Shown here: positions 1 through 64,000 of the stretch, in pieces
Numbering within the stretch: the first letter of the stretch is position 1
Layout of the letters: every line of letters begins with the position of its first letter
NCBI GenBank assembly: GCA_965544045.1
Contig: CBEULT010000007.1
Span: forward strand, 1 to 64,000
Source: an uncultured Thermoactinomyces sp.
GTDB lineage: Bacteria; Bacillota; Bacilli; Thermoactinomycetales; Thermoactinomycetaceae
Reading direction: 5' to 3'
Length of the DNA: 64,000 nucleotides
Program-made: the position numbers and the translations under genes
Notes under the pieces: generated by a model
Told to the model about the DNA's origin: nothing
What the model saw: the letters and a program-made list of their open reading frames with translations, nothing else
Databases searched by the model: none

Positions 1-20
1 TCAATCTGTAACTTCAATGA

Positions 21-206
21 TTGCATAATTGTCTGGACATATGGGGTTCATTAAGGACACTAAAGCCTGGCGACATTATTTTAACCGGAACTCCTGAAGG
101 TGTTATTATGGGGTATCCAGAAGACAACCGGAAATGGTTGGTTCCGGGGGATGAAATAAATATATCCATCAGTGGAATTGGCACTCTCAGCACATTTTTA
201 ACTTGA
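21..206 (+). CDS. Fumarylacetoacetate-hydrolase (FAH) family protein, C-terminal fragment (partial or remnant; in-frame TGA immediately upstream)
   Basis: Translation LKPGDIILTGTPEGV...LVPGDEI...ISGIGTL matches the conserved FAH-family C-terminal motifs. The frame is closed by a stop at 18-20, so it is truncated or at the window edge. Confidence 0.35.
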   Translation: MHNCLDIWGSLRTLKPGDIILTGTPEGVIMGYPEDNRKWLVPGDEINISISGIGTLSTFLT

Positions 207-596
207 TTACGTTTATTTTTTTTGTCACAGTGACTTCCGTGTTTTATCAAGGTTTCGGATATACCAGATATCATATTACAAACCCTGTTGGGAGTAGTAA
301 TCTCTACAGGGTTTTTGTATTTGTCTGTGAATTATAGTTTTATCTACCCTGCCATCATGGAAAGTCCTAAAATAAAATTACCTGGTTAAACTACTTGTCT
401 GTTTCTTGCTCAATTTCGTATACAATTGGATTAAGATGAGGAAAAGAGCACTATTAACAACAAACCCCCAAAATGTTGAATTTAATTTTGATAATGACTT
501 ATGTCATTGGTATTTCCTCCGGTATTTCTGAGTTGGAAAAAGTTGAAGCGATTCAGTTTTGTGTAAACAAACCTGTAAATGAAGAAGGTGATAATT

Positions 597-764
597 ATGC
601 AAACCAAGAAATTTTTAATTGGGTTTTTTACGGGATATATTGTTGCTATGTTGATTAGTTATTTTATCTTTGGTTACTTTTCTTGGTTATTCGCTATTAG
701 TTATTTAATAGGTGTAATTTTATCTGTATTTATAATAAATGTATTGAACCGGAAAACGAAATAG
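597..764 (+). CDS. Small hydrophobic membrane protein (hypothetical)
   Basis: 56-aa ORF with two predicted TM helices. GAAGAAGGTGA RBS-like sequence 5 nt before the second ATG. Confidence 0.25.
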   Translation: MQTKKFLIGFFTGYIVAMLISYFIFGYFSWLFAISYLIGVILSVFIINVLNRKTK

Positions 765-1185
765 ATTTATGTACTCTTATTCAACTATTGGGTAGCACTT
801 TTGAAAAACGATAAAACTAAAATTCTGCAAAAAAGGATATTTCCACTCTTTCCAATACAAGGGATGGACAATACGGCCGACCTTCTTATAAAACCAGATA
901 AACAAGATTCACTTGCTATTGAAAGAGCTTTTGAAATATTGGATGTCATCTGCATGGATAATGATCAGGTTTTCGAAGATAAATCAGGGTAAAAGTTTTT
1001 GTTTCCAAATCCAGACATTAGTGGATCCTCTCTTTCTCTTATGTCTCTTCACAGACACGCCTGCAATCACCTCCAATTGCAATGTCCATTCTTACCCATT
1101 CGGAAACGAAAATATAAAAAAGAGCTCCGCCATTTGAACTCACTATACGGCACCATAGAAGATCCGATACCGCTTCCGCCAAATT

Positions 1186-2334
1186 TTATTGCTTCTTGGG
1201 TGTATCCTGATGCAATCCGTATTTATCACTATTTCCTGTAGTCAGAAGTGAGTTTAATTGCTCCAGTAAATTGCCACCGCCCAGTAACGATACATTATCA
1301 ATTTTTTCACATATTTTCTCCAGGAATTCCATCTCTTTTAATCGATACAGTGTATGGTTTCCATCCATTAATTTTGCTGTATTCAAGAGGCTTCTGGCAG
1401 ATGCGGTCTCTTCCCGGCGGGTGATAATATTCGCCTGTGCCTTCTTCTCAGCAATCAAGACCGTATTCAATATTTCCTTAACATCCCCCGGCAAGATAAT
1501 ATCCTTCATCCCGGCAAAGATAAACTGCACACCAAAATCGTCGCTTTTTTCGTTTAACCGGTTTAAAACAAAAATACCGATTTCCTGCTTCATCTTCAAT
1601 AAATCATCTAATTTTAACGTACCTACATACTCTCGCAGGATCAGCTGAAGAAGAAAGTAAATCTGTTCCTCAAACGCTTTGATCTCCATCATTTTGAGCG
1701 GATCTGTGATTTTATACTGGCACACAAAATTCAGACGCAGTGTTACTTTGTCTGCCGTCATAATTTCTTGCCCGGTCATATCCAACTGCTGCTGTCTGGT
1801 ATCCACTGTTTTCACCTGTACGGATACTGGTCCTTTCCAGAAAAAATATTTCCCGGGAGGAAGCTCTCTTTGGATGATGTTATTGTAATAGAGTATTCCT
1901 CTTTCATAATTTGCAACTTCAAATACGGAATAGTATCCGGTGATTTGAGGACTTAAAAAAACAGATGGATCAATATCTGATTTTACTTCTGGATTACGAA
2001 TATCAATGGTAATAAAATCATGCTGTTTGAGTACGTTCCAAAAAGCATATTTGCCCGAAGTATAAAGATTGGTAAATTTTCCATCTTCAAAATGAAGAAC
2101 ATATTCATGGTCTTTTACATCAATAACAATCAAATCATTTAACAATTCTTGATCAAGTAGAAATAAGTTCAGATTTTTATGGAGTACCTCAAACGGTTCA
2201 TTGATATCTAATATTTGCACGTGGTAGCTTCCAAAAGGAGGATAAAAATACCCCCCTGGCCGAAGATATTTGATATAATTGCCGTTCTTAAAGAGGAGAC
2301 CCCTTTCATCGTTTTTTATCAGTACCCTCTTCAT
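1186..2334 (-). CDS. SPFH/band-7 (slipin/YdjI-like) domain protein
   Basis: 382-aa ORF. The C-terminal half has a stomatin/prohibitin-like SPFH signature followed by a coiled-coil region (…AEKKAQANIITRREETASARSLLNTAKLM…). Confidence 0.65.
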   Translation of the reverse strand: MKRVLIKNDERGLLFKNGNYIKYLRPGGYFYPPFGSYHVQILDINEPFEVLHKNLNLFLLDQELLNDLIVIDVKDHEYVLHFEDGKFTNLYTSGKYAFWNVLKQHDFITIDIRNPEVKSDIDPSVFLSPQITGYYSVFEVANYERGILYYNNIIQRELPPGKYFFWKGPVSVQVKTVDTRQQQLDMTGQEIMTADKVTLRLNFVCQYKITDPLKMMEIKAFEEQIYFLLQLILREYVGTLKLDDLLKMKQEIGIFVLNRLNEKSDDFGVQFIFAGMKDIILPGDVKEILNTVLIAEKKAQANIITRREETASARSLLNTAKLMDGNHTLYRLKEMEFLEKICEKIDNVSLLGGGNLLEQLNSLLTTGNSDKYGLHQDTPKKQ

Positions 2335-3046
2335 AAATTTGCTCCCCGCTCGCTGTGAAAATCTGATTAATCTTTCCCTTATCTGCTTTAATCCCCTCTT
2401 TCAAGAATCTTCCTGAGCAAGTTACGGAGTCTGACTTAAGGAAAAGATCCCTCAATGCTGGACAGAATGATTGAAATCATCTCAAAAACACATAAGATAA
2501 CCCGATCTTTTCAGTACAGATATGAATTGTCTTTCCCGGTATCCGTCATCCTTCTAGGCAACCCTTTCAGTGCAGAATTTACGAAGAATACCGCTGAGGA
2601 TTCAAAAAAGAGGTTTTTGAGAGGTGCTAATCTCCCGGTTAGCTGAGTGCTCTGCCATAGAACTAATCGTTTGAAAGGCGATTGAGGATTCGAACCTCAA
2701 TAAACATGTCGGGTAAGATGCCTTTTGCCGCAGCATACTTGATTCCTATTCAGAACAAGCACTGTTGGATCATGCAGAAATCCAAACAAATAAGCAAATA
2801 CCCATATCCATCATACCAGATTGTCATCCTATCAATTCCTGTAAAAGTTTCCTTTAAAATAGAATACCTGCCATTCCTTTAAAAAAGATTTGTTAAATAG
2901 ACATCAATGAAATTATTTTTATAGTCGATTTACCATCTCTCTATTGCAGGAATTCAATATGGTTACAATGAATATAAAATCTATGATTCATATTATAATA
3001 AATATTTCTAAAATAAAATCATCCCTTAACTGGAGGGGATTTATCT

Positions 3047-4618
3047 ATGACAGTTCATTCTCCGTTAACGGTAAAAGATATTCTCCTCAGAAAACATTTT
3101 GATAAGGCTGAAGTTATTGCAGGAATTGATGGTTTAAATAGAACGGTTAAGTGGGTTCATGTTGTTGAAATATTAAAAATTAAAAATCTATTAAAAGGAA
3201 ATGAACTGATCTTATCCACTGGAGTCGGATGGACACATAACCATGACCTGCTGTCATTTATTGAAGAGCTAATCGATTCCAATGCATCCGGTTTATGCAT
3301 CGAAATAGGAATTTATACATCTTCTATTCCTCAAGAGGCTATAAATCTCGCTAACAAACATCATTTCCCTATTATCATATTTCATGAAGAAGTTCCCTTT
3401 GTGGAAATCACACAAGATATTCACTCTTTTATAACCAATCAGCAATATCAAATCATTTCTAATTTAGAAAGTTATTCACAACAATTAAATAAAGATATTT
3501 TAACAGTAAGCAGCTATAAGCAAATATTAATAATGATGCAAAATTATTTGGGTGTTCAAGTGATTTTTCAATTTTATAAAAAGGATCCGGAATTCTATCC
3601 CAATGTTAGTTCAAAGAAAAAAGAACAATTGTTAAAAAATATAGCAAAAGAAAATTCCAAACATATAAGAAGGCAATCCATTCAAATGTTTGGAAATCAA
3701 TATGCGGAGATTATAATATGTTCAATGGAACGTACAATATCTGAATTTGACCTGCTGATTCTGGATCGAACAGTTACCGCATTAACACAATATTTATTAA
3801 GAGATTTATATATTGAAGAAAAAAGAAAAGTGGAAGAATCAAAATGGCTGGAGAATTGGCTGGAAGGAAGACACACAGCAGAAACCATTCTTCATTTCAT
3901 AAAGTACCATGATGCAGAATATACGCCCAGTGGCGGAACGGTTCTCGTTATTTCCTATCGATCGAAAAAAATAAAAGAACAACTGGATTTAACTTATTTT
4001 AAACTTCTATGCCGGACAATCTTTGAACAGCAAGGCTTTTTGGTTTTCGTGACCGAGAAAAAAGACTACTTAATTTTTATATTAGTTAACAAACAATCTA
4101 ATTCAAACTGGAAACCCAGAATAGAAACAGGAATCAACCGTCTTAAACAGTCCAAATTCCTGCAAAAAGAAAAGAATCTAGATCTTGTATTCGGAGTCGG
4201 GAAATTTGTAAATGAACTGAATCAGATATCAAAAAGTTATCAAACCGCGCGTGAAACCAGCTATATTCAACATAAATCCAAATCAATCTCTTGTTTTTGT
4301 GAGGACATTCGCTTGTTATGGTTAATTATGCATCTGCAAAAACGTACAAACTTGGAAGAAATCATCTATGAAATTATCGGTCCGATCATTGAACATGATA
4401 AAAAGTATAATGGAAAATTACTGGAAACCCTGAAAGAATATTTAGCCTCAAATTGTTCAAAACAAGAAACTGCAAACAAACTATTTGTTGTACGCCAAAC
4501 CCTCTATCATCGTTTAGAAAAAATTGAATGTCTTATAGGCAAAGATTTTATGAAGCCTGAAAAGAGGCTGACGATTGAGTTCATGATACGGACTTATGAA
4601 TTTCTATTTCAAAAGTGA
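3047..4618 (+). CDS. PucR-family transcriptional regulator (purine-catabolism-regulator-like, C-terminal HTH)
   Basis: 523 aa with GGGGAT RBS. C-terminal PucR-type HTH (…QETANKLFVVRQTLYHRLEKIE…). Divergent from the catabolic operon. Confidence 0.7.
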   Translation: MTVHSPLTVKDILLRKHFDKAEVIAGIDGLNRTVKWVHVVEILKIKNLLKGNELILSTGVGWTHNHDLLSFIEELIDSNASGLCIEIGIYTSSIPQEAINLANKHHFPIIIFHEEVPFVEITQDIHSFITNQQYQIISNLESYSQQLNKDILTVSSYKQILIMMQNYLGVQVIFQFYKKDPEFYPNVSSKKKEQLLKNIAKENSKHIRRQSIQMFGNQYAEIIICSMERTISEFDLLILDRTVTALTQYLLRDLYIEEKRKVEESKWLENWLEGRHTAETILHFIKYHDAEYTPSGGTVLVISYRSKKIKEQLDLTYFKLLCRTIFEQQGFLVFVTEKKDYLIFILVNKQSNSNWKPRIETGINRLKQSKFLQKEKNLDLVFGVGKFVNELNQISKSYQTARETSYIQHKSKSISCFCEDIRLLWLIMHLQKRTNLEEIIYEIIGPIIEHDKKYNGKLLETLKEYLASNCSKQETANKLFVVRQTLYHRLEKIECLIGKDFMKPEKRLTIEFMIRTYEFLFQK

Positions 4619-4859
4619 GTAATAAATATTCTTAATTAAACCAATAACCTATACTGGCACACTTCCATATCTCACCGGATTAAGTTTCATATGTTTCTTA
4701 ATACACCGAACTGCTTTTTTCCATAGAAGGCCTCTGTAGATTTCTGACATACACCCCATTCATGTTTGCATCAGCCAGGTTTTCCACTGTAAATATCTTA
4801 TTAAATTATAATATGTTTGGAACCTCAGCTGTTTTTGTCATGCTCTTTTTCCTTCACTT

Positions 4860-6272
4860 TTATATTTTTTCTCCCATTTCCCTGTTGGTTAACATTGTTT
4901 CTTCATTGTCCATGACATTTGTTTTCTTTTTTTGTTTGAATATATAAGAAAGAATAACAATAATCGTAAGAACACCCGTAAATAAGATTTGCGTTCTCAT
5001 CGATTCAATAAAAAACATTGCGATTAACAAGGCGGAAATAGCAAAGATGGTAAAGTAAGTTAAATAAGGAAACAACCACATTTTAATCTCAAGTGCATCA
5101 GGCTTCTCCTTTTCTATTTTCTTTCGCATTCGTAATTGTGACAAAGCGATTGTTAAATATAAAATCAATGTAATCGCACTACAGGAATTGACCAGGAACA
5201 TAAACACTTTATCCGGAGAAATATAATTCATGATAACTGCAAGATAAGAGAAAACAGTTCCTGCCAAAATCGCTTGAACAGGAGCACCCTTTTTGTTTAC
5301 TTTTAAGAAACGCTTTGGTGCTTCTCCTTTTTCTGCAAGGGAATACAGCATACGTGATGTGGCATACAAGGCAGAATTAAGGCAAGATAATACAGCGGTT
5401 AAAACGACAAAATTCATAATTTGAGCAGCAGCAGGGATCCCGATATAATCAAGCACAGCAACATACGGACTTTCTAAAACATCAGAAGAGTTCCAAGGTA
5501 AAAGTGTAACCACCACTGCAATAGAACCCACATAAAAAACGAAAATGCGCCATGTAACGGAATTGGTGGCTTGTGTAACAGCCTTCTTCGGTTCAGCCGA
5601 TTCTCCGGCTGCAATCGCCACAATCTCTGTTCCCATAAAAGAAAAAATGACGATGACAACACCCATTAATACTGCCCCAAATCCATTTGGCATAAATCCA
5701 CCTTGCCCGACCAAATTTGTAAAACCGACAGGATCAAAGTTGGGTGTAATTCCAAAAATAATGGCAATGCCAATCACTAAAAACAAAATGATACTGACCA
5801 CTTTTATCAAGGAAAACCAATATTCAAATTCACCAAATGATTTAACCGATATAATATTGGTTAATGTCAATAAAACGGTTAATATTAAACTCATCAGCCA
5901 TACCGGAATTCCACTGTACCAATATTGAATAATGGCAGCTCCGGCTGTTGCTTCAAGGGCCACCGCGATCACCCAAAAGAACCAATACAGCCATCCGATC
6001 ATAAATCCGGCCCAAGGTCCGATTGCCTCGTACGCATAATATGCAAAAGATCCACTCGTTGGCTTCACAGCCGACATTTCTCCCAACATCCGCATAATTA
6101 AAATAACCAACATTCCCGCAAATGCATAAGAAAGTATCGAACCCGGCCCGGTAGTGTGTATCACAACACCACTTCCCACAAACAATCCGGCACCGATGAC
6201 ACCCGCAATGGCAATCATCGTCATATGACGCCTTTTCAACCCTTTTTGCAATTGGTTATCAGATGTTTTCAT
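4860..6272 (-). CDS. APC-family amino-acid permease (GabP/beta-alanine-type)
   Basis: 470 aa, about 12 TM segments, APC permease N-terminal signature (…GVIGAGLFVGSG…). Confidence 0.8.
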   Translation of the reverse strand: MKTSDNQLQKGLKRRHMTMIAIAGVIGAGLFVGSGVVIHTTGPGSILSYAFAGMLVILIMRMLGEMSAVKPTSGSFAYYAYEAIGPWAGFMIGWLYWFFWVIAVALEATAGAAIIQYWYSGIPVWLMSLILTVLLTLTNIISVKSFGEFEYWFSLIKVVSIILFLVIGIAIIFGITPNFDPVGFTNLVGQGGFMPNGFGAVLMGVVIVIFSFMGTEIVAIAAGESAEPKKAVTQATNSVTWRIFVFYVGSIAVVVTLLPWNSSDVLESPYVAVLDYIGIPAAAQIMNFVVLTAVLSCLNSALYATSRMLYSLAEKGEAPKRFLKVNKKGAPVQAILAGTVFSYLAVIMNYISPDKVFMFLVNSCSAITLILYLTIALSQLRMRKKIEKEKPDALEIKMWLFPYLTYFTIFAISALLIAMFFIESMRTQILFTGVLTIIVILSYIFKQKKKTNVMDNEETMLTNREMGEKI

Positions 6273-6536
6273 GGATCAGCTTCCTTTCATAACGGATTCC
6301 ATCCAATGGATTAACCTGTTATTTAACGCTCGACAAAGTAAGCACATAACTATTCAAATAGTATTAATTTTTAGATCATTTTAACCAAAATGATTCATAC
6401 CCTTTGAAATCTCTTTGCCATTTGGGGAAATTTGAGAAATATAGCCGAGGACTAATGTTAAGCATCACTTTACATTAGTCCATTTGGAATTTTTAATTCA
6501 GTAGTCTCTTTTTAAAATAATCAAGAAAAGACCAAT

Positions 6537-7898
6537 TTATTTTAATAAACTTATTGCTTCATAAAGTGTTTGAATCATAAATGAAATATCTTCTTCCGGA
6601 ATATTCAGTGGCGGTGAAAGAGTTAAAACATTATTGTATCCGGCAACGGTTGCTCCATTTTTCCCAATAATCAAGCCTTTTTGCCTACAAGTTTCAATTA
6701 CCTTGTTAACACGCTGTACATCTAATGGTTCCTTTGTCTTCTTGTCTTTTACCAGCTCAATTCCTATTAATAATCCCTTCCCCCTCACATCCCCAACATA
6801 CGGATGATTTTGCAGCATATTTTGCAATTGATAAATCACATGATTGCCCATATCTCGGGAACGATCAAATAAATTTTCTCTTTCCATAATTTCCAAATTT
6901 TTCAAAGCAACTGCACAAGCCGCCGTTGAACCACCGAAGGTATTGACATGACGGAAATATTCATATTGTTCCGTTCCTTTAAAAGCTTCATAGATTTCCC
7001 TTCGAACAGCAGTCGCTGATAACGGAAGATACGCACTTGTCATTCCTTTGGCCATTGTAATGATATCCGGCTTGACTCCGTAATTCATGAATCCAAAAGG
7101 TTTTCCTGTTCGTCCAAATCCACAAATGACTTCATCTACAATGAGAAGTGCACCATGTTGCTCACAAACTTCTTTGATCCCTTTCATGTATCCAACCGGA
7201 GGAATTAATACTCCGCCACCTGTGATAATCGGTTCCATAATCATTCCTGCAATTGTTTCACTTAGTTCCCAGGTCATAACTCGATCGACTTCTTTTACAG
7301 TTTCCAATTCCAGCGGGTTTAATTGATGATCTTCATTGCAACGGTAAGAATCCGGCGGGGTAACATGGATGAAACCCGGTGCAAGTGGTTCATATTTATA
7401 TTTTCTCTCAGCTTGACCAGTCGCTGCCAACGATCCCATGGAATTTCCATGGTAAGCCCGGTATCTTGAAATAAATTTATATCGCGAATGTTCTCCTCTT
7501 TGTTGGTGATATTGCCTTACAATCTTAAAGGCGGTTTCATTGGCCTCTGATCCACTATTGGAAAAAAAGATTACATATTCATCTCCAAGTAATTCATTTA
7601 ATTTCTCTCCAAGTTTAATAGCCGGAAGGTGACTCTGAGATAATGGAAAATAAGCATTTTCCATTAATTGTTTATAGGCGGCTTCTGCCATTTCTTCACG
7701 TCCATATCCAACATTGACGCACCACAAACCGGCCATGGCATCCAAAAACTTGTTTCCGTCCATATCCGTTACCCATGAACCCTCCGATTTTGCCACGACT
7801 AAAGTGGTTGCCGGGTTATAGGGTTTCATCGAATGCCAAATATATTTTTCATCTTTTGAAAGAATCTCTTTGTTTTGATCGATTTGAGCCATTTGCAT
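6537..7898 (-). CDS. Class-III (omega) aminotransferase, beta-alanine/GABA--pyruvate transaminase type
   Basis: 453 aa. PLP fold-type I class III motifs (…FISRYRAYHG…, lysine region …ITMAKGMTSAYLPL…). Confidence 0.8.
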   Translation of the reverse strand: MQMAQIDQNKEILSKDEKYIWHSMKPYNPATTLVVAKSEGSWVTDMDGNKFLDAMAGLWCVNVGYGREEMAEAAYKQLMENAYFPLSQSHLPAIKLGEKLNELLGDEYVIFFSNSGSEANETAFKIVRQYHQQRGEHSRYKFISRYRAYHGNSMGSLAATGQAERKYKYEPLAPGFIHVTPPDSYRCNEDHQLNPLELETVKEVDRVMTWELSETIAGMIMEPIITGGGVLIPPVGYMKGIKEVCEQHGALLIVDEVICGFGRTGKPFGFMNYGVKPDIITMAKGMTSAYLPLSATAVRREIYEAFKGTEQYEYFRHVNTFGGSTAACAVALKNLEIMERENLFDRSRDMGNHVIYQLQNMLQNHPYVGDVRGKGLLIGIELVKDKKTKEPLDVQRVNKVIETCRQKGLIIGKNGATVAGYNNVLTLSPPLNIPEEDISFMIQTLYEAISLLK

Positions 7899-7962
7899 TC
7901 ACTCCTTTGGTTATCATTTTTTTATAATGAAACGAGTGAAAAATCGATCAGTTACAAAAATT

Positions 7963-9435
7963 TTAATCAGATCTATCAAATCTTGATGTGATCATTTTCT
8001 TTCTTGTATAGAAATTCACCCCGTCTTTTCCGTTTACATGCAAATCTCCATAAAAACTATCTTTCCAGCCCGAAAACGGAAAGAATGCCATTGTTGCAGG
8101 AACCCCTACATTAATGCCCAACATTCCGGCCTCTGCCTCCTCACGGAATCTCCGCACCGCCCCTAGATCTTTTGTGTATATTGTGGCTCCATTTCCGAAT
8201 CTTGATCCCCTGATATATTCCAATGCCTCATCGAGATCACTTGCCCTTAGCAAACTTAAAACCGGCGCAAATATTTCTTCTTTTGCAATCGTCATATCCG
8301 GAGAAACATGGTCAAAAATCGTGGGTCCAAGGAAATTTCCTTCATCAAATAGATCCATATCTTTACGGCCGTCACGGATTAATTCAGCACCTTCCTTAAT
8401 TCCCTTTTCAATATAACCCAATACTTTTTCTCTGTGAGATTGTCGAATAACAGGAGTGAGGAACACCCCTTCATCCATTCCATTTCCAATAATCAATTGA
8501 TCCACTTGTTCTTTTAAGGATTTTACAAATTCATGATTATTTCCAACCACTACCACTGCACTACAGGCCATGCAACGTTGTCCCGCACTTCCAAAAGCAG
8601 AACTGGTAATCTGGTTGACAGCTTTTTTCATATCCGCATCAGGCATCACCACATGATGGTTTTTAGCACCCGATAAAGCTTGAACTCTCTTTCCTCTTGC
8701 AGCTGCTTGTTTGTAAACGTATTTGGCGACAGGCTGTGATCCTACAAAAGAAATTGCTTTTACATCCGGATTTTCGATTAAGCCATTCACCACATCATGA
8801 GCTCCATGGACAATATTTAATACTCCATCGGGAGCGCCAGCCTCTGTAAATAATTCAGCCAACCTGTTGGCAAGAAGAGGTGTTCGTTCAGATGGCTTTA
8901 ATACGAATGTATTTCCGCATGCAGTGGCAAGAGGGAACATCCATAAAGGAACCATCATCGGAAAATTGAATGGTGTGATCCCGCCAATTACTCCAAGTGG
9001 ATAACGGACCATTTCAGAATCTATTTCATTGGCAATTCCAGAAAGTGATTCTCCCATCATCAAGGTAGGTGCACCCGAAGCAAATTCTACACATTCTATT
9101 CCGCGTTGTACTTCCCCATAAGCTTCTTTGTAAGTCTTTCCGTTTTCTTGAACAATCAATTTTGCCAACTCTTCCTGTTGCTCTGATAGTAATGAATGAT
9201 ATTTGAAGAGAATTCTTGCCCGTTTTGGCACAGGGGTTTTTTTCCACGTTTTAAATGCTTCCTTTGCCACATTTACAGCCATTTCAACATCTTCCTTTGG
9301 AGAAATGGGGACTTTTGCCAGTGTTTTATTTGTCGCCGGATTGATTACTTCCAATGTTTCATCCGTATTTGCTTCCACCCATTTACCATTAATAAAGTTT
9401 TTTAGAATATTTGCTTTATTCCTAATATTCGACAT
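7963..9435 (-). CDS. mmsA: CoA-acylating methylmalonate/malonate-semialdehyde dehydrogenase
   Basis: 490 aa. Strong match to the MmsA/IolA family (…NGKWVEA…VINPAT…, catalytic Cys region …GSAGQRCMA…). Confidence 0.85.
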
Positions 9436-9699
9436 TCAAATCCTCCTGTTCGTTTATTAAATCATTTCTTTATATAAATTATGTCTGATTATTAAAGGGT
9501 TTTCACTAGACAAAATGTAACATTAGATAATTATGACCGTTAACAAAGTGACTACTCTATAAATATTCCGCCGATGACGAAGGATAAACTTCATATCGGT
9601 TCATGAAAAACAATATCCTTTCAAGTCAACTCGCAGAACGCAAAACAGCAGGTAATCCTCCAACAAAAAAGACCCCACCATTGTGAAGTCTTTCGTGTT

Positions 9700-9762
9700 T
9701 GGCGGAGAGGGTGGGATTCGAACCCCACGGTACGGGGAATGCCCGCACAACGGTTTTCGAGT
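9700..9762 (-). repeat. Partial copy (3' ~60 nt: acceptor/T-arm through anticodon stem) of tRNA-Ser(CGA); candidate distal att repeat of an integrated element
   Basis: tggcggagagggtgggattcgaacccc-acggtacggggaatgcccgcacaacggttttcgag matches 12337-12398 with 2 differences, in the same orientation. Identity is lost after the anticodon-loop position. Confidence 0.6.
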
Positions 9763-9893
9763 GTTAGACAAGTGCTTTTTTGGTGTATTTTCCTTTCTAG
9801 TATGTCCGAAAAATCTTAGGGAATGCTTATTTTATTTAAAGGGTTACCCACACATATTTAAGGTGCGTTTGCAAAATGTTTGCAACCGTGCCT

Positions 9894-10463
9894 TTATTGA
9901 TTTTTCATTATTAACCGTAAAATTTTCCCTGTCGATGGAAATGCCAGCTTGTTCCAAGGAATTTCATCAAAATAGAAAAACCGTCCTTTTTTGCTTTCAA
10001 TGTTGACGGTAACTTTTTCATGATTAGCGATTGCCTCATAGGTTAATTGGATTAGACCATCTTCTGGAGAAGAAAATGTATCAATTATCTCATGCACTTC
10101 AATAGAAGGTCCCGTTTCTTCTTTTACTTCACTCTTTATAGTTTCAAAAAGATCTTGTCCACGTTCAACGTGTCCTCCTGAAAACGCCCACAATCCTTTC
10201 CCTGGTTCTTCGTTTCGTTGAAGCAATAGTACTTTGTTTCTCTGTTTATTTAGTACAACTGCTACAACTACCAGTTTTGGATCTAAGTAAAAGACAAATT
10301 GACAATGATGACAAAGCAGTTGAGGTTGGTTAGGAATATGTAAATCTTCTAATGAAAAATGGTGACCGCATCGAGGACAAAATTTTAAGTCCTCTTTCTT
10401 ATATTTCCATTGATATTTGAAATATAGTTCTTTATTCATTGTTAAATCAAATCTCCTTAACAA
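9894..10463 (-). CDS. NUDIX hydrolase with N-terminal zinc ribbon (NudC-like)
   Basis: 189 aa. Zinc ribbon CxxC…CxxC at the N-terminus, then a Nudix box (G-x5-E-x7-REvxEEtG: …GGHVERGQDLFETIKSEVKEETG…). Confidence 0.7.
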   Translation of the reverse strand: MLRRFDLTMNKELYFKYQWKYKKEDLKFCPRCGHHFSLEDLHIPNQPQLLCHHCQFVFYLDPKLVVVAVVLNKQRNKVLLLQRNEEPGKGLWAFSGGHVERGQDLFETIKSEVKEETGPSIEVHEIIDTFSSPEDGLIQLTYEAIANHEKVTVNIESKKGRFFYFDEIPWNKLAFPSTGKILRLIMKNQ

Positions 10464-10603
10464 TCCGTTAGAAATCAGTTAGAAGTTTTGTTAGAAGAAT
10501 CATTAAAAAGGCCGAGTATTATGTCCCGGCCTTAGCTGTTTGGTTGGCTCATTTTATATATTAAACTTTTGTTTTATTATAAACCACTAAAACAAGGTTA
10601 AAG

Positions 10604-11312
10604 TTAAAGGTCGCCTTTTGCCCTGTACAACTTTATTCGCTTTATTTCACTATTAACCAGATTGCGGTTTTCTCTGGACAGAAACCAAACAACTGGATTC
10701 CACTTACCCTCATTTGCATAGTAATTAGTAATCTCTATGCCATGTGGTTCTAGGACTTTAGCGAATGTAAGAAAGGTTCGTAGCTGATGAAATGGAGAAG
10801 TTACAAGGATGATACGAGACAAATTGTTTTTTTTTGAGCAAATCTAGTACATATTCAGCATTTTCACGTGTATGTAGTGATTCGTTTTCAATGAGAATAT
10901 TTCCTGGTGGAACATTCATAGTCAAAGCTTTGTCGCGCATGTATTCGGCACCAAGACTCATATCCCATTTTTCAGATGCATTTGCAATATCTTTTTCTTG
11001 AATCCGCCCATTCCTTGCTGCTTCTTCGATTTCTTTCAGTGGAATAAGTTGAGGCTTATGTGAGTCAACTTTAGCACTAAATCTACCACTACAAATGATA
11101 TAGGGCGCCCAGCCTTCACGGTATAAATGAACAGCAGTTTGTACCTTGCTATTCAAAAATTTAACGTTCCCTCGCGTGCCTGCAAGTACAACAATCGCAT
11201 CGGATTTTCGTAAACAATCCCTTAAAGCGAACTGTTTTCCTTTTGTGTATAAAAACAACCAGAATGCGAGCAACAATATGATAGGACTAACAATAAGAAA
11301 TAAGGTTTTCAT
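10604..11312 (-). pseudogene. DUF218 (YdcF/SanA-like) protein, reading frame broken in an A9/T9 homopolymer
   Basis: The N-terminal ORF 10758..11312 (…AIVVLAGTRGN…) and C-terminal ORF 10604..10822 (…IILVTSPFHQLR…, the DUF218 VTSxxH motif) overlap. A 9-T run at 10827-10835 lies at the junction. Confidence 0.6.
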
Positions 11313-11416
11313 TCTACTCCTCCAAAAGTATGTTGCCTAGATTAGCAACATACCGTTCGTATTTCCACTGGGATTTTAGCAATTCATTGTGTAATACTCT
11401 AACCCTACTAATGGTC

Positions 11417-11869
11417 TTACTTGATCCAATAGATTTCGCAAGCATTGAGAGCATCTTGTGCATTCTGAACACAAGAATCAAAAAATAGGTTTGCACATTT
11501 AGCGATGTGCTGTACCCATGTGTTGAGTTTCCAATATGTTAAATTAGTTCCCCCCGTATGGTACAGCGACCAACGAGTTGTCATTTCATTCTCGAGAGCT
11601 GATACATAATCATTATTCAAGAAGCCAAGAATATCGTGTTCCTTGTTCGGCTTGTCATAAGAATTTTGCTTGCCTAACAGTCCCAACTGATCAGGGTTTT
11701 TTTGTAAACATTCACATAATCTTTTTATGCTGTCGATTCTAATTGATTCTCCGCGCTCTGCTCGTTCAACAGTTGAAAGGGAGATTTCAGCGAAGTCCGC
11801 CAATTGTTGCTGAGTCCATCCTTTCTCGTGTCGTGCTATGCGTAGCAAGAGATTCCTCACCATTGCCAC
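11417..11869 (-). CDS. XRE-family (Cro/cI-type) HTH transcriptional regulator
   Basis: 150 aa. N-terminal HTH_3 (…GWTQQQLADFAEISLSTVERAERGE…). Divergent from the integrase fragment, with operator-like repeats in between. Confidence 0.7.
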   Translation of the reverse strand: MAMVRNLLLRIARHEKGWTQQQLADFAEISLSTVERAERGESIRIDSIKRLCECLQKNPDQLGLLGKQNSYDKPNKEHDILGFLNNDYVSALENEMTTRWSLYHTGGTNLTYWKLNTWVQHIAKCANLFFDSCVQNAQDALNACEIYWIK

Positions 11870-11928
11870 TCCTTTTGCCTGCTGTCAGCAGATGAAATAT
11901 TAATTTAATACTTCAGAAATGAAGGATA

Positions 11929-11970
11929 ATTGACGGGTAGTTGACGGGTAATTAATGGGTCATTGACGGA
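11929..11970. promoter_or_regulatory. Three direct TTGACGG(G/A) repeats (candidate repressor operators) between the divergent XRE regulator and the integrase remnant
   Basis: aATTGACGGGtagTTGACGGGtaattaatgggtcATTGACGGA. Confidence 0.4.
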
Positions 11971-12049
11971 TTTTAGTCGGGGATTTGTCATTGATTATTT
12001 ATCCCGGGAATTTGGTCGACTGATCCGAACCGAAGAAAAAAATTGCCCC

Positions 12050-12253
12050 TTGTCCGCTTTCATAAATCTTCGTCACACTCACGCTACGCTTTTGCTTCAA
12101 CAGGGAGAACACCCAAAAGTATTTTCGGAACGTCTGGGTCATTCTACTATCACGATTACGATGGATTTGTATTCCCATGTCATGACAAACACGCAAAAAG
12201 AAGCCGCCCAGAAATTGGACGACTTTCTCTTCGGAAACAAGAAATTGATTTAG
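12050..12253 (+). pseudogene. Tyrosine recombinase/phage integrase, C-terminal catalytic fragment only
   Basis: …INLRHTHATLLLQQGEHPKVFSERLGHSTITITMDLYSHV… is the integrase box II (R-H…LGH…Y). There is no N-terminal or core-binding domain. It lies directly beside tRNA-Ser. Confidence 0.65.
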
Positions 12254-12336
12254 TGTAATAAAGGTTTGAAATTTGTTTGCAACTCGGCGGTTATTTCCTT
12301 TCGCCGTCATTGTTTAAATGCCAAAAAACTTTAATT

Positions 12337-12429
<93 letters not shown>

Positions 12430-12577
12430 ATGAAGAATATTATGCTCAGATACTGATACATTCTACAGAAAAAGCGCGAAAATGTCAAGGTTTGTTGAAA
12501 GGGAGCGATTGCCGTTTTGGGTAAGGAACCGCTCCCTGTCCGTTGACTGAGGTTCCTTGTCTGCCGGTGTTGTGGTA

Positions 12578-12892
12578 CTAGTTTGGATCACTTTCGTTTC
12601 CTTTCGCTATTGATAAAATATGGTTGACCAGATGAATGAGGATAAGTCCCAGAGCAACCAAACCGGCAAAAACCACATCAATTAAGAAAAATGTTTTGCT
12701 TCCCCAGTTTTTCCATTTGCGGATATTGAGTCCCATAATCATGAGCCAGAAAAACAGGGGCAGCAGCCAGATTTTCCAGGTGGCCCATTCGGCTTGCTCT
12801 GCAAAGAACTGTTGCAGGATGGGGTCCTGCCGGATAACAGTCAACAGCAATCCCGGCAGGAACAGGGTCAAGAAGGCAAAACGTTTCATCAT
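12578..12892 (-). CDS. Small integral membrane protein (hypothetical)
   Basis: 104 aa, 3 TM helices. Strong RBS AAGGAGGGACGGAAG before the ATG. Confidence 0.45.
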   Translation of the reverse strand: MMKRFAFLTLFLPGLLLTVIRQDPILQQFFAEQAEWATWKIWLLPLFFWLMIMGLNIRKWKNWGSKTFFLIDVVFAGLVALGLILIHLVNHILSIAKGNESDPN

Positions 12893-13043
12893 CTTCCGTC
12901 CCTCCTTGTCCTTGTCGGTTCCCCCTTCGAAGAGGATAGAAGGGGCATTTTTATTCTAAAACCCAACCCACAGAATCCGACAAAAATGGACGGAAAAACA
13001 ATAAAAATTTTCAAAAAATATTCTCGCCGTTTTTTTTAAAAAT

Positions 13044-13793
13044 CTACTGTTGCAGACGGTCTCTTAGCTGTTTAGCTTCCTGGTAGAGAACCATGAGGAA
13101 TTTTTTTATGCGGACGGAACGGTTGCGCATTCCGTGATAGTCAAAATAACGACCGGCGTGTTCCAGGCTGATGTGGTACAAATAATCATCCGCCAGCATG
13201 GCAGAAAAGTGGTCATAGGATCGTTCGATTGCCCGGCTCAGGCGCCGTTCAATTTTTTTAATCTTCCTGTTGATCTGGACAGAATCGGCATCCTGGCCAA
13301 GACGCTTTTTGGCCAGTTGCTCATACAATCTCTTTAAATGGGGTATTTCGTGGAATACACCATATTCCTGTTCATGTTGTTCCAACAGGAGCAAAAGATC
13401 AAGCATTTCCTGGCCTCCGCTCAGCCCGTAGATTTTCAAAGCTTTCAATTCCACGATTCCCGCCTGGATCAGCGGATTCACCTCAGCATTGTCCTTTTCC
13501 CGTTTTCCCAACATTCGCTTAAGTTTTCGTTCCTGCCGAATCATCTTGATCAGGTTGGACAATACTCTATTGACTTCGCTGCGGATAATGGGCTTTAAAA
13601 TATAATTGTATATTCCCAAATGGTAGGCTTCATCCCGTACTTTATGGGCGCTGACCTGCGAGATCATGACGATTTCGCCCCGAAAACCTTTCAGGTCCCG
13701 GATCGTTTCCAGCCCGTCTTTTCGCGGCATCAGATGGTCGATAAGCAAAATATCCACGTTTCGCATATGGAGCAAGTCAGAATTGATTTCCAT
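13044..13793 (-). CDS. Response regulator with truncated receiver domain and YcbB/GlnL-like (non-LytTR) C-terminal domain
   Basis: The receiver fragment starts near the phospho-acceptor region (…DILLIDHLMPRKDGLET…) and is missing ~35 N-terminal residues. An in-frame stop lies directly upstream. Confidence 0.55.
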   Translation of the reverse strand: MEINSDLLHMRNVDILLIDHLMPRKDGLETIRDLKGFRGEIVMISQVSAHKVRDEAYHLGIYNYILKPIIRSEVNRVLSNLIKMIRQERKLKRMLGKREKDNAEVNPLIQAGIVELKALKIYGLSGGQEMLDLLLLLEQHEQEYGVFHEIPHLKRLYEQLAKKRLGQDADSVQINRKIKKIERRLSRAIERSYDHFSAMLADDYLYHISLEHAGRYFDYHGMRNRSVRIKKFLMVLYQEAKQLRDRLQQ

Positions 13794-15032
13794 TCCACAT
13801 TCAGCCGGGGATCACTGGAAACACTGATTCTTCCTTCCCGTTTTTCCACTTCCCGTTTTTCCACTTCCCGTTTTACATAAGTGAGTCCCAGTCCAGAAAA
13901 GGAAAATTGATCTTTTCTGGTCCGGTTTTTGGTGGTATAACCGGTACGAAAGATCAGTCGCTGTTTGTCAGGAGGGATTCCCGGTCCGTTATCTTTCACG
14001 TCAATCGCCAGCCACTCCCGATCCCTTCGCACCTGAACATCAATATGACCGTGTCGCTCAACGGCTTCCACCGCATTGGAAATCAGGTTGTTCAAAAAAG
14101 AGAGGATGGTATACGTATGAACGGCAGGCTTGAGCCGATCCGTTTTGATAGAAAATTCTATGTTTTTATGCAACAATTCCGCATAGTTCTTATTGGAACG
14201 AACCACGATATCACACAATTCCCCAATATCCATATAAAGCGGGGTCACCTGCTGGGAAATCACCTTGTTCAGGACCGAATAGATATTGACGCTCCCTTTT
14301 TTGTATTCATGCAGATAGATAGACAGCGAAAGCAGGTCTTCCTGATAATGACTCCGTTCTTCCAGATCGTTGTGATTCAGTTCCTTGAACCGCGACCTGA
14401 GATCAATCGCCTGGGAAATCGCTTCTTCCAAATCATCCAGCGATTTGTCAAAATGCAGTTTCACTTCGTGCAGATTGGATTCCAGCAGCATTTTTCGGTC
14501 TTCATTTTCTCTCCGGTCCTTGAACACGCTAAAGAAAAGAATACCCATGATAAAAAAGTTGCGAATCAGCGCAATCACCAACAACATCCAGAACATTTCC
14601 CACTTAAAAGAGGAGGAATTGAACAGATTTCGGATTCCCAATTCCGACAAACTGGCCAAGAGTTCAGTAATCACGCCAAACAAACCGATCATAATTGGCT
14701 TATATTGAAAACGGCGGACTTTAAACCAAAGCGTAAACCAGATAGTAAACCACTGAGGGACTGTAGTTTCGGATAGCTGCCAAAAGGTCTGTCTGCTCTT
14801 CATAAATTCCCAGTACCATCCGGAACGTCAGGACAGAAATACTGACAAGTACTCCCAACATAAAAGGAGTCATTCTCTGGATCAGTAATAAAAAGATAAA
14901 AAAAATAGGAATTCCAAAGCTGACCCGGTAATTATTATCGAAAGGGAGAATGAAGAATTCGCCTGCCAGCGGGACGAGGATCATCATAAGGGCGATCATC
15001 CAGCCTTCTTTATGAAAATAACCTATGGGCAT
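13730..15032 (-). pseudogene. 5TM-LytS/GlnK-type sensor histidine kinase, split into two overlapping ORFs (13730..14803 and 14721..15032), C-terminus overlaps the regulator
   Basis: N-terminal 5TM sensor in one frame. HATPase N box (…NLISNAVEAV…), G1 DNGPGIP and G2 GLGL in another frame. The C-terminal tail is aberrant with a REVEK x3 repeat. Confidence 0.5.
13837..13876. repeat. 15-bp tandem repeat (cccgtttttccactt x2.7) inside the kinase ATP-binding domain coding region
   Basis: Direct read of 13837-13876. Encodes REVEK-REVEK-REVEK on the minus strand. Confidence 0.7.
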
Positions 15033-15123
15033 CTCCTCCTTTTCCCTTACTTATATTTTACTTAATCAAGAGATACTTTTCAGAATAAAATAAAAAAACG
15101 CCAGCAATGCGTTACCCGGCGTT

Positions 15124-15609
15124 TTATCCGTTGATTTTATTTTGTTTCTGTTCCTTTTTCCTGCGCCGAAGTGCCTGAAAGAAAGATGTCAGGATGGTGC
15201 GGCATTCTTCTTTCAGAACACCTGGTATCAAGACTGTCTGATGGTTGAAACGCTCATCCTGAAGAATATTCAGCAGGGTTCCGGCTGAACCCGCTTTCGG
15301 GTCTTCCGTTCCAAACACAACTGTATCGAGCCTCGCCTGGATAATCGCGCCTGCGCACATGGGACACGGCTCCAGAGTAACATACAGGTCACAGTCATTC
15401 AGACGCCAGCTGTCGAGCCGCTCGGACGCCTCGCGAATGGCAATCATTTCCGCATGCGCCGTTGGATCGTTGTCCAGTTCGCGCCGGTTATAGCCACGCC
15501 CGACAATCTGCCTGTCCTTAACAATGACAGCACCAATAGGCACTTCTCCAAGCTGTTCCGCTTTTTTCGCTTCCCGTAAAGCTGCTTTCATATACTTTTC
15601 GTGATCCAC
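15124..15609 (-). CDS. tadA: tRNA-specific adenosine deaminase
   Basis: HAE…PCPMC zinc-deaminase motifs. The N-terminus aligns to Bacillus TadA (…YMKAALREAKKAEQ…). GTG start with GAGGTGGGAAG RBS. Confidence 0.8.
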   Translation of the reverse strand: MDHEKYMKAALREAKKAEQLGEVPIGAVIVKDRQIVGRGYNRRELDNDPTAHAEMIAIREASERLDSWRLNDCDLYVTLEPCPMCAGAIIQARLDTVVFGTEDPKAGSAGTLLNILQDERFNHQTVLIPGVLKEECRTILTSFFQALRRRKKEQKQNKING

Positions 15610-15814
15610 GCTCACTTCCCACCTCACTCGCCTCATTATAGCATGAGCTTATCCAAGGAAAAACAAAAACAGGACTTGCCCGTACAAGTCCCGCTGACTA
15701 TAAATCATAATATTTTTTATAACTCCATTCCGTCTTTACCCTGCAGGTAATTACCTAAATGCTTCCTGTAAATCCTCATACTGGGAAACAGACTCAATAC
15801 CTACCCGAAGCGAA

Positions 15815-16243
15815 CTAATGTGTCGATTGCCCTCCTTCACAATCTGCACAAATTCCGTAAATCTCAAATTTGTGGCCGGTGATCTCAAAGTTGTCCGGCT
15901 CCCCGAGAATCGCATTCATCGGACAAACCTGAATCTCCCGGGTTCGTCCGCATTTTGTGCAGATAATATGATGATGGTGGTTGTCGCGGTTGCAATGAAA
16001 CCGATAGCGCCGCTCGCCATCCCATTCGGTTCCTTCAATAATCCCGAGCCTCTCAAAAATGGAGATATTGCGGTACACGGTATCGAAACTGAGGCCAGGG
16101 AAGTCTTCCTGCATCCGGTCCAACACTTCCCTGGCTGACAGATAGCGGCTTTCCCGCAAAAAGATATCCATCATCAGTTCCCGTTTGTTGGTATATTTAT
16201 ATCCATGTTTTTTGAGCAAATCCAATGCCTGTTTTATATTCAT
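15815..16243 (-). CDS. zur: Fur-family zinc uptake regulator
   Basis: 142 aa Fur-family protein with HHHHxxC…C and C-terminal CxxC. Last gene of the znu operon. GGGAG RBS. Confidence 0.75.
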   Translation of the reverse strand: MNIKQALDLLKKHGYKYTNKRELMMDIFLRESRYLSAREVLDRMQEDFPGLSFDTVYRNISIFERLGIIEGTEWDGERRYRFHCNRDNHHHHIICTKCGRTREIQVCPMNAILGEPDNFEITGHKFEIYGICADCEGGQSTH

Positions 16244-16282
16244 TTTTCTCGCTCCCAATTTTCCCGGTCGTTTGCTTCTATT

Positions 16283-17137
16283 CTATAATAAATTTGCCTG
16301 TTTCATCATCCTTGCCATTTTTTTGACAAACAAAACGATCAAGAGAATCAGAATCGAAACAAGGACAATCGTCCCGCCCGATGCCCAGTCAAGATAATAG
16401 GCAGCAAAAAGCCCGCTAAAAACTGCCAGTTGCGAAAATATTATCGACCAGATCAATGTCTGGCGAAAGCTGTTTGTAAATTGCAAGCTTGCCGCAACCG
16501 GAATGGTCATAAGCGCGGAGACCAGCAAAATGCCGACTACCCGGATCGAAGCAGCAATGACCAGGGCAACCATGACAACAAACAGGAAATTGATCCATCT
16601 GCGGGGGATGCCCGCCAACACAGCGTGGTCCTCATCAAAGGAGAGAGCGAACATCTCTTTATAGAATATAAAAACAAACAGCACGACAAGGGCTCCAATC
16701 GCCGCCATTAACCACAGTTCATCGCGGCCCACGGCCAGAATATTCCCGAACAGGTATCCGGCGATATCCACATTGAATCCATCCGCGGCACTGATCAACA
16801 CCACTCCCAATCCGATTCCCCCGGACAGGATAATCGGAATCGCAACCTCTTCAAACGTTTTGTATAAACGGCGAATTTGCTCCACAAACACAGACCCCAT
16901 CACTGAGAAAACCATTCCCATATATAAAGGATTTACTGCATAAAAGAGGGGAAGCTCTTTTTGCATGAGCATCCCGGCCGCCACACCGGACAAGGTTACA
17001 TGAGAGAGCGCATCCGCAATCAGCGACATACGGCGAACCACCAGATAAACTCCAACCAGCGGTGATATGAGTCCAATGATCATTCCGGCATAAAACGCAT
17101 TTTGCATCCATTCATACTGCATAATAATTTCAATCAT
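16283..17137 (-). CDS. znuB: Metal (zinc) ABC transporter permease
   Basis: 284 aa, about 8 TM, ZnuB/MntB-family. Confidence 0.8.
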   Translation of the reverse strand: MIEIIMQYEWMQNAFYAGMIIGLISPLVGVYLVVRRMSLIADALSHVTLSGVAAGMLMQKELPLFYAVNPLYMGMVFSVMGSVFVEQIRRLYKTFEEVAIPIILSGGIGLGVVLISAADGFNVDIAGYLFGNILAVGRDELWLMAAIGALVVLFVFIFYKEMFALSFDEDHAVLAGIPRRWINFLFVVMVALVIAASIRVVGILLVSALMTIPVAASLQFTNSFRQTLIWSIIFSQLAVFSGLFAAYYLDWASGGTIVLVSILILLIVLFVKKMARMMKQANLL

Positions 17138-17176
17138 ATGAAAAAGCGCCGATCAGGCGCCTCCCCCCATTTCTTC

Positions 17177-17932
17177 TCAATGATAATGATTTACCACCTG
17201 GAGATCATAACCGTATGCCCGGGTCAGGATTTCCTGTTGCCTTTCCTCAAAACCGGCCGGATCCCCATGGTAATGCAAATGTCTGTTCAAACAGGCGACG
17301 CGATCAACGACAGATGAAACCGTGCCAATATCATGCGTAACCATGAGCAGTGTCATACCTTCTTCCTGGTGAAGCCGTCTTAATAACTCGTAAAATTGTT
17401 CTGTCGTTCTCGCATCAATTCCGACCGTGGGTTCATCCAGCACAAGCAGATCAGGATCCGCCACCAATGCCCGCGCAATAAATGCCCGCTGTTGCTGCCC
17501 GCCCGACAATTTGCCAATGTTACGGTTCATATAAGGCATCAAGTCAACCTGGGCGATAGCCCGTTCCACTTGCTCCATATGTTTTTTGGTCACGCGGCGA
17601 AACAGTCCCAGTTTTCCGTACAGCCCTGAAGCAACCACTTCTTTCACCGTGGCGGGAAAGCCTGTATTAAAGCTGTTGGCCTTTTGGGAAACATAGCCGA
17701 TTCGAGAAATGTCCGAAAGCTTGCGAATGGGACTTCCAAAAACGGATATGTTTCCTTGCTGCGGCTTCAAAAAACCAAGTATGCATTTGATCAATGTCGA
17801 TTTGCCGGAGCCATTCGGGCCGACAATACCGAGAAATTCCCCTTTATTCACAGTCAGATTGATATCATCGAGCACTTTTTGCTCATCATACGTGTAAGAC
17901 AGATTTTCAATCTCAATGACTGGATCATTCAC
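17177..17932 (-). CDS. znuC: Metal (zinc) ABC transporter ATP-binding protein
   Basis: Walker A GPNGSGKST, signature LSGGQQQR, Walker B LLVLDEP. Confidence 0.8.
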   Translation of the reverse strand: MNDPVIEIENLSYTYDEQKVLDDINLTVNKGEFLGIVGPNGSGKSTLIKCILGFLKPQQGNISVFGSPIRKLSDISRIGYVSQKANSFNTGFPATVKEVVASGLYGKLGLFRRVTKKHMEQVERAIAQVDLMPYMNRNIGKLSGGQQQRAFIARALVADPDLLVLDEPTVGIDARTTEQFYELLRRLHQEEGMTLLMVTHDIGTVSSVVDRVACLNRHLHYHGDPAGFEERQQEILTRAYGYDLQVVNHYH

Positions 17933-18891
17933 TGATTGTTAACCCCCAATGCTTTGGCCAGATTTTCCTTATTTTTATACATTACAGAGAAATAATCCTC
18001 TCCCTGCTTCATTTCTGTTTCTGTCAATCCTTCCAGCGGATTCAATACCATAGTCTCTGCCTTTACTTCTTTTTTGACGACTCCAGCCATCTTGTTGCTG
18101 ACCAACGTTTCAAACAGGATTACATCTATATCATGTTCCTTCACTTGTTCAATAACTTTTTTCAACTCTTGCGGACCTGGCTCATCAGACGGACTCAGAC
18201 CGGATATGGCAATTTGTTCCAGCCCGTACCGTTTGGCCAGATAGGAAAAAGAAGCGTGAGAAACAGCAAATTGCTTTTTCGGTGCCTGGGCCACCATTTC
18301 CTTGAATTCCTGATCCAGTTGATCCAGTTTTGATGCCAATTGGTCATAGTTTTCCGTATAATAGCTTTTATGTGCCTCATCCAATTGCACCAGAGCATCC
18401 CGGATTGATGCTGCCTGTTGTTTGGCCAACTGCGGGTCCAGCCATACATGCGGATCATTTCCGTTCGCCGGATGTTCATGCTCATCTCCATGCCCGTGTT
18501 CATGGTGGGCATGACCCTCAATCAAAGAAATCTGTGCTGTTGAATCTACAACCTTGACTTGATCAGAATCAAGTATTTGATTCACCCGCTCCACCCACGG
18601 TTCAAATCCGCCCCCGTTAAAAACGAGCAAATCCGCTTCGCTAAGCTTGCTCATATCCCGTGGCAACAGTTCGAAACTGTGCGGATCGGTCCCCGGGGGA
18701 ATCAGGTTTGTCACTGACACATACTGACCGCCAATTTTTTTCGCAAAATCATAAAGCGGATAGATGCTGGTATAGACTTGCAATTTCCCTTCCGTATTTT
18801 TACTCCCGGCTGAAGGATTTTCGGAGCAACCGGACAATACAAAGAACGTAATTAGAATTATAGATGTTGCAATTTTCAACCATTTATTCAT
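17929..18891 (-). CDS. znuA: Zinc ABC transporter substrate-binding lipoprotein with His-rich loop
   Basis: Lipoprotein signal …LSGCS. His/Asp/Glu-rich loop HAHHEHGHGDEHEHPANGNDPH typical of ZnuA. Confidence 0.8.
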   Translation of the reverse strand: MNKWLKIATSIILITFFVLSGCSENPSAGSKNTEGKLQVYTSIYPLYDFAKKIGGQYVSVTNLIPPGTDPHSFELLPRDMSKLSEADLLVFNGGGFEPWVERVNQILDSDQVKVVDSTAQISLIEGHAHHEHGHGDEHEHPANGNDPHVWLDPQLAKQQAASIRDALVQLDEAHKSYYTENYDQLASKLDQLDQEFKEMVAQAPKKQFAVSHASFSYLAKRYGLEQIAISGLSPSDEPGPQELKKVIEQVKEHDIDVILFETLVSNKMAGVVKKEVKAETMVLNPLEGLTETEMKQGEDYFSVMYKNKENLAKALGVNNQ

Positions 18892-18967
18892 TTTCCATCA
18901 CCTGTAATTGGATTGATTCCGTCTTGTAGAATCTTTTTCTTATTATAACCTTTATAAACAACTATGT

Positions 18968-18988
18968 AAATCGTAAATATTACGATTT
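18968..18988. promoter_or_regulatory. Zur box (perfect 9-3-9 palindrome AAATCGTAA-ATA-TTACGATTT)
   Basis: Read directly. Overlaps the predicted -35 (TTTACA) of the znuA promoter on the minus strand. Lies 47 nt upstream of the divergent DUF867 gene. Confidence 0.65.
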
Positions 18989-19034
18989 ATAAAGATAAAA
19001 CAATCTTACCTTAAATAGAAGGGTGGAGATCCTT

Positions 19035-19631
19035 ATGGATTTTTACCAAAATTATCGGCAATTAACCTCTTATGAAAAAATTGGCAAAGACTATTCTATT
19101 TCCCTGCGTTTTGCAAAACCGGAAATCGCCGTGCTGGCTATCCATGGCGGGGGAATTGAACCGGGAACGAGCGAGTTGGCCCGGGCCATCGCTGAACCTG
19201 ACTGGAGTTTATATAACTTTCAGGGAGAAAAGAGAAGGGGCAATCACCGGCTCCATATTACATCAACCCATTTTGACGAACCGCATGCCCTGAAAATCGT
19301 GGCAAACTCCTTATCCGTCATCTCCATCCACGGGGCGGAGGGGACGGCGAAGACAATATATCTGGGCGGGCGTGACCGGGAATTGCTCGGAAAAATTAAA
19401 ACAGAGCTCTTTAAAGCTTCATTTCAGGTGAAAACACCACCGCATCATCTGCAAGGCATTGATCCAAGGAATATCATCAATCGGGGGGCAAGTAAACAAG
19501 GGGTACAAATTGAATTGACAGCGGGATTGCGGGCTGATTTTTTCAAGGGGATGGGCAGGTTCGGCCGGCAACACCGGACTCCTTTGTTTTACCGGTTTGT
19601 CCAGGCTGTCCGTGAAGGAATCAGTAACTAA
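19035..19631 (+). CDS. DUF867 / poly-gamma-glutamate hydrolase (PghP, YjqB/YmaC-like) family protein
   Basis: …LAIHGGGIEPGTSELA… and …ISIHGAEG… motifs of the PghP-like zinc amidohydrolase fold. AGAAGGGTGGAG RBS. Confidence 0.6.
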   Translation: MDFYQNYRQLTSYEKIGKDYSISLRFAKPEIAVLAIHGGGIEPGTSELARAIAEPDWSLYNFQGEKRRGNHRLHITSTHFDEPHALKIVANSLSVISIHGAEGTAKTIYLGGRDRELLGKIKTELFKASFQVKTPPHHLQGIDPRNIINRGASKQGVQIELTAGLRADFFKGMGRFGRQHRTPLFYRFVQAVREGISN

Positions 19632-19896
19632 GTGCATCGCACTGCCCCAAAGGTCAAAAAAGATAAAGACAAAATATGGGACAAATCCCGTAGCATAATT
19701 GGGAACTGAACGGGTATTTATACGGCAACTGCCTTTCTGGTCTTTTAAGACAAGGTTGGCACCACTGGCACCTTTTTTACAGATCACCCTGACTCCGAGA
19801 ACCAGCAAGAAGTTTGTCCACTCCTGGTTAAATAGTTTATAACCGACTGGTCAGTAAAAATATCATAATCCTTTCCTGTCCTGCTCAAGAAAGGAT

Positions 19897-20499
19897 TTAC
19901 AGATATGTCGAATTTTTAATGCTGCACATCACAATGTGCTGCAAATTTTCGATCATTTGCGGAACTGCTTTATCAATTTGCCGGGGTTCGCTTTCTCCCG
20001 GATTGTACAATTTCTGCAAAACCAAAACACTTGCTGCTCCAAAAAAAGCACTTGCTGCTTCAGACACATGTTTCACTTTAAATTCGCCAGTTTCTGTGCC
20101 TTTTTTCAGAATATCCGCAATTAACTGCAAATATTCGTTGATTTTTATTCGAAACTGGTGCTGTCGGGATTTGGTTCCGAATGCTTCACTCAAGAGCAAT
20201 TTGGCCAGCATGGCATTTTCCACATAAAAATGAACATGGCTTTCCAGCAATGCCTGCATTTGCCCGGTTGGGGAGTCATGCGGGGCGATTTTGCGTTTGG
20301 CAAAATCGATCAGTTTCTGTGCCCCTTCAGTCATTAAACCAACAAACAGATCTTCCTTGCTTTTGAAATGATAGTAAATCGTTCCTTTCGCCACGCCCGC
20401 TTCTTTTGCTATATCATCCATCTTGGCCTGGTCAAAACCACTGTCCGCAAACACTTTGACCGCTGCCTGAAAGATCACATCCACCTTTTCATGACGCAT
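19897..20499 (-). CDS. TetR/AcrR-family transcriptional regulator
   Basis: N-terminal TetR HTH (…FDQAKMDDIAKEAGVAKGTIYYHF…). Confidence 0.75.
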   Translation of the reverse strand: MRHEKVDVIFQAAVKVFADSGFDQAKMDDIAKEAGVAKGTIYYHFKSKEDLFVGLMTEGAQKLIDFAKRKIAPHDSPTGQMQALLESHVHFYVENAMLAKLLLSEAFGTKSRQHQFRIKINEYLQLIADILKKGTETGEFKVKHVSEAASAFFGAASVLVLQKLYNPGESEPRQIDKAVPQMIENLQHIVMCSIKNSTYL

Positions 20500-20646
20500 T
20501 GTTTTTGCCCTCCGATGTTAATTCAATCCGCTACAAACTTATTTAGAAACAGTATACGCCAAGTGCCTGTGAGATTAAAGTGATATTTGTCATATTACGG
20601 TCAAAGTATTAATATTTTAACTATTGCCAAGCAGAGCCTTGTTTGC

Positions 20647-20686
20647 TGCATAAAAGGAAGCGTTCCCAACGGGAGAACGCTTCCAG
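20647..20686 (-). terminator. Intrinsic terminator after the ABC exporter gene (10-bp perfect stem GGAAGCGTTC/GAACGCTTCC + U-run on minus strand)
   Basis: Read directly. Confidence 0.5.
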
Positions 20687-20753
20687 TGTAGAAAATATAC
20701 AAAGGACGGTTTTTTGAACTTTATTTTATATCTGGCTGGCAAGACATGCTTCT

Positions 20754-22541
20754 TCAACCTTTGCTTTCTTTACTGCTTTGGCCCCATCTGAACTGTTGTT
20801 GCACCAGTTTTTGATAAAGCGGATGCCCGCTTAACAACTCCTGATGGGTTCCCTGGCCGGTAATGCGCCCTTCCTCCAGCACAATAATCTTGTCAGCCTC
20901 CACAACTGTTGACAAACGATGGGCAATCACCAGAGTTGTCCGGTCTTTCATCAGATGGTTTAACGCTTCCTGAACCACATGTTCCGAAGTCGAGTCCAGG
21001 CTGGAAGTCGCCTCATCCAGCATCAGAATCCTGGGATCGCGCAAAAGCGCCCGGGCAATGGCAATTCTCTGCCGCTGACCTCCCGACAGCTTTGTTCCCC
21101 GTTCGCCTACATGAGTCTCATATCCTTGCGGCAATTCCTGGATAAATGCATGGGCGTTGGCCAATATGGCCGCATGCACCATTTCCCCATCCGTTACCGT
21201 TTTCTCCAGACCGTAGCAGATATTTTCCCGAATCGTACCGTTGACCAGAGGACTTTCCTGGGAAACATAGCCAAACTGCTGCCGCCATTTCCGCAGCGGG
21301 AAACGTGAGATCGGCGTTTCCCCCAGCCGGATTTCTCCCGCCGTTGGCTGATAAAAGCGCTCCAATAAGGAAAATAACGTGGTTTTCCCGCTCCCGCTCG
21401 GCCCGACAATGGCGGTCACTTTTCCCGGTTCCGCGGAAAAACTCACATCTTCCAATACCAAGTCCTGAGGTACATAACTGAATGAAACGCCATCCACCAC
21501 GATTGGCTGCTCGCTGTCAATCTCCGTTTCTGATCCAGGATCGTCCTCTTCCTCATCCCGCAAAATCTGCTGCAGCCGCTCTGTTGCTCCCAATGCTTTT
21601 TGCAGGCTGGTAAAAAAATGGGTCATTTGCACAAGCGGCATCACTGCCTGGAAAAGATAAAGAAGAAAAGCAACCAGTTCTCCTGCGGTAAGCGCACCAG
21701 TTGCCACACGATATCCCCCGTAACCGATCACTACCACCAGCATCAGCATCATGACAAAAGAAACGAGCGGCTGCAGCCAGGCATAGACCTTCGCTTCTTT
21801 CAACCCATACTGAAACATGCGATCAATCGTCTGCTCCCCATGTTTTTTCTCGACCGGTTCTGCCGTATAGGATTTGACCAGCCGAATTTCACTGATTGCC
21901 TGCGTCAACAGGATAGTGAAATTTGCGATCTGTTTTTGGAGGTTCTTGGAAATACGGTACATCCGTATTCCCATAGGCCGTATAATCGCGAACATCAGCG
22001 GAATCGCAACAAACATGAGCAGTGTCATCGACCAGTCCAGATAAAAAAGAAGAAAAAGGGCACCGATAACATTGATGATTCCGGTAAATAACTGTACCAT
22101 CTGTTGGGAAACGAGTGTCTTTAAAATAACCGTATCGTTGTTAATGCGGCTTACCAATTCGCCCGTATCATTTTCATCAAAATAAGAAACGGGCAGCCGG
22201 AGCGCTTTGCCCCACAATCTTTTCCGTAAACTGGATACTACTTTTTCGCCCAAAAACCCCAAAAGATAAGTTGAAATTCCGCCGGTGACCGCCTGCAGGA
22301 CAAATGCGCCAACCAAAAGAATAAAGACGGAAGCACGCAGATCGCCCACAGTCAGCATATCAACGGTCCCCTTGGTAAACCAGGGAACCAATAACCCGGC
22401 TACTGCTTCCATTATGCTGAAAACCAACACCAACACAATGATTTTTTTCGGCAAATTCGCTCCCTGGATAAATTTCAATAGAGGCCGAATATTCATCCTG
22501 GACAACGAAGGAGCTTGTTGCTCATTCTTCGCTTGTTCCAT
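20754..22541 (-). CDS. ABC transporter, fused permease/ATP-binding (multidrug-exporter type)
   Basis: 6 TM + Walker A GPSGSGKTT, LSGGQRQR, Walker B MLDEATS. Confidence 0.8.
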   Translation of the reverse strand: MEQAKNEQQAPSLSRMNIRPLLKFIQGANLPKKIIVLVLVFSIMEAVAGLLVPWFTKGTVDMLTVGDLRASVFILLVGAFVLQAVTGGISTYLLGFLGEKVVSSLRKRLWGKALRLPVSYFDENDTGELVSRINNDTVILKTLVSQQMVQLFTGIINVIGALFLLFYLDWSMTLLMFVAIPLMFAIIRPMGIRMYRISKNLQKQIANFTILLTQAISEIRLVKSYTAEPVEKKHGEQTIDRMFQYGLKEAKVYAWLQPLVSFVMMLMLVVVIGYGGYRVATGALTAGELVAFLLYLFQAVMPLVQMTHFFTSLQKALGATERLQQILRDEEEDDPGSETEIDSEQPIVVDGVSFSYVPQDLVLEDVSFSAEPGKVTAIVGPSGSGKTTLFSLLERFYQPTAGEIRLGETPISRFPLRKWRQQFGYVSQESPLVNGTIRENICYGLEKTVTDGEMVHAAILANAHAFIQELPQGYETHVGERGTKLSGGQRQRIAIARALLRDPRILMLDEATSSLDSTSEHVVQEALNHLMKDRTTLVIAHRLSTVVEADKIIVLEEGRITGQGTHQELLSGHPLYQKLVQQQFRWGQSSKESKG

Positions 22542-22610
22542 CCGCATCCCCCGTTATATTTATAATGGCAATAATCCACTTTCTCATTATAAATGATTTG
22601 TTTGTTTATG

Positions 22611-22650
22611 GAAAAAAGGCGCCTTCTCCCATAAGGAAAAAGGCGCCTCG
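22611..22650 (-). terminator. Intrinsic terminator downstream of dps-1 (GGCGCCTT…AAGGCGCC hairpin + T-run); a near-copy follows dps-2 at ~26005-26045
   Basis: Read directly. Confidence 0.5.
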
Positions 22651-22664
22651 CTCACTCACCTATA

Positions 22665-23105
22665 TTACCTTGCAGAATATGCTTTTAGCATCCACAGGTG
22701 TTTTTCCAGTTTCGCAAGAAGGCCAATTAGCAGATCTGCTGTAGCAGCATCGCCAATACTTTCTGCTGCCTTGATCGCTTCTCCTGTTTCCCCGGAAATG
22801 GTCTGGAAATCCGCAGCCACCTGCTGTACCATTTGTTCTGTCGTTTCATTTCCAACCGCTTCCTGAATCGTTGCCTGATTCAAATATTCCCGCATCGTGC
22901 TGCCCGGGATTCCCCCGATCGCCAGCAATCGTTCCGCGATCTGGTCAAGGATTAACGCGGCTTCATTGTAAAATTCCTCAAACTTTTGATGGAGTTCAAA
23001 AAACTGATCTCCTTTTACAAACCAATGGTAGTGATGCAGCTTAAAATAGAGGACACTCCAGTTGGCCAATTGTCGATTTAATACCGTTTGCAGATCTTGT
23101 GGCAT
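22665..23105 (-). CDS. dps: Dps-family DNA-protection/ferritin-like protein (MrgA-like), paralogue 1
   Basis: 146 aa. Ferroxidase-centre residues (…HHYHWFVKGDQFFELHQKFEEFY…). Confidence 0.85.
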   Translation of the reverse strand: MPQDLQTVLNRQLANWSVLYFKLHHYHWFVKGDQFFELHQKFEEFYNEAALILDQIAERLLAIGGIPGSTMREYLNQATIQEAVGNETTEQMVQQVAADFQTISGETGEAIKAAESIGDAATADLLIGLLAKLEKHLWMLKAYSAR

Positions 23106-23425
23106 AAATTCCCCTCTTTTCTGTGCAGTTTCTTGCCCCTATTTTTTCCAAAACCATTTTACTCATACATAGTTTTTTATAGAAAAGGCACAAACTTTCA
23201 GCTTCCAATAATTATTCAAACCTGAAATGGGTCTTTTAATAAAAGCAACAGTTGGATTTTGAATATCTTGTGATTATGTATCAATATTTGTATGCTATTT
23301 ACTATTTTTATATAAAGAGCAGAAAATATATTTTCAGTAACTTGAATCCACTTTGTTTGCAAAAAAGTTTTTACGCTTTCTATGGTTAAATAATATTATA
23401 TAAGCTAAAAACACATCATTCCTTT

Positions 23426-25267
23426 TTGTTAAAAAATGAATTTTCAAGGGAATCCGTCTCTGCCCAGGTGTTTGCCACCATCGCCTATTGCCACGTGGTC
23501 AACGCTGTACCGGAACTGGAAGAGCATCTGCCAAAACATGACACTCTGATGCCAAACGCCTGTTACGTATTTCTGGAAGACTGGCTTCGGGATGAGAAAG
23601 GGAGACAGGCGATCAAACCGCTGCTGCGGGAACTGGAGACTTCCTGGGGAATATACGGTCTCCTGAAAGAACTGCCACCGGAAACTGCCGCGGGTTGTAC
23701 CACCTTCCCCATTGCCGATGCGGTGATCCTGGAATACCTGAATGAGATGCTCCTTCATCATACCGTCACCGGACTTCCCCTCCGGGAGATAATCAAAAGG
23801 CAGGCAGGCTCCCCGGGCACAAGGCAGGCGAGAGCAGACAGCCTATGAATTCTGTTCTTACGCATTGCCTCTTGTTACATATAAAGAAGCGGAGCGAAAA
23901 GAGCACTACAAAACGAGCGGTACAGACTGGGTGAAAACCTGTACTGAACACGAATTTCAGATCGATCAGATGTACCGGAAACTGACGTGGATCTGTAACG
24001 AAGCGGGCATGCCGGAAGAATGGTCCGAACTGCGCAACCGGATGACAGAGTGGTACGAAAAGGTATTTTTAACCGGACTTTCCCGGTACATTGACGAACT
24101 GATCAGCAGCGAACGGGCCAGCCACCGGCCAATCCGAGCTGTGAAGCAGCAAACCGGTTTCTTCCGGAATTTTATCCGTCCCATTCTGGACAAAAGCCCG
24201 GAGCGGATCTTTGTCATCATTTCTGATGCCCTGCGGTATGAAGCCGGTATAGAACTGGCGGAAAAACTGCGCAGCCGTCTAAACGCCGACATTTCCACCA
24301 GTCCCATGCAAGCGGCCATTCCCACTTACACCCAGTTGGGCATGGCCTGCCTGCTGCCGGGAACAGTTACCCGAATTGATGACCAGGGAACCGTTTATGT
24401 TGATGGCATCCCCGCACGGGGGGGCTGGCCAACCGGGAGAAAATCCTGCAGAAAGCTGTTCCGGATGCCAAAGCATTCCGTCTGGACGAATTTCTGCAAC
24501 TTGGCAAGGAAGGACTGAAACAGTTTCGGGGGAAACGGGTGGTTTACCTGTACCACAACCAAATTGATGCCAAGGGGGACAACCACACAACAGAAAGCTA
24601 TACCTTTGCCGATGCCCGCCACACTCTGCTCGAACTGGAGCGGGCGGTGGCCAAACTGGCGGGAACATTTGAAGCCAAGCGAATCCTGATTACGGCTGAC
24701 CATAGTTTCCTGTACCAGTATTCGCCAGTACAGGCGGACCAATTGGCAGAACGGGCAAGCTGAACCATCATTGACCAGAACCGCCGCTTTGCCATCGGAC
24801 AGAACCTGAATGTTCCGCCAGGGGCGCAAAAAATCCCCCTTTCCCGGCTAGGCCTGGATGAGTTGGAAGCGGTTGTAGCCAAGGGATTAAACCGGTTCAA
24901 AACAAACGGCGGAATGAAATTTGTGCATGACGGCGCGATGCCCCAGGAAGTGATCGTACCAGTCATCCACTACCGGAAGATTCACGGGCAACGGCGGAAA
25001 CGGCAGGAACAGCGGGTTCCGCGCGCCATCTCCGGACTGCCTTCTACCGGGGATGACCGTATTTCCAATGAAGTGACCATGGTATTTGACCACAGCCAGG
25101 AAGCAACCGAACGCCACACGGAAATTACCTTCGCCCTGATTGAAAACCGCTACCCGCTCGGGGAACCATGTGAACTGCGCCTGGAATACATAACCGGTTC
25201 GAAAACCGTTTTATATGCGGAAGAAGCTTTTGAACCCAGACCGTACGACTATGATTTTAATAAATAA
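23426..25267 (+). pseudogene. Alkaline-phosphatase-superfamily (PglZ-like) gene, GC-rich, disrupted by at least 2 frameshifts and an in-frame TGA
   Basis: Fragments in frames 2/0/2/2. Motifs …IFVIISDALRYEAG…, …YLYHNQIDAKGD…, …ILITADHSF… (metal-binding D/H motifs of the alkaline-phosphatase fold). G7-8 run at 24417-24424 sits at a frame switch. In-frame TGA at 24761-24763. Local GC is clearly above that of the flanking sequence. Confidence 0.45.
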
Positions 25268-26058
25268 CCATCCCGGAAAGGAATATGAACAAAAGCATAA
25301 AAGGTATTCGCCAGCTTTACAAAGCAGAAAACGGAGCCTTCAGGACGACTCCTGAGGGCTTGCCTGGCATAACCGGAAGCCCAACGCACTGAAGGAGACA
25401 TGTATGTAACGGCGCAACAAATAATATTTTACTGGCTTAATTAGAATTTGGGATATCAGCAACTGGTAAGGAGGTGGTTTTCATCTCGTTTAACCATTTG
25501 ATCGCCAGCCACCAGTTGGAGGGCTATAATTATCCCGGATACTCTCCATTGGGAAGCAAGGAAGAAACGGGCACTGACAGACTATGATTTGTCATAGGCC
25601 CATATCCAGATGGGCTAAAGTGAATACCAAAAATCCTGAAAAGCTATTTCGATCCAGATTAACGATCTATTATATTATGGTTGGCATTCTCAATTTGATC
25701 GGCCAAACCTTGGTTCGATACAATTTGCAGGAAGGTCCAGCAATTCAGGAGGGTTTTTACCGTTTTAAGGATGTGGGTAAATTTCTTTGCCTTTTTATTA
25801 ATCATGCCTCTTGTGATCCTTGCTGTCCGGGGAGCCTATCATCTTTTTAGAAGGAATAAAAACAATTCTCCAATATTGGGTATCCTCTTTATTGTGATTG
25901 GGGTTATTCCCGTTACAGCGATTGCTGTTTTTATGCTGTATTGGCTATATATCCTGGTATTTTACGGGTTTGCCCCTTAAAGCTTTTTATTGGCCTGCTT
26001 CGGATCTCACGAAAAAAGGCGCCTTCCTCCCGGGGAAAAAGACGCCTGATTTCTGACT

Positions 26059-26499
26059 TTATTTCGCTGAATATGCTGTCAACATCCAAATATGTTTTTC
26101 CAGTTTTGAAACAAGGCCGGTCAACAGATCTGCCGCAGCAGCATCTCCCGCATTGTCAGCTTCCTTAATGGCTACTTTTGTTTCCTCTGAAATGGTTTTA
26201 AAGTCCTGGATCACTTGTTGTACCATTTCTGCTGCCTTTTCATTTCCTGACGCCTCTTTAATCGTTGCCTTATCCAGAAACTCTTTCATGGTGCTAATTG
26301 GTGCTCCGCCTTTAGCCAGCAAAAATTCTGCAATCTGATCAAGGGTTAAAGCGGCTTCATTGTAAAATTCCTCAAACTTTTGATGGAGCTCGAAAAACTG
26401 ATCTCCTTTTACAAACCAATGATAGTGATGCAGCTTAAAATAGAGGACACTCCAGTTCGCCAATTGTCGATTTAATACCGTTTGCAGGTCTTGTTGCAT
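26059..26499 (-). CDS. dps: Dps-family protein, paralogue 2 (5' ~190 bp near-identical to dps-1)
   Basis: The first ~51 residues are identical to paralogue 1 and the rest ~60% identical. Same AAGAGGGGA RBS. Confidence 0.85.
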   Translation of the reverse strand: MQQDLQTVLNRQLANWSVLYFKLHHYHWFVKGDQFFELHQKFEEFYNEAALTLDQIAEFLLAKGGAPISTMKEFLDKATIKEASGNEKAAEMVQQVIQDFKTISEETKVAIKEADNAGDAAAADLLTGLVSKLEKHIWMLTAYSAK

Positions 26500-26863
26500 G
26501 AACTCCCCTCTTTTCAAAGCAGTTTCTTGCCTCTGTATCCCGAAACCATAACTCTTAAACAGGATTTATTGCAAAGAGGCATAAAATAGTTTCTAATATT
26601 TATTTTAACACTAAAAACAAGTCATTTTATACAATAAATCTAAATATCCTTGAATTTTTATTGAAATTAGTAATATTTGTTAATATTTTCAACATAAATA
26701 TTAAAAAAACAAACAATTGATATGAAATGACACAGGATTAAAGACTCCCTAACTGAGTATTTTCCAACTTCGTGCATTCCATGAGCTCTTGTTACATCTG
26801 CTTCAACATCTGGACATTTCCCAGCAAAAAAGTTATAATGCTTTTTAGCTGTCCATTGATTAT

Positions 26864-26940
<77 letters not shown>

Positions 26941-27270
26941 AACCTTTAAATACGCGGAGTTTGACGATTTTTAACCGGTTTTTGACCGCGTGAAACCGTG
27001 AAATTTTCGTGTATAACCGCTTGATAACCGCTACCTGAACCGTTGGCATACGGTAAGGACAAGCGGTTATTTTTTGGCTAAAAAGTCATTTTCCCGGGAA
27101 TGTAAAAACGTTCAATGTCCAAATGAGAACAGCGGTAAGAAACGATATTAATATAATCAGGCAATCAATGATACTTACACATCCGTGAAAAGTTGAACAA
27201 ATAACGAAAAAATGGCGACATACCTTTTATTATTGAGGAATACAGGGAACAATAATAGGGGGTGTACAAA

Positions 27271-27483
27271 ATGGAAAAGTATATTTTTGACAAGGAAGAA
27301 ATAAAGCACTTTGTTTGTGCCAATTGTTCAAGGATAAAAGAGACTGACGAATATGTTGATTTATACGAGTGTGAAGGCTGTGGCACTTTTGTATCTGAAG
27401 CGGCATTAGAAGAACTTAAAAAGTACAATGTTTGTGAAGACGAGAACATTCATTTTGTAGAATCGGAAATGCTCAAGAATTAA
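27271..27483 (+). CDS. Small zinc-ribbon protein (CxxC-x17-CxxC), hypothetical
   Basis: 70 aa with AGGGGGTG RBS. A-U-rich hairpin + T-run after the stop. Confidence 0.45.
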   Translation: MEKYIFDKEEIKHFVCANCSRIKETDEYVDLYECEGCGTFVSEAALEELKKYNVCEDENIHFVESEMLKN

Positions 27484-27735
27484 AGAGCTTAACCGAAAAA
27501 AGGGGCCTCAGCGCTTCCTTTTTTCTTTCGCAGGCTTTCAGATGAATTTTCCAATATTTGGAAAATTATTTCATCTTAAGAACTCCCCGCATAAATTGTG
27601 TTACAGTCGCAATTTATCTCCGGTAAGGGAGTTTAACCTCCGTTTATATAAAAAGGACCGGTTTTCCATGAACCAGTCCTTGATTATAACTATAATCCAA
27701 ATAAATTAATGTAATAAATATACCAATACTAACCA

Positions 27736-28335
27736 TTACTTCCCTTCAAGCTGCTTGACTTGCAACAACTCACAGAACACTTCGATCATTCCCATTATAT
27801 TTATCTCTTCATCAATATAATGCTGCATATTGTACCCATTAAACAGGGCCATTGCCGCTGTTGCCAGTTTCCTTGCATCCAGCGGACTGCCAATGATCCC
27901 TTCCTTTTGCATAACTTCAAACAGCCGGGTCAGGTCCTGCCGCCACTCTTCCATCTGTGTGGCCAACAATTGTTGCACTTGGGGCAGATATTGACAGGTC
28001 ATTGCGGAATGAAGAAGGACAGCGGAAAAACCTTTTTCATATGTCTTATCTACCATATCGGTGGAATACTTGATAAAATTGTCCACCAAATTTTTATTTT
28101 CCTGTGCCGTAAGCTCCTGCAATTCCCGGAAATAGAAACCGATGCCATCCTGGAGCACTTTTAACAAAAACTCTTCTTTTGCCTTGAAATGGGCATAAAA
28201 AGCGCCTTTGGACATTCCCGCCTGCCTGACAATCTGATCAACGCTTGTATTGCTGTAACCGTATTTGGCAAATAAAGTGATTCCAGAATTAACCAGCTTT
28301 TGAATAGTGTGCTCAGACATTTCCTGGTGTTTCAT
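27736..28335 (-). CDS. TetR-family transcriptional regulator
   Basis: TetR HTH (…YSNTSVDQIVRQAGMSKGAFYAHF…). Confidence 0.75.
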   Translation of the reverse strand: MKHQEMSEHTIQKLVNSGITLFAKYGYSNTSVDQIVRQAGMSKGAFYAHFKAKEEFLLKVLQDGIGFYFRELQELTAQENKNLVDNFIKYSTDMVDKTYEKGFSAVLLHSAMTCQYLPQVQQLLATQMEEWRQDLTRLFEVMQKEGIIGSPLDARKLATAAMALFNGYNMQHYIDEEINIMGMIEVFCELLQVKQLEGK

Positions 28336-28564
28336 GGATTTAATCCGACCCCTTTAAGATTGGTTTCTGAATCTTCGAATTCGATTATATCATAATTTAT
28401 AATATGAAAATATACCGATTAGTCGGTTTTTTAATACCACCTCGCAATTTTTACACTAAGACACAATGTTTGTTTTCTTGGTGTGAGAGAAATATTTATT
28501 ATTCAACAAACGAAAGAATCGATGGTTCATGATGACATTGTTGGAACCGATAAAAGGAAAGAGA

Positions 28565-29923
28565 TTAAGCAGAAAATTCCTTTTTGCGATTCATCCACCA
28601 ATAAACAGGCAATCCGGCCAGAGTAATAATGATCGTGATAATGGCCCCTTCCAGATCATGCGTTAACATGCTGAACACAACAAACAGAGAACCGATAATG
28701 GCCAGAATGGGAGTAACGGGATACAGCGGAACACGATAATTTTCTTTTTCTTTGACCCATTCCGGTTTCCGTTTCCGCAAAAGGAAAACACCAACAAATG
28801 CCTGAATATAGAAGATGAAGATCGCAAAAATGGCAATCTCCGATAAACGGTCAGGATTGCCAACTACCATAAACAGGATGGCCAGCATAATTTGAAACGC
28901 GATCGCCCAGGTCGGGGTACCAAATTTCTTATGAACGCGTGACAAAAAGCCTGCACCCGGCAACAGGCGGTCATTTGCCATAGCAAAGGAAATCCGGGGA
29001 TAACTTAATATTTTTCCGTTCAAACCGCCAAAAATCGAAATGATAATGCCAATACTGATAATCTGGTGTCCCGCTTCACCAAACAAAATTCCGGCCGCAG
29101 TACCTGCTGCGTTCTCTCCCAAAGCCTGAATCTGGCTGGCTGGCATAACATGGATCAATGCCATATTAACGGCCAGATAAGAAATAATAATCACCAACAG
29201 GCCAATACTGATTGCTTTGGGTAAAATTTTTGCCGGCTTTCGCATCTCGCCAGCTGCCGAAGCCGCCGCAATCCAGCCGTCATAAGCAAACATGGCGGCA
29301 AGCATGGCAGCTCCAAGCCCTTCTTTGCTTCCCCCTGCACTGGATGCGGAAAAAACGTTACCCGAACCATACAACAGGCCAAAAACAGCAATCAGAATGA
29401 TGGGCACCAGTTTGGCTGCCGTTGTAACAACCTGGATCATTCCGCCATATTTTACACCCAGGCTGTTCACAACAGCCAGAAAAAGTACTGTAACTGCTCC
29501 AATCCACAAATGCCAGGATTCTCCCAGTTTGAAATAGCTGGCAACCAGTATGCCAAAGTAAAGGCCCATCGCACCGATCAATGCCGGCTGATAGATCACA
29601 CTTTGGACCCAACCGCTGATAAAGCCGGAGAACTTTCCATACACTTCCTCCAGATAGATATACAATCCACCTGTTTTGGGAATACGGGCACAAAGCTCCG
29701 CGATAGTGAGTCCCGCCGCCAATGTCAGCAACCCCGTCAATAACCAGGCCAATAAAGCCAAAGACGCTTGTCCGCCTACATAATCAAGAACTGTTCCCGG
29801 CTTCACAAAGACACCCGAACCAATAACAACGCCAACCACCAACGATATTGCCGGCCAAAAACCTAAATCTCTTTTCAACTTTTGCTCCTGATTCTGCATT
29901 TTTACCACCATTCTATTTTGCAT
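28565..29923 (-). CDS. APC-family amino-acid permease
   Basis: 452 aa, 12 TM, APC signature. Confidence 0.8.
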   Translation of the reverse strand: MQNRMVVKMQNQEQKLKRDLGFWPAISLVVGVVIGSGVFVKPGTVLDYVGGQASLALLAWLLTGLLTLAAGLTIAELCARIPKTGGLYIYLEEVYGKFSGFISGWVQSVIYQPALIGAMGLYFGILVASYFKLGESWHLWIGAVTVLFLAVVNSLGVKYGGMIQVVTTAAKLVPIILIAVFGLLYGSGNVFSASSAGGSKEGLGAAMLAAMFAYDGWIAAASAAGEMRKPAKILPKAISIGLLVIIISYLAVNMALIHVMPASQIQALGENAAGTAAGILFGEAGHQIISIGIIISIFGGLNGKILSYPRISFAMANDRLLPGAGFLSRVHKKFGTPTWAIAFQIMLAILFMVVGNPDRLSEIAIFAIFIFYIQAFVGVFLLRKRKPEWVKEKENYRVPLYPVTPILAIIGSLFVVFSMLTHDLEGAIITIIITLAGLPVYWWMNRKKEFSA

Positions 29924-30003
29924 AAATAAATGTCTTCCACATTATAACTCTAATGCTTTAATTAAGTAAATTATTAACCAAAAAAAGAAATGCTGTTATT
30001 TTA

Positions 30004-30034
30004 TGTAAAAGATAAACCCTGTTACCAGGGTTTA
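30004..30034 (-). terminator. Intrinsic terminator after asnB (AAACCCTG…CAGGGTTT + U-run)
   Basis: Read directly. Confidence 0.5.
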
Positions 30035-31879
30035 TCACTTAATCACGACTTTATATTTTTTCATCCATTCATTCAGTTGCCACCAGTATGCCAGTAAAGC
30101 GGGAACATTCATCAACTGCCCAAACCAGGGCAAATGAAGCTGGGTTAAATCCTGGTTCATAAAGTTCTCCACTTCCCGGCGATCCAATACCTGAAACAAT
30201 GGAGCTGAAGGTGTATCAAGCAGTTGCCGGATCTGTTTTTTCATCAGCCGTAAATAGTCGGGATGGTGTGTTTTGGGATAGGGGCTTTTCTTGCGTTCCA
30301 CAATTTCTTTTGGCAACAAGTCCCTCAAAGCATAACGCAGCAAGCCTTTTTCCCGGTTTCCGTGCTTCTTGATCATCCAGGGAACATTCCATACATACTC
30401 CACCAAATGATGGTCACAAAAAGGAACACGCACTTCAAGGCCAAACGCCATACTCATCCGGTCTTTCCGGTCAAGAAGTGTTGGCATCCAACGTGTCAGA
30501 TTAAGATAGAACATTTCCCGCATGCGGGCTTCCCTGGTATTATCCTCAGATAAACGGGGAACTTCCGACAATGCTTCCTGGTAACTGGCTTCCACATACT
30601 CCAGAGGCCGGATACGCGCTTTTATTTCCGGGGAAATAAAAGGAATCCGTTTGGCAACCAGCCGGGCCCAGGGGAAGGTATCGGCATTCACCATTTCTTC
30701 CCGGTGAAACCAGGGGTATCCCCCAAAGACTTCATCTGCACATTCCCCGGACAGGATCACCGTCATCTCTTTCTTGATTTCCCTTGAAAAGAGAAACAGT
30801 GACGCATCCACATCTGCCATTCCCGGCAAATCGCGTGCTTCCATTGCTTTAATCAGGCTGTCAAACAGTTCGAAGTTGTCTAGTAAAATGGTATGGTGAT
30901 CAGAATGAATCCGTTCGGCCATCAACTCTGCCCAGGGTGCATCAGAATTTGGCTGAAATTCATTAACATTAAAATATTTGTCGTTATCGATGTAATCAAC
31001 TGAAAATGTATGCAAAGTTCCCCTCTTTTCTTCTTGAAACACTTTCGCTGCACAAGCGGAAATCGCACTTGAATCAAGCCCGCCGGAAAGCATCGTTCCG
31101 ACGGGAACATCGGACACCAGTTGTCTCTTTACGGCATCCTGAAAAAGTTCCCGTACCTGGTGGGCTGTTGTCTCCAGATCATCTTCATGATAACGGCTGG
31201 TCAATTCCCAATAAGAGCATGTTTTGACCCCATCCCGATCATAAAGCAGGAAATGTCCCGGGCGCAGCTCGTAAATATTCTTAAACACCCCACAGCCTGG
31301 CGTTCTGGCCGGCCCCATGACCAAAAGTTCAGCCAGGCCCTGATCATCAATCACCGGTTCAACAGCAGGATGGGCTAACAGAGATTTAAGTTCAGATCCA
31401 AACAGGAGCGAATCCCCGATCTTTGTATAAAAGAGAGGTTTCACGCCGATCCTGTCTCTTGCCATAAAACAGGTTTGCCGCTGTTCGTCCCAAATAGCAA
31501 AGGCAAAAATGCCGTTAAGGTATTTGAGGCAATCTTCTCCCCATTCGATATAAGCTGCAAGAATCAATTCCGTATCGGAACGGGTGGATAGTGAATGGCC
31601 AAGAGACAGCAATTTTAATCGCAACTCCCCCATATTGTATATTTCTCCATTATAAGTAATAACAAATTTCTGTCCATTCACGATTTTGACCATGGGTTGC
31701 ACGCCGCCTTCCGGATCAATCACAATCAAACGCTGATGTCCAAAAGCCGCATGTGGCGAAAACCAGACCCCTTCATCATCAGGGCCCCGGTTCAGAAGGG
31801 TGCGATTCATTTGTTGAAGAATTTCCTTCTCCCGGGTTAAATCTTTCACAAAATCAATCCATCCCGTAATTCCGCACAC
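30035..31879 (-). CDS. asnB: Asparagine synthetase (glutamine-hydrolysing)
   Basis: N-terminal MCGI (Ntn Cys2), SGGLDSS PP-loop, 614 aa. Confidence 0.9.
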   Translation of the reverse strand: MCGITGWIDFVKDLTREKEILQQMNRTLLNRGPDDEGVWFSPHAAFGHQRLIVIDPEGGVQPMVKIVNGQKFVITYNGEIYNMGELRLKLLSLGHSLSTRSDTELILAAYIEWGEDCLKYLNGIFAFAIWDEQRQTCFMARDRIGVKPLFYTKIGDSLLFGSELKSLLAHPAVEPVIDDQGLAELLVMGPARTPGCGVFKNIYELRPGHFLLYDRDGVKTCSYWELTSRYHEDDLETTAHQVRELFQDAVKRQLVSDVPVGTMLSGGLDSSAISACAAKVFQEEKRGTLHTFSVDYIDNDKYFNVNEFQPNSDAPWAELMAERIHSDHHTILLDNFELFDSLIKAMEARDLPGMADVDASLFLFSREIKKEMTVILSGECADEVFGGYPWFHREEMVNADTFPWARLVAKRIPFISPEIKARIRPLEYVEASYQEALSEVPRLSEDNTREARMREMFYLNLTRWMPTLLDRKDRMSMAFGLEVRVPFCDHHLVEYVWNVPWMIKKHGNREKGLLRYALRDLLPKEIVERKKSPYPKTHHPDYLRLMKKQIRQLLDTPSAPLFQVLDRREVENFMNQDLTQLHLPWFGQLMNVPALLAYWWQLNEWMKKYKVVIK

Positions 31880-32094
31880 AGGATATCCCCATCCTTTCCT
31901 GGACTTCTTCCTACTATCTAAATAAGCATTTCCTTTACATTTTATGAAAAAACCGATAAAAAGTGCCCATTATAAATAATTTTTTCAATTAATTGAATGT
32001 AATCCAAAAATATCAAATTAGGAATTCTCAACCTCTTATGTTATGATAAAATTCCCCTCTTTATAATTATTTTCCAATGAAGGAGGGAGCAACT

Positions 32095-32832
32095 ATGTTG
32101 TACAAATCGTTGGCCAGTCTGGGAATTGGGGCAGCATCTGTAGACACCCGTATAAATCAGCAGCCCTATCATGCGGGTTCCCCGGTTGAGGGAGTTGTTT
32201 TTATTCGCGGCGGACAAACGGAACAACAGATTGACGACATTTATTTATACCTGGTTAGTCACTATTTGAAAAACAATAAAAAAACTTCCTGTATTCTTCA
32301 AAAATATCAACTGTCCAGGGCTTTTTCCATTCAAGCAAACCAGACAAAAGAAATCCCGTTTCGAATTGATTTGCCTCTTGAAACACCCATGTCAACGGGG
32401 AGTTACCCAATATACTTGAAAACCGGGCTGGACATCAAAATGGCCATTGACCCGAGTGACCAGGATCTGATAGAAGTACTTCCCCATCCGGTCGTCCAAA
32501 AATGTCTCAAGCAAGTTGAGGATTCCTGTTTTATCTTGTACCAAATATATAACCAGTATATCTCTGATTCCAAGCCACATCCTTTCCACCAAGTTTTCCA
32601 ATTTCGCCCGACAGGAAGTTATCATGGATTTATTGATGAACTAAATCTTTTTTTTCGCCTGTCGGAGTTTAAAATTATCATGGATCTGGAAATGGTACGA
32701 GCAAATCAATCATTTTATACAACTTTTTCATGGAATCCTGATAAAGCTAACCATATTTATATTAATGGACGAGAGGTTTTTACAGATCCCACTCAAGAAT
32801 TAAGAGATGTCTTAAACAGAAAACCCGGTTAA
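32095..32832 (+). CDS. spo0M: Sporulation-control protein Spo0M (arrestin-like)
   Basis: N-terminus MLYKSLASLGIGAASVDTRI…YHAGSPVEGVVFIRGG matches the Spo0M family. AAGGAGGGAG RBS. Confidence 0.7.
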   Translation: MLYKSLASLGIGAASVDTRINQQPYHAGSPVEGVVFIRGGQTEQQIDDIYLYLVSHYLKNNKKTSCILQKYQLSRAFSIQANQTKEIPFRIDLPLETPMSTGSYPIYLKTGLDIKMAIDPSDQDLIEVLPHPVVQKCLKQVEDSCFILYQIYNQYISDSKPHPFHQVFQFRPTGSYHGFIDELNLFFRLSEFKIIMDLEMVRANQSFYTTFSWNPDKANHIYINGREVFTDPTQELRDVLNRKPG

Positions 32833-33082
32833 TGATCTGATCAGGGTGATGCACCATTTTCGGTCACATCGCCCTTCCTGTTTTATTCATTCACCGGTTC
32901 AGACACCTTCTTTCCTCTGTGCCATCTTTTTGAACTTTCCATCTGAACCCGCACGTTTTTTCTCTCACCTGTCATAAAATATGATTACGATAAATTCCAC
33001 TATGCTCCCTCAAAAAAAGAGATTTTCCCTTTTTCAGGACTTTGCTATGATGTCATCAGGATCAGTAAAAAGGAGGTTCACC

Positions 33083-33766
33083 ATGTCTCACAAGATCCTT
33101 GTCATTGAAGACGATACCGACATTCAGGAATTGATCCGCGAATTTCTGATGGTTCAACATTATGATGTCGATACCGCCAATGACGGAGACGAAGGTATCC
33201 GCAAATTCATGGAAAATAAACATGATTTATTGATTTTGGATATTATGCTTCCGCAAAAAGACGGTTACCAGGTATTAAAATCAATTCGCCGAATATCTTC
33301 CGTTCCCGTCATAATGTTGACAGCCTTGGGTGAAGAAACCGATCAGATCAAAGGGTTTGAACTGGGCATAGATGACTATATAACCAAGCCATTCTCTTTT
33401 CACATTTTGAATAAACGGGTTGAAGCGGTGCTGCGGAGAACATATCAGACAGAAACAACACGCAGATTGGAATATCATGAAATCATCATGGATCTGGATA
33501 GCTATTCCGTTTTTGTGGATCAACAGAAAAAAAGTTTGACAAACAAAGAGTTTGATATTTTGAAAACACTTATTGAAAACAAGGAAAGGGTTTGTTCCAG
33601 AGATCTGTTATTGAATAAAGTCTGGGGAATTGATTTTTATGGAGATCCTCGTGTAGTGGATACCCATATTAAAAATTTGCGCAAGAAACTGCGAATTCCC
33701 TATATCCACACCGTCAAAGGAGTTGGTTACAAACTTGATACTGAAAAGACAGGGCATCACCCATAA
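33083..33766 (+). CDS. OmpR-family response regulator
   Basis: REC (…ILVIEDDTD…LLILDIMLP…) + winged-helix trans_reg_C. AAAAGGAGG RBS. Confidence 0.85.
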   Translation: MSHKILVIEDDTDIQELIREFLMVQHYDVDTANDGDEGIRKFMENKHDLLILDIMLPQKDGYQVLKSIRRISSVPVIMLTALGEETDQIKGFELGIDDYITKPFSFHILNKRVEAVLRRTYQTETTRRLEYHEIIMDLDSYSVFVDQQKKSLTNKEFDILKTLIENKERVCSRDLLLNKVWGIDFYGDPRVVDTHIKNLRKKLRIPYIHTVKGVGYKLDTEKTGHHP

Positions 33767-35174
33767 AATCTTTTTGATTACCAGTGCTTTGCTGGCGCTG
33801 TCTACAACGATATTATTTGCTTCTTTTTATTTTTTACTGCCTTCATTTTATTATCAATATAAAGTTAATAACATGAATCATGGCATTCAGCAGCTATTAA
33901 ATACTGTCCGGCCATTAACCATTTCACAGGCACAGGATATTCTCTATAAATTTACCCATGATTACAATGTTCATTTGACGATTCGCGATCAGCAAGGAAA
34001 CAGGATAATTATTACCGCTGCTGATTCCCAACTTTACAGAATCCCGTCCATATCGGAAAGCAGATTTTCATCCGGGAAAGATCAGAACACTCCGCACATC
34101 CAGATTGTGGAAAGACCAATTACTTTCCAGGGAGACCAATTTATCGCCACCTTTATCGCTACCATGCAGCCAATCAATGAAGCAAGTAGCGCCATTTTGA
34201 TGTTTATGCCATATATGGCCATATTTATTCTGCTTATTTCCGTGGCGGGTGCTTTCCTTTATGCCAAACTGATTGCCCAGCCGTTACTGAAAATAAACAA
34301 GGTGGCCAAACGGATGGCCAAACTTGATTTCAGCCAGACTTGCCATCCCCATTCCGATGATGAAATCGGGGAATTGTCACAAAGTTTGAATGAACTTTCG
34401 CAAAACCTGGAGAGAACCATGTCTGAACTGAAACAGGCCAACGTTCAGTTAAAAGACGATATTCAGCGTGAACGGGAACAGGAAGCAAAACGCAGGGAAT
34501 TTATGGCCACCATTTCCCACGAACTGAAATCGCCAATTACCGCTGTCATGGGCCAACTGGAAGGCATGATTCACCGGATCGGCGTTTACAAGGACCGGGA
34601 CAAATACTTGCGCAGATCTTATATGGTGATGCAAAACATGCAGCATTTGGTAAAAGAAATCATGGAAATTTCCAAATTGGAAACCTGTACGTTTACCCCC
34701 TCAAAAAAACCGGTTGATTTAACTGCCATCATCGAGTCTGTCCTGAAAAGGCTGGACTTCTTTGGCCAGGACAAGCAATTGCAGTTAAAAACACTTCTGG
34801 AACCCGGGATAAAAGTTTATGCGGATCCGGATCTCATGCAAAAAGCGATCAGCAATATTATTCATAACGCGATGAATTATTCACCTCCTTATGAACTTGT
34901 TGAAATCAAACTGGAGCATTTGAAAAACCATATACAGCTCAGTGTGCTTAATACCGGAACTTCCATTCCCAAATCCGAACTGGACAAGACCTTTGAACCC
35001 TTTTACCGTCTGGAAAAGTCGAGAAACCGCGGTACAGGTGGAAGCGGGCTTGGGCTCTATATCGTAAAAAAAATTCTGGAAGTACATTCATTCCCTTATC
35101 AACTGGTCAATGAAAAAAAAGGTGTCCTGTTTACCATCCAATTCCCCGCCAATGAACAGCCGCCTGATTGTTAA
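33735..35174 (+). CDS. Sensor histidine kinase (2 TM, HAMP, HisKA, HATPase_c); start codon uncertain (TTG)
   Basis: H-box …ATISHELKSPIT…, N/G boxes …IIHNAMNYS…GTGGSGLGLYIVKK…. Confidence 0.8.
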   Translation: MILKRQGITHKIFLITSALLALSTTILFASFYFLLPSFYYQYKVNNMNHGIQQLLNTVRPLTISQAQDILYKFTHDYNVHLTIRDQQGNRIIITAADSQLYRIPSISESRFSSGKDQNTPHIQIVERPITFQGDQFIATFIATMQPINEASSAILMFMPYMAIFILLISVAGAFLYAKLIAQPLLKINKVAKRMAKLDFSQTCHPHSDDEIGELSQSLNELSQNLERTMSELKQANVQLKDDIQREREQEAKRREFMATISHELKSPITAVMGQLEGMIHRIGVYKDRDKYLRRSYMVMQNMQHLVKEIMEISKLETCTFTPSKKPVDLTAIIESVLKRLDFFGQDKQLQLKTLLEPGIKVYADPDLMQKAISNIIHNAMNYSPPYELVEIKLEHLKNHIQLSVLNTGTSIPKSELDKTFEPFYRLEKSRNRGTGGSGLGLYIVKKILEVHSFPYQLVNEKKGVLFTIQFPANEQPPDC

Positions 35175-35277
35175 CACCTCCTTCCGGAAAATGTCCCAAA
35201 TGCAATCCGAAAAAACTAGCCATTAGAAAATAAATTAAAAACATGCTGTTTGAATTTGAAACAATCACTTGTTCACA

Positions 35278-35341
35278 GGCTAAAGCCATGAATAGACAAG
35301 TATATAAAAAACAAGCAAATTCAAGGCTTTAGCCGTTTTTC
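35278..35341 (+). terminator. Hairpin (10-bp stem GGCTAAAGCC/GGCTTTAGCC, 37-nt loop) + T5; probable terminator of the kinase gene
   Basis: Read directly. The loop contains a 14-codon ORF (MNRQVYKKQANSRL). Confidence 0.4.
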
Positions 35342-35352
35342 AAACCCCACAT

Positions 35353-35396
35353 ATCAACATATCCACAATGTTATCCACATTATCCACAATATCTTG
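35353..35396. promoter_or_regulatory. DnaA-box repeat A: 44-bp unit with three head-to-tail DnaA boxes (ATATCCACA, TTATCCACA, TTATCCACA)
   Basis: Boxes at 35359-35367, 35371-35379 and 35380-35388. Confidence 0.6.
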
Positions 35397-35667
35397 TGGT
35401 GAACAAATATATAAAATTATTCACAAACCTTGACCGTTTATTACTTTAAAAATCGGAATAAATCCCCTGAACCCCGCTAAAAAATAAATACCAACTGCTT
35501 TTCATATGACTTTTTTGTGATTTTTTCAGGTTTAATATTTCGAATTAAAGAATGATTCGCTATGATAATAATGACACTAACCTTTTTTGTTATTTCTTAC
35601 TTTTGAAAAGGAAGTAACGAAAGGGTTAGTGCAATGGGATTGAAAGATCGGGAAAGCATTTACGCAG

Positions 35668-35708
35668 AAGGAGTCGCGCCTCTGGTTCAAGCCGACTCCT
35701 TTTTTTTA
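35668..35708 (+). terminator. Orphan intrinsic terminator (GGAGTCG…CGACTCC + T8) between the two DnaA-box repeats
   Basis: Read directly. No convincing protein-coding ORF upstream of it. Confidence 0.5.
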
Positions 35709-35737
35709 TACTTATTTTTCTGATCAACATGAAATTT

Positions 35738-35781
35738 ATCAACATATCCACAATTTTATCCACAATATCCACAATATCTTG
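35738..35781. promoter_or_regulatory. DnaA-box repeat B: 44-bp direct repeat of A (41/44 identical) with three tandem DnaA boxes
   Basis: Boxes at 35744-35752, 35756-35764 and 35765-35773. Confidence 0.6.
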
Positions 35782-35923
35782 ACCAAAGAAACAAGTTTGC
35801 TGTGACGCATAAATCACTTCCAACCCACTGAATATTATGTAACCAAAAATGCCGGCGGAACTGCACACACAGTTTATGGAATCGTTCCCAGTTCGGTCCG
35901 GGATTATAAAACTATCCAATATC

Positions 35924-36337
35924 TCAGCACAAAAAACACCTGGAAAATTCCAGTCCTGCCTTCCTCAATTCTTTCGTAAAGAATTTTTTATGAGTTTCCC
36001 TCCAATATTGATAAGTTCTGTCCCCTTCTCCTTCTGCAAAAGCAAACTCCTCTGTAACCTCATTCATCGGCATTATTTTGACATTTTCTGTTTTAATAAT
36101 CGCCACTGGTTCGTCTCTGCTGTTTAAAATAATGCTGTAATCTCCAACAGAGGGTAATGGCTCATTTTCAATTTCATAAAAAACCAATCCGGAACAAGTA
36201 GCTGTTTTAATACCGTCTATTACCAACTGGGCCAAATAGTCCGGATTATCCCCGAATTTCCATGAACTTACTGATTTTGGCTTCTCTTGATTTTGGCGCT
36301 TCCAAAATTCATCCCAATATATTTGCGATGCTTTATT
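35924..36337 (-). CDS. ASCH-domain protein
   Basis: …DGIKTATCS… ASCH core. GTG start with AAGGAGGAG RBS. Confidence 0.55.
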   Translation of the reverse strand, partial: NKASQIYWDEFWKRQNQEKPKSVSSWKFGDNPDYLAQLVIDGIKTATCSGLVFYEIENEPLPSVGDYSIILNSRDEPVAIIKTENVKIMPMNEVTEEFAFAEGEGDRTYQYWRETHKKFFTKELRKAGLEFSRCFLC

Positions 36338-36688
36338 CACTGTTCTCCTCCTTAAATAAAAAATCAGAGTATTCAACTCCATTCCAGAAATAAATCATAA
36401 CGCTCATTTTAAATTTTATAAATGGGACTTTTCCTTGAAATTTTGTTTATTATCCATAATTATATAATTATAATGATTATAAATATTATGGTATATCGGT
36501 TATTCAAAAAAAACCCATTTCTTTGTACCAATGATGCAAAACAAAACCTTCTTCAGAAAGCTTCCAAAGCGAAGGTTTTGCAAAAAGTGTGACATCCATC
36601 ACATTTAAGGGTCGGGGGATGGGTTACGATGATAAAGATCCATTCAGAGTGGGGAAAATGGAGATTATTGGAGATTGGAGATGTTACG

Positions 36689-37426
36689 ATGAAACCGATC
36701 CTTCCACGGGAACATGGCGGATGGGCGATGGTGTCCATTCCCTTTTTCCTCGGCATGGCCGTGGGAGGTCCTGCTTGGCTGCATCTTCCGCTGTTTATCG
36801 GCTGGATGTTGTTCTATCTGGCAGCCTATCCCTTCCGGCTGGCATTAATGAATCGGAACAACCGCCAAAGCTGTCTGCGTTGGTCACTGGTCTACTTTGG
36901 GCTGGGGATAGTCTTGATGCTTCCGCCGCTCTTTGCCCGTCCATCGCTCCTGTGGGCCGGGCCTGTACTGGCTGGACTGCTGGCTGTCAACAGCTGGTAT
37001 GCTTACCGGCGCGACGAGCGCTCCTTTGTCAACGATATTGTCGCCATTCTCACCTTTTCGATTGGCGGTTTGGCCTCCTATTTCGTCGGGGCCGGGAGAT
37101 TGGATGATGTTGCCTTGTGGGTCGCGGCCTCATGCATTCTGTACTTCACGGGAAGTGTCTTTTTCGTTAAATCCGTGTTCCGGGAACGCAAAAATGCCAC
37201 CTGGCAGAAGGCCTCCAAAGGGTACCACACCCTGCTTGTGGTTACGCTTGCCCTCATGGAGCCACTCCTGGTATTACCCTACGCTTTTTCGACAGTGAGA
37301 ACCTTTGTGTGGGGAGGCAAACCGGTGCCTCCGATGAAGGTGGGAATCATCGAAATTATTGGTTCAGTGCTTTTTCTCGTTCTGTCAATCCTCATTTTTT
37401 CCGTTACGGATCTGCCCATGATCTAA
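36689..37426 (+). CDS. YwiC-like integral membrane protein (GC-rich gene)
   Basis: About 8 TM. GC content is markedly higher than that of the surrounding sequence. Confidence 0.55.
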   Translation: MKPILPREHGGWAMVSIPFFLGMAVGGPAWLHLPLFIGWMLFYLAAYPFRLALMNRNNRQSCLRWSLVYFGLGIVLMLPPLFARPSLLWAGPVLAGLLAVNSWYAYRRDERSFVNDIVAILTFSIGGLASYFVGAGRLDDVALWVAASCILYFTGSVFFVKSVFRERKNATWQKASKGYHTLLVVTLALMEPLLVLPYAFSTVRTFVWGGKPVPPMKVGIIEIIGSVLFLVLSILIFSVTDLPMI

Positions 37427-37595
37427 GGCGCATGGGTGTGGTGTAGTAACCGAAGATCCTCCGGATTTGTGACGGTGCTTTGCATTACGAGCGTTCCAGC
37501 CGGTTGCAAGAAAACGGCTGTTATAATTCTTATGGTTTCTAAAACTGAATTGTTGCAATAAAAAAGGGCCCGCAATAAACGGAGCCCTTTTGTCG

Positions 37596-37687
<92 letters not shown>

Positions 37688-37788
37688 ACAATCTTAATAT
37701 GCAAGCTACAAAACTACATTATACAGATTTTTTGGCCAATGTCAACCTGTTAAATAAAAGAAACCCCTGCAAAGAGCAGGGATTCTTC

Positions 37789-39066
37789 TTATTTGATCGT
37801 TTCGATTCCCCCCATATAGGGTTGCAATGCTTTGGGAATCCGAACAGTTCCATCGGCTTGCTGGTGGTTTTCCAGAATGGCTGCGACCGTGCGCCCGACG
37901 GCAAGGCCCGATCCATTGAGCGTATGCACAAATTCCGGTTTGCTGTTTGCATTTGGACGGAAGCGAATTTGCGCACGGCGTGCCTGGAAATCTTCGCAAT
38001 TGCTGCAGGAGGAAATCTCCCGGTAAGTCTGGTTGCTGGGTATCCATACTTCCAGATCATACGTTTTGGCTGCGGAAAAGCCAAGGTCGCCTGTGCAAAG
38101 ATTAACTACCTGGTAAGGTAGTTCCAGCAACTGCAATACAGTCTCGGCATTGACCACCATTTTCTCCAATTCTTCGTATGAAGTGTCCGGATGAACGATT
38201 TTCAACATTTCTACCTTGTTAAACTGATGCAGACGAATGAGCCCGCGTGTATCCCTTCCGGCCGATCCGGCTTCCGAGCGGAAACAGCTGCTGAAAGCTG
38301 TGTAGTATTTGGGCAGATCGTCATTGGACAATATTTCATCTGCATGATAATTGGTCACAGGCACCTCCGAGGTAGGAATCAGGAAATAATCAGGATTATC
38401 TGCCAATTTGAAGGCATCTTCCTCAAATTTTGGCAATTGGCCTGTCCCTGTCATTGATTGCCGATTGACAATAAAAGGAGGAATCATTTCCATATATCCG
38501 TGTTCATTTGTATGCAGATCGAGCATAAAGCTGATTAAGGCCCGTTCAAGGCGGGCTCCCAGGCCTTTATAAAAAACGAAGCGCGATCCCGTCACTTTTG
38601 CCGCTCGGTCGAAATCGAGCAGATCCAGTTCCTCGGCAAGCTCCCAATGGGGTTTGATGGCAAAAGAAGGCCGCGGAATTTCTCCCCATTTTCTGACCAC
38701 CTTGTTTTCCTCTTCGGAAGATCCAATGGGTACGCTTTCATGAGGGATATTGGGAAAAGTAAGCAAAATTTGTTTCATCTCTTCATCACACTGGCGCAAT
38801 TCTTCATCCAGCCGTTTGATTTCCTCCCCCACTCTACGCATTTCCAGAATCTTGTCTTCTGCATCCTGCTTGTTCTTTTTCATTTGCGCGATTTCCTTGG
38901 ATACCACATTGCGCCTGTTTTTCAGCTGTTCGCTCTTCTGAATCAATGTGCGCCGGCGCTGGTCCAGGTCGTCAAAAGTATTGATTCCCTCAAGTTCCCC
39001 ATGACGTGCCGACAATCTCTGCCTGACTTCATCCATTTGCGTTCGTAGTTTTTTGATATCTAACAA
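37789..39066 (-). CDS. serS: Seryl-tRNA synthetase
   Basis: 425 aa, class-II aaRS motifs. TTG start with GGAGGTG RBS. The longer six-frame ORF upstream is the untranslated leader. Confidence 0.9.
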
Positions 39067-39074
39067 TTGAGCAC

Positions 39075-39345
39075 ACCTCCTGAAAAAAATAAAAACCTTC
39101 CCCCCAAAAAAGGGACGGAAGGTTCCGCGTTGCCACCCTTGTTGACCCCTGGTTTTCGTCCACAGGTCCACTCTTACGAGATAACGGCTCGTTTGCCGAA
39201 AGGACACTTCAAGCGGCTTTTCCGCCTTCGTGTTTCGCTCCAAGGTGGATTCACCGGCAATTTTGGGCGATTCACACCAGCCATCGCCTCTCTGCAACAA
39301 AATTGCCAGTTACTTGCCTCTTCTTCGCGTTTGCCATTTCAAAGT
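39075..39345 (-). promoter_or_regulatory. T-box riboswitch leader of serS (T-box sequence AGGGTGGCAACGCG, terminator/antiterminator, promoter TTACAA-17-TATAAT at ~39345-39385)
   Basis: Minus-strand read: …caacaagggtggcaacgcggaaccttccgtcccttttttggggggaaggttttta…. Confidence 0.7.
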
Positions 39346-39416
39346 TTGCTTTTTATTATATCCGATTGTTCGTCATTTGTAACCATCCAATGGAATTGTC
39401 AAAAAATAAATCGGAT

Positions 39417-40019
39417 TTATCCCGCATTGACTGCAAGAGACTGGCGGACCATTTCCACAAAATAGGCATGGAAGCGAATATCGTCAGTCAACTCCGGATG
39501 GAAGGCAACTCCTAATAAGGTGCCTTGCTGAACAGCCACGATCTTCCCGCCTGCTTCTGCAAGAATGTCTACTCCCACGTCTGTTTTTTCAATATAAGGA
39601 GCACGGATAAATACTGCCTGGAAATCGTCAGCTACATTTTTCACCGGCAGCTCCATTTCAAAACTTTCCCGCTGTCGGCCAAAAGCATTTCTTTTTACAG
39701 AAATATCCATCAGGCCCAAATGGCTGCCCACTTGCCCTTCAATTTGTTTGGCGATCATGATCAACCCTGCGCAGGTTCCAAAGATGGGTTTCCCTGCGCG
39801 ATGCATGTCAAGGATTGGTTCAGTTAATTGATACTCCCGTATCAGTTTGCTGATTGTCGTTGATTCTCCGCCCGGGATCACCAATCCATCGAGATCCGAG
39901 AGGTCTTCCGCACGTTTTACGGCCGCTGCCATCGCCCCAGCTGCTTCCAGTTGGCGAACATGCTCGCGAACCGCTCCTTGTAAAGCCAGTACACCAATCT
40001 TCACGACCTTCGCTTCCAT
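39417..40019 (-). CDS. pdxT: Pyridoxal 5'-phosphate synthase glutaminase subunit
   Basis: …KIGVLALQGAVREH…GTCAG… class-I GATase. Confidence 0.85.
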   Translation of the reverse strand: MEAKVVKIGVLALQGAVREHVRQLEAAGAMAAAVKRAEDLSDLDGLVIPGGESTTISKLIREYQLTEPILDMHRAGKPIFGTCAGLIMIAKQIEGQVGSHLGLMDISVKRNAFGRQRESFEMELPVKNVADDFQAVFIRAPYIEKTDVGVDILAEAGGKIVAVQQGTLLGVAFHPELTDDIRFHAYFVEMVRQSLAVNAG

Positions 40020-40021
40020 TC

Positions 40022-40915
40022 CTACCAGCCGCGTTCTTGCATCCGGTCTTCAGCACGGAGCTTGGAGATTTCAAGCCCGGGCATCGCCGTACCCAGATCT
40101 TTCGATACTTCGGCAATCAGGGCAAAATCTTCATAGTGTGTTGTAGCTTGTACAATAGCACGTGCAAATTTTTCCGGATTATCTGATTTAAAGATCCCGG
40201 AACCAACAAATACTCCATCTGAACCCAAATGCATCATCAATGCAGCATCGGCCGGAGTCGCCACACCGCCTGCTGCAAAGTTGACTACGGGCAATTTGCC
40301 TGTTTCATGAACTTGAAGCAACAACTCATACGGAGCACCCAGGTTTTTGGCTTCAGCCATCAATTCATCACGGGACATGCCTCTTACATGATTTATTTGT
40401 GATTGCATTTTCCGCATATGGCGAACTGCTTCGACAATATTTCCTGTGCCAGGTTCCCCTTTGGTGCGAATCATGGACGCACCTTCACCAATACGGCGCA
40501 AGGCTTCCCCCAAATTCCGTGCTCCACAGACAAACGGAACGGTAAAGCCGGATTTGTCAATATGGAACAATTCGTCCGCCGGGGTTAAAACCTCGCTTTC
40601 GTCAATATAATCAACCCCCATTGATTCCAACAAACGCGCTTCCACAAAGTGACCGATCCGCGCCTTGGCCATTACCGGAATGGATACGGCATTCATCACT
40701 TCTTCAACAACGCGCGGATCTGCCATACGGGCAACGCCACCTGCAGCACGGATATCAGACGGAACCCGTTCCAGGGCCATAACGGCCACTGCACCGGCCT
40801 GTTCCGCAATTTTCGCCTGCTCAGCATTCACCACGTCCATGATGACGCCGCCTTTTTGCATTTCGGCCATCCCGCGTTTTACGCGATCTGTTCCTGTTTT
40901 ACGTGTTTCGTTCAT
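40022..40915 (-). CDS. pdxS: Pyridoxal 5'-phosphate synthase lyase subunit
   Basis: Near-identical over its length to Bacillus PdxS/YaaD (…[18 protein letters not shown]…). Confidence 0.9.
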
Positions 40916-41046
40916 CCTGTATCCCCCTCAATGATCTTGGATGTTATTTAATGATTATGAAGATGGAAGGTCTTTAAAGTTGGAGAGTGTCAATTCCGTG
41001 AATTCCTCTCTCCATTATTATAGTTAACTGCTTCCAAAAAATAAAT

Positions 41047-42291
41047 CTAATCAAACCAACTGGCTATTTCATCACCGACCGAACGGAAAAAGAGTCTGAT
41101 CGAACTTCCTTCTTCAATCGCTCGCGTTGTTACCACTTCCACCGGTTGGAATCCTTCCACTTTCACTCCATCATAAAACAGGAATGCTTTCCCGACAACT
41201 GTTCCTTTTTTTAGAGGGGCACGCACATTGGAATCAAATTCTGCTTTGACCGTATAATGGTTCTGTTTTTCGGGCTGGATGAGGACAGTTACCGTTTTCT
41301 TTACAGCAACCGGGACGCTCCGCTCTACACCATTTTGAAGCGGCATATTTTCTTGTCCCTGGATCTTTCCATCTTTTGCCGTAAACGAAACCGGTACAAA
41401 TTCCCCGTATCCGTAATCGAGCAGTTTTTTCGTTTCTGAAAACCGCCTGGTGTCATTTTTTGTCCCCATCACAACGGAAACCAGGCGAATTCCCTGCCTT
41501 TTGGCAGTACCGGTAAAACAATATCCGGCCAAATTGGTATGCCCTGTTTTCATTCCATCTACGCCCGAATATTCATGGTTAAAGCCAGGCAACATCCGGT
41601 TCCAGTTTTGTACAGGTTGTTCCCGCGGAGTTCCCTGGTAAAAGGTATATTCAGGAATGGATGTGATCTTGAGCACTTCCGGATAGGCCCTGATCAGACT
41701 GGATGCCAGGATGGCAGTATCATGCGCTGACATCACATGTTTGCCAGGTACTTCAGGGGGGTCGGAATACAAATGGAGATCCAGTCCTGTCGCCGTACGG
41801 TAATGGGTATTTTTCATTCCCAATATCTTTGCCTTTTCATTCATCATCTGCACAAATTTTTCTTCCGTTCCGGCAATGTGTTCAGCCAATGCCACCGTGG
41901 CGTCATTTGCTGAGTAAACGAGCATGGCCATAAATAACTGCCGAACAGTTATTTCTTCTCCAGCAACCAGATAAACTTGTGCTTCGTCCACATTCTGAAC
42001 CCGTTGGCTGATCACGACGGAGTCATTCCATCTTAACTTTCCGTTATGTATGTAATCCAAAACAATAAAAGCAGACATCATTTTTGTCATACTGGCAGGG
42101 GGCAAAGGCTGATCTGCATTTTTCCTTGCCAATACCACTCCTGACTGATAATCCATCAGGAAATAGGAACGTGCCTCCACGTCCACAGGCCCGTTTTCTG
42201 TCGCCGATGCGGGTGAAGGCATAATGAGCGAAACAGACAGATACACACACAAGACTGACAGAAGCATTTTTCGAAAGCTGAAACAGTTCAT
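41047..42291 (-). CDS. dacA: D-alanyl-D-alanine carboxypeptidase (PBP5-type)
   Basis: Signal peptide, SMTK (SxxK), SAN and KTG motifs, C-terminal amphipathic tail. Confidence 0.85.
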   Translation of the reverse strand: MNCFSFRKMLLSVLCVYLSVSLIMPSPASATENGPVDVEARSYFLMDYQSGVVLARKNADQPLPPASMTKMMSAFIVLDYIHNGKLRWNDSVVISQRVQNVDEAQVYLVAGEEITVRQLFMAMLVYSANDATVALAEHIAGTEEKFVQMMNEKAKILGMKNTHYRTATGLDLHLYSDPPEVPGKHVMSAHDTAILASSLIRAYPEVLKITSIPEYTFYQGTPREQPVQNWNRMLPGFNHEYSGVDGMKTGHTNLAGYCFTGTAKRQGIRLVSVVMGTKNDTRRFSETKKLLDYGYGEFVPVSFTAKDGKIQGQENMPLQNGVERSVPVAVKKTVTVLIQPEKQNHYTVKAEFDSNVRAPLKKGTVVGKAFLFYDGVKVEGFQPVEVVTTRAIEEGSSIRLFFRSVGDEIASWFD

Positions 42292-42454
42292 CTATCTTCA
42301 TCCCTTATTAAAAAATCCCCCAATATATAAACATTCGAAATGAAAGGAAAAGATGAGAACCATTTTACATAAATAAATAGAAAAAAGAAATGAACAAGTG
42401 AAGAAATTTCTTCCTTGTTCATTTAAAAAACAAAGATCTGTGTTTTTATGCTCA

Positions 42455-43963
<1,509 letters not shown>

Positions 43964-43994
43964 TCACTGTCAAGATTTGATTTGCATCAATCCT

Positions 43995-44060
43995 TTGTCC
44001 ACAGCAATACGCAAGTTATCCACAAAACACTGTGAATAACTCTGTAAAACTTGTGGATAA
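43995..44060. promoter_or_regulatory. Cluster of four DnaA boxes upstream of guaB
   Basis: TTGTCCACA (43995-44003), TTATCCACA (44016-44024), TGTGAATAA (44031-44039), TGTGGATAA (44052-44060). Confidence 0.5.
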
Positions 44061-44067
44061 CTGCAAA

Positions 44068-44922
44068 TCACGGTAACAGTCTGGAGACCAGATCCGCAAC
44101 AGCAGGGCTTTTAATCAGTTGCAAATGATTCAATTCCGAAAATGTTTTTACATGTTTGGCTCCGGAAAGGGTGGCTTCCCCTTCTGCGACAACCCCGTCA
44201 CTATCCTTTTGGTACTTCAGTGCAAACAGCGTCCATCCTGCAGCCAATTCCCCGTTCCAGCCCCGATCCCCCCAGCCATCCGCGTCTCCGGCAATGGTAT
44301 ACAACTTGCCATCCTTGTAAAACGGGCTTTCCTCCACAGGGAACTTCCGGTTAAACCGCACAACTGCCTGCGGTGTAATATCTTTTAAAGCTTCCTCCCC
44401 GTGAACGAACATTCCCAGCCATTTGTATTCATTTGCGAGTTGTGTGCCGTGATGCGGAGTGGCCAGTGTAACAATGTTGGCTACCTGCCCAGGGCGCAAA
44501 TAGGCCAGTTCGCGCGCAACAAGTCCGCCCATGCTGTGTGCTGCAATATGAAAAGGATTGCTTAATCCGTGGTTCTTTTGCAGAATAGAAATTTTTTGTG
44601 AAACCAGTTTTGCCTGTTCATGGGTGGAATCATTTCCTGCCTGATGGTTATTATCCCCAATCATCACGATCTGATTTTTGTGAAGGGGCATGGTCCATAC
44701 TTTTTTGGATGTATTGGTATAGATCACGTACACGTTCCCTGATCCCCAATGTTCAGCCAGACGGTATAAAAATTCAAATCCCCACTGGTGCCGGTTGTTA
44801 AATCCATGGATCAACACCAGGTCATATTTTTTCTGAGGTTGGATTGAGCTGGTATTTGGGGGCGGCAGCGTACCATATACAAACACCAACAACATGCTTA
44901 AAAATATTAGCCTCCTCTTCAT
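44068..44922 (-). CDS. Secreted alpha/beta-hydrolase (lipase/esterase, AHSMGG nucleophile elbow)
   Basis: Signal peptide MKRRLIFLSMLLVFVYG. …HGFNN… and …AHSMGG… motifs. Confidence 0.6.
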   Translation of the reverse strand: MKRRLIFLSMLLVFVYGTLPPPNTSSIQPQKKYDLVLIHGFNNRHQWGFEFLYRLAEHWGSGNVYVIYTNTSKKVWTMPLHKNQIVMIGDNNHQAGNDSTHEQAKLVSQKISILQKNHGLSNPFHIAAHSMGGLVARELAYLRPGQVANIVTLATPHHGTQLANEYKWLGMFVHGEEALKDITPQAVVRFNRKFPVEESPFYKDGKLYTIAGDADGWGDRGWNGELAAGWTLFALKYQKDSDGVVAEGEATLSGAKHVKTFSELNHLQLIKSPAVADLVSRLLP

Positions 44923-45008
44923 CTCTCCCTGCCTCTTTCTATCTATCTCTCTTGTAATAGGCATATTGATTTTGTCAAACAATAATCAGGAAACTGGAGA
45001 CAATTGAG

Positions 45009-46031
45009 GTGACACGTGTGAAAAATCATCCAGACCAAAAGTGGAAAGCCCATTTTCAAGATCCACTTTCACTTTATGGTTGGCTTAAAAATGAGGAGTT
45101 CGCCCGCAAATATTTGTTGCGAAAATACCGGCAGGCCGATTTTCAGGAACCTGAACGGTTTGCCTACAAAAATGTGCAGTCGTTTACAGCCTATATTCGT
45201 CAGGCCCTTTCACTTTTTCAATCAGCCCTTCTTTGCGAAAAGTGGAGTCAACCTCTTTTGCTCTACTATGGCATGATGAACTTTATCAAAGCCTGGATTC
45301 TGTCAAGAAATCCCTGTTATCCAAAAAACACAACAGTTTTGCGTCACGGACTTTCCACTCGAAAACGGAAAAAGGAGCAGTTTCGTTTTCATGATGATGA
45401 AATCCGCATTCAAAAAGAGGGATTGTTTCCTCTGTTGGCTGCGCATATGGGAGTTCCGGTCCAGGCAGGAGATACATGTTCTGTCAAGGAATTATTGGGT
45501 TTTTTGCCTGATTTGCAATCGGCTTACCAGCTGGTATTTGAAGAACACACTTTATTTCCTGTTCGCTGGATTCTTCCAACACTGTCGTCTCCATGTCTGA
45601 TTGTCAGTGAAAAAATTTTGGATGAATGCTATCTTACCTCTTCCGCATTTGTGGAAAAATTAAACCAACAGGTTAAGCAAACTCTTTTTTTTCTTGAAAA
45701 ACCGGCCATTCGGGAAGGAAACCTTTGTCTGGCCTGTGCCTTGCCCAACCCGGAACTAGTCAAGCATCCATGGTTGCTTGACAACAGAAAAGGCGATTAC
45801 TACCTTTACGCAGGTAATAATCGCCCTCAACCGCTACCGGAGGTAATGTGTCTCTTTATGCTATGTTTTTCCATGAGTATGCTTTGTAGATATGATCCTC
45901 CCTTGTGGGAAGAAATCATGTTGCAGCCTGTCCATAAAGAACAGATTATTTTAGAGCATCTCATTGATTTTATTGCCTGTCAGTTCCCGGATTCCATGGC
46001 TTCCCTGTTTCTCTTTTCCGGGGAAAAGTAG
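45009..46031 (+). CDS. yaaC: YaaC-family protein (function unknown, conserved gyrA-guaB neighbour)
   Basis: Size and position as in Bacillus. Family assignment by synteny and length. Confidence 0.5.
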   Translation: MTRVKNHPDQKWKAHFQDPLSLYGWLKNEEFARKYLLRKYRQADFQEPERFAYKNVQSFTAYIRQALSLFQSALLCEKWSQPLLLYYGMMNFIKAWILSRNPCYPKNTTVLRHGLSTRKRKKEQFRFHDDEIRIQKEGLFPLLAAHMGVPVQAGDTCSVKELLGFLPDLQSAYQLVFEEHTLFPVRWILPTLSSPCLIVSEKILDECYLTSSAFVEKLNQQVKQTLFFLEKPAIREGNLCLACALPNPELVKHPWLLDNRKGDYYLYAGNNRPQPLPEVMCLFMLCFSMSMLCRYDPPLWEEIMLQPVHKEQIILEHLIDFIACQFPDSMASLFLFSGEK

Positions 46032-46039
46032 CGATTAAT

Positions 46040-48487
46040 TTATTTATTCGTTTCTGTTTCTGTTTCTTCATCGACAGCACGGACAATGGCGACGGCAGAT
46101 ACTTCATCATCATCAACGCGAATCAGGCGAACCCCCTGTGCATACCTGCCCATCACGGAGATATCTGCCACATTGAGCCGAATGACGACGCCTGACCAGG
46201 TAACCAGCATCAGATCTTCCTGTTCAGATACCACTTTATGCGCGACTACTTCACCTTTTTTCTCGGTTAAACTGAGTGTTTTAATTCCTTTGCCTCCGCG
46301 CGATTGTATACGGTATTCTTCAAGCGGTGTCCGTTTGCCGTAACCGTTTTGGGTTACAATCATAACATGGTTTTCAGGGAGAACAATATCCATGTCAATG
46401 ACACGATCCCCGTCGCCCAGGGTAATTCCTTTTACTCCCGTTGCCGAGCGCCCCATCTCTCTTACGTCCATCTCATGGAAACGAATTGACATTCCATGTT
46501 GTGTGCCCATAATCACTTCCTGATCCCCGTCAGTCAGGCGGACACCAACCAAATCGTCGCCATCCCGCAAATTAATCGCGAACAAACCGTTGCGGCGGAT
46601 ATTTTCAAACTCGCTCAACGCAGTCTTTTTGACAACGCCATATGCTGTTGCAAAGAAGAGATACTGGTCAGGACGGAACTCTTGTACAGGAATAACGGCT
46701 TCAATCCGTTCATCCTGGTCAATTTGAACCAGGTTGATGATCGGAGTTCCTTTGGCTGTTCTGCCCAATTCCGGAACTTCATATGCTTTCAGACGATAAA
46801 CTTTCCCTTTGTTAGAGAAGAAAAGAAGCTGGCTATGCGAATTGGTGACAAACATGTGCTGCACCAAATCATTCTCGCGGGTTCCCATTCCGGTGATCCC
46901 TTTTCCGCCCCTTTTCTGCGCACGGTAAGTGGATAACGGCATCCGCTTGATATAGCCTCTTTGCGTAAGCAAGATGGACACTTCTTCATCCGGGATAAGA
47001 TCTTCGGCTTCAATGCTGTCTGCCTCGATCTTGATCATTGTGCGCCGGTCATCTCCGTATTTATCCCTGATATCCATGATTTCCCTGCGCAGAACCCCGC
47101 GGATTTTCGCTTCATCGGAAAGGATGTCCCGCAGTTTGGCGATCAATTTCTGCAACTCTTCATACTCGGCTTCAATCTTTTCGCGTTCCAATCCGGTCAG
47201 ACGATGCAGCCTCATGTCGAGAATTGCCTGTGCCTGCCGTTCGGAAAGCTTGAACCGCTCCATTAATCCTGTTCTTGCTTCCTGGGTGGTTTTGGAAGCC
47301 CGAATCAGGTTGATTACTTCATCAATATAATCCAGTGCTATCCGAAGACCTTCCAAAATGTGCGCGCGTTCCTCAGCTTTGTTCAGATCAAATTGCGTGC
47401 GGCGCCGGATAACCTCTATCTGATGTTCGATATAATGGTAAATTGCCTGTTGCAAATTCAGGACACGAGGTTGCTCATTAACCAGCGCCAGCATGTTTAC
47501 ACCAAAACTGGTTTGCAGGTTTGTGTGTTTATACAGGTTATTCAAGACAATACGCGGATTGACATCCCTGCGAAGCTCTATAACCACACGCATTCCTTTC
47601 CGGTCTGATTCATCGCGCAGATCAGTAATCCCGTCAACTTTTTTATCACGTACCAGATGGGCAATCTTTTCCACCAATTTGGATTTGTTGACTTGATATG
47701 GAAGTTCCTCAACAACAATGCGCATCTTTCCATTGCCGGCCTCTTCAATCCGTGTCTTTGCCCGAATATGAATACTCCCGCGACCTGTGCGAAACGCCTT
47801 GCGAATTCCTTCAACTCCCAGAATAATGCCGCCGGTCGGGAAGTCCGGCCCTTTCACAACCTTCATCAGTTCTTCAATCGTAACCTCCGGATTATCCAGC
47901 ATCATAAGGATACCATCAATCACTTCCCGCAAATTATGAGGCGGAATGTTTGTTGCCATCCCCACTGCAATTCCCGAGGCTCCGTTGACAAGCAAATTGG
48001 GAAAGCGGGCAGGAAGAACAACCGGTTCTTCCTGCTGACCATCGTAGTTAGGAATAAAATTAATCGTCTCTTTCTGAATGTCCCTCAGCAATTCCAGATT
48101 AATCGGTGCCATTCTTGCTTCTGTATAACGCATGGCGGCAGGAGGATCTCCGTCAACGGATCCAAAGTTTCCATGGCCATCCACCAATGGATAGCGATAA
48201 GAAAAGTCCTGCGCCATCCGGACCATAGCTTCGTAAACAGCCACATCCCCGTGAGGATGGTAATTGGCGCAAACATTACCGACTAAACGCGACGACTTTT
48301 TATAAGGTTTGTCAGGGGTCATCCCCAACTCATACAAGGTATATAAAATACGGCGATGAACCGGTTTTAAGCCATCTCGGACGTCTGGCAATGCCCGGCT
48401 GACAATGACGCTCATCGCATAGTCCAAAAAGGAGGACTTCATTTCCTTACTGATATTTACTTCCTGAATACGCTGAATCTCTGCCAT
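46040..48487 (-). CDS. gyrA: DNA gyrase subunit A
   Basis: 815 aa. …[26 protein letters not shown]… active-site Tyr region. Confidence 0.95.
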
Positions 48488-48529
48488 TGTTTCATCTCCC
48501 GTTCTACACTCGCCTGACCGCTTTTTCGC

Positions 48530-50449
<1,920 letters not shown>

Positions 50450-50482
50450 TCACCTGCTTCCTTCTACCAAAACTGATGAACT

Positions 50483-50728
50483 TTACTTCCATATTTTTTG
50501 ACTATGATCCGCCCTTTTTTTCAGCGTTGTTGAAGAAATAGGCGAAGCATAAACATGATTTGGGGTAACAACATATGACTTGATTTGATCTGGAGATATG
50601 TGCTCTGTCCCGTTCCATTTTTGCAGGTTAATCATTGAATTGGCCGCATTTTTTGCTACATCGGCATCCAAAATTGCAATTACTTCCCGAATACGAATCA
50701 TTCGACTGCCACCCAGATGGATAAACAC
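50483..50728 (-). CDS. remB: DUF370/RemB (YaaB)-family small protein
   Basis: 81 aa, between recF and gyrB as in Bacillus. Confidence 0.55.
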   Translation of the reverse strand: MFIHLGGSRMIRIREVIAILDADVAKNAANSMINLQKWNGTEHISPDQIKSYVVTPNHVYASPISSTTLKKRADHSQKIWK

Positions 50729-50732
50729 TCGA

Positions 50733-51851
50733 TCACCCCGATTCCATGATATGTCCTTGCCTTACCTGGTAAATCTTCGTTCGCGATAATATATCTGAAT
50801 CAATCCCGTCCAAACTGGTTGTCGTAATGAAAGTTTGCACACGTCCCCGAATCGCTTCCAGCAAGTGTGCCTTGCGCGCATCGTCCAATTCAGACAACAC
50901 ATCGTCTAATAATAAAATGGGATAATAACCAATCTCCTGGTAAATCAATTCGATTTCAGCAAGTTTTAACGACAGGGCAGCAGTACGCTGCTGACCCTGG
51001 GAACCATAAAGGTGCAAATCGATATCCCCGACAAATAACCGGAGATCATCACGTTGCGGGCCAATGGTCGTACTGCCGCGCATAAGCTCCTTTTGCCGGT
51101 TTTTTTTCAGTTCCGACTTCAGAACAGCCGCCCATCCGTCAGGTCCGGCATCTTCCGGCAAAGGAACAGAAGGAAGATATTTAATAACCAGCTTTTCCTT
51201 TTGCCGTGTAATGGTCTGATGAATTTCCTGTGCCCATTTTGACAGCGAGTCCAGGAATCGATATCTTTTCTCCAGCAGTGCGACAGATAAGGTCACGAAT
51301 TGTTCATCCAGTATATCCAGAAAAGGAAAATCCCCCTCCTTTGTTTGTGCAAGCTGCTTTAACAAGCTGTTCCTCTGAGGCAACAACTTGTTTAATTGCG
51401 ACAGATTATGCACATATCGGGGGCTTACCTGGCCAATCTCCATGTCCAAAAAACGCCGACGGACCTGCGGACTCCCTTTAACCAGGGAAAGGTCCTCCGG
51501 CGCAAAGAGGACAGCAGGCAGCGAGCCGATATATTGACTCAATCTCTTTTTTTCAATCCCGTTACGGCTCACTTTTTTTCCTTTTTCCGATAAACTGATT
51601 TCCAGACGTTGGATCTCTTCTCCTTTTTTTACTCGTGCTTTAATCAGTGATCGCTTTTGGCCAAAACGGACAAGTTCTTTATGAGAACGCGTACGGTGCG
51701 ATTTACCGAGTGCAAGGACATACAAGGACTCGAGAATGTTTGTTTTTCCCTGGGCATTGGGACCAACAAAAAAATGAAGCTCCTCCGGACATTGAAGGTA
51801 AAGTTCACTGATATTCCGATAGTGCTTCAATTCCAGCGTTTGCACACGCAA
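50733..51851 (-). CDS. recF: DNA replication and repair protein RecF
   Basis: Walker A GPNAQGKTN. C-terminal signature/Walker B …LLLDDVLSELD…. Confidence 0.9.
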   Translation of the reverse strand: MRVQTLELKHYRNISELYLQCPEELHFFVGPNAQGKTNILESLYVLALGKSHRTRSHKELVRFGQKRSLIKARVKKGEEIQRLEISLSEKGKKVSRNGIEKKRLSQYIGSLPAVLFAPEDLSLVKGSPQVRRRFLDMEIGQVSPRYVHNLSQLNKLLPQRNSLLKQLAQTKEGDFPFLDILDEQFVTLSVALLEKRYRFLDSLSKWAQEIHQTITRQKEKLVIKYLPSVPLPEDAGPDGWAAVLKSELKKNRQKELMRGSTTIGPQRDDLRLFVGDIDLHLYGSQGQQRTAALSLKLAEIELIYQEIGYYPILLLDDVLSELDDARKAHLLEAIRGRVQTFITTTSLDGIDSDILSRTKIYQVRQGHIMESG

Positions 51852-51865
51852 AATGAGATCCTCCC

Positions 51866-52081
51866 TTACTCGCTGACTACCATCACAATCCCGAGCCCGG
51901 AAATTTCCACCTGATCCTGAGGATAGATCTTTCTTCCTCGCCTTGTCTCCAGTTCACCATTGACTTTAATCTCTTCTTCCTGCAAAAGGAATTTGGCCTG
52001 TCCGCCGCTTGAAATCACATTCAGAAGTTTCAGGAGCTGTCCCAAAGTAATGTATGGTTTATCAATTTTTATCAATTTCAA
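51866..52081 (-). CDS. yaaA: S4-domain RNA-binding protein YaaA
   Basis: 71 aa S4-like domain. Position between dnaN and recF. Confidence 0.7.
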   Translation of the reverse strand: MKLIKIDKPYITLGQLLKLLNVISSGGQAKFLLQEEEIKVNGELETRRGRKIYPQDQVEISGLGIVMVVSE

Positions 52082-52111
52082 TAATAAAGCCTCCCTGGTG
52101 CGAGAGTTCTT

Positions 52112-53245
52112 CTAGCGGGTGCGAATCGGAACAATCAGATGGAGTGAATCTTCCCGATCAGTTGGCTGGATCAAAAACGGTGTCATCGCTCCAGTGAATT
52201 GAATACGTATTTCGTCACTTTCGATGGAGCGCAGAGCTTCCATCATATAGCGGGCATTGAAAGAAATACTCAGTTCAGGGCCATTCACCTTTGCATCAAC
52301 CTCTTCAGACACACTTCCGATATCCTGGGCTTTGGAGTTTACCTCCAGTTTTCCGTCTCTTAAGGTCCATTTTATCACATTATCCCGACCATCCCGGCTA
52401 ATTAAAGATGCTCGATCAACAGATTGTAACAATTCTTTGGTAGAAGAAACAAGTTCTGTATCCCCTTGTTTGGGAATAACCCGGTTTGTATCCGGATATG
52501 TGCCTTCTAACAAGCGTGAATAAAATGACAGTTCTTCCGTTTTGACAAGGATCTGGTTTTCTGCAACCAGGATATCCACATATCCAGAGTAGTCACCCAA
52601 TGTTTTGGCCAGTTCTGACAGACTTTTCCCCGGAACAATCACATTCTTGAGAGTGATTTCTTCAGAACCTTCCACCTGGGCATGCTGTCTGGACAAACGG
52701 TGACTGTCTGTCGCGACACAGACAAGTTCGCCTGCCTCCAATTGTATCATAACACCAGTCAATACCCCGCGGGCTTCATTGGTTGCTACCGCAAATCCTG
52801 TTTGCCGGATGAGCGATTTCAGGATATCTGCTGATATGCTAAACATTTTATCTGTGGACAAGTGAGGCAAACGGGGAAATTCAACAGGATCCAGCCCATT
52901 CAGCTGAAATTGGGCTGTTTCTGAACGGATTGTTGTTTGGAATTTTTCACTGACAACCCATTCCACTTCTTTTCCAGGCAATTTCCGGACCAGATCTCCG
53001 ACAATTCGCCCAGGAAGTACCACACTACCCATTTTTTCCATAAATACTTGTTCCAAGTCGTCTTTTCTGGCAGGAACATGCACTTGAATGGAAATATCGG
53101 AATTACTTCCTGTAAGTGTTAATCCTTCTTCATCCACAGCTATTTTGATTCCTGTAAGTATGGGAATAGTGGTCTTGGAAGAAACAGCTTTGGAAACTTG
53201 TGACACTGCATCAACCAAGGCTGATTTTGTTACGCGAAACTTCAT
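52112..53245 (-). CDS. dnaN: DNA polymerase III beta sliding clamp
   Basis: 377 aa, three-domain beta clamp. Confidence 0.9.
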   Translation of the reverse strand: MKFRVTKSALVDAVSQVSKAVSSKTTIPILTGIKIAVDEEGLTLTGSNSDISIQVHVPARKDDLEQVFMEKMGSVVLPGRIVGDLVRKLPGKEVEWVVSEKFQTTIRSETAQFQLNGLDPVEFPRLPHLSTDKMFSISADILKSLIRQTGFAVATNEARGVLTGVMIQLEAGELVCVATDSHRLSRQHAQVEGSEEITLKNVIVPGKSLSELAKTLGDYSGYVDILVAENQILVKTEELSFYSRLLEGTYPDTNRVIPKQGDTELVSSTKELLQSVDRASLISRDGRDNVIKWTLRDGKLEVNSKAQDIGSVSEEVDAKVNGPELSISFNARYMMEALRSIESDEIRIQFTGAMTPFLIQPTDREDSLHLIVPIRTR

Positions 53246-53471
53246 ATCGATCCTCCTTGTTTAATGAAACTCCTTTTTGGAAAAACTGGATACAGGGAAG
53301 AATAAACCGGAGTCATGATACATATATATTTTTTATAAATGCAGTAGTAATAATAGTAGGGCCTGTGGATAATGTGGATAAGCCTTGCCAGGCAAGGTGT
53401 GGCACCTTTTTGCACCTGTGGAAAACATGTGCATATGCGTGTAACGATTATCCACACTATTCACAGAGGCA
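53246..53471. promoter_or_regulatory. oriC downstream module: AT-rich DNA-unwinding element (~53318-53360) plus DnaA boxes (TGTGGATAATGTGGATAAG 53363-53381, TGTGGAAAA, TTATCCACA)
   Basis: Read directly between dnaA and dnaN. Confidence 0.7.
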
Positions 53472-54821
53472 TCATTCGTATTGGATTCGTTTCTTTAACT
53501 GATTGACGACATTTTCCAATTGATGATCTTCTTTAAGAAGCCGGCTGATTTTTTCATGGGCGTGAATCACGGTTGTATGGTCACGTCCACCAAAGTCTTC
53601 CCCGATTTTGGGCAATGAAAACTCCGTCAGTTCCCGGCACAGATACATGGCAATCTGTCTTGGAAAAGCTACCGACTTGGTTCGCTTTTTACTTTTAAAA
53701 TCCTCTATGCGAAGTTGATAATAGTTGCATACTGTTTGTTGAATATCTTGAATGCTTATCCTTTTTGGCTTTGAATCCGGCATGATATCTTTCAGTGCTT
53801 CAAGAGCCAGTTCCGTGGAGACAGGTTGTTTGAGAAGGGCTGAATAAGCAACAACCCGGATCAGCGCACCTTCCAGTTCACGGATGTTTGTATCAACACG
53901 GTTGGCTATGTAGATCAGCACTTCATTTGGAACCTCTAAATTATCAGCTATCGCTTTCTTCCGCAAGATTGCGATTCTCGTCTCCAGGTCCGGAGGTTGC
54001 ACATCAGTAATCAGCCCCCATTCAAACCGGGAACGAAGCCGATCCTCCAGAGTGGGAATTTCCTTGGGAGGTCGGTCACTGGAAATGATGATTTGTTTGT
54101 TTGCTTCATGCAAGGCATTAAAGGTATGGAAAAATTCTTCCTGTGTCTGTTCTTTTCCCGCCAGAAACTGAATATCATCAATTAACAGGATATCCACAGA
54201 CCGGTATTTGTTCCGGAACTGGATCGTTTTGTTGTCACGGATTGAATTGATAAAATCATTGGTAAACTTCTCGGAGGAAATATAGACAACCTTGCTTGAA
54301 GCGGAATGCTTCAGGACATAATGCCCGATAGCATGCATCAAGTGGGTTTTTCCCAATCCTACTCCCCCATAGATAAATAAAGGGTTGTATGCCTTGGCAG
54401 GTGCTTCAGCCACTGCAAGAGAGGCCGCATGGGCAAACCGGTTTCCGGAGCCGATTACAAATGTATCAAAAGTATAGCGCGGATTCAGCTGGGCCCCCTG
54501 GTCTTTTTCAGTTTCCTGGACAGTATCTGCTTTTTTTTCAGGCTCCGCCTCCGGTTCAGTTGCGTTTTTTTCTGTATGGCTGACAAATTTTACCCCTAGT
54601 TTGGCTCCCCCTGTCACTTCTTTCAAAGTATCGCGAACCAGATCGGCGTAGCGCGATTCCAGCCAGTCCCGGGCAAAATCATTGGGAGCGCAGACGATCA
54701 GGATATCATCTTCCAGATCGATGGCTTCTGTTGCCTTTAACCATGTTTCAAAACTGGGCTTGCTTATTCTTTTCTGAATAGCTTTCAAGGCTTTGGACCA
54801 TAATTCTTGGATGTGAATCAC
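53472..54821 (-). CDS. dnaA: Chromosomal replication initiator DnaA
   Basis: Start GTG (…[11 protein letters not shown]…) with AAGGAAGGGGG RBS. AAA+ Walker [12 protein letters not shown]-terminal DnaA-box-binding domain. About 449 aa. Confidence 0.9.
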
Positions 54822-55391
54822 CCGAAGAACCCCCTTCCTTACAATGTTATGAACAAACTTATCCACAGGAAAAACTTCATAATTACCAAGGTTGGACTTA
54901 TTTATCAACAATATCCACAAGCTGTGGAAAACAATATCCACAGCTTGTGTTTTAATCATTCTGCAGATATCCACAGGTGTGGATATCTGCAGAATGAATA
55001 CTGTATTTATCCACAAGAAAACAAGAATAGGATATCAAAATAACCATGTGTTTACAATGGAAAATAGTAAGTTATCCACAATTTGTCACGTTAGAAACAT
55101 TTTTTTTCCACAGCTGTGTATGTTGTGGATAACTCGTGGATAAGTTTTGGATAGGAAGTGGATAACGAGAAAAATATCCACATGTGGATAAACATTCTGC
55201 TGCGGTTCCTTTTCTTGACATGCATTGTAAGTCGCCGCTATAATGATAGAGATTGTCCACGGTTTCATTACTGGACTTGAATGAAAGAAGGGAGGTATCC
55301 TGGTGCTGTTCACTGTCTTTTGGCAACTGTTGGGATTCATGGGCGGATCGGTTGTCAAAACGGGAACATAAGGCTGACCAGGTGACTTTAA
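54822..55391. promoter_or_regulatory. oriC upstream module / dnaA-rpmH promoter region with at least 10 DnaA boxes including palindromic pairs (GATATCCACAGGTGTGGATATC; ATATCCACATGTGGATAAA)
   Basis: TTATCCACA/TGTGGATAA matches at ~54859, 54911, 54935, 54967-54988, 55007, 55071, 55124, 55135, 55158 and 55175-55193. Confidence 0.75.
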
Positions 55392-55526
55392 ATGAAACGC
55401 ACATTTCAACCAAGTAACCGGAGACGCAAAAATGTCCATGGTTTTCGTGCACGCATGAGCACAAAAAATGGCCGCAAGGTAATTGCAAGGCGTAGAAAAA
55501 GAGGAAGAAAAGTTTTATCTGCTTAA
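55392..55526 (+). CDS. rpmH: 50S ribosomal protein L34
   Basis: [51 protein letters not shown]…TGTGGCC + T6 terminator at 55531-55556. Confidence 0.9.
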
Positions 55527-55650
55527 ATTCCGGCCACAAACTGTGGCCTTTTTTCCTATTTTAAACAGCATTTTGGCTGGTTTATCCTTGTCCTTTTTGT
55601 ACTATAATGTAAAATGAAAATGTGTATTTTGGTAAGGAAGGAGTCTTTCT

Positions 55651-56010
55651 TTGCAACGGGAATACCGTTTGAAGAGGCGGAATGATTTCCGGAGGGTTTT
55701 TCAGGCCGGACAATCGTTTGCAAATCGGCAGTTTGTGGTTATTGCACATGAACGTTCTTCATCCGGGCCGCCTCGGATTGGAATATCAGTGAGTAAAAAA
55801 GTAGGGAATGCTGTTGTGCGCAATCGATACAAGCGCCTGATCAAGGAAATTACCCGGCATTGGATTTCCTGCCTGCGTCCGGGGACTGATTATGTGATCA
55901 TTGCTCGCCCTTCGGTTGTGCAAATGAATTATAAACAGGTAAAGTCGAGTCTGTTTCATGTGTTCCGTAAAGGAAAGTGCTTTGTGTCCAAGCCTTCGTA
56001 TTCATGTTGA
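55651..56010 (+). CDS. rnpA: RNase P protein component
   Basis: …RLKRRNDFRRVF…ISVSKKVGNAVVRNRYKRLI… RnpA signature. TTG start with GGAAGGAG RBS. Confidence 0.85.
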   Translation: MQREYRLKRRNDFRRVFQAGQSFANRQFVVIAHERSSSGPPRIGISVSKKVGNAVVRNRYKRLIKEITRHWISCLRPGTDYVIIARPSVVQMNYKQVKSSLFHVFRKGKCFVSKPSYSC

Positions 56011-56028
56011 AATGAGGGAGGGAACAAG

Positions 56029-56259
56029 ATGAAGTGGATCGCAATAGGACTCATCAAATTTTATCGATATGTCATATCACCTCTTAAACCGCCAACCTGC
56101 CGTTTTGTTCCTACCTGTTCTGCGTATGCCCTGACTGCTTTTCGCAGGCACGGCTTTCTGCTGGGGGGATGGTATACGCTGATCAGGCTGTTCAAGTGCC
56201 ATCCATTTCATCCTGGCGGTTTTGACTATGTACCGGAAAAAAAGAAGCCTCAAAAATAG
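56029..56259 (+). CDS. yidD: Membrane protein insertion efficiency factor YidD
   Basis: …[23 protein letters not shown]… DUF37. Confidence 0.8.
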
Positions 56260-56299
56260 ATGCAAAAAAGACTCAAGATAAGAATGAGGAGGAGTTCCC

Positions 56300-57055
56300 T
56301 TGCGAAAACGGCAACGCCGGATTGCTATATTCTTTTTATTAATTATGGCTGTCTCAATGCTATCAGGATGTGCCCCCAATCCGGACCAATACAATATTGA
56401 CTTTGAAGATCCCAATATATTTCAAAAGATTTTAGTCATTCCAATGGTTAACCTGCTTGACTGGTTTAAAGACGTCTTGGGAAATTACGGCTGGTCGATT
56501 TTGGTGTTGACCTTTATAATTCGGCTGATTGTTTTACCTCTCACCATGAAACAGCAAAGAAGCACGAAACGGATGCAGGAAATTCAGCCTGAAATGATGA
56601 AGATACGCAAAAAATATGAGAAGAACCCGGAAAAGATGCAACAAGAAACCATGAAGCTGTTTCAGAAGCATAATATTAATCCAATGGCAGGATGCTTTCC
56701 GCTTCTGATTCAGATTCCAATCCTGTTTGCCTTTTTCCAGGCAATCATGGGAAATCAACATATTGCCAAATCCAGCTTCCTGTACATGCAACTGGGAAGT
56801 CCTGATCCATACTTTATTTTGCCGGTTCTGGCCGGGGTTACCACGTATCTCCAGTTGGTTGTAACCGGTGCGCAAAGCAATCCGCAGATGAAAGTGATGT
56901 TATGGGTCATGCCGGTTATGATCTTTTTCCTTGCTTATCAGTTCCCGTCAGCCCTTTCGTTGTATTGGGTATTCGGAAATATCTTTTCTATCGGTCAATC
57001 GTTTTTTTTTTCAAAGCAAGATAAAAACAAAGTGATAGAGGGTGCGACTCGTTGA
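56300..57055 (+). CDS. yidC: Membrane protein insertase YidC/SpoIIIJ (lipoprotein)
   Basis: Lipobox LSGC, 5 TM, YidC/Oxa1 60-kDa IMP core. Confidence 0.85.
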   Translation: MRKRQRRIAIFFLLIMAVSMLSGCAPNPDQYNIDFEDPNIFQKILVIPMVNLLDWFKDVLGNYGWSILVLTFIIRLIVLPLTMKQQRSTKRMQEIQPEMMKIRKKYEKNPEKMQQETMKLFQKHNINPMAGCFPLLIQIPILFAFFQAIMGNQHIAKSSFLYMQLGSPDPYFILPVLAGVTTYLQLVVTGAQSNPQMKVMLWVMPVMIFFLAYQFPSALSLYWVFGNIFSIGQSFFFSKQDKNKVIEGATR

Positions 57056-57684
57056 GCAAGTTGGTAGAACGAGCCCAATCAATTGAATTAGCTGTGCAAA
57101 AAGCATGTATGGTTTTGGAGGTTTCTCCGGAAGAGATTCAGTATCAGGTGATCCAGCAGCCCAGGAAGGGGATTCTTGGGCTGTTTGGAAGGCGGGATGC
57201 GATTATCGAGGTTTCCGTCATGGAAAAGGAAAGCGCTGCGGACATGGTGCATTCTTTTTTACAAGGAGTTTTGGAGCGGATGAAAATACCATGCCATATC
57301 GAAACCGACTCGGGAACATCGGAAATCCGTTTTAATCTGAAAGGAGAGGAACTTGGCCCGTTGATCGGGAAGCAGGGGAGAACCCTGGATGCTCTCCAGA
57401 CTCTGGCGCAAACGGTGGTTTACCAAAAATACGGATTTGCCGCAAAAGTAACGGTTGATGCAGATGATTATCGCAAGCGCCGGGAAAAAATCATCAGGGA
57501 ACTTGCCAACAGAATGGGCGAAAAGGTTCGCAAGACAAAAAGGGAAGTAACACTTGCCCCCATGCCGGCCAGTGAACGGAAAATGGTTCACCAGTTCGTT
57601 CAGCAGGAGGAAGATCTGACAACCTACAGTGTTGGGAAAGAACCAAAACGATGTGTAGTCATCGCTCCAAAGGACAAACAATAA
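57052..57684 (+). CDS. jag: Jag/KhpB (KH + R3H RNA-binding protein)
   Basis: Jag_N, KH and R3H regions. Overlaps the yidC stop by 4 nt. Confidence 0.8.
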   Translation: MSKLVERAQSIELAVQKACMVLEVSPEEIQYQVIQQPRKGILGLFGRRDAIIEVSVMEKESAADMVHSFLQGVLERMKIPCHIETDSGTSEIRFNLKGEELGPLIGKQGRTLDALQTLAQTVVYQKYGFAAKVTVDADDYRKRREKIIRELANRMGEKVRKTKREVTLAPMPASERKMVHQFVQQEEDLTTYSVGKEPKRCVVIAPKDKQ

Positions 57685-57969
57685 ACAGGACCAATTGGAT
57701 GAACTCCCAGCATGGGGGTTTTTTATTTATCCTGTTCCAACCGTTGGCAAGAACCCGACATACAAGACCCGGCTTTCGACATTATGGTGAAAGCCTTGGT
57801 CACAGTAATATTTTAGCGAAAGGGCGAATGTTCTTGATGCCATTTTCAGTTAACCGGCAGATGGAGTTAAATCTCGATCTGCTGAATGAAAGTCTGCTTT
57901 ATAAATTTTGATGGGCAAATTTGACTATGCTAAGATTAATTATCAGGAAACATTTTGGAGAGTGAAAAG

Positions 57970-59346
57970 ATGGAGACAGATACAATCGCAGCGATCTCAA
58001 CACCAGTTGGTGAAGGTGGCATTTCGGTAATTCGGGTAAGCGGTCCGGATGCAATTCCGGTTGCTGACCGGATCTACCGAGGGAAAAATCTGTTAAAGGA
58101 TGTTCCCACACATACGGTTCATTATGGGCGTATTGTTGACCCGTCTTCAAATGAACAGGTTGATGAGGTATTGGTTACTGTCATGCGAAAGCCGCGCACG
58201 TTCACCAGAGAGGATGTGGTGGAAATCAGTTGTCATGGGGGAATCATTCCCGTCCAAAAAACGTTGGAACTTCTCCTTGCTCATGGAGCCCGCCTGGCGG
58301 AACCGGGAGAATTTACAAAGAGGGCTTTTCTGAATGGACGGATTGATCTGTCGCAGGCAGAAGCGGTCATGGATCTGATTCGGGCCAAAACAGACAGCGC
58401 TGCAAAGGTGGCCCTTTCCCAGCATGAAGGGAGACTGTCCCGTTTAATCCAACAGTTGCGGAATGATATTCTGGAGGTCCTTGCCCATTTGGCCGTTAAC
58501 GTTGATTATCCGGAGTATGATGCTGAACAGTTAACGGCGCAACTTTTGCGTGAACGATCCGAACATATTGCCCGCGAACTGGGGCAGTTACTGGAAACGG
58601 CCCGACAGGGCAAAATTTATCGTGAAGGCATCAAAACCGTGATTGTCGGAAGGCCCAATGTTGGCAAATCATCACTGATGAACGCTTTGACGCACGAAAA
58701 CAAGGCTATTGTAACAGAGATTCCGGGAACAACACGGGATGTGATTGAAGAATATGTGAATGTACGGGGAATTCCGCTTCATCTTTTGGATACGGCCGGC
58801 ATTCGCGAAACGGAAGACATTATTGAGCGTATTGGTGTAGAGCGGTCTCATCAGGCACTGGCCCAGGCTGATCTGGTCCTGTTATTGCTTAATTATGCCG
58901 AACCGCTTACTGATGCGGATCGCAATTTACTGTCTCTGGTTCTAAAGCACACATCGATCGTTATTGTCAATAAAACAGATTTGCCCCGCCGGATCGATCT
59001 GGAAGAGGTACACAACCTGATTGGCGAAATACCCCTGATAACAACTTCATTAAAAGAGGAAAAGGGCATCGGTCATCTGGAAGAAGCCATATCCCGCCTG
59101 TTTCAGTTGGGAAAAGTCGAGTTGTCGGATGGAACTTATGTCAGCAATGTTCGCCATATCCATTTGTTAAGAAAGGCGCTGGAAAGTGTCAGAGAAGTAA
59201 TCCGGGGAATTGATATGGGTGTGCCTCTGGATATGGTGGAGATTGATCTGAAAAATGCCTGGGAATCCCTTGGGGAAGTAATTGGTGAAGCTGTTTCAGA
59301 AGACTTGATCGACCACATTTTTTCACAATTTTGTCTGGGGAAATAA
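57970..59346 (+). CDS. mnmE: tRNA modification GTPase MnmE
   Basis: G domain [11 protein letters not shown]-terminal CxGK. GGAGAGTG RBS. Confidence 0.9.
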
Positions 59347-59361
59347 TGAGAGGTGAAATGG

Positions 59362-61266
59362 ATGGAATATACGGCCGCAAAAGTAGACGTAATTGTTATT
59401 GGGGCAGGACATGCCGGATGTGAAGCTGCACTGTCAGCGGCACGGATGGGATGTTCCACGTTGCTGCTTACCTTGAGCCTGGATACTATTGCCTATATGC
59501 CTTGCAATCCTTCCATTGGAGGGCCGGCTAAAGGGCATGTTGTTCGCGAAATTGATGCCCTTGGTGGAGAGATAGGAAGAAATATAGACAAAACCCATAT
59601 CCAGATGAGAATGCTGAATACTGGCAAAGGACCAGCTGTTTATGCGTTGAGAGCGCAGGCGGACAAGGTTTCTTATCAGCAGGAAATGAAAAAAACATTG
59701 GAAACCACTCCAAATCTGGTTTTGCAACAGGCGATGGTCAAAAAACTGATTGTTGAAGACGGTGTTTGCAAGGGGGTTATTACCCGGACAGGAGCCAGGT
59801 ATTATTCTAAAACAGTTGTTGTGACGACAGGGACGTATTTGCGCGGAAAAATTATTATCGGGGATCTTGCCTACGAGAGCGGGCCCAACAACCAACAGCC
59901 ATCGGTTGATCTGGCTCATCATTTGATGGAACTTGGCTTTGAGATGGTCCGCTTTAAGACAGGTACCCCTCCGCGAATCAACAAGAATTCCATAGATACG
60001 GGTAAAATGACCATTCAGCCGGGAGACGACGAACCCCGAGCTTTTTCATTTGAAACTACCGAGTACAAAACGGATCAACTGCCTTGCTGGTTAACCTATA
60101 CCAATGCAAAAACCCACAGCTATATTCGGGATAATTTGCATCGTGCACCGCTTTATTCCGGCGCAATTGAAGGCACGGGCCCGCGATATTGCCCGTCAAT
60201 TGAAGACAAGATTGTCCGTTTTGCAGACAAAGGGCGGCATCAGATTTTTATTGAGCCCGAGGGACGGGATACGATGGAAATGTATGTCCAGGGGTTGTCT
60301 ACAAGTTTGCCGGAAGATGTCCAGTTGGAAATGCTGCAAACGGTGGAAGGGCTGGAAAATGCGGAGATGCTTCGGACAGGTTACGCTATCGAATATGATG
60401 CCATTGTCCCAACCCAACTGTGGCCTTCGCTTGAAACCAAGCTGGTAAAAAATCTGTTTACTGCCGGGCAACTGAACGGAACTTCGGGCTATGAGGAAGC
60501 AGCAGCCCAGGGAATCATGGCCGGAATTAACGCGGTACGCAAGGTACAGGGAAAGGAACCGGTTATTCTGGATCGTTCCAAAGCATATATCGGTGTTCTG
60601 ATTGATGACTTGGTGACTAAAGGAACAAATGAACCATATCGATTGCTTACATCCCGTGCGGAATACCGGTTGCTGCTCAGGCATGATAATGCTGATTTGC
60701 GTTTAACAGAGATAGGCTATGAGATTGGGTTGATTTCGGAAGAACGTTATCGGCGTTTTGCCCGAAAAAAAGAATTGATTGAAGAAGAAATAAAGCGCCT
60801 GCATGCCACAAAAATCAGGCCCAAACCGGAAGTACAGGCTCTTTTAAGAGAAATGGGAACATCGGAGATCAACAATGCCGTGGAACTGGCCAACCTGATC
60901 AAACGTCCGGAGCTGGGATATAAAGAGATCGCCAGTATGTCTCCGCCCCCGGAACCGCTTCCTCCCGATGTGGCCGAACAGGTAGAGATTCAGATGAAAT
61001 ATGAAGGTTATATCAAAAAAGCTCTTCAACAGGTTGAAAAATTGCAGCGCATGGAAAAGAAACGCATCCCGGATTGGATCGATTATGATAAAATTGCGGG
61101 CATTTCTTCCGAAGCCCGGGAAAAACTGAAAAAAGTAGAACCCATTTCACTTGCACAAGCATCCCGGATTTCTGGCGTCAATCCAGCCGATATATCCATT
61201 TTGATGGTTCATATTGAACAAGGCGGCATAGCCTATAAGATTGCCAATGAAAATGAGATGAGTTAA
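59362..61266 (+). CDS. mnmG: tRNA uridine 5-carboxymethylaminomethyl modification enzyme MnmG
   Basis: FAD site [11 protein letters not shown]. 630+ aa. Confidence 0.9.
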
Positions 61267-61325
61267 AACTTGTTTAAATTCTGGTCTGAACCTGCTTCAG
61301 GCCTCTTTTAAGGAGGAAGAAGAAA

Positions 61326-62042
61326 ATGTGGGGGAGTTGGTTGCAAAAGGAAGCGGCCAGGGCGGGAATCTGTTTATCGGAAGAACAGCTTACCTTATTT
61401 GCCAGGTATTACAGGATTCTGACGGAAAAAAACAAAGTAATGAACTTGACTGCGATTACGGAAGAAAAGGAGGTATATATAAAACATTTCTATGATTCAT
61501 TAACGCTTGCCCGTGTTGTTGATCTTCACGCAACAGATTCCTGGATCGATGTGGGAACCGGGGCAGGATTCCCGGGCATTGCTGTGAAAATAGCATTTCC
61601 CCATTTGCGGCTGGTATTGTTGGATTCGTTAAAAAAAAGGGTCAACTTTTTGGAAGAAGTTGTTCGGGAACTTGGGTTGACACAGGTGGAATGTATACAC
61701 GGTCGGGCGGAAGACGTGGGAAGACACCAGAAGTATCGCCAGACTTTTGACTTGGCGACAGCCCGTGCGGTGGCCAGGTTAAATGTTCTGGCTGAATATT
61801 GTCTCCCTTTTGTCAAGGTTGGCGGAATTTTTGTCGCCATGAAAGGAAACGATGTATCTGAAGAAATGGAAGAAGCACGTCAGGCATTGAATATTCTTGG
61901 CCAAACAACCCTTGAAGTAACCTCGTTTGAGTTGCCGGAAAACAGGGGGGGCCGCAATCTTTTTCTGATGAAAAAGCGGAATCAGACTCCCAAAACTTAT
62001 CCCCGGAAAGCTGGAATCCCGGCTAAACAACCGCTATCCTGA
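61326..62042 (+). CDS. rsmG: 16S rRNA m7G527 methyltransferase RsmG
   Basis: …NLTAITEEKEVYIKHFYDSL…DVGTGAGFPG… SAM motif. Confidence 0.9.
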   Translation: MWGSWLQKEAARAGICLSEEQLTLFARYYRILTEKNKVMNLTAITEEKEVYIKHFYDSLTLARVVDLHATDSWIDVGTGAGFPGIAVKIAFPHLRLVLLDSLKKRVNFLEEVVRELGLTQVECIHGRAEDVGRHQKYRQTFDLATARAVARLNVLAEYCLPFVKVGGIFVAMKGNDVSEEMEEARQALNILGQTTLEVTSFELPENRGGRNLFLMKKRNQTPKTYPRKAGIPAKQPLS

Positions 62043-62060
62043 AAAGGAAGCAAATACAAA

Positions 62061-62106
62061 AAAGAAGCCGAACAGCTCTTTGTCCTGAGAGATTCGGCTT
62101 CTTTTG
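62061..62106. terminator. Bidirectional intrinsic terminator between convergent rsmG and the 477-aa gene (AAGAAGCCGAA…TTCGGCTTCTT flanked by A6/T4)
   Basis: Read directly. Confidence 0.6.
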
Positions 62107-63540
62107 TTAACCTAGATTATTGATCAAATTGTGCAATCCGCGCAAAGCAATTTTCCTCTTTTCAATTTTGTCTATTTCCTGGCGCTTTCGGTTGCTTTGG
62201 GAGTAAGGGGTCATGATTTCTTCCCACGAACTATAATCGCCGTAAGCATCTTCCAACTCGATTTCATCCCGCTTCAAACCGGTTTCCAAGCCGTCATTTT
62301 CTGTTTTTTTTAGTAGGGATTCGTTTTTTTTAGTGTTATTTGGTTCAGGACTGAACGGCTGCATACCGGGATGTCCACCTGGAAACAAAGAGTATTGGTT
62401 ATTCTCGGAGGAAGGTTCCTGGAACAGGGTATAATCTGGCATTTGTTGATTTTTTTCCTTGATCTCACGAGTTACCTTTTCAACAAGTGATTCACGCCTT
62501 TGCTTGAAACGGTTTTTTTTGGATGACCGTGCACGTCGGCGTGGAGAAAAAGGTTCCAGAGGGATCAGTTCATTTTGCTGATCTTTTTCGGGCTGCTGAT
62601 CGTATAGTGAATGGTATGAATAATTCTGCAAGTCAGCTTCCGGCTCAGGATATTCCTGTTTGGACCCGAAATCGTTTGGATAAAAGTCCGGAAAGGATTG
62701 TAACAAGTCATTGTTGGATGGATTATCGGTCTTTGAAGAAGAAAAACCGGTTTTATGACTGCCAGATGATTCATCCGGTTTGGAATCGACTACTTGCAAC
62801 CGTTGTTTTCCTGCAAGTTTTTTACGCAATTTGCGCTCCCGTTCCCGATACACCGGCTCCTGTTTTGTTTCTTTTTCCTCTTCATCGGGGAAAATCTTAT
62901 TTCCCGAGAAAGTTGAATTCCAATCTTTTTCCGGGTTAAATCCTGGTCCTTCTTCGTCTTCCAAATGGACTCGTTCCAACTGGTAAATGGGGTACTCATC
63001 GTTTGGTTCTTCTTGATCCTGGAAAGTAAGCTTTTGCTTGCGGCGCAGCGATTTTTTCCGAAAAGGGCTGCGCTCCCCAAAGAATGAAAATGGGGGTTGG
63101 GCGTATTCCACTTGTTGCGCTTCGATAATTTCCAGGTTGTCTTCATCCGAACCAGGTTGTTCATAAGACGATTCTTTATACAAGGAACCCATATCAAAAG
63201 AAGCTTCTTTCTGTTCGTGCGGCTGTTCCATTCTTCCCGGGTGTGTTTTTACTTGCAGCGTATATGTGTCTGTTTCCAGGGTTTCTGTATGTAATGTCTG
63301 TTTGTTTAGAATAATGTCCCCATCTTCTTGTTTAATGATATGCGTTTCCGTTTGCGAGGAGGGATCGCCTGCAGCGGACTGCCGGACGGCATGTTGACTG
63401 ATCAATGTTGCGATCATTTCCGGTTCTAGCTCGATGTAAAATGCTTTTTTCCCTTTCTCTCTGAGTGCTTCCACGGTTGCTTTCCCTGAGTTGCCCGTTC
63501 CGATGAGAATACAATCGAATTGGGATTCAAATTCTAACAT
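62107..63540 (-). CDS. 477-aa acidic, low-complexity protein whose first ~55 residues resemble the FtsZ N-terminus (MLEFE…ILIGTGNSGKATVEAL…); no tubulin signature
   Basis: Strong RBS AAGGAGGGAG 5 nt before the ATG. The rest is E/K/Q/P/S/D-rich with no GGGTGSG motif. Resemblance was judged by eye against the Bacillus FtsZ N-terminus. Confidence 0.5.
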   Translation of the reverse strand: MLEFESQFDCILIGTGNSGKATVEALREKGKKAFYIELEPEMIATLISQHAVRQSAAGDPSSQTETHIIKQEDGDIILNKQTLHTETLETDTYTLQVKTHPGRMEQPHEQKEASFDMGSLYKESSYEQPGSDEDNLEIIEAQQVEYAQPPFSFFGERSPFRKKSLRRKQKLTFQDQEEPNDEYPIYQLERVHLEDEEGPGFNPEKDWNSTFSGNKIFPDEEEKETKQEPVYRERERKLRKKLAGKQRLQVVDSKPDESSGSHKTGFSSSKTDNPSNNDLLQSFPDFYPNDFGSKQEYPEPEADLQNYSYHSLYDQQPEKDQQNELIPLEPFSPRRRARSSKKNRFKQRRESLVEKVTREIKEKNQQMPDYTLFQEPSSENNQYSLFPGGHPGMQPFSPEPNNTKKNESLLKKTENDGLETGLKRDEIELEDAYGDYSSWEEIMTPYSQSNRKRQEIDKIEKRKIALRGLHNLINNLG

Positions 63541-63722
63541 ATACTCTCCCTCCTTAAGACCTCAGTCACCTGAATCCCTCTCAACATTCTTTCTCAACTA
63601 TTATCTCTTTTTTTCGGGACAATAGCTACCATTATTTTCGGTTATTTGACAGATTTCCACAGGTGGGATAATTCATGAAAAGTTTTCCCCCAAGGAATCC
63701 CTTGGGGGACTTTTGCAAATGC

Positions 63723-64000
63723 TTATTTTTTCATTGATTTGCGTTTTTTATTGTTGTTATCTCCAAACTTGTCCGGAACGTTAAATTCCTGGTGAATGGA
63801 GGCTACCGCTTCAGCTTCTTTTGAAGGAACGGTGCGAGCCTTTGATTGGGCAAATTTGCACAACCCGAAACCATTGGCGAATTGCGCTTCAATTCCATAA
63901 TCTTCGGCAAAGATTAACTTATCGCCAAAGCGTTCGCGGTAATACGGTTTAAACGGAATGGAAGCACCGCCGGTAAGGATGATATAAGTAATGTCATCGC
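63723..64000 (-). CDS. Actin-fold ATPase, ParM/StbA-like C-terminus (partial; 5' end beyond window)
   Basis: C-terminal …IILTGGASIPFKPYYRERFGDKLIFAEDYGIEAQFANGFGLCKF… parallels the ParM C-terminus (LTGGGA…PY.K…F…Y.LVNGM.L). A 9-bp GC hairpin follows the stop. Confidence 0.45.
   Translation of the reverse strand, partial: DDITYIILTGGASIPFKPYYRERFGDKLIFAEDYGIEAQFANGFGLCKFAQSKARTVPSKEAEAVASIHQEFNVPDKFGDNNNKKRKSMKK

What the first reader, a model, noticed from the sequence alone, without database searches (positions are those of the whole stretch)
22665..26517. Duplicated dps genes with near-identical 5' halves bracket a 3-kb GC-rich insert (mosaic paralogues, probable gene conversion or recombination scar)
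The two Dps genes share ~95% nucleotide identity over the first ~190 bp plus the RBS and leader, and have near-copies of the same terminator. Their 3' halves are only ~60% identical at the protein level. The ~230-bp direct repeats flank the GC-rich pseudogene region and a small membrane-protein ORF. This geometry allows deletion or amplification by homologous recombination. It suggests the intervening DNA was acquired or retained between the duplicated stress genes.
Basis: seen in the sequence. Interest (0 to 1): 0.55.

Follow-up and report, generated by a model that had tools for sequence, protein, structure and literature searches.

The report
Partly homogenised tandem dps genes, BREX relic
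Two neighbouring copies of the iron-storage/DNA-protection gene dps in a Thermoactinomyces genome keep their first ~200 bases alike by copying from each other (gene conversion), and the DNA wedged between them is mainly the decayed remains of a phage-defence gene (BREX pglZ); this is a clean example of known processes, not a new kind of system.

Summary
dpsA (22665-23105, -) and dpsB (26059-26499, -) are 94.6% identical over CDS nt 1-167 and 81% over the 36-nt leader with the RBS. They are only 70.5% identical over nt 168-438. The breakpoint is at nt ~167 (permutation p<0.0005). Synonymous divergence is 0.33 in the 5' tract and 1.23 in the 3' part.

Relatives settle the interpretation. Two other Thermoactinomyces assemblies carry both copies with the same breakpoint. 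In the 3' part the genes group by paralogue type (100% bootstrap). In the 5' tract they group by genome (73-80%) and the type grouping has 0% support. This indicates recurrent gene conversion confined to the leader and the first 56 codons.

More distant relatives have a single dps at this locus. One relative (L001) has the two copies adjacent with no insert. Another (L018) has a shorter insert holding part of the same pseudogene.

The insert (~23320-26010) holds a 5'-truncated BREX-1 pglZ with two frameshifts and one stop. It also holds ~500 nt without a recognisable gene and an orphan small membrane ORF. No convincing PerR box is present at either dps promoter.

Verdict: a tandem duplication, a later foreign insertion that is decaying, and segmental concerted evolution. 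It is ordinary in kind and well documented here.

The parts
22616..22649 (-). Intrinsic terminator of dpsA (15-pair hairpin plus a T run). It is a near-copy of the dpsB terminator.
   Evidence: terminator scan; alignment with the dpsB terminator and with orthologues.
22665..23105 (-). dpsA, 146 aa. It is the Dps paralogue on the ABC-exporter side ('A type').
   Evidence: Ferritin domain, E 1.8e-29; B. anthracis Dlp-1, 1JI5, E 3.6e-45. Orthologues are in L001 (7332-7772) and L018 (2283-2723), 86-89% aa identity (coordinates). The A-type clade has 100% bootstrap in the 3' part.
22939..23141 (-). Conversion tract, copy A. It covers leader -36..-1 with the RBS AAGAGGGG, plus codons 1-56.
   Evidence: 187/203 identical to 26333-26535, breakpoint at CDS nt 167; groups by genome and has low dS.
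23142..23320 (-). dpsA promoter region. It is a diverged copy of the dpsB / T. mirandus promoter region. It contains the palindrome 23196-23227 (core AATAATTATT), which overlaps a -10-like AATAAT.
   Evidence: alignment of seven upstream regions; inverted repeat I6; TTAAAA-17-AATAAT at 23239-23211; PerR consensus, 4 mismatches.
23426..25267 (+). BREX type 1 pglZ pseudogene. It lacks about the first 220 codons. It has frameshifts at ~23803-23817 and at the G7 run 24421-24427, and an in-frame TGA at 24761-24763. The natural stop codon is kept.
   Evidence: Pfam PglZ; TIGR02687 positions 361-737 of 844 in three pieces, each far below the 270-bit cut-off; PADLOC PglZ positions 223-855 of 855; frames relative to the Kroppenstedtia homologue.
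25268..25770 (.). Part of the insert without a recognisable gene (GC ~44%).
   Evidence: It has no similarity to L018 or L019 beyond pglZ.
25771..25980 (+). Small two-helix membrane ORF (69 aa; a public gene call uses the 58-aa version starting at residue 12). It is an orphan and its coding status is uncertain.
   Evidence: weak sub-threshold hit to the GPGG-motif small membrane protein family (19 bits against a 33-bit cut-off); an exhaustive search of 1.84 billion representatives found only itself and one protein at 49% identity.
26017..26047 (-). Intrinsic terminator of dpsB (14-pair hairpin plus a T run).
26059..26499 (-). dpsB, 146 aa. It is the Dps paralogue on the tRNA side ('B type'). 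Its 3' part groups with the single dps of T. mirandus.
26333..26535 (-). Conversion tract, copy B.
26536..26720 (-). dpsB promoter region. It has an extended -10-like TGTTAAAAT and an adjacent AT-rich element at 26594-26608 (3 mismatches to a PerR box). It is conserved in the B-type copies and in T. mirandus.
26864..26940 (+). tRNA-Arg(CCT). It is the conserved right-hand neighbour of the locus and a synteny anchor.
   Evidence: The same tRNA lies next to dps in L001 and L002.
20754..22547 (-). ABC exporter (fused membrane and ATPase domains). It is the conserved left-hand neighbour and a synteny anchor.
   Evidence: synteny.

Best explanation
An ancestral single dps unit (promoter, gene and terminator, about 0.7 kb) lay between tRNA-Arg(CCT) and an ABC exporter. 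It was duplicated in tandem in a subclade of Thermoactinomyces. The two copies diverged to about 70% nucleotide identity and both stayed under purifying selection.

A segment of about 200 bp has since been repeatedly homogenised between the copies by non-reciprocal homologous recombination (gene conversion). This segment is the last 36 nt of the leader, including the RBS, plus codons 1-56. It encodes helix A and most of helix B, with four of the five ferroxidase-centre ligands.

Conversion stops where the sequences are too diverged to sustain heteroduplex. Because of this, the same boundary persists in three species.

Foreign, GC-richer DNA carrying at least a BREX type 1 pglZ was inserted between the copies. 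It is now decaying by truncation, frameshifts, a nonsense codon and lineage-specific deletions.

Shown here: the duplication, the breakpoint, the phylogenetic conflict, the identity of the insert and its patchy distribution.

Inferred: the order of events, the heteroduplex-barrier explanation of the boundary, and the idea that the two copies are differently regulated through their diverged promoters.
For: - Breakpoint: 94.6% against 70.5% identity, maximum chi-square at nt 167, none of 2000 permutations as extreme.
- Synonymous divergence between the window paralogues: dS 0.33 in codons 1-56 against 1.23 in codons 57-146. Orthologue dS in the same 5' tract is higher (0.56-0.65 to L018, about 1.0 or saturated to L001).
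- The same drop in identity at nt ~150-170 occurs in the two other two-copy genomes, L018 and L001.
- Trees for the 3' part: A-type clade 100% bootstrap; B types plus T. mirandus 100%.
- Trees for the 5' tract: A-type clade 0%; window A+B 73%; L001 A+B 80%.
- Both copies are functional-looking. dN/dS between orthologues in the 3' part is about 0.12-0.19 (A) and 0.13-0.25 (B). Both have an RBS, promoter-like sites and terminators.
- The single-copy state is found in T. mirandus and in more distant syntenic contigs L020-L025.
- The upstream regions of both copies align with the single T. mirandus promoter out to about -200, and both terminators align. The duplicated unit was therefore a whole gene unit.
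- Insert: pglZ fragments cover profile positions 223-855. GC is 53% against 43% for the window. The insert is absent in L001, where the copies are about 150 nt apart. L018 has a 1257-nt insert sharing only window 24060-25007 at 83%.
- The window has no ORF of 1000 aa or more, so no intact pglX or brxC lies nearby.
Against: - Only three two-copy genomes and one close single-copy genome were available. The 5' tract is short (168 nt), so bootstrap support for the within-genome pairs is moderate (73-80%). In L018 the two copies do not pair with each other (21%).
- Purifying selection is clearly stronger on the 5' half (dN 0.015-0.09) and contributes to the contrast.
- The tract is not freshly converted: it has 9 differences in 167 nt and dS 0.33.
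- The order 'duplication, then insertion' is not proven. L001 lacks dps1's own promoter region (its upstream homology stops at about -95, directly after the dps2 terminator). This looks like a secondary deletion that could have removed an insert.
- The pglZ block is less diverged between the window and L018 (16%, even across codon positions) than third positions of the flanking ABC gene (34%). Simple vertical inheritance of the insert does not explain this.
Confidence: 0.75

Rival explanations
1. No gene conversion. The 5' half is simply under much stronger purifying selection (ferroxidase centre and dimer interface; translation-initiation region), so it diverged less after a single old duplication.
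For: - dN in codons 1-56 is very low in all comparisons (0.015-0.09), against 0.18-0.23 between paralogues in the 3' part.
- The 5' tract is also the best-conserved part between species (82-90%).
- The boundary lies at the same place in three species.
Against: - Selection on the protein does not lower synonymous divergence fourfold (dS 0.33 against 1.23).
- It cannot make paralogues within a genome more alike than orthologues. Third-position identity is 86% for window A/B against at most 80% to any L018 copy. It is 82% for L001 A/B against at most 73% to any other copy.
- It does not erase the A/B orthology signal, which has 0% bootstrap in the tract and 100% outside it.
Confidence: 0.08
2. 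The duplication is a by-product of island integration. A circular element carrying a dps homologue and a BREX system integrated by a single (Campbell-type) crossover in the conserved 5' part of the chromosomal dps. This left two chimeric dps copies flanking the element, most of which was later deleted.
For: - The geometry fits: direct repeats flank foreign, GC-richer DNA.
- The high-identity tract is where such a crossover would occur.
- L001's adjacent copies lack the dps1 promoter, which is compatible with a later deletion of an insert.
- The insert shows signs of lateral exchange.
Against: - A crossover in the 5' tract would place the chromosomal 3' half in the ABC-side copy (A). Instead, the tRNA-side copy (B) resembles the single T. 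mirandus gene in its 3' part (77-79% against 71-74%).
- The A type has no closer relative outside this clade. The next hits are B-type copies, then proteins of 66% identity or less.
- The A promoter, leader and terminator are all homologous to the resident T. mirandus unit.
- A single crossover does not explain within-genome pairing in two separate lineages.
Confidence: 0.12
3. Assembly artefact. The near-identical 5' parts result from mis-assembly or consensus blending of two repeats.
For: Repeats of about 200 bp can confuse short-read assemblers. The window's own contig could not be re-examined at read level.
Against: - The tract still carries 16 differences between the copies, so it is not collapsed.
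- The same mosaic pattern is seen in three independent assemblies from different sources: the window, an NCBI MAG, and a Logan assembly.
- Public protein collections hold both window proteins from one 152-kb contig.
Confidence: 0.02

Closest known systems
Partial gene conversion (concerted evolution) between bacterial paralogues, e.g. tufA/tufB, the class-I release factors RF1/RF2 (PMC4530459) and the PE_PGRS pairs of mycobacteria (PMC1762029)
   Same: Paralogues within a genome are more alike than orthologues in a delimited tract. Phylogenetic conflict exists between the tract and the rest of the gene. Breakpoints are sharp and dS is reduced inside the tract.
   Different: Here the pair is dps. 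The tract covers only the leader plus the first 56 codons. The same boundary is kept in three species, and the copies are separated by 2.9 kb of foreign DNA in this genome. I found no paper that reports conversion between dps paralogues; this rests on one full-text search whose listed hits held nothing relevant.
Multiple Dps paralogues in Bacillales: B. anthracis Dlp-1/Dlp-2 (PDB 1JI5, 1JIG) and B. subtilis Dps/MrgA (PDB 2CHP)
   Same: These are the closest solved structures (E 3.6e-45, 3.7e-44 and 3.8e-41). The proteins are the same size and have the same ferritin-like domain. Two copies occur per genome, with different promoters. That B. subtilis mrgA is PerR-regulated and dps SigB-dependent is from my own knowledge.
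   Different: In those species the paralogues are unlinked and, to my knowledge, uniformly diverged. Here they are tandem and mosaic. Regulation was not established: the PerR-box match is weak.
BREX type 1 phage-defence system, gene pglZ (TIGR02687 / PF08665)
   Same: The insert's reading frames match PglZ type A collinearly over profile positions ~223-855.
   Different: It is a relic. It is 5'-truncated, frameshifted twice and carries a premature stop. No brxA, brxB, brxC, pglX or brxL lies next to it, and the window has no ORF of 1000 aa or more. No close intact homologue was found. The best hits are a fragmented Kroppenstedtia copy (71% over a 78-aa stretch), an otherwise 44% hit, and 35% in the metagenome scan.
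Streptomyces dps gene-family evolution (PMC3613396)
   Same: The number of dps genes varies among close relatives through duplication and lateral transfer (from the abstract listed).
   Different: That work concerns unlinked copies and tail extensions. Its hit line shows zero occurrences of 'gene conversion'. I did not read the paper beyond the abstract.

Membership tests
Dps (DNA-binding protein from starved cells; ferritin-like superfamily) | Ferritin-like four-helix-bundle domain of about 140 aa scoring above Pfam's PF00210 threshold | tested here: met
   102.9 and 101.4 bits against a cut-off of 24.5, covering residues 8-143 of both proteins.
Dps (DNA-binding protein from starved cells; ferritin-like superfamily) | Close sequence relatives with solved dodecameric Dps structures | tested here: met
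   Dlp-1 (1JI5) E 3.6e-45, Dlp-2 (1JIG) 3.7e-44, MrgA (2CHP) 3.8e-41, Listeria Dps (1QGH) 2e-32.
Dps (DNA-binding protein from starved cells; ferritin-like superfamily) | Inter-subunit ferroxidase-centre ligands (His, His, Asp/Glu, Asp, Glu; His31/His43/Asp47/Asp58/Glu62 in Listeria numbering, from my own knowledge) | tested here: met
   Read from the sequences and from the alignment. H27, H39, E43, D54 and E58 are present in both copies. All but E58 lie inside the converted tract.
Dps (DNA-binding protein from starved cells; ferritin-like superfamily) | Named NCBIfam equivalogs (PRK09448 Dps; haloarchaeal and cyanobacterial DpsA) | tested here: not met
   70.7 bits against a 114 cut-off, and 80.8 against 170. 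The proteins are Dps-family members but not members of these specific equivalogs.
Dps (DNA-binding protein from starved cells; ferritin-like superfamily) | Dodecamer assembly, iron oxidation and DNA protection | not testable with these tools
   Requires biochemistry.
Gene conversion / concerted evolution of paralogues | Within the tract, paralogues of one genome are more similar to each other than to their orthologues | tested here: met
   Window A/B 94% (third positions 86%), against at most 90% (80%) to L018 copies. L001 A/B 87% (82%), against at most 87% (73%) to other copies. This is not seen for the L018 pair (89%, equal to cross-species values).
Gene conversion / concerted evolution of paralogues | Phylogenetic conflict between the tract and the flanking part of the same gene | tested here: met
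   the A-type clade has 100% bootstrap in nt 169-438 and 0% in nt 1-168.
Gene conversion / concerted evolution of paralogues | A sharp, statistically supported breakpoint and lowered synonymous divergence in the tract | tested here: met
   maximum chi-square, permutation p<0.0005; dS 0.33 against 1.23.
BREX type 1 system | Intact PglZ type A scoring above the TIGR02687 cut-off (270 bits) | tested here: not met
   the fragments score 120, 66 and 56 bits; the 5' ~220 codons are missing, and there are two frameshifts and one in-frame stop.
BREX type 1 system | Neighbouring brxA, brxB, brxC, pglX and brxL | tested here: not met
   the neighbours are dps, an ABC exporter, TetR genes and a tRNA; no ORF of 1000 aa or more anywhere in the window. 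The remaining ORFs of the window were not individually scanned.
PerR (Fur-family) regulon promoter | A 7-1-7 box close to TTATAATNATTATAA overlapping the promoter | tested here: inconclusive
   the dpsA site GAATAATTATTGGAA has 4 mismatches; the dpsB site at 26594-26608 has 3 mismatches. The window holds 22 sites with 3 or fewer mismatches against 6.6 expected, and one perfect box at 36468-36482. The element sits at the -10 region in all copies, but the match is weak.

The most novel reading that the evidence does not exclude
The conversion boundary may be kept at the same codon (~56) in three species because of selection rather than a passive homology barrier. Keeping helices A and B (the two-fold interface with the ferroxidase centre) identical would let the two paralogues co-assemble into mixed dodecamers. 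The diverged C-terminal halves (pores and outer surface) and the diverged promoters would specialise. The pair would then be a naturally 'half-homogenised' hetero-oligomer system. A second unexplained point is that the pglZ relic is about half as diverged between two species as third codon positions of the flanking ABC gene (16% against 34%). This hints at lateral exchange of the inter-dps segment, or at constraint on it.
Probability: 0.1. Interest if true: 0.5.

Novelty: new member of a known kind. Interest (0 to 1): 0.3.

Why it matters
This locus gives a compact natural example of how tandem bacterial paralogues evolve as mosaics. The catalytic N-terminal part and the translation-initiation region are kept in step by gene conversion, while the promoters and the C-terminal halves drift apart.

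It also shows defence-system DNA (BREX) landing in a stress-gene locus and decaying there.

For annotation, it is a warning on three points. Trees built from whole dps genes in this clade will mix two histories. The ORFs at 23426-25267 are pseudogene pieces and not genes. The 152-aa TTG-start version of dpsB is an over-extension.

It does not open a new question in Dps or BREX biology.

Tried and rejected
- Exact-sequence look-ups of both window Dps proteins found no contig, although identical proteins are listed in the homologue search. The window's own genome could therefore not be retrieved.
- The metagenome scan with a 604-aa conceptual PglZ found nothing above 35% identity. No intact close relative and no intact island at this locus could be found. 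The protein search with the 217-aa fragment returned mostly partial proteins.
- A SigB-type promoter was considered in the conserved leader (GTTTTG-N10-GGGCAA) and rejected by eye, because the spacer is too short. This rests on my own knowledge of the consensus GTTTAA-N12-15-GGGTAT.
- The PerR-box idea was tested against the consensus. The match is weak.
- T. mirandus as a deletion chimera (B 5' part fused to A 3' part) was rejected, because its 3' part is B-like.
- An island integrating into dps and supplying a replacement gene end (as e14 does at icd, or SXT at prfC; my own knowledge) was rejected, because both copies are complete genes with their own promoters and terminators.
- The 69-aa membrane ORF was searched exhaustively. 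It is essentially an orphan.
- One protein comparison failed on a stop codon. It was replaced by a profile scan, which showed that the L018 relic continues weakly to PglZ position ~789.


Full report
**What is in the sequence**

The region holds two intact 146-codon Dps genes on the minus strand. dpsA is at 22665-23105. dpsB is at 26059-26499. The ORF list also gives a 152-aa version of dpsB from a TTG at 26517, but every orthologue is 146 aa and a strong RBS precedes the ATG. Both proteins match the Pfam Ferritin-like domain far above threshold. Their nearest solved relatives are the Bacillus anthracis Dps proteins Dlp-1 and Dlp-2 and B. subtilis MrgA.

The flanking genes are an ABC exporter (20754-22547, -) on one side and tRNA-Arg(CCT) (26864-26940, +) on the other. 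A small Zn-ribbon-like ORF and a TetR gene lie beyond the tRNA.

**Checking the observation**

In an ungapped register the two genes compare as follows:

| Segment | Identity |
|---|---|
| CDS nt 1-167 | 158/167 (94.6%) |
| Leader -36..-1, with RBS | 29/36 (81%) |
| CDS nt 168-438 | 191/271 (70.5%) |
| Upstream of -36 | about 50-60%, with gaps |

The best breakpoint is at nt 167 (chi-square 36.5, Fisher p 1.5e-10). None of 2000 random placements of the 89 differences gave as strong a contrast.

At the protein level 54 of the first 56 residues are identical and 59 of the last 90. The overall figure is 77%.

Each gene is followed by a 14-15-pair hairpin terminator with conserved stems.

The tract is about 200 bp rather than 230 bp, and its longest perfect run is 38 nt.

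**Which organism, and what relatives show**

A scan of one genome per species found the closest relatives in Thermoactinomyces. Further loci came from exact-protein look-ups. Four states of the locus exist:

- **Single copy, distant relatives.** Syntenic contigs L020-L025 have one dps at this locus.
- **Single copy, T. mirandus (L002).** One dps lies between tRNA-Arg and the ABC exporter.
- **Adjacent double, Thermoactinomyces MAG (L001).** Two dps copies lie head to tail about 150 nt apart, with no insert.
- **Double with short insert, Logan assembly (L018).** Two copies are separated by a 1257-nt insert that shares only window 24060-25007, at 83% identity.

The upstream regions of both window copies align with the single T. 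mirandus promoter region out to about -200, and both terminators align with it. The duplicated unit was therefore a whole promoter-gene-terminator cassette of about 0.7 kb.

**Gene conversion**

In nt 169-438 the seven genes sort by paralogue type. The ABC-side copies ('A') form a clade with 100% bootstrap. The tRNA-side copies ('B') group with T. mirandus, also at 100%.

In nt 1-168 the A clade has 0% support. Instead, the two window copies pair (73%) and the two L001 copies pair (80%).

Third-position identity tells the same story:
- In the tract, window A/B is 86%, against at most 80% to any L018 copy.
- In the tract, L001 A/B is 82%, against at most 73% to any other copy.
- In the 3' part, paralogues are only 53-59% identical at third positions.

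By Nei-Gojobori, dS between the window copies is 0.33 in codons 1-56 and 1.23 in codons 57-146. Orthologue dS in the tract is 0.56-0.65 (to L018) and about 1.0 or more (to L001).

All three two-copy genomes show the identity drop at the same place, nt ~150-170.

Stronger purifying selection on the N-terminal half is real (dN 0.015-0.09). It cannot produce these synonymous and phylogenetic patterns. The best reading is recurrent, non-reciprocal recombination confined to a ~200-bp island of homology, occurring independently in at least two lineages.

My explanation of the conserved boundary is an inference. Once the 3' part and the upstream leader had diverged to about 70% or less, heteroduplex could no longer extend there. 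Only the still-similar segment keeps being homogenised.

The tract encodes helix A and most of helix B, with ferroxidase ligands H27, H39, E43 and D54. The assignment of these residues uses Listeria Dps numbering from my own knowledge and the alignment.

Both copies look functional. dN/dS between orthologues in the 3' parts is about 0.1-0.25.

**The insert**

Between the dpsB terminator and the dpsA promoter homology (roughly 23320-26010) lie three components.

- **A pglZ pseudogene (23426-25267, +).**
  - Four ORF pieces match BREX-1 PglZ collinearly over profile positions ~223-855 of 855.
  - The first ~220 codons are missing.
  - Comparison with a homologue in Kroppenstedtia sanguinis places frameshifts at 23803-23817 and at the G7 run 24421-24427.
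  - There is an in-frame TGA at 24761.
  - GC is 53%, against 43% for the window.
- **About 500 nt with no recognisable gene (25268-25770).**
- **A 69-aa two-helix ORF (25771-25980).** An exhaustive profile-free search of 1.84 billion representative proteins found only itself and one 49% relative.

No other BREX gene is adjacent, and the window has no ORF of 1000 aa or more that could be an intact pglX or brxC. The insert is a relic of acquired defence DNA.

The window and L018 relics carry different frameshifts. Within the shared block L018 has three 1-nt indels of its own (plus a 2-nt and a 3-nt difference), and the window has its own lesions.

**Order of events and open points**

The order 'duplication first, insertion later' is the simplest reading of L001, but it is not proven.

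L001's ABC-side copy lacks its own promoter region; its homology begins at about -95, right after the other copy's terminator. This looks like a deletion that might have removed an insert.

A Campbell-type integration of a dps-bearing element would also give this geometry. It predicts that the ABC-side copy carries the resident 3' half. In fact the tRNA-side copy is the one that resembles T. mirandus. The A type has no closer relative outside the clade. I give that model about 0.12.

One observation remains unexplained. The pglZ block differs by only 16% between the window and L018, spread evenly over codon positions (13.8/14.0/19.9%). The adjacent functional ABC gene differs by 34% at third positions. 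The similarity ends abruptly at 25007, although the L018 relic continues weakly as PglZ to profile position ~789. This suggests that part of the inter-dps segment was exchanged laterally after the species split. I could not test this further, because no close intact homologue exists in the collections searched.

**Regulation**

It overlaps a -10-like AATAAT of a weak sigma-A-type match.

Against the B. subtilis PerR consensus TTATAATNATTATAA, this site has 4 mismatches. The equivalent element in the dpsB promoter (26594-26608) has 3. Sites with 3 or fewer mismatches are common in this AT-rich window: 22 are found, against 6.6 expected.

A perfect box occurs elsewhere, at 36468-36482, upstream of a YwiC-like gene.

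An AT-rich element at the -10 region is conserved in all copies. Its regulator is not identified. Differential regulation of the two copies through their diverged promoters is an inference.

**Comparison with what is known, and verdict**

Partial gene conversion between bacterial paralogues is well known. Examples are tuf (my own knowledge), RF1/RF2 (PMC4530459) and PE_PGRS (PMC1762029).

Multiple Dps paralogues per genome are well known in Bacillales and Streptomyces (PMC3613396). Decayed defence genes are commonplace.

One full-text search turned up no report of conversion between dps paralogues among its listed hits, so this is a new instance of a known process.

It is a tidy, well-supported but ordinary case. 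Interest 0.3; novelty: new member of a known kind.

Noticed in passing
window 36468-36482: A perfect PerR-type 7-1-7 box, TTATAATGATTATAA, lies inside a longer AT-rich repeat-like stretch. It sits in the intergenic region between an ASCH-domain gene (35924-36382, -) and a YwiC-like membrane protein gene (36629-37426, +). It is the only zero-mismatch site in the window.
   Followed up: partly
window 24060-25007 vs L018 1090-2029: The shared pglZ pseudogene block is only 16% diverged, spread evenly over codon positions. Third positions of the adjacent ABC exporter gene are 34% diverged. Similarity stops abruptly at both ends of the block. This suggests lateral exchange of part of the insert after the species split, or some unexplained constraint.
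   Followed up: partly
window 24421-24427: The second frameshift of the pglZ relic coincides with a G7 homopolymer run. L018 has two fewer bases at this spot.
   Followed up: no
L019 8184-11172 (Kroppenstedtia sanguinis JBHTNU010000001.1): This is a collinear pglZ covering the full profile length, but it is called in five pieces. It lies between a MazE-like antitoxin gene and a ParE-like toxin gene, with no other BREX genes nearby. A second member of the Thermoactinomycetaceae therefore carries an orphan, broken copy of the same rare pglZ lineage.
   Followed up: partly
window 27262-27483 (+): A 73-aa ORF with two CxxC pairs (Zn-ribbon-like) has no Pfam or NCBIfam match. It is conserved next to tRNA-Arg in T. 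mirandus (L002 9006-9335). It appears to be absent from L001, where only ~200 nt separate the tRNA from the TetR gene.
   Followed up: no
L001 7181-7331: In the MAG with adjacent dps copies, the ABC-side copy has no promoter region of its own. Its upstream homology starts at about -95, directly after the other copy's terminator. It may depend on read-through or on a promoter within the conserved leader.
   Followed up: no
window 23142-23200 and the equivalent leaders in L018, L001 and L002: A ~95-nt leader between the -10-like element and the RBS is strongly conserved in the A-type copies and in the single T. mirandus gene (…GTTTGTGCC…ATGTATGAG…ATGGTTTTGGAAAAAATAGGGGCAAGAAACTGCACAGAAAAGAGGG). 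It has diverged in the B-type copies. Its function was not examined.
   Followed up: no
window 39108-39334 (-): A T-box leader (115 bits) lies upstream of the ORF at 37789-39300, with tRNA-Ser(TGA) at 37598-37687 just downstream. This is ordinary and is noted only for completeness.
   Followed up: no

What the first reader, a model, noticed from the sequence alone, without database searches (positions are those of the whole stretch)
23426..25267. GC-rich, multiply disrupted PglZ-like (alkaline-phosphatase superfamily) gene: remnant of a defence-type (BREX-like) or signalling phosphatase module
Four ORF fragments in frames 2/0/2/2 together read as one ~610-aa protein with alkaline-phosphatase-fold metal-site motifs (ISDALRYE; HNQIDAKGD; ITADHS). 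There is a G7-8 run at a frame switch (24417-24424) and an in-frame TGA (24761-24763). GC content is much higher than the rest of the window, which indicates horizontal origin. PglZ-domain proteins are hallmark components of BREX and related phage-defence systems. None of the partner genes (PglX, BrxC, etc.) is present, so this looks like a decayed island.
Basis: partly seen in the sequence, partly recalled or inferred. Interest (0 to 1): 0.5.

Follow-up and report, generated by a model that had tools for sequence, protein, structure and literature searches.

The report
Decayed BREX-1 pglZ pseudogene remnant
This is the broken 3' two-thirds of a pglZ gene from a type 1 BREX anti-phage system, left between two dps genes of a Thermoactinomyces chromosome after the rest of the system was lost; it is an ordinary pseudogene and almost certainly does nothing now.

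Summary
Window 23438-25267 (+) reads, after frame correction, as residues ~214-855 of a BREX-1 type A PglZ. It scores 333.9 bits against NCBIfam TIGR02687 (cut-off 270) and E 4e-44 against Pfam PF08665. It is 58% identical to PglZ of Melghirimyces profundicolus, which sits in an intact brxA-brxB-brxC-pglX-pglZ operon.

The gene is dead. The first ~213 codons, the start codon and the upstream operon are missing. There are two frameshifts ((AGGC)3 at 23798-23809; G7 at 24418-24424), a TGA replacing an invariant Gly (24761-24763) and a 93-nt in-frame deletion (25018/25019).

The host is a Thermoactinomyces. One relative (L006) has an empty site between the same two dps genes. Another (L007) carries an orthologous, shorter remnant with different lesions. 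Window-to-L007 substitutions are nearly even across codon positions (12/14/20%, against 12/5/33% in the neighbouring ABC gene).

The remnant has the highest GC in the window (52.9% vs 43.3%).

Low interest; known kind.

The parts
23202..26015 (.). Island: DNA present between the two dps genes in the window but absent from the empty site of relative L006
   Evidence: blastn and alignment of window against L006 and L007. L006 has only ~115-150 nt between the two dps genes.
23249..23437 (.). AT-rich filler (GC ~0.25) between the shared left junction and the start of pglZ homology; no detectable homology
   Evidence: Composition. Not alignable to L007 or L006. Six-frame translation is full of stops.
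23438..23809 (+). pglZ remnant, piece 1 (frame 2): reference residues ~214-345. The 5' end is truncated: no start codon, N-terminal BrxB-binding domain and most of the central domain are missing
   Evidence: tblastn with P0001: 23465-23833 = aa 228-350. Homology extends to ~23438 by eye against 6 homologues. Domain map from PMC12205998.
23798..23809 (+). Frameshift 1 (+1 or +4 nt) inside an (AGGC)3 repeat; the reading frame moves from 2 to 0
   Evidence: Sequence. Frame change is located by overlapping tblastn segments at 23808-23833. Removing 1 nt gives KRQAAPRAQ, which aligns with KRLTAPWAQ of P0001.
23808..24420 (+). pglZ remnant, piece 2 (frame 0): reference residues 343-548, including the start of the PglZ/alkaline-phosphatase domain (ISDALRYE, PTYTQLGM)
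   Evidence: tblastn, 59% identity; Pfam PF08665 covers conceptual residues 261-436.
24418..24424 (+). Frameshift 2: G7 homopolymer; the frame moves from 0 back to 2
   Evidence: Orthologous L007 reads in frame as CGG GGC CTG (R G L), so the window gained 2 nt here.
24422..25267 (+). pglZ remnant, pieces 3 and 4 (frame 2): reference residues 548-855 through the natural stop (TAA 25265-25267); holds HNQIDAKGD, ITADHS, FVHDGAMPQE and the C-terminal beta-barrel region
   Evidence: tblastn, 59% identity.
24761..24763 (+). In-frame TGA replacing a Gly that is >=95% conserved in 45 intact PglZ proteins
   Evidence: G662X in P0001 numbering. L007 has GGA at this codon.
25018..25019 (+). Junction of a 93-nt in-frame deletion (reference residues 748-778, start of the C-terminal beta-barrel)
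   Evidence: 31-residue gap in the tblastn alignment. L007 still carries the deleted segment (VDIRVAMRSKVITNYQFHVVFFEEQKVSEDFRPRHIR).
25286..25560 (+). Probable pglX-like 5' relic. Its ATG lies 19 nt after the pglZ stop, behind GGAAAGGAA. It reads MNKSIKG...TPEGLPGIT...EVVFISFNHLIASHQLEGYNYP, with two in-frame stops and indels. Weak evidence
   Evidence: tblastn with PglX of L001, L002, L115 and L117 gives E 1e-6 to 6e-4 against the 748-nt tail and 1e-3 against the whole window. A clade HMM ranks it as the top six-frame hit of the window, E 0.005. Smith-Waterman score is 77 against 24.6 +/- 4.1 for shuffles (0 of 2000 reach it). Against: no hit with PADLOC, NCBIfam or a broad PglX-N HMM.
25561..26015 (.). 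Rest of the island; no recognisable homology. Contains a 69-aa hydrophobic ORF at 25771-25980
   Evidence: Pfam on ORFs and on six-frame translations gives nothing significant. No plasmid or phage DNA match.
22665..23105 (-). dps paralogue 1 (left flank of the island)
   Evidence: ORF; PF00210 ferritin-like on orthologues.
26059..26517 (-). dps paralogue 2 (right flank); the island ends at its terminator (26017-26047)
26864..26940 (+). tRNA-Arg(CCU), 350 nt beyond dps2; nearby, but not the insertion point
   Evidence: ARAGORN; Rfam RF00005 at 66.6 bits.

Best explanation
The feature is a non-functional relic of a type 1 BREX phage-defence island. An ancestor of this Thermoactinomyces lineage acquired a BREX-1 locus in the short spacer between two tandem dps genes. 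The locus was of the brxL-less brxA-brxB-brxC-pglX-pglZ kind seen in other Thermoactinomycetaceae. Deletion later removed brxA to pglX and the first ~213 codons of pglZ. What remained drifted: two slippage frameshifts at short repeats, one nonsense mutation, a 93-nt deletion, and substitutions at invariant glycines (DHG to DHS, HGG to HDG). In an intact system PglZ is the metal-dependent phosphodiesterase/nuclease. It docks on BrxB through its N-terminal domain and is needed for restriction (PMC12205998). Here the docking domain, the start codon, the operon promoter and every partner are gone, so no defence activity is expected. Shown: family identity, the lesions, the empty and occupied sites in relatives, and relaxed constraint. 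Inferred: the composition of the ancestral island, the order of events, and lack of expression.
For: Family identity:
- TIGR02687 scores 333.9 bits (cut-off 270.35) over profile positions 225-737 of 844.
- PF08665 scores E 4e-44; PADLOC PglZ scores E 2.5e-124.
- 239 homologues were found. The best is 58% identical (Melghirimyces profundicolus); Paludifilum halophilum is 54%.
- Solved PglZ structures 9nv3_C and 9zn5_B match at E 8e-56 and 5e-50.

Lesions were mapped with tblastn.

Context:
- The closest intact homologues lie in brxA-brxB-brxC-pglX-pglZ operons.
- tblastn with those operons' proteins finds no other BREX gene in the window at E <= 1e-3, apart from the weak pglX-like relic.
- The 10 largest other ORFs give no defence hits; the single PADLOC match is the ATPase domain of a histidine kinase.

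Comparison with relatives:
- L006 (MAG GCA_049587175.1) has TetR-dps-dps-ABC with no insert.
- L007 (Logan SRR29050543) has an orthologous remnant. Window 24060-25007 is 83.4% identical to it, and the two share the left junction.
- Every window lesion in the shared part is absent from L007, which has its own TAG and 1-nt deletions.

Relaxed constraint:
- Window-to-L007 differences by codon position are 12.3/14.3/19.7% in the remnant. They are 12.2/4.7/32.8% in the ABC exporter and similarly skewed in 7 other flanking genes.
- 8 of 111 columns that are >=95% conserved among 45 intact PglZ are changed in the window, and 16 of 88 in L007.

Foreign origin: GC is 0.529 against 0.433 for the window; pglZ of the relatives is 0.55-0.56.
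Against: - The window copy still keeps 103 of 111 conserved positions. That is at the upper edge of the range seen in intact proteins (0-9 changes), so the amino-acid sequence alone would not prove decay. The verdict rests on the truncation, frameshifts, stop and deletion.
- No relative with an intact island at this site was found, so the composition of the ancestral island is inferred.
- The pglX-like relic lies downstream of pglZ, which does not fit the canonical operon order.
- Only 64 kb is visible. An intact BREX elsewhere in the genome cannot be excluded.
- Expression was not tested.
Confidence: 0.93

Rival explanations
1. The gene is intact in the cell, and the disruptions are sequencing or assembly errors (homopolymer miscalls and the like).
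For: One lesion sits in a G7 homopolymer and another in an (AGGC)3 repeat. Both are error-prone contexts. The amino-acid sequence is still well conserved.
Against: The TGA is a base substitution, and a 93-nt deletion is not a homopolymer error. The 5' ~640 nt of the gene, and brxA, brxB, brxC and an intact pglX, are simply absent. An independently assembled relative (L007) has an orthologous remnant that is even more broken. Substitutions are spread almost evenly over codon positions.
Confidence: 0.02
2. The remnant still makes a useful product. It could be a truncated stand-alone PglZ-domain phosphodiesterase, produced through frameshifting at the G run and TGA read-through. Or the G run could act as a phase-variation switch.
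For: The metal-site residues themselves (D of ISDALRYE, T of PTYTQLGM, H of DHS, H of HDG, QE) are still present. A sigma-70-like site lies at 23370-23399, 9 of 12 matches. Remnant divergence from L007 (15%) is lower than the third-position divergence of neighbouring genes (25-35%).
Against: Expression would need two frameshift events, a stop read-through and a non-native start. The G run is not conserved: L007 has GGGGC, in frame. The lesions differ between lineages. Codon-position pattern shows relaxed constraint. Invariant glycines next to the metal ligands are replaced. PglZ needs its BREX partners, and the BrxB-docking N-terminal domain is missing (PMC12205998). The promoter-like match is no better than shuffled-sequence expectation (12 found against 6.8 +/- 2.7 region-wide).
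Confidence: 0.03
3. The gene belongs to a different alkaline-phosphatase-fold family (PorX-like signalling phosphatase, phosphopentomutase, nucleotide pyrophosphatase) rather than to BREX.
For: The fold and metal-site motifs are shared across the superfamily. No intact BREX partner is adjacent.
Against: The only Pfam family at E <= 0.01 is PglZ. The BREX-1 type A equivalog model passes its curated cut-off over ~510 profile positions, including regions outside the catalytic domain. All 120 listed homologues are full-length ~830-860-aa PglZ proteins. Where a source names them, the names are BREX-1 PglZ type A or TIGR02687 family, with a few generic ones such as 'DNA repair protein'. The nearest homologues sit in BREX-1 operons.
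Confidence: 0.01
4. The two lineages did not inherit one decaying island. Window and L007 acquired related BREX islands separately, or exchanged the island after they split, and then lost them in parallel. The dps-dps spacer would then be a recurrent defence-island hotspot.
For: No internal lesion is shared between window and L007. Remnant divergence (15.4%) is below the third-position divergence of 8 flanking genes (25-35%). A more degraded pglX-like relic in non-canonical order lies next to the better-preserved pglZ. That could be debris from an earlier occupant.
Against: Window and L007 share the same left junction (~47 nt beyond the L006 breakpoint) and a 12-nt motif near the right junction, which favours a single insertion. 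Locally aligned intergenic DNA is 9-23% divergent, so 15% is not clearly anomalous. Only three genomes are available.
Confidence: 0.15

Closest known systems
BREX type 1 PglZ (BrxZ), type A - NCBIfam TIGR02687 / Pfam PF08665; characterised in E. fergusonii and Salmonella (PMC12205998); solved structures 9nv3_C and 9zn5_B
   Same: Sequence family: above the curated cut-off. Central and C-terminal architecture is the same. Metal-site motifs are present: D-x-x-R-Y-E, P-[ST]-Y-T-Q-L-G-M, H-N-x-I-D-x-x-G-D, D-H-G, H-G-G-x-x-x-Q-E. The natural C-terminus is retained.
   Different: Not an intact gene. It lacks residues 1-~213, which include the BrxB-binding N-terminal domain. It has two frameshifts, one stop, a 31-residue deletion in the C-terminal beta-barrel, and DHG to DHS and HGG to HDG changes. 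It has no functional partners.
brxL-less BREX-1 loci of Thermoactinomycetaceae (Melghirimyces profundicolus NZ_QBKR01000030.1 = L001; Paludifilum halophilum NZ_NOWF01000005.1 = L002)
   Same: These hold the closest named PglZ proteins (58% and 54% identity). They are from the host's own family and have similar high GC (0.55-0.56). They are the likely model for the ancestral island.
   Different: Those loci are complete (brxA, brxB, brxC, pglX, pglZ), with pglX upstream of pglZ. The window keeps only part of pglZ, plus a doubtful pglX-like 5' piece downstream of it.
Orthologous remnant in a related Thermoactinomyces (L007, Logan SRR29050543 contig 16503)
   Same: Same site between the dps paralogues, same left junction, and 83.4% nucleotide identity over window 24060-25007.
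   Different: Shorter: reference residues ~428-795. It has a different set of lesions (TAG, three 1-nt deletions, D483A). It retains the 93 nt, the Gly codon and the in-frame GGGGC that the window has lost or altered.

Membership tests
BREX-1 PglZ type A (TIGR02687) | Score above the curated NCBIfam equivalog cut-off | tested here: met
   333.9 bits against a cut-off of 270.35, on the frame-corrected translation.
BREX-1 PglZ type A (TIGR02687) | PglZ (alkaline-phosphatase-fold) domain, PF08665 | tested here: met
   E 4.1e-44, 151 bits, profile positions 1-178 of 179.
BREX-1 PglZ type A (TIGR02687) | Uninterrupted ORF of ~830-860 codons, including the N-terminal BrxB-binding domain | tested here: not met
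   Only profile positions 225-737 and reference residues ~214-855 are present. There are two frameshifts, one TGA and a 93-nt deletion.
BREX-1 PglZ type A (TIGR02687) | Conserved metal-binding and nucleophile residues (equivalents of T538 and H741 of E. fergusonii PglZ) | tested here: inconclusive
   The Thr of PTYTQLGM and the His of DH[G>S] are retained. The adjacent invariant Gly residues are replaced: G643S and G717D in P0001 numbering. Correspondence to T538/H741 is by motif only; the numbering was not verified.
Type 1 BREX system | Co-located brxA, brxB, brxC, pglX and pglZ (with or without brxL) | tested here: not met
   tblastn with all five proteins of L001 and all ORFs of L001, L002 and L005 finds only pglZ, plus a ~90-codon pglX-like relic. 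PADLOC on the 10 largest other ORFs gives no defence hit.
Type 1 BREX system | Site-specific m6A methylation of the host genome and phage exclusion | not testable with these tools
   Needs a methylome and phage assays.
Pseudogene / decaying island | Relaxed selective constraint compared with neighbouring genes | tested here: met
   Codon-position divergence from L007 is 12.3/14.3/19.7% in the remnant. Third positions are 25-35% and second positions 2-11% in 8 flanking genes.
Pseudogene / decaying island | Empty site or differently decayed copies in relatives | tested here: met
   L006 is empty. L007 has an orthologous remnant with independent lesions.

The most novel reading that the evidence does not exclude
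The spacer between the tandem dps paralogues may be a recurrent defence-island hotspot in Thermoactinomyces. The pglZ-then-pglX juxtaposition would then record one of three things: debris of two successive BREX-like occupants, a tandem duplication of pglX-pglZ, or an undescribed BREX-1 variant with a PglX-like methyltransferase gene downstream of pglZ.
Probability: 0.12. Interest if true: 0.3.

Novelty: already known. Interest (0 to 1): 0.1.

Why it matters
It matters little in itself. Decaying defence genes are a common by-product of the fast turnover of defence islands. The practical value is for annotation. The four ORFs at 23426-25267 should be called one pglZ pseudogene, not four hypothetical proteins. 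The strain should not be scored as BREX-positive on a PglZ domain hit. The three-state comparison (empty site, long remnant, short remnant) is a small, clean example of how a BREX island is lost piecemeal. It also marks the dps-dps spacer near oriC as a variable spot in this genus.

Tried and rejected
- Source genome or close relatives in GTDB representative genomes: found only Melghirimyces, Paludifilum, two lactobacilli and a Kroppenstedtia fragment. The window's own species was not returned.
- Exact look-ups of Dps1 and of the T. mirandus Dps: not on record.
- Metagenome scans with back-translated P-T-Y-T-Q-L-G-M-A patterns: the first found nothing. The second gave 106 loci, but the best PglZ there is only 42-49% identical, so no closer intact relative and no intact island at this site.
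- blastn of the island against plasmid and phage collections: no match.
- Rfam on 22400-27600: only tRNA-Arg.
- Pfam on ORFs and six-frame translations of 25520-26020: nothing significant.
- pglX-like relic: no hit in PADLOC, NCBIfam, a broad 17-sequence PglX N-terminal HMM or the large protein database. It is supported only by BLAST, a 4-sequence clade HMM and a shuffle test, so it is reported as weak.
- tRNA-Arg as integration site: rejected. The island ends at the dps2 terminator, ~850 nt before the tRNA.
- Deletion by dps-dps recombination as the origin of the empty site: rejected. L006 keeps both dps genes.
- Target-site duplication: the two candidate 15-mers match at only 9 of 15 positions, so it is not claimed.
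- Structure prediction: not run, because sequence evidence was decisive.

Full report
**Observation.**
They lie at 23426-23848, 23865-24518, 24539-24763 and 24863-25267 on the + strand, in frames 2/0/2/2. The quoted motifs are present. The G run is G7 at 24418-24424, and the in-frame TGA is at 24761-24763. GC of the segment is 0.529 against 0.433 for the window. That is the highest of any same-sized window (next best 0.502; z = 2.4).

**Identity.**
The frame-corrected translation (612-615 aa) matches only one Pfam family, PglZ PF08665 (E 4e-44).
- It passes the curated cut-off of NCBIfam TIGR02687, 'BREX-1 system phosphatase PglZ type A' (333.9 against 270.35 bits). All other BREX PglZ types fall far below their cut-offs.
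- PADLOC PglZ models give E down to 2.5e-124.
- The match covers profile positions 225-737 of 844, so the N-terminal quarter is missing.
- A database search returned 239 homologues, essentially all full-length 830-860-aa PglZ proteins. The best are 58% (Melghirimyces profundicolus) and 54% (Paludifilum halophilum) identical.
- Two solved PglZ structures, 9nv3_C and 9zn5_B, match at E 8e-56 and 5e-50.

**Anatomy of the damage.**
tblastn with the 855-aa Melghirimyces protein splits the remnant into three collinear pieces:

| Window coordinates | Frame | Reference residues |
|---|---|---|
| 23465-23833 | 2 | 228-350 |
| 23808-24422 | 0 | 343-548 |
| 24422-25249 | 2 | 548-854 |

Homology can be followed by eye back to ~23438, about residue 214. 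Upstream of that is ~190 nt of 25%-GC DNA with no homology.

The lesions are:
1. Loss of the first ~213 codons and of the start codon.
2. A +1 (or +4) frameshift inside (AGGC)3 at 23798-23809.
3. A frameshift in the G7 run.
4. TGA replacing a Gly that is at least 95% conserved in 45 intact PglZ proteins.
5. A 93-nt in-frame deletion at 25018/25019 that removes reference residues 748-778.
6. Replacement of invariant glycines next to the metal ligands: DHG to DHS and HGG to HDG.

The published domain map gives an N-terminal BrxB-binding domain, a central domain, a large C-terminal metal-binding domain and a terminal beta-barrel (PMC12205998). Against that map, the remnant lacks the BrxB-docking domain and most of the central domain. 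It is also damaged in the beta-barrel.

**Host and context.**
Exact look-ups of the window's DnaN and GyrA place them in 90%-identity clusters with proteins of a Thermoactinomyces MAG and T. mirandus. The window is the oriC region (dnaA, dnaN, gyrB, gyrA).

The remnant lies between two tandem, co-oriented dps paralogues (22665-23105 and 26059-26517, both on the - strand). tRNA-Arg(CCU) is 350 nt further on. The neighbours are ordinary genes: an ABC exporter, TetR regulators, an amino-acid permease and asparagine synthase. The ten largest other ORFs are housekeeping or metabolic genes and give no defence-system hit. The single PADLOC match is the ATPase domain of a histidine kinase.

tblastn with every ORF of the Melghirimyces, Paludifilum and Kroppenstedtia loci found no further BREX gene at E <= 1e-3.

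**Relatives.**
Homologues of Dps2 led to two related Thermoactinomyces contigs.
- **L006 (MAG GCA_049587175.1):** syntenic (TetR-dps-dps-ABC) at 80-85% nucleotide identity. It has only ~115-150 nt between the dps genes, so it is an empty site. This defines the island in the window as 23202-26015.
- **L007 (Logan SRR29050543):** carries an orthologous remnant between the same genes. Window 24060-25007 aligns at 83.4% identity, and L007 continues through the 93 nt that the window has lost.

Window and L007 share the left junction (~47 nt beyond the L006 breakpoint) and a 12-nt motif before the dps2 terminator. This favours a single ancestral insertion.

Every window lesion inside the shared part is absent from L007. 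L007 reads CGG GGC CTG in frame at the G run, GGA at the TGA codon, and has DHG and HGG intact. It has its own TAG, three 1-nt deletions and D483A. So the two copies decayed independently after the lineages split.

**Selection.**
Differences between window and L007, by codon position:

| Sequence | Position 1 | Position 2 | Position 3 |
|---|---|---|---|
| pglZ remnant | 12.3% | 14.3% | 19.7% |
| ABC exporter | 12.2% | 4.7% | 32.8% |
| dps1 | 8.2% | 4.1% | 27.2% |

Six more flanking genes are similarly skewed. The near-flat profile of the remnant shows relaxed constraint. The small third-position excess (my chi-square estimate gives p ~0.03) suggests at most a short coding period after the split.

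Conserved-column changes are 8 of 111 in the window and 16 of 88 in L007, against 0-9 in intact controls. The window copy is therefore the younger-looking wreck.

**Model of the ancestral island.**
The closest intact homologues all sit in brxA-brxB-brxC-pglX-pglZ operons without brxL (PADLOC on L001; tblastn on L002; Pfam context of L115 and L117). Lack of brxL is unremarkable: about a quarter of type 1 loci lack it (PMC12839542). pglZ in these loci has GC 0.55-0.56. The remnant's high GC therefore fits acquisition from a GC-richer member of the host's own family.

**An addition to the finding.**
An ORF start (ATG 25286, preceded by GGAAAGGAA) lies 19 nt after the pglZ stop. It opens a stop-riddled reading of ~90 codons that resembles the N-terminus of that clade's PglX: MNK..., AF..TPEGLP.IT, EV....FN.LIA....E..NY.

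Evidence for:
- tblastn gives E 1e-6 to 6e-4 against the 748-nt tail and 1e-3 against the whole window, for four PglX orthologues.
- A 4-sequence clade HMM makes it the best six-frame hit in the window (E 0.005).
- 0 of 2000 shuffles reach its Smith-Waterman score (77 against 24.6 +/- 4.1).

Evidence against:
- PADLOC, NCBIfam, a broad PglX N-terminal HMM and the large protein search all give nothing.

I rate it probable but weak. Its position downstream of pglZ is non-canonical. It is also far more diverged (26-36%) than pglZ (54-59%). It could be older debris, a paralogous methyltransferase gene, or a tandem-duplication junction. This remains unexplained.

**Verdict.**
This is a 5'-truncated, multiply disrupted BREX-1 type A pglZ pseudogene, the last recognisable piece of a lost defence island. 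Sequencing error cannot account for it: there are five independent lesions, the operon is missing, and an orthologous wreck appears in an independent assembly. Retained function is very unlikely. The kind of object is well known, and interest is low. The only mildly open points are the odd pglX-like relic and whether the dps-dps spacer is a recurrent insertion hotspot.

Noticed in passing
window 22611-23227 and 26011-26616: The two tandem dps paralogues are mosaic. The 5' ~170 nt of the coding sequence plus the leader are ~97% identical. The 3' two-thirds are only ~70% identical. Their terminators are nearly the same. This looks like partial gene conversion between paralogues.
   Followed up: partly
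L005 8170-10169 (Kroppenstedtia guangzhouensis NZ_BMEX01000002.1): A second, independent decayed BREX-1 in another Thermoactinomycetaceae genome. It has pglX residues 813-1173 in two frames, followed by pglZ residues 2-283 in three frames and then truncation.
   Followed up: partly
window 25771-25980 (+): A 69-aa strongly hydrophobic ORF (2-3 predicted TM segments) inside the island. It has no family match beyond a sub-threshold Phage_holin_3_7 hit (E 0.02). The ribosome-binding site is poor. Whether it is a real gene is unknown.
   Followed up: partly
window 19624-19842 and 28336-28564: The surrounding region varies between relatives. L007 has a 650-aa DUF3533/ABC-2 (YhgE/Pip-like) gene between the TetR gene and the poly-gamma-glutamate hydrolase gene, which the window lacks. 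L006 has a PF04199 cyclase gene between TetR and the permease, which the window also lacks.
   Followed up: no
window 23228-23242 and 26001-26015: Degenerate 15-nt direct repeat at the two ends of the island (TCTTTTAATAAAAGC / TCTCACGAAAAAAGG, 9 of 15 matching). Each copy resembles the single TCTTTTCGTAAAAGG in the empty site of L006. It is compatible with a target duplication but too weak to claim.
   Followed up: partly
window 46040-55016; GC-skew change near 55000: The window spans the chromosomal replication origin region: gyrA, gyrB, dnaN and dnaA on the - strand, with the cumulative GC skew turning at ~55 kb. The lost island therefore sat ~30 kb from oriC.
   Followed up: no
window 24060-25007 vs L007: Remnant divergence between the two lineages (15.4%) is lower than the third-position divergence of eight flanking genes (25-35%). 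It is within the range of locally aligned intergenic DNA (9-23%). This could hint at later exchange of the island between lineages, or it could mean nothing.
   Followed up: partly

Follow-up and report, generated by a model that had tools for sequence, protein, structure and literature searches.

Two head-to-tail DnaA-box arrays enclose a predicted small RNA gene near the replication origin of Thermoactinomyces

The locus and its neighbours

The DNA analysed here, called the window, is a stretch of 64,000 nucleotides from an uncultured Thermoactinomyces sp. Between a HAMP histidine kinase gene, which follows the gene of an OmpR-type response regulator, and a convergent ASCH gene, it contains an intergenic region with two groups of DnaA boxes and a predicted small RNA gene between them (Table 1). 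An earlier sequence-only reading had placed these features in a convergent kinase/ASCH setting near oriC, and this is correct: the locus lies 17.5-19.8 kb from the two oriC box clusters. Past the ASCH gene come ywiC, a tRNA, and then serS with a T-box leader. The serS ORF as called (503 aa) is overextended, as can be seen from the T-box leader upstream. A scan of the window against Rfam at the gathering thresholds returned the T-box and tRNAs only.

The origin of the window is bipartite as in Bacillus, with box clusters at 54860-55191 and 53364-53456, the latter beside an AT-rich region, and the genes on the minus strand follow in the order dnaA, dnaN, recF, gyrB, gyrA. On the unwinding side of oriC (53320-53381, read on the minus strand), the abutting box pair TTATCCACATTATCCACA is followed by GGCC, then by repeated CTA/TTA trinucleotides that resemble DnaA-trios, then by an AT-rich stretch. 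The unit formed by response regulator, kinase and small RNA (32981-35707) lies on the plus strand throughout, and the origin-proximal genes serS, pdxST, dacA, guaB and gyrAB are all on the minus strand; the plus-strand unit is thus transcribed head-on to the fork coming from oriC. A smaller DnaA-box cluster is found at 43693-44060. It has five boxes (with at most one mismatch) in both orientations, four of them intergenic upstream of guaB and one within the guaB ORF, and it has a counterpart in clade B of the relatives described below (L016, 17480-17527).

Just upstream of the left boxes there is a hairpin with arms at 35278-35293 and 35319-35334, whose stem measures 16 bp and whose loop is 25 nt long; GTTTTTC comes directly after it, and it holds a 14-codon ORF. 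Both the hairpin and the ORF had been pointed out in the sequence-only reading and both exist, but they are specific to the window and show no conservation in L001, L002 or L006. In the window genome, the hairpin is probably the terminator of the kinase operon.

Table 1. Features of the locus and its neighbours. Coordinates are those of the window unless another sequence is named; clades A and B are the two groups of relatives defined in the text.
Feature	Coordinates	Strand	Basis or remark
OmpR-type response regulator	32981-33766	+	upstream neighbour
HAMP histidine kinase	33723-35174	+	upstream neighbour
Left DnaA-box module	35350-35425	+	boxes, AT-rich tail, conservation
Left module, weak box ATATCAACA	35351
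Left module, strong boxes ATATCCACA, TTATCCACA, TTATCCACA	35359, 35371, 35380	+	the last box abuts the second
Left module, weak reverse box TGTGGTGAA	35395		AT-rich tail after it
Extra box TTATTCACA	35417	+	ends the left module
Variable spacer	35426-35480		about 55-170 nt in clade A
Promoter block	35481-35572	+	alignment conservation
Direct repeat TGAC-N7-TGA(C/T)	35507-35521	+	conserved in both clades
-35-like TTTCGA	35538-35543	+	17-nt spacer to the -10
Inverted repeat CGAAT-N9-ATTCG	35541-35559		overlaps the -35 and the spacer; arms conserved, centre variable
-10 TATGAT	35561-35566	+	TATTAT in L001, TATAAT in clade B
Predicted small RNA, about 132 nt	35573-35707	+	fold, substitution pattern, terminator
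5' hairpin, 22 bp	35575-35631	+	clade A only
Conserved unpaired stretch with GGGAUUGAAAGAUCGGGAAAGC	35632-35669	+
Terminator stem GGAGTCG / CGACTCC	35670-35676 / 35693-35699	+	T8 at 35700-35707
Right DnaA-box module	35722-35781	+	boxes, conservation
Right module, weak box GATCAACAT	35722
Right module, extra box TTATCAACA	35736	+
Right module, strong boxes ATATCCACA, TTATCCACA, ATATCCACA	35744, 35756, 35765	+
ASCH gene	35924-36382	-	convergent, downstream neighbour
tRNA	37601-37687	-	just downstream of serS
T-box leader	39108-39334	-	upstream of serS
53-aa ORF (P0121)	L012 2279-2440; L015 1767-1928; L016-L019 10001-10162	+ (L012)	'hypothetical protein, unclassified Thermoactinomyces'

Two arrays of DnaA boxes

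A repeat search finds two direct repeats of 45 nt at 35352-35396 and 35737-35781, identical at 43 of 45 positions (96%) and with starts 385 bp apart. They had previously been given as 44-bp repeats with 41 identical positions; the repeats themselves stand, and in that frame the identity is 42/44. The three tandem boxes ascribed to each repeat were also recovered, as three strong same-strand boxes in either copy. When boxes are searched for as TTATCCACA with up to one mismatch, all eight at the locus lie on the plus strand, and three of them are perfect TTATCCACA. This makes eight boxes in 450 bp where shuffled sequences lead one to expect 0.13 (Poisson P about 2e-12). The whole window holds 61 such boxes, compared to 18.5 +/- 4.2 in shuffles. 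In density of boxes the locus is surpassed by the dnaA-upstream part of oriC alone; the dnaA-dnaN part has five boxes.

The 18-mer at 35371-35388 is the same as the abutting box pair by the oriC unwinding region (53364-53381), and the only other matches to the element in the window are oriC's own boxes. Since the organism's own oriC uses the TTATCCACA consensus, and even the abutting 18-mer, DnaA binding to both arrays is very likely. Several consensus boxes are thus found together in an intergenic region outside oriC and close to it. This fits the definition of an origin-proximal DnaA-box cluster of the Bacillus type (PMC3245932), one of the possibilities that the sequence-only reading had put forward.

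Relatives and age of the repeats

Relatives were found by scanning genomes with the window's kinase. Clade A consists of the window, a metagenome-assembled genome (L001, kinase 85% identical), T. mirandus (L002, 82%) and a Logan contig (L006, 88%). Clade B, in which the kinase is about 67% identical, consists of L012, L013 and L015-L019, where L016-L019 include the NCBI assemblies GCA_016055175.1 and GCA_000753855.1. L013 and L015 were retrieved from metagenomes by a promoter pattern; L014 was a chance match and was discarded, and a metagenome search with the pattern GGGATTGAAANATCGGGAAAGC gave 0 matches. Another Logan contig, L005, was left out as it stops 91 nt past the kinase stop codon.

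The bracket formed by the two arrays is present downstream of the response-regulator/histidine-kinase operon in 7 distinct sequence versions (11 sequences) from two Thermoactinomyces clades, and the earlier concern that the repeats might be a strain-specific duplication can thereby be set aside. The gene order in L016 is asnB, spo0M, response regulator, kinase, element, serS, pdxT, pdxS, dacA, guaB, yaaC, gyrA; this synteny through to gyrA means that the origin-proximal position is conserved. Orthologues of the kinase operon exist in Paenactinomyces, Laceyella and Thermoflavimicrobium, where other genes directly follow and where there is neither a box cluster nor a match to the covariance model of the RNA.

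Between genomes, left copies are on average 92% identical to each other, the figure for right copies is 92% too, while left and right copies within a genome are 84-96% identical. One spacer between boxes reads AATT in almost every right copy, and AATG, AATT, AATC, AACC or AACT in left copies. Such copy-specific states, found across genomes, mean that the duplication predates the split of clades A and B and that the copies have not been homogenised. Judging from the alignments, then, the left and right copies evolve independently, and the repeats are old and under selection.

What surrounds the arrays is far less stable. The sequence just outside them and the spacer inside are unalignable between clades, the tail of the left module (CTTGTGGTGAA..TATATAAAATTATTCA) is conserved in clade A only, and conservation of the right trio ends directly after its last box. 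Neither strand of the spacer contains an ORF that is conserved in clade A. The arrays are 385-505 bp apart across genomes, and the right trio begins 25-36 nt past the U-tract of the RNA terminator in every one of them.

Outside the bracket, genes are gained and lost so often that the region is a hot spot for such changes, and relatives have extra genes there that are absent from the window. A small membrane ORF is found 3' of the right trio in L002 (7217-7315) and L006 (2549-2646), and a YndA_coil gene in L006 (2854-3285), probably also in L001 (from about 3351) and in L002. In L006 both of these precede the ASCH gene. In the same contig, the kinase is called as two pieces of 363 aa and 131 aa (336-1776), which is a frameshift or an assembly error.

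A predicted small RNA between the arrays

The sequence-only reading had described a rho-independent terminator between the repeats, and its stem (35670-35699) followed by T8 is indeed there; a consensus terminator scanner missed it because of the 16-nt loop. The same reading had proposed a transcript of ~250 nt ending there. The conserved promoter implies a shorter one of about 132 nt, with its start placed at about 35573/4. In the window, this RNA would fold with a minimum free energy of -45 kcal/mol (z = -4.45). RNAalifold on the four clade A sequences leaves 95.8% of cells paired, compared to 38-54% in slid controls. Four pairs are changed on both sides, including a G-C to A-U change in the terminator, although this rests on 4 sequences only and 17 of 500 shuffles reach the score. 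Many substitutions turn U-A into U-G, a change that would give C.A mismatches on the opposite strand; as they keep pairing on the plus strand only, the plus strand is the RNA strand.

After the 5' hairpin comes a near-invariant stretch, (C/U)AAUGGGAUUGAAAKAUCGGGAAAGY. In clade B the RNA is predicted to be about 85 nt long and to be without the 5' hairpin, and it retains GGGAUUGAA...CGGGAAA and a terminator; its fold is no better than that of shuffles (z = -1.0). The covariance model finds one copy per genome. Rfam has no family that matches the RNA (35480-35710, plus strand, E up to 10). Two near-misses, PreQ1 and SpF22, were rejected, as both fall outside the RNA and their E values exceed 2. 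A duplex-energy scan for targets of the RNA in the 64-kb window gave best non-self z values of about -3.6 to -4, as expected among some 8500 windows, and no target stood out from the background. A CsrA-type reading of its GGA motifs was dropped as too weak (4 GGA versus about 1.6 expected, by our own count), and so was a long-range pair proposed by RNAalifold between UGCUUUUC (35497-35504) and GGGAAAGCA, which is broken in L006 and absent in clade B.

Upstream of the RNA, the string TTTCGAAT-N6-ATGATTCG-YTAT-N-AT is invariant across both clades in the alignments. We infer that a sigma-A-like promoter, TTTCGA-17-TAT(G/T/A)AT, drives the RNA. This assignment is made from conservation and not from a scanner: the -35 matches at three of six positions, and a sigma-70 scanner called no promoter here. 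Promoter-like sites on the minus strand (35742>35714 and 35593>35565) are unconserved. At the start of the promoter block, AATAAATACCAACTGCTTTTCAT (35481-35506) is about 95% conserved in clade A and is not conserved in clade B. The palindrome over the -35 and the TGAC repeats suggest that at least one further regulator acts here, for which the neighbouring OmpR-type response regulator is a candidate.

The RNA has the features of an independent gene, with its own inferred promoter, an intrinsic terminator, and next genes that are convergent in the window and in clade B. Taken together, the promoter-like block, the RNA-type substitutions and the terminator support a conserved, terminator-ended and non-coding transcription unit between the arrays that was previously undescribed.

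A 53-aa ORF in the sister clade

In clade B, the bracket also contains a 53-aa ORF, located between the left trio and the RNA promoter in the interval that matches the spacer of the window. It lies roughly 80 nt downstream of the left trio and has a strong promoter of its own, with an extended -10 (TGATATAAT), as well as a good Shine-Dalgarno sequence. Between L012 and L015, residues 12-42 differ by 5 synonymous and 0 non-synonymous changes (counted by eye), and these all-synonymous changes in the core mark the ORF as a real gene. It is found in Thermoactinomyces only. Its only Pfam hit, McrBC, is not significant (E = 0.033; its 13.6 bits fall below the cut-off of 23.9), and there was no significant match in the PDB. 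An AlphaFold single-sequence model gives one long helix (pLDDT 91), which was not used for a fold search. A tblastn search with the ORF found no remnant of it in the window or in clade A. As there is no strong terminator between this ORF and the RNA, the clade B RNA may also be the 3' end of the mRNA of the 53-aa ORF.

Comparison with known systems

In the bipartite origin of B. subtilis, the two box clusters are reported to interact, from electron microscopy. The locus is similar to a bipartite Bacillus oriC in that a gene is enclosed by two box clusters at a distance of a few hundred bp or more, and in that the 18-mer is common to it and to the window's oriC. It differs in that the enclosed gene is not dnaA, and in that a GC cluster, a DnaA-trio run and a conserved unwinding element are all missing; the abutting pair at 35371-35388 is followed by ATATCTTGTGGTGAA without a trio run (compare oriC, 53330-53381). 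By these features, the locus is not an origin.

In E. coli, the initiator is likewise modulated by chromosomal clusters of DnaA boxes that do not code for protein, datA and DARS1/2. The boxes of DARS (a core of three) must be in opposed orientation, and datA and DARS2 need IHF or Fis. At our locus all strong boxes are on the same strand, unlike in DARS, and the DARS arrangement is thus missing. Closer to home, B. subtilis has clusters outside oriC to which DnaA binds stably and which regulate the genes beside them; their restraint of initiation varies with gene dosage and chromosome position, they are reported to behave unlike datA, and what separates active from inactive clusters is unresolved (PMC3245932). 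The present locus shares with them the intergenic consensus boxes near but outside oriC, beside lineage-specific genes. Unlike them, it is split into two near-identical 45-nt arrays with three strong same-strand boxes each, and these bracket a complete transcription unit, that of a predicted non-coding RNA. The split bracketing geometry with its non-coding cargo is an unusual feature among DnaA-box clusters.

Another obvious comparison is sda of B. subtilis, a DnaA-activated small inhibitor of sporulation kinases. Here too, an endospore former has a small gene next to DnaA boxes; in clade B the 53-aa ORF follows the left trio. However, the 53-aa ORF has no sequence similarity to Sda, the window has no such ORF, and the conserved product is a predicted RNA. 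The sequence-only reading was right that the window lacks an Sda-like ORF, and no conserved ORF of any kind was found there or in the rest of clade A. [quoted passage not shown] There are precedents for RNAs in replication and cell-cycle control, such as an antisense RNA over the dnaA 5' UTR of B. subtilis, which overlaps its target (PMC12112137), and CcnA of Caulobacter, which modulates the cell-cycle regulators CtrA and GcrA (PMC8959179). Neither RNA is known to be bracketed by DnaA-box arrays, and neither is related in sequence to the present one (no Rfam match).

Interpretation and alternatives

With moderate confidence, we take the locus to be a genus-specific, origin-proximal DnaA-box cluster, built as two head-to-tail arrays that bracket an independent gene for a structured non-coding RNA. 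DnaA would bind each array cooperatively, and the two occupied arrays would probably interact in the same way as the clusters of bipartite Bacillus origins. Such an interaction would enclose the RNA gene, and in clade B also the 53-aa gene, in a DnaA-dependent loop. The site would then hold DnaA near the origin, as the Bacillus clusters do, and the output of the enclosed genes would depend on DnaA occupancy and hence on replication status. The RNA would most likely act in trans, via the invariant purine-rich GGGAUUGAA...CGGGAAA, and the 5' hairpin probably shields it from 5' exonuclease.

From the left trio to the -10 of the RNA downstream of it, the distance is about 170-220 bp in clade A and about 390 bp in clade B, and the right trio lies past the terminator. 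As the boxes are off operator positions, the coupling is unproven. In the main rival, the arrays are purely a DnaA titration or regulatory site like the yydA-yycS and ywcI-vpr clusters of B. subtilis, and the RNA is an unrelated passenger that does not respond to DnaA. We see this as a serious possibility, if on the whole an unlikely one. It would account for boxes that are distant from the RNA promoter or past the terminator, and for a bracket whose content differs by clade, with the 53-aa ORF present or absent; the B. subtilis clusters also affect initiation independently of the neighbouring gene (PMC3245932). What it does not account for is the geometry. The short distance of 25-36 nt from the terminator to the right trio is kept in both clades, and the RNA gene is always enclosed by the array pair, whatever lies outside, when titration needs no bracket.

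The preferred reading, of a cluster that brackets an RNA gene, can be taken one step further: the bracket would be a sensor of replication status, in which DnaA occupancy, perhaps by way of a loop of about 400 bp bridged by DnaA, gates a trans-acting sRNA (and in clade B the 53-aa protein as well) and so relays initiation status to, for example, sporulation or envelope stress. We put this forward tentatively and think it rather doubtful.

It is also conceivable, though improbable, that the RNA is mainly under the control of another regulator. A dimeric factor could bind CGAAT-N9-ATTCG and the adjacent OmpR-family response regulator TGAC-N7-TGAC, with the DnaA-box arrays only as a boundary or roadblock that shields the unit from read-through and convergent transcription. 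At or ahead of the -35, the palindrome and the direct repeat are kept unchanged in both clades, and the element is always directly downstream of the one two-component operon. Against this, the orthologous operons in Paenactinomyces, Laceyella and Thermoflavimicrobium come without such an RNA, and we know of no documented roadblock role for DnaA. Control by another regulator is in any case compatible with the preferred reading and does not exclude it.

That the functional product is a peptide, either from a micro-ORF or as a type I toxin, is very unlikely. The sequence-only reading had offered a small RNA or a micro-ORF (MGLKDRESIY...), and it is the non-coding unit that turns out to be conserved. 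The micro-ORF (MGLKDRESIYAEGV...) does have an ATG (35634) after a purine-rich stretch, one that the hairpin sequesters. Clade B, however, has ACG in place of this ATG, the frame is not conserved, the length and the stop position with the C-terminus differ in every species, and five of the six substitutions within clade A are non-synonymous. A toxin is further opposed by a peptide that is not hydrophobic and by the lack of a conserved antisense promoter. A minus-strand ORF of 97 aa (35626-35919) was also considered and rejected; it has no Pfam match and translates the boxes as DIVDIVDKIVD.

The chances are just as slim that the RNA is a cis-acting leader or attenuator of a downstream gene. L002 and L006 do have a small membrane ORF and a YndA_coil gene downstream on the same strand, but the unit is just as fully conserved in the window and in clade B, where a convergent gene comes next, there is no match to a riboswitch or leader in Rfam, and a DnaA-box array separates the terminator from any downstream gene. 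Least credible of all is a mobile-element remnant or an artefact of recent duplication, in which the repeats would be attL/attR or a duplicated target site, or else a cryptic second origin: a short segment flanked by direct repeats, with an AT-rich left-module tail and an abutting box pair as in oriC, may look like either, but the element occupies the same single-copy locus in all genomes with copies that diverge independently, it has no match in plasmid and phage collections and no recombinase nearby, its boxes are not followed by a GC cluster or DnaA-trio run as they are at oriC (53330-53363), and the AT-rich tail is absent in clade B.

Significance

The bracketed cluster is a compact, conserved and easily mutated locus, in which titration, looping and transcriptional coupling could be separated by experiment. 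The host is an endospore-forming, actinomycete-like Firmicute without a recognisable sda at the locus. To the candidates for linking replication status to physiology, the locus adds an undescribed small RNA and, in clade B, a genus-specific 53-aa protein. If the sensor reading were true, Thermoactinomyces would have a functional analogue of the Sda checkpoint that is based on RNA and, to our knowledge, the first DnaA-regulated sRNA in Firmicutes. Should the coupling not be real, Thermoactinomyces would still have a genus-specific sRNA candidate and a further origin-proximal DnaA-box cluster.

What the first reader, a model, noticed from the sequence alone, without database searches (positions are those of the whole stretch)
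62107..64000. Actin-like (ParM/StbA-type) ATPase plus acidic disordered protein with FtsZ-like N-terminus sit where noc-soj-spo0J are expected, next to oriC
From gyrA to rsmG the window follows the conserved Bacillus origin synteny gene for gene. Immediately after rsmG, where the ParA/ParB-type noc-soj-spo0J genes normally continue on the same strand, a bidirectional terminator is followed by a convergent two-gene unit. The upstream gene is cut by the window edge; its C-terminus carries the actin-fold phosphate-2/adenosine motif and aligns to the ParM C-terminal region. The downstream gene encodes a 477-aa E/K/Q/P/S-rich protein with a strong RBS. Its first ~55 residues read like the Bacillus FtsZ N-terminus (MLEFE, then a Gly-rich GTGNSG loop in place of GGGGNN, then matching spacing through the T2-loop region). 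After that there is no tubulin/GTPase core. This looks like a chromosomal type-II (actin-based) partition-like module, or a degenerate ftsA/ftsZ-like duplicate, located at the origin. I do not know of a described system with this composition.
Basis: partly seen in the sequence, partly recalled or inferred. Interest (0 to 1): 0.8.

Follow-up and report, generated by a model that had tools for sequence, protein, structure and literature searches.

The report
Conserved chromosomal actin-like filament gene pair
Next to the replication origin of a Thermoactinomyces genome sits an extremely conserved ParM-type actin-like gene and a previously undescribed partner protein, found together in every mycelium-forming relative examined; it is not FtsZ-like and does not replace the normal chromosome-partition genes.

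Summary
The sequence features are real. A 477-aa ORF lies at 62107-63540(-) with a strong RBS. Upstream is the last 91 codons of an actin-like gene, cut by the window edge. A bidirectional terminator separates the pair from rsmG.

The cut gene is a ParM/Alp-family actin-like ATPase (394 aa in full). It is 76-96% identical across at least 20 Thermoactinomycetaceae genera and Pasteuria. Its next relative anywhere is only 32% identical.

The FtsZ reading fails. The partner's first ~100 residues are homologous to the N-terminus of MnmG/GidA, encoded two genes away (hhalign 96.7%, E 4e-10). The MLEFE start is confined to one genus.

The partner consists of:
- the MnmG-derived N-domain;
- a fast-evolving acidic disordered linker with three basic islands;
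- a near-invariant C-terminal helix ending ...EKRKIALRGLHNLINNLG.

noc-soj-spo0J are not replaced. In all 35 related genomes the pair is inserted between rsmG and noc. There is no RHH adaptor and no iteron centromere.

Best reading: a domesticated ParM-like filament system with a non-canonical adaptor tethered by its C-terminal peptide. It is probably vegetatively expressed, and it parallels cyanobacterial CorMR. Its cellular role is inferred, not shown. I rate it a new variant of a known kind.

The parts
63723..64000 (-). 3' end of the actin-like (ParM/Alp family) gene: last 91 codons (63726-63998) plus stop codon (63723-63725). The full protein is 394 aa (P0077), and the rest lies beyond the window edge.
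   Evidence: Translation is identical to the C-terminus of P0077. The T. mirandus orthologue (96% identical to P0077) hits Pfam ALP_N at E 7e-10 and MreB-like_C at E 8e-8, both above their cut-offs. P0077 itself hits phrog_691 at E 1e-36.
63726..63842 (-). C-terminal extension of the actin-like protein (aa 356-394), beyond the actin fold. It has a conserved I-x-Q-E-F-x-V-P-D motif and a Lys-rich end (net charge +5).
   Evidence: I371, F375 and P378 are invariant or near-invariant in alignment A4. Function unknown.
63687..63708 (-). GC-clamped hairpin (CCCCCAAGG-loop-CCTTGGGGG) just after the actin-like gene's stop. It has no clean U-run and is a likely intercistronic attenuator or RNA-stability element.
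   Evidence: Present 11-49 nt after the stop in 31 of 35 related loci, with compensatory inner-stem changes. The whole 185-nt spacer is 96% identical among Thermoactinomyces species, against 80-84% for the partner protein in the same species, and it folds with z -3.55. No Rfam family matches.
63546..63555 (-). Ribosome-binding site AAGGAGGGAG, 5 nt upstream of the partner gene's ATG.
   Evidence: Read directly from the sequence. AAAGGAGGG is conserved before the partner start in most of the related loci listed.
62107..63540 (-). Partner gene: 477 aa, acidic (pI 5.1), with no Pfam or NCBIfam family.
   Evidence: ORF. There are 76 homologues, and every one that carries an organism name is from Thermoactinomycetaceae. 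dN/dS against T. mirandus is 0.155 overall.
63238..63540 (-). Partner N-terminal domain (aa 1-101): beta-alpha-beta followed by a four-strand meander. It is homologous to residues 2-104 of MnmG/GidA.
   Evidence: AF2 pLDDT is above 90 over about residues 10-100. hhalign against an MnmG alignment gives 96.7% probability, E 3.9e-10, over 98 colinear columns. The family profile's best PDB hits are FAD-oxidoreductase and MnmG N-termini at E 0.002-0.006. The GxGxxG motif is degenerate in Shimazuella, Croceifilum and Marininema. dN/dS 0.087.
62284..63237 (-). Partner disordered linker (aa 102-419), net charge -13. It contains three conserved basic islands: aa 154-168 FGERSPFRKKSLRRK, aa 229-245 PVYRERERKLRKK..., and aa 329-349 EPFSPRRRARSSKKNRFKQRR.
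   Evidence: AF2 pLDDT is below 50 for most of it. Total partner length ranges from 353 to 871 aa across genera because of this region. The basic islands are conserved in alignments A1 and A3 and located. dN/dS 0.196.
62110..62283 (-). Partner C-terminal module (aa 420-477): LKRDxIE(F/L)EDAYG...SWEE...RKRQE.DKIEKRKIALRGLHNLINNLG-COOH. The last 18 residues (62110-62163) form a near-invariant amphipathic helix and are the proposed docking peptide for the actin-like protein.
   Evidence: 17-20 invariant columns lie here, in a family with 18-22% mean column identity. The tail is present in 34 of 34 complete loci and, in diverged form, in Pasteuria (...RRAIAERELSNLINSLG). AF2 predicts a helix at 450-476 with pLDDT 75-89. 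dN/dS 0.025. Binding is inferred, not shown.
62060..62105 (.). Bidirectional intrinsic terminator shared by rsmG (+) and the partner gene (-).
   Evidence: A 13-bp outer stem (plus a 5-bp inner stem) flanked by an A-run and a U-run; dG -23.6 kcal/mol, z -3.87, 0 of 200 shuffles as stable.

Best explanation
This is a vertically inherited, chromosomally fixed two-gene actin-like filament module. It is specific to the mycelial endospore-formers, Thermoactinomycetaceae and Pasteuria.

Gene 1 is a ParM/Alp-superfamily ATPase that keeps all the nucleotide-binding motifs. It most likely polymerises into nucleotide-dependent filaments.

Gene 2 is a non-canonical adaptor. Its invariant C-terminal amphipathic helix most likely docks onto the actin-like protein, as the C-terminal peptides of ParR and CorR dock onto ParM and CorM. 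A long acidic disordered tether then connects the filament to whatever the MnmG-derived N-domain and the three basic islands bind.

The module probably descends from a phage or plasmid ParM cassette inserted between rsmG and noc. The original small DNA-binding adaptor was then replaced by a protein whose N-domain arose from a partial duplication of the neighbouring mnmG.

It is transcribed from a near-consensus sigma-A promoter. I therefore think it acts during vegetative hyphal growth as a cytoskeletal or positioning system, analogous to CorMR of multicellular cyanobacteria, rather than as a classical ParMRC partition system.

Shown: family membership, architecture, conservation, synteny, lack of an RHH fold and iterons, and MnmG homology.

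Inferred: polymerisation, peptide docking, origin from a mobile element, vegetative expression, and the cellular role.
For: Family membership of gene 1:
- ALP_N and MreB-like_C score above their Pfam cut-offs.
- It matches phrog_691 'partition protein' at E 1e-36 over its full length.
- A profile of the clade plus its nearest relatives hits pCBH ParM at 4.5e-46, pSK41 ParM at 6e-34, Dh-cParM1 at 3e-32 and CorM at 3e-22.
- Phosphate-1 (D10, G12), phosphate-2 (D199, G201) and adenosine (G313, G314) residues are invariant.

Conservation of gene 1:
- It is 76-96% identical across all genera, including Pasteuria.
- In 1.84 billion representative proteins, the only hit above 32% identity is P0083 (89%); the next best is 32% (E 6e-24).
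- It is as conserved as Soj or more so. In Seinonella the figures are ALP 85%, Soj 76%, Noc 61%, RsmG 54%.
- dN/dS of the fragment in the window is 0.041.

The pair and its synteny:
- The partner, with its C-terminal tail, lies immediately downstream in 34 of 34 complete loci.
- rsmG is convergent downstream in 33 of 33 loci, and noc is divergent upstream in 35 of 35.
- The same arrangement holds in T. mirandus, Desmospora and Pasteuria.

Relation to mobile elements:
- The nearest outgroup ALPs (25-32% identical) sit beside phage or recombinase genes, each with a small 138-165 aa downstream gene.
- No plasmid or phage record holds a relative above 27% identity.

Expression: the promoter TTGACC-N18-TGnTAGAAT lies 32-62 nt upstream of the ATG in 30 of 35 loci.

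Precedents: chromosomal ParMs have been described (PMC12270681), and CorMR shows a chromosomal ParMR repurposed as a cytoskeleton, with an adaptor C-terminal peptide binding a conserved pocket (bioRxiv 10.1101/2025.06.27.661541).
Against: - No direct evidence exists for polymerisation, for peptide-ALP binding, or for any cellular role.
- The complex could not be modelled.
- The C-terminal amphipathic helix could instead be a dimerisation or membrane-binding element.
- Adjacency to oriC, to parS and to noc-soj-spo0J could point to a chromosome-related role instead.
- I did not check whether these genomes also have MreB, so nothing can be said about redundancy with the usual rod-shape cytoskeleton.
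Confidence: 0.6

Rival explanations
1. It is an origin-segregation system: a chromosomal type-II partition machine. The filament pushes or positions oriC regions in multinucleoid hyphae or into the spore compartment. The partner links the filament to origin-proximal DNA or to the ParB(Spo0J)/Noc-parS nucleoprotein complex, through its basic islands or its N-domain.
For: - The fixed position is roughly 7-9 kb from dnaA by colinearity and directly beside noc-soj-spo0J.
- A perfect parS lies in the noc/ALP divergent spacer in 31 of 35 loci.
- The partner has three conserved Arg/Lys islands.
- The ALP has a Lys-rich tail.
- The closest solved and annotated relatives are partition ParMs.
Against: - There is no RHH or other recognised DNA-binding domain and no iteron array.
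- parS spacing is fixed relative to the noc start (about 105-120 bp in at least 10 loci, including L031 where the ALP is 1.6 kb away), not relative to the ALP.
- parS is absent from the Pasteuria loci.
- The canonical ParABS genes are retained intact, so there is no obvious need for a second system.
Confidence: 0.25
2. It is a remnant of an integrated plasmid or prophage partition cassette. It persists as selfish or neutral DNA with no host function.
For: The nearest distant relatives are in phage- or MGE-like contexts. The ALP matches a phage 'partition protein' family.
Against: - The locus is identical in at least 20 genera and in the reduced genome of Pasteuria.
- Identity is 76-96% and dN/dS is 0.03-0.2 in all parts.
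- The promoter is conserved.
- The tables of called genes available for three relatives show no integrase, repeats or other MGE genes next to the pair.
- No close relative exists in the plasmid or phage collections.
Confidence: 0.03
3. It is a degenerate FtsA/FtsZ-like duplicate. On this view the partner is a decayed FtsZ and the actin-like gene an FtsA paralogue.
For: There is only an architectural analogy: a globular N-domain, a disordered linker and a conserved C-terminal peptide, as in FtsZ, whose peptide binds the actin-like FtsA (from general knowledge). The protein starts MLEFE in this genus.
Against: - No FtsZ or tubulin hit by sequence or by fold.
- The N-domain aligns with MnmG.
- MLEFE is genus-specific.
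- The ALP hits ALP_N and ParM families, and FtsA was not among the families reported at E<=1.
Confidence: 0.01
4. The two genes are merely neighbours. The partner has a function unrelated to the actin-like protein, for example an MnmG- or tRNA-modification-related role or a spore-associated role.
For: - The N-domain derives from MnmG, and the gene lies beside the mnmE-mnmG-rsmG operon.
- A hairpin and, in some genera, a possible separate promoter lie between the two genes.
- The spacer between the genes ranges from 43 to 1602 bp.
Against: - The two genes strictly co-occur, in the same order and on the same strand, in all 34 complete loci and in Pasteuria.
- Pasteuria keeps the C-terminal tail while losing the MnmG-like N-domain, which argues that the tail is the essential part.
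- The only invariant part of the partner matches the extreme conservation of the ALP.
Confidence: 0.1

Closest known systems
CorMR of multicellular cyanobacteria (Springstein et al., bioRxiv 10.1101/2025.06.27.661541)
   Same: - A chromosomal, vertically inherited ParM-type filament protein plus a downstream adaptor.
- The adaptor's C-terminal peptide binds a pocket that is conserved in the chromosomal forms.
- The distribution tracks a filamentous, multicellular lineage.
- The function has moved away from plasmid segregation.
   Different: - CorR is still an RHH ParR derivative with an N-terminal amphipathic membrane helix. The partner here has no RHH; it has an MnmG-derived alpha/beta domain and a roughly 320-aa acidic disordered linker.
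- CorM has an N-terminal disordered region, whereas this ALP has a C-terminal extension.
- The two are not orthologous. The profile hits CorM at 3e-22, more weakly than pCBH ParM at 4.5e-46.
- The phylum is different (Bacillota).
Chromosome-encoded ParMs (cParMs), e.g. Dh-cParM1 of Desulfitobacterium (Ali et al., J Biol Chem 2025, PMC12270681; PDB 8x1i)
   Same: A Firmicute chromosomal ParM that is highly conserved within a lineage and syntenic, suggesting a host function. Dh-cParM1 is a significant sequence relative (3e-32 with the profile).
   Different: - cParMs are conserved at genus level and are followed by canonical RHH cParRs.
- Here conservation spans a whole family plus Pasteuria, the locus is beside oriC, and the partner is non-canonical.
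- Thermoactinomycetaceae are not mentioned in that paper.
Plasmid type-II partition systems ParMRC, Alp7AR and AlfAB (R1, pSK41, pCBH, pLS20, pLS32)
   Same: - An actin-like NTPase gene followed on the same strand by its adaptor gene.
- The adaptor probably binds through a C-terminal peptide.
- The closest solved structures by sequence are pCBH ParM and pSK41 ParM.
   Different: - Those systems are plasmid-borne, have small (about 100-160 aa) DNA-binding adaptors and an iteron centromere, and diverge rapidly.
- Here there are no iterons and no DNA-binding fold, the location is chromosomal, and sequence conservation is extreme.
MnmG/GidA N-terminal FAD-binding region
   Same: The partner's residues 1-101 align colinearly with MnmG residues 2-104. 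Some family members are even auto-annotated 'Glucose inhibited division protein A' or PF01134.
   Different: - Only about 100 of MnmG's roughly 630 residues are represented.
- GxGxxG is lost in several genera.
- The predicted fold of the isolated fragment does not retrieve MnmG.
- It is therefore very unlikely to bind FAD or modify tRNA.
FtsZ (domain - disordered linker - C-terminal peptide that binds actin-like FtsA) and MamJ/MamK
   Same: The resemblance is purely architectural and functional. FtsZ is a protein with a long disordered, acidic linker that presents a short conserved peptide to an actin-family filament protein. MamJ is an acidic adaptor for the actin-like MamK.
   Different: No sequence or fold homology to FtsZ. 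Homology to MamJ was not tested.

Membership tests
ParM/Alp actin-like ATPase superfamily (Pfam ALP_N PF17989 + MreB-like_C PF21522) | Profile HMM scores above the curated cut-offs | tested here: met
   On the T. mirandus orthologue (96% identical to P0077): ALP_N 39.7 bits against a 26.3 cut-off, and MreB-like_C 33.4 against 27.8. P0077 carries the same two precomputed Pfam domains and matches phrog_691 at E 1e-36. The 91-aa fragment in the window is too short to score alone, but it is identical to the C-terminus of P0077.
ParM/Alp actin-like ATPase superfamily | Actin-fold nucleotide motifs: phosphate-1 (DxG), phosphate-2 (DxGxGT) and adenosine (GG) | tested here: met
   D10, G12, D199, G201, G313 and G314 are invariant in the alignment with distant relatives. 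The sequence reads IGNDQGYYGTK, INDLGFGTSD and ILTGGAS.
ParM/Alp actin-like ATPase superfamily | Nucleotide-dependent polymerisation into filaments | not testable with these tools
   Needs purified protein. The AF2 monomer model was poor (mean pLDDT 48.6), so even the fold was not confirmed structurally.
Type-II partition system (ParMRC) | A small DNA-binding adaptor (RHH ParR, or the Alp7R/AlfB type) encoded next to the NTPase | tested here: not met
   The partner is 353-871 aa and has no Pfam, NCBIfam or PHROG family. AF2 shows an alpha/beta N-domain plus a disordered region, not an RHH fold.
Type-II partition system (ParMRC) | A centromere of repeated adaptor-binding sites (parC iterons) beside the operon | tested here: not met
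   No repeat arrays upstream of the ALP in four related loci. The only conserved DNA motif is a single ParB-type parS, which tracks noc. The window itself stops before this region.
Type-II partition system (ParMRC) | The adaptor's C-terminal peptide binds the filament protein | tested here: inconclusive
   A near-invariant C-terminal helix exists.
Type-II partition system (ParMRC) | Carried on a low-copy plasmid or another mobile replicon | tested here: not met
   The chromosomal locus between rsmG and noc is fixed in 35 of 35 genomes. No plasmid or phage relative exceeds 27% identity.
FtsZ/tubulin | Tubulin-type GTPase domain with the GGGTG[ST]G signature, or at least significant similarity of the N-terminus to FtsZ | tested here: not met
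   No tubulin family in Pfam. No FtsZ among PDB hits at E<=10 with the single sequence, and none among the 60 best of 109 family-profile hits at E<=10. No fold match. The Gly-rich loop is a GxGxxG dinucleotide-type motif, and it is degenerate in several genera.
MnmG/GidA (FAD-dependent tRNA modification enzyme) | Homology to the N-terminal FAD-binding region | tested here: met
   hhalign gives 96.7% probability, E 3.9e-10, aligning partner residues 1-101 with MnmG 2-104. The PDB profile hits MnmG at E 0.0025-0.006 over 44-56 residues.
MnmG/GidA (FAD-dependent tRNA modification enzyme) | A complete FAD domain, insertion domain and C-terminal MnmE-binding domain, with a conserved GxGxxG | tested here: not met
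   Only about 100 residues are homologous and the rest is disordered. GxGxxG is lost in Shimazuella, Croceifilum and Marininema. It is a derived fragment, not an MnmG enzyme.
CorMR-type repurposed chromosomal ParMR | A chromosomal, vertically inherited ParM-like gene plus adaptor, conserved in a multicellular or filamentous lineage | tested here: met
   That the lineage is mycelial is from general knowledge of Thermoactinomycetaceae and Pasteuria, not tested here.
CorMR-type repurposed chromosomal ParMR | An RHH-derived adaptor with an N-terminal amphipathic membrane helix; regulation by MinC | tested here: not met
   The partner's N-terminus is a folded MnmG-like domain with no RHH. MinC involvement was not tested. 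The resemblance is functional, not a matter of membership.
   Only ALP_N, MreB-like_C and Alp7A_like_C appear in Pfam at E<=1. NCBIfam gives PRTRC_D and ParM.

The most novel reading that the evidence does not exclude
The pair is a lineage-defining cytoskeleton of the mycelial endospore-formers (Thermoactinomycetaceae and Pasteuria). On this reading it is a second, independent domestication of a mobile-element ParM into a host filament system, parallel to CorMR in multicellular cyanobacteria. It organises hyphal growth or branching, or positions origins or nucleoids along hyphae. Its adaptor would have been invented de novo by fusing a duplicated fragment of the neighbouring mnmG gene to a disordered tether and an ALP-docking peptide.
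Probability: 0.3. Interest if true: 0.8.

Novelty: new variant of a known kind. Interest (0 to 1): 0.62.

Why it matters
How Firmicutes that grow as branched mycelia organise growth and distribute chromosomes is essentially unstudied.

This actin-like protein is as conserved as Soj/ParA. It is restricted to exactly this lineage, probably expressed during vegetative growth, and paired with a new kind of adaptor. That makes it a concrete, testable candidate for that machinery.

It would also be a second example, in a different phylum, of a plasmid or phage ParM being turned into a host cytoskeleton in a multicellular bacterium. The adaptor's apparent origin from a duplicated piece of a tRNA-modification gene would show how such an adaptor can arise.

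On the practical side, database annotations of the partner as 'Glucose inhibited division protein A' or 'FAD-dependent oxidoreductase', and of the ALP as 'plasmid segregation protein', are misleading.

Tried and rejected
- **Exact-sequence look-up.** I tried to extend the contig by looking up the window's own partner protein. It was not on record, so I used relatives at 80-83% identity instead.
- **ALP monomer model.** The AF2 model built on a 31-sequence alignment (all rows at least 74% identical to the query) was poor (mean pLDDT 48.6). I did not use it and ran no fold search on it.
- **Third homologue search.** Using the 56-aa C-terminal module to look for other proteins carrying the peptide returned only two short fragments, which was uninformative.
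- **Iteron or centromere search** upstream of the ALP in four loci found only chance two-copy repeats.
- **parS as the module's centromere.** I considered this, then downgraded it, because parS spacing is tied to noc and parS is missing in Pasteuria.
- **Rfam scan** of 61900-64000 found nothing meaningful.
- **Literature searches** for Thermoactinomyces with ParM or MreB found nothing relevant.
- **Sugar-kinase/Ppx reading** of the cut gene was rejected by the profile searches.


Full report
**What is in the window**

- The 477-aa ORF lies at 62107..63540 on the minus strand. Its ribosome-binding site, AAGGAGGGAG, sits 5 nt before the ATG.
- Upstream on the same strand, an ORF runs off the window edge. 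Its last 91 codons (63726-63998, stop at 63723-63725) read ...DDITYIILTGGASIPFK...KKRKSMKK.
- rsmG (61326-62042, plus strand) and the 477-aa gene converge on a hairpin at 62060-62105. The hairpin is flanked by an A-run and a U-run (dG -23.6 kcal/mol, z -3.9).
- mnmE (57955-59346) and mnmG (59353-61266) precede rsmG.
- The window is colinear at 84-88% DNA identity with a Thermoactinomyces mirandus locus. That locus continues through jag, yidC, rnpA, rpmH, dnaA and dnaN.
- By this colinearity the pair lies roughly 7-9 kb from dnaA.

The descriptive part of the finding is therefore correct.

**The cut gene**

- The 91 residues are identical to the C-terminus of P0077, a 394-aa protein.
- The T. 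mirandus orthologue (96% identical to P0077) scores above the Pfam cut-offs for ALP_N (39.7 bits against 26.3) and MreB-like_C (33.4 against 27.8).
- P0077 itself matches the phage 'partition protein' family phrog_691 at E 1e-36 over its whole length.
- It scores weakly against NCBIfam ParM and PRTRC_D.
- A profile of the clade plus its nearest relatives hits solved ParMs end to end: pCBH ParM at 4.5e-46, pSK41 ParM at 6e-34, Dh-cParM1 at 3e-32 and CorM at 3e-22. It then hits Ta0583, BtParM, Alp12, Alp7A, AlfA, MamK and R1 ParM.
- The phosphate-1, phosphate-2 and adenosine motifs are invariant.
- No sugar-kinase or Ppx family appears.

**How conserved the actin-like protein is**

- Identity is 76-96% across every Thermoactinomycetaceae genus sampled and in Pasteuria penetrans.
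- An exhaustive HMMER scan covered 1.84 billion representatives of 50%-identity clusters. The only hit above 32% identity was P0083 (89%). The next best hit was 32% identical, at E 6e-24.
- Within the same genome pairs, the protein is as conserved as Soj/ParA or more so, and far more conserved than Noc or RsmG. In Seinonella the figures are 85% (ALP), 76% (Soj), 61% (Noc) and 54% (RsmG).
- dN/dS for the fragment in the window, against T. mirandus, is 0.041. The figure for rsmG is 0.103.
- No plasmid or phage record holds a relative above 27% identity.
- The nearest distant relatives (25-32% identical) lie beside phage-tail or recombinase genes. Each is followed by a small 138-165 aa gene, which is the usual ParM-plus-small-adaptor layout.

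**The 477-aa partner**

It has 76 homologues. Every one that carries an organism name is from Thermoactinomycetaceae, and none has a curated family. Alignment and an AF2 model built on 61 sequences define three parts.

- **Residues 1-101.** This is a confidently folded beta-alpha-beta unit plus a four-strand meander (pLDDT above 90).
- **Residues 102-419.** This region is disordered and acidic (net charge -13). Its length is very variable, giving whole proteins of 353-871 aa. It carries three conserved basic islands...RKKSLRRK, PVYRERExKLRKK and EPFSxRRRxRxxKKxR.
- **Residues 420-477.** This region is almost invariant and ends in the helix IEKRKIALRGLHNLINNLG-COOH.

All parts are under purifying selection. 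dN/dS is 0.087 for the N-domain, 0.196 for the linker and 0.025 for the C-terminal module.

**The FtsZ idea fails**

- No FtsZ appears among PDB sequence matches at E<=10 for the N-terminal 101 residues.
- The family profile gave 109 PDB hits at E<=10. The best 60 were listed, and none is FtsZ.
- There is no tubulin Pfam hit.
- MLEFE is confined to the genus Thermoactinomyces.

**The N-domain is MnmG-derived**

- The profile's best PDB hits are the N-termini of FAD-dependent oxidoreductases. The longest alignments are to MnmG/GidA.
- A profile-profile comparison with MnmG gives 96.7% probability and E 3.9e-10. It aligns partner residues 1-101 with MnmG residues 2-104 colinearly.
- mnmG lies only two genes away. 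I infer that the N-domain arose by partial duplication of its 5' end.
- This is inference. The GxGxxG motif has decayed in Shimazuella, Croceifilum and Marininema, so FAD binding is unlikely.

**Synteny**

A scan of species-representative genomes returned 35 loci. All are Thermoactinomycetaceae, from at least 20 genera, with one locus per genome record returned. A script run over these loci showed the following.

- The partner, with its C-terminal tail, lies immediately downstream of the ALP in 34 of 34 complete loci.
- rsmG is convergent downstream in 33 of 33.
- noc is divergent upstream in 35 of 35, followed by soj and spo0J.

noc-soj-spo0J are therefore displaced by an insertion, not replaced.

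Pasteuria penetrans keeps the ALP next to rsmG. Its downstream protein is shorter (227 aa) and has lost the MnmG-like domain. It still ends ...RRAIAERELSNLINSLG. This suggests the tail is the indispensable part.

**Regulatory DNA, seen in relatives because the window ends too early**

- A near-consensus sigma-A promoter with an extended -10, TTGACC-N18-TGnTAGAAT, lies 32-62 nt upstream of the ALP start codon in 30 of 35 loci.
- I infer strong vegetative expression from this.
- There are no iteron arrays.
- A perfect ParB-type parS lies in the noc/ALP spacer in 31 of 35 loci.
- Its distance is fixed relative to the noc start (about 105-120 bp in many loci), not relative to the ALP. It is also absent in Pasteuria.
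- I therefore treat parS as a feature of the ParB/Noc system, not as the module's centromere.
- A C5/G5-clamped hairpin follows the ALP stop in 31 of 35 loci, with compensatory inner-stem changes. In the window it lies at 63687-63708.

**Mechanism**

Shown:
- The ALP is a ParM-family ATPase with intact catalytic motifs.
- The two genes form an obligate pair.
- The partner presents an invariant C-terminal helix at the end of a long disordered tether.
- There is no RHH fold and no iteron array.

Inferred:
- The ALP forms filaments.
- The partner's terminal helix docks onto it, as the C-terminal peptides of ParR and CorR do on ParM and CorM.
- The N-domain and the basic islands attach to a cellular target. 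This could be the membrane or cell envelope, the nucleoid, or another protein.
- The module therefore acts as a host cytoskeletal or positioning system during hyphal growth.

The closest precedent is CorMR, a chromosomal ParMR repurposed as a cortical cytoskeleton in multicellular cyanobacteria (bioRxiv 10.1101/2025.06.27.661541). Chromosomal ParMs with canonical RHH partners are also known in Desulfitobacterium, Moorella and Bacillus (PMC12270681). Neither paper mentions Thermoactinomycetaceae, and my other literature searches found nothing on this pair.

The main rival is an origin- or chromosome-positioning role. It is suggested by the location beside oriC, parS and noc-soj-spo0J, and by the basic islands. 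I cannot exclude it.

**What I could not do**

- The ALP monomer model was unusable.
- I did not check whether these genomes encode MreB.
- The window itself does not contain the ALP's N-terminal 303 residues, its promoter, parS or noc.

**Verdict**

The finding is real and ordered, but partly misread.

- It is not FtsZ-like.
- It is not a replacement for ParABS.
- It is not a classical ParMRC system.
- It is a lineage-specific, highly conserved chromosomal ParM-like filament gene with a novel adaptor. This makes it a new variant of a known kind (chromosomal or repurposed ParM systems).
- It is of moderate to high interest because it offers a concrete handle on cell organisation in mycelial Firmicutes.

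Noticed in passing
L001:8277-8292, L002:1642-1657, L003:8274-8289, L007:9348-9363; in 31 of 35 loci L009-L043 (positions); beyond the window's right edge: A perfect ParB/Spo0J parS site (TGTTNCACGTGNAACA) lies in the divergent spacer between noc and the actin-like gene. A second lies inside spo0J. The spacer site sits about 105-120 bp from the noc start in many genera. It is absent from the Pasteuria loci, and no parS occurs anywhere in the 64-kb window.
   Followed up: partly
window 63687-63708 (-); 11-49 nt after the ALP stop in 31 of 35 related loci: A conserved C5...G5-clamped RNA hairpin lies between the two genes, with compensatory changes in the inner stem and a variable loop. It is not followed by a clean U-run. 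It may be an attenuator or an RNA-stability or processing element that sets the ALP:partner ratio. No Rfam family matches.
   Followed up: partly
window 63594-63629 (-); equivalent positions in Thermoactinomyces, Laceyella, Hazenella, Seinonella, Shimazuella, Croceifilum and Lihuaxuella loci: A conserved block, CTAGC-N~14-AAAAAGAG(A/G)GATAATAG, lies about 55-70 nt upstream of the partner start. It looks like a promoter with a GATAAT -10 but no sigma-A -35. It is absent in the Kroppenstedtia/Melghirimyces/Marininema group and in Thermoflavimicrobium. The sigma factor was not identified.
   Followed up: no
window 63726-63842 (-) (ALP aa 356-394): The actin-like protein has a roughly 40-aa C-terminal extension beyond the actin fold. 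It carries a conserved I-x-Q-E-F-x-V-P-D motif and usually a Lys-rich end. The Lys-rich end is missing in Polycladomyces and Pasteuria. Its function is unknown; it could be a DNA, membrane or partner contact.
   Followed up: no
L004:8900-12171 (Pasteuria penetrans): In Pasteuria the locus is rearranged. Transposase genes and hypothetical genes separate the ALP from a ParB-like gene. The partner is cut down to 227 aa, lacks the MnmG-like domain, and keeps a diverged C-terminal tail. I did not check whether the 282-bp gap upstream of it holds a decayed N-domain.
   Followed up: partly
partner homologues P0043, P0062 and others (alignment A1): The disordered linker has expanded independently through short tandem peptide repeats. 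Examples are SKPSQ repeats in Risungbinella and EETEEAIME-type repeats in Shimazuella. This gives proteins of up to 871 aa while both termini stay fixed.
   Followed up: no
database annotations of partner homologues (P0019, P0057, P0058, P0065, P0072): Several orthologues are auto-annotated as 'Glucose inhibited division protein A', 'FAD-dependent oxidoreductase' or PF01134. This is because of the roughly 50-100 aa MnmG-like N-terminus. These names are misleading for a protein that is otherwise disordered.
   Followed up: yes
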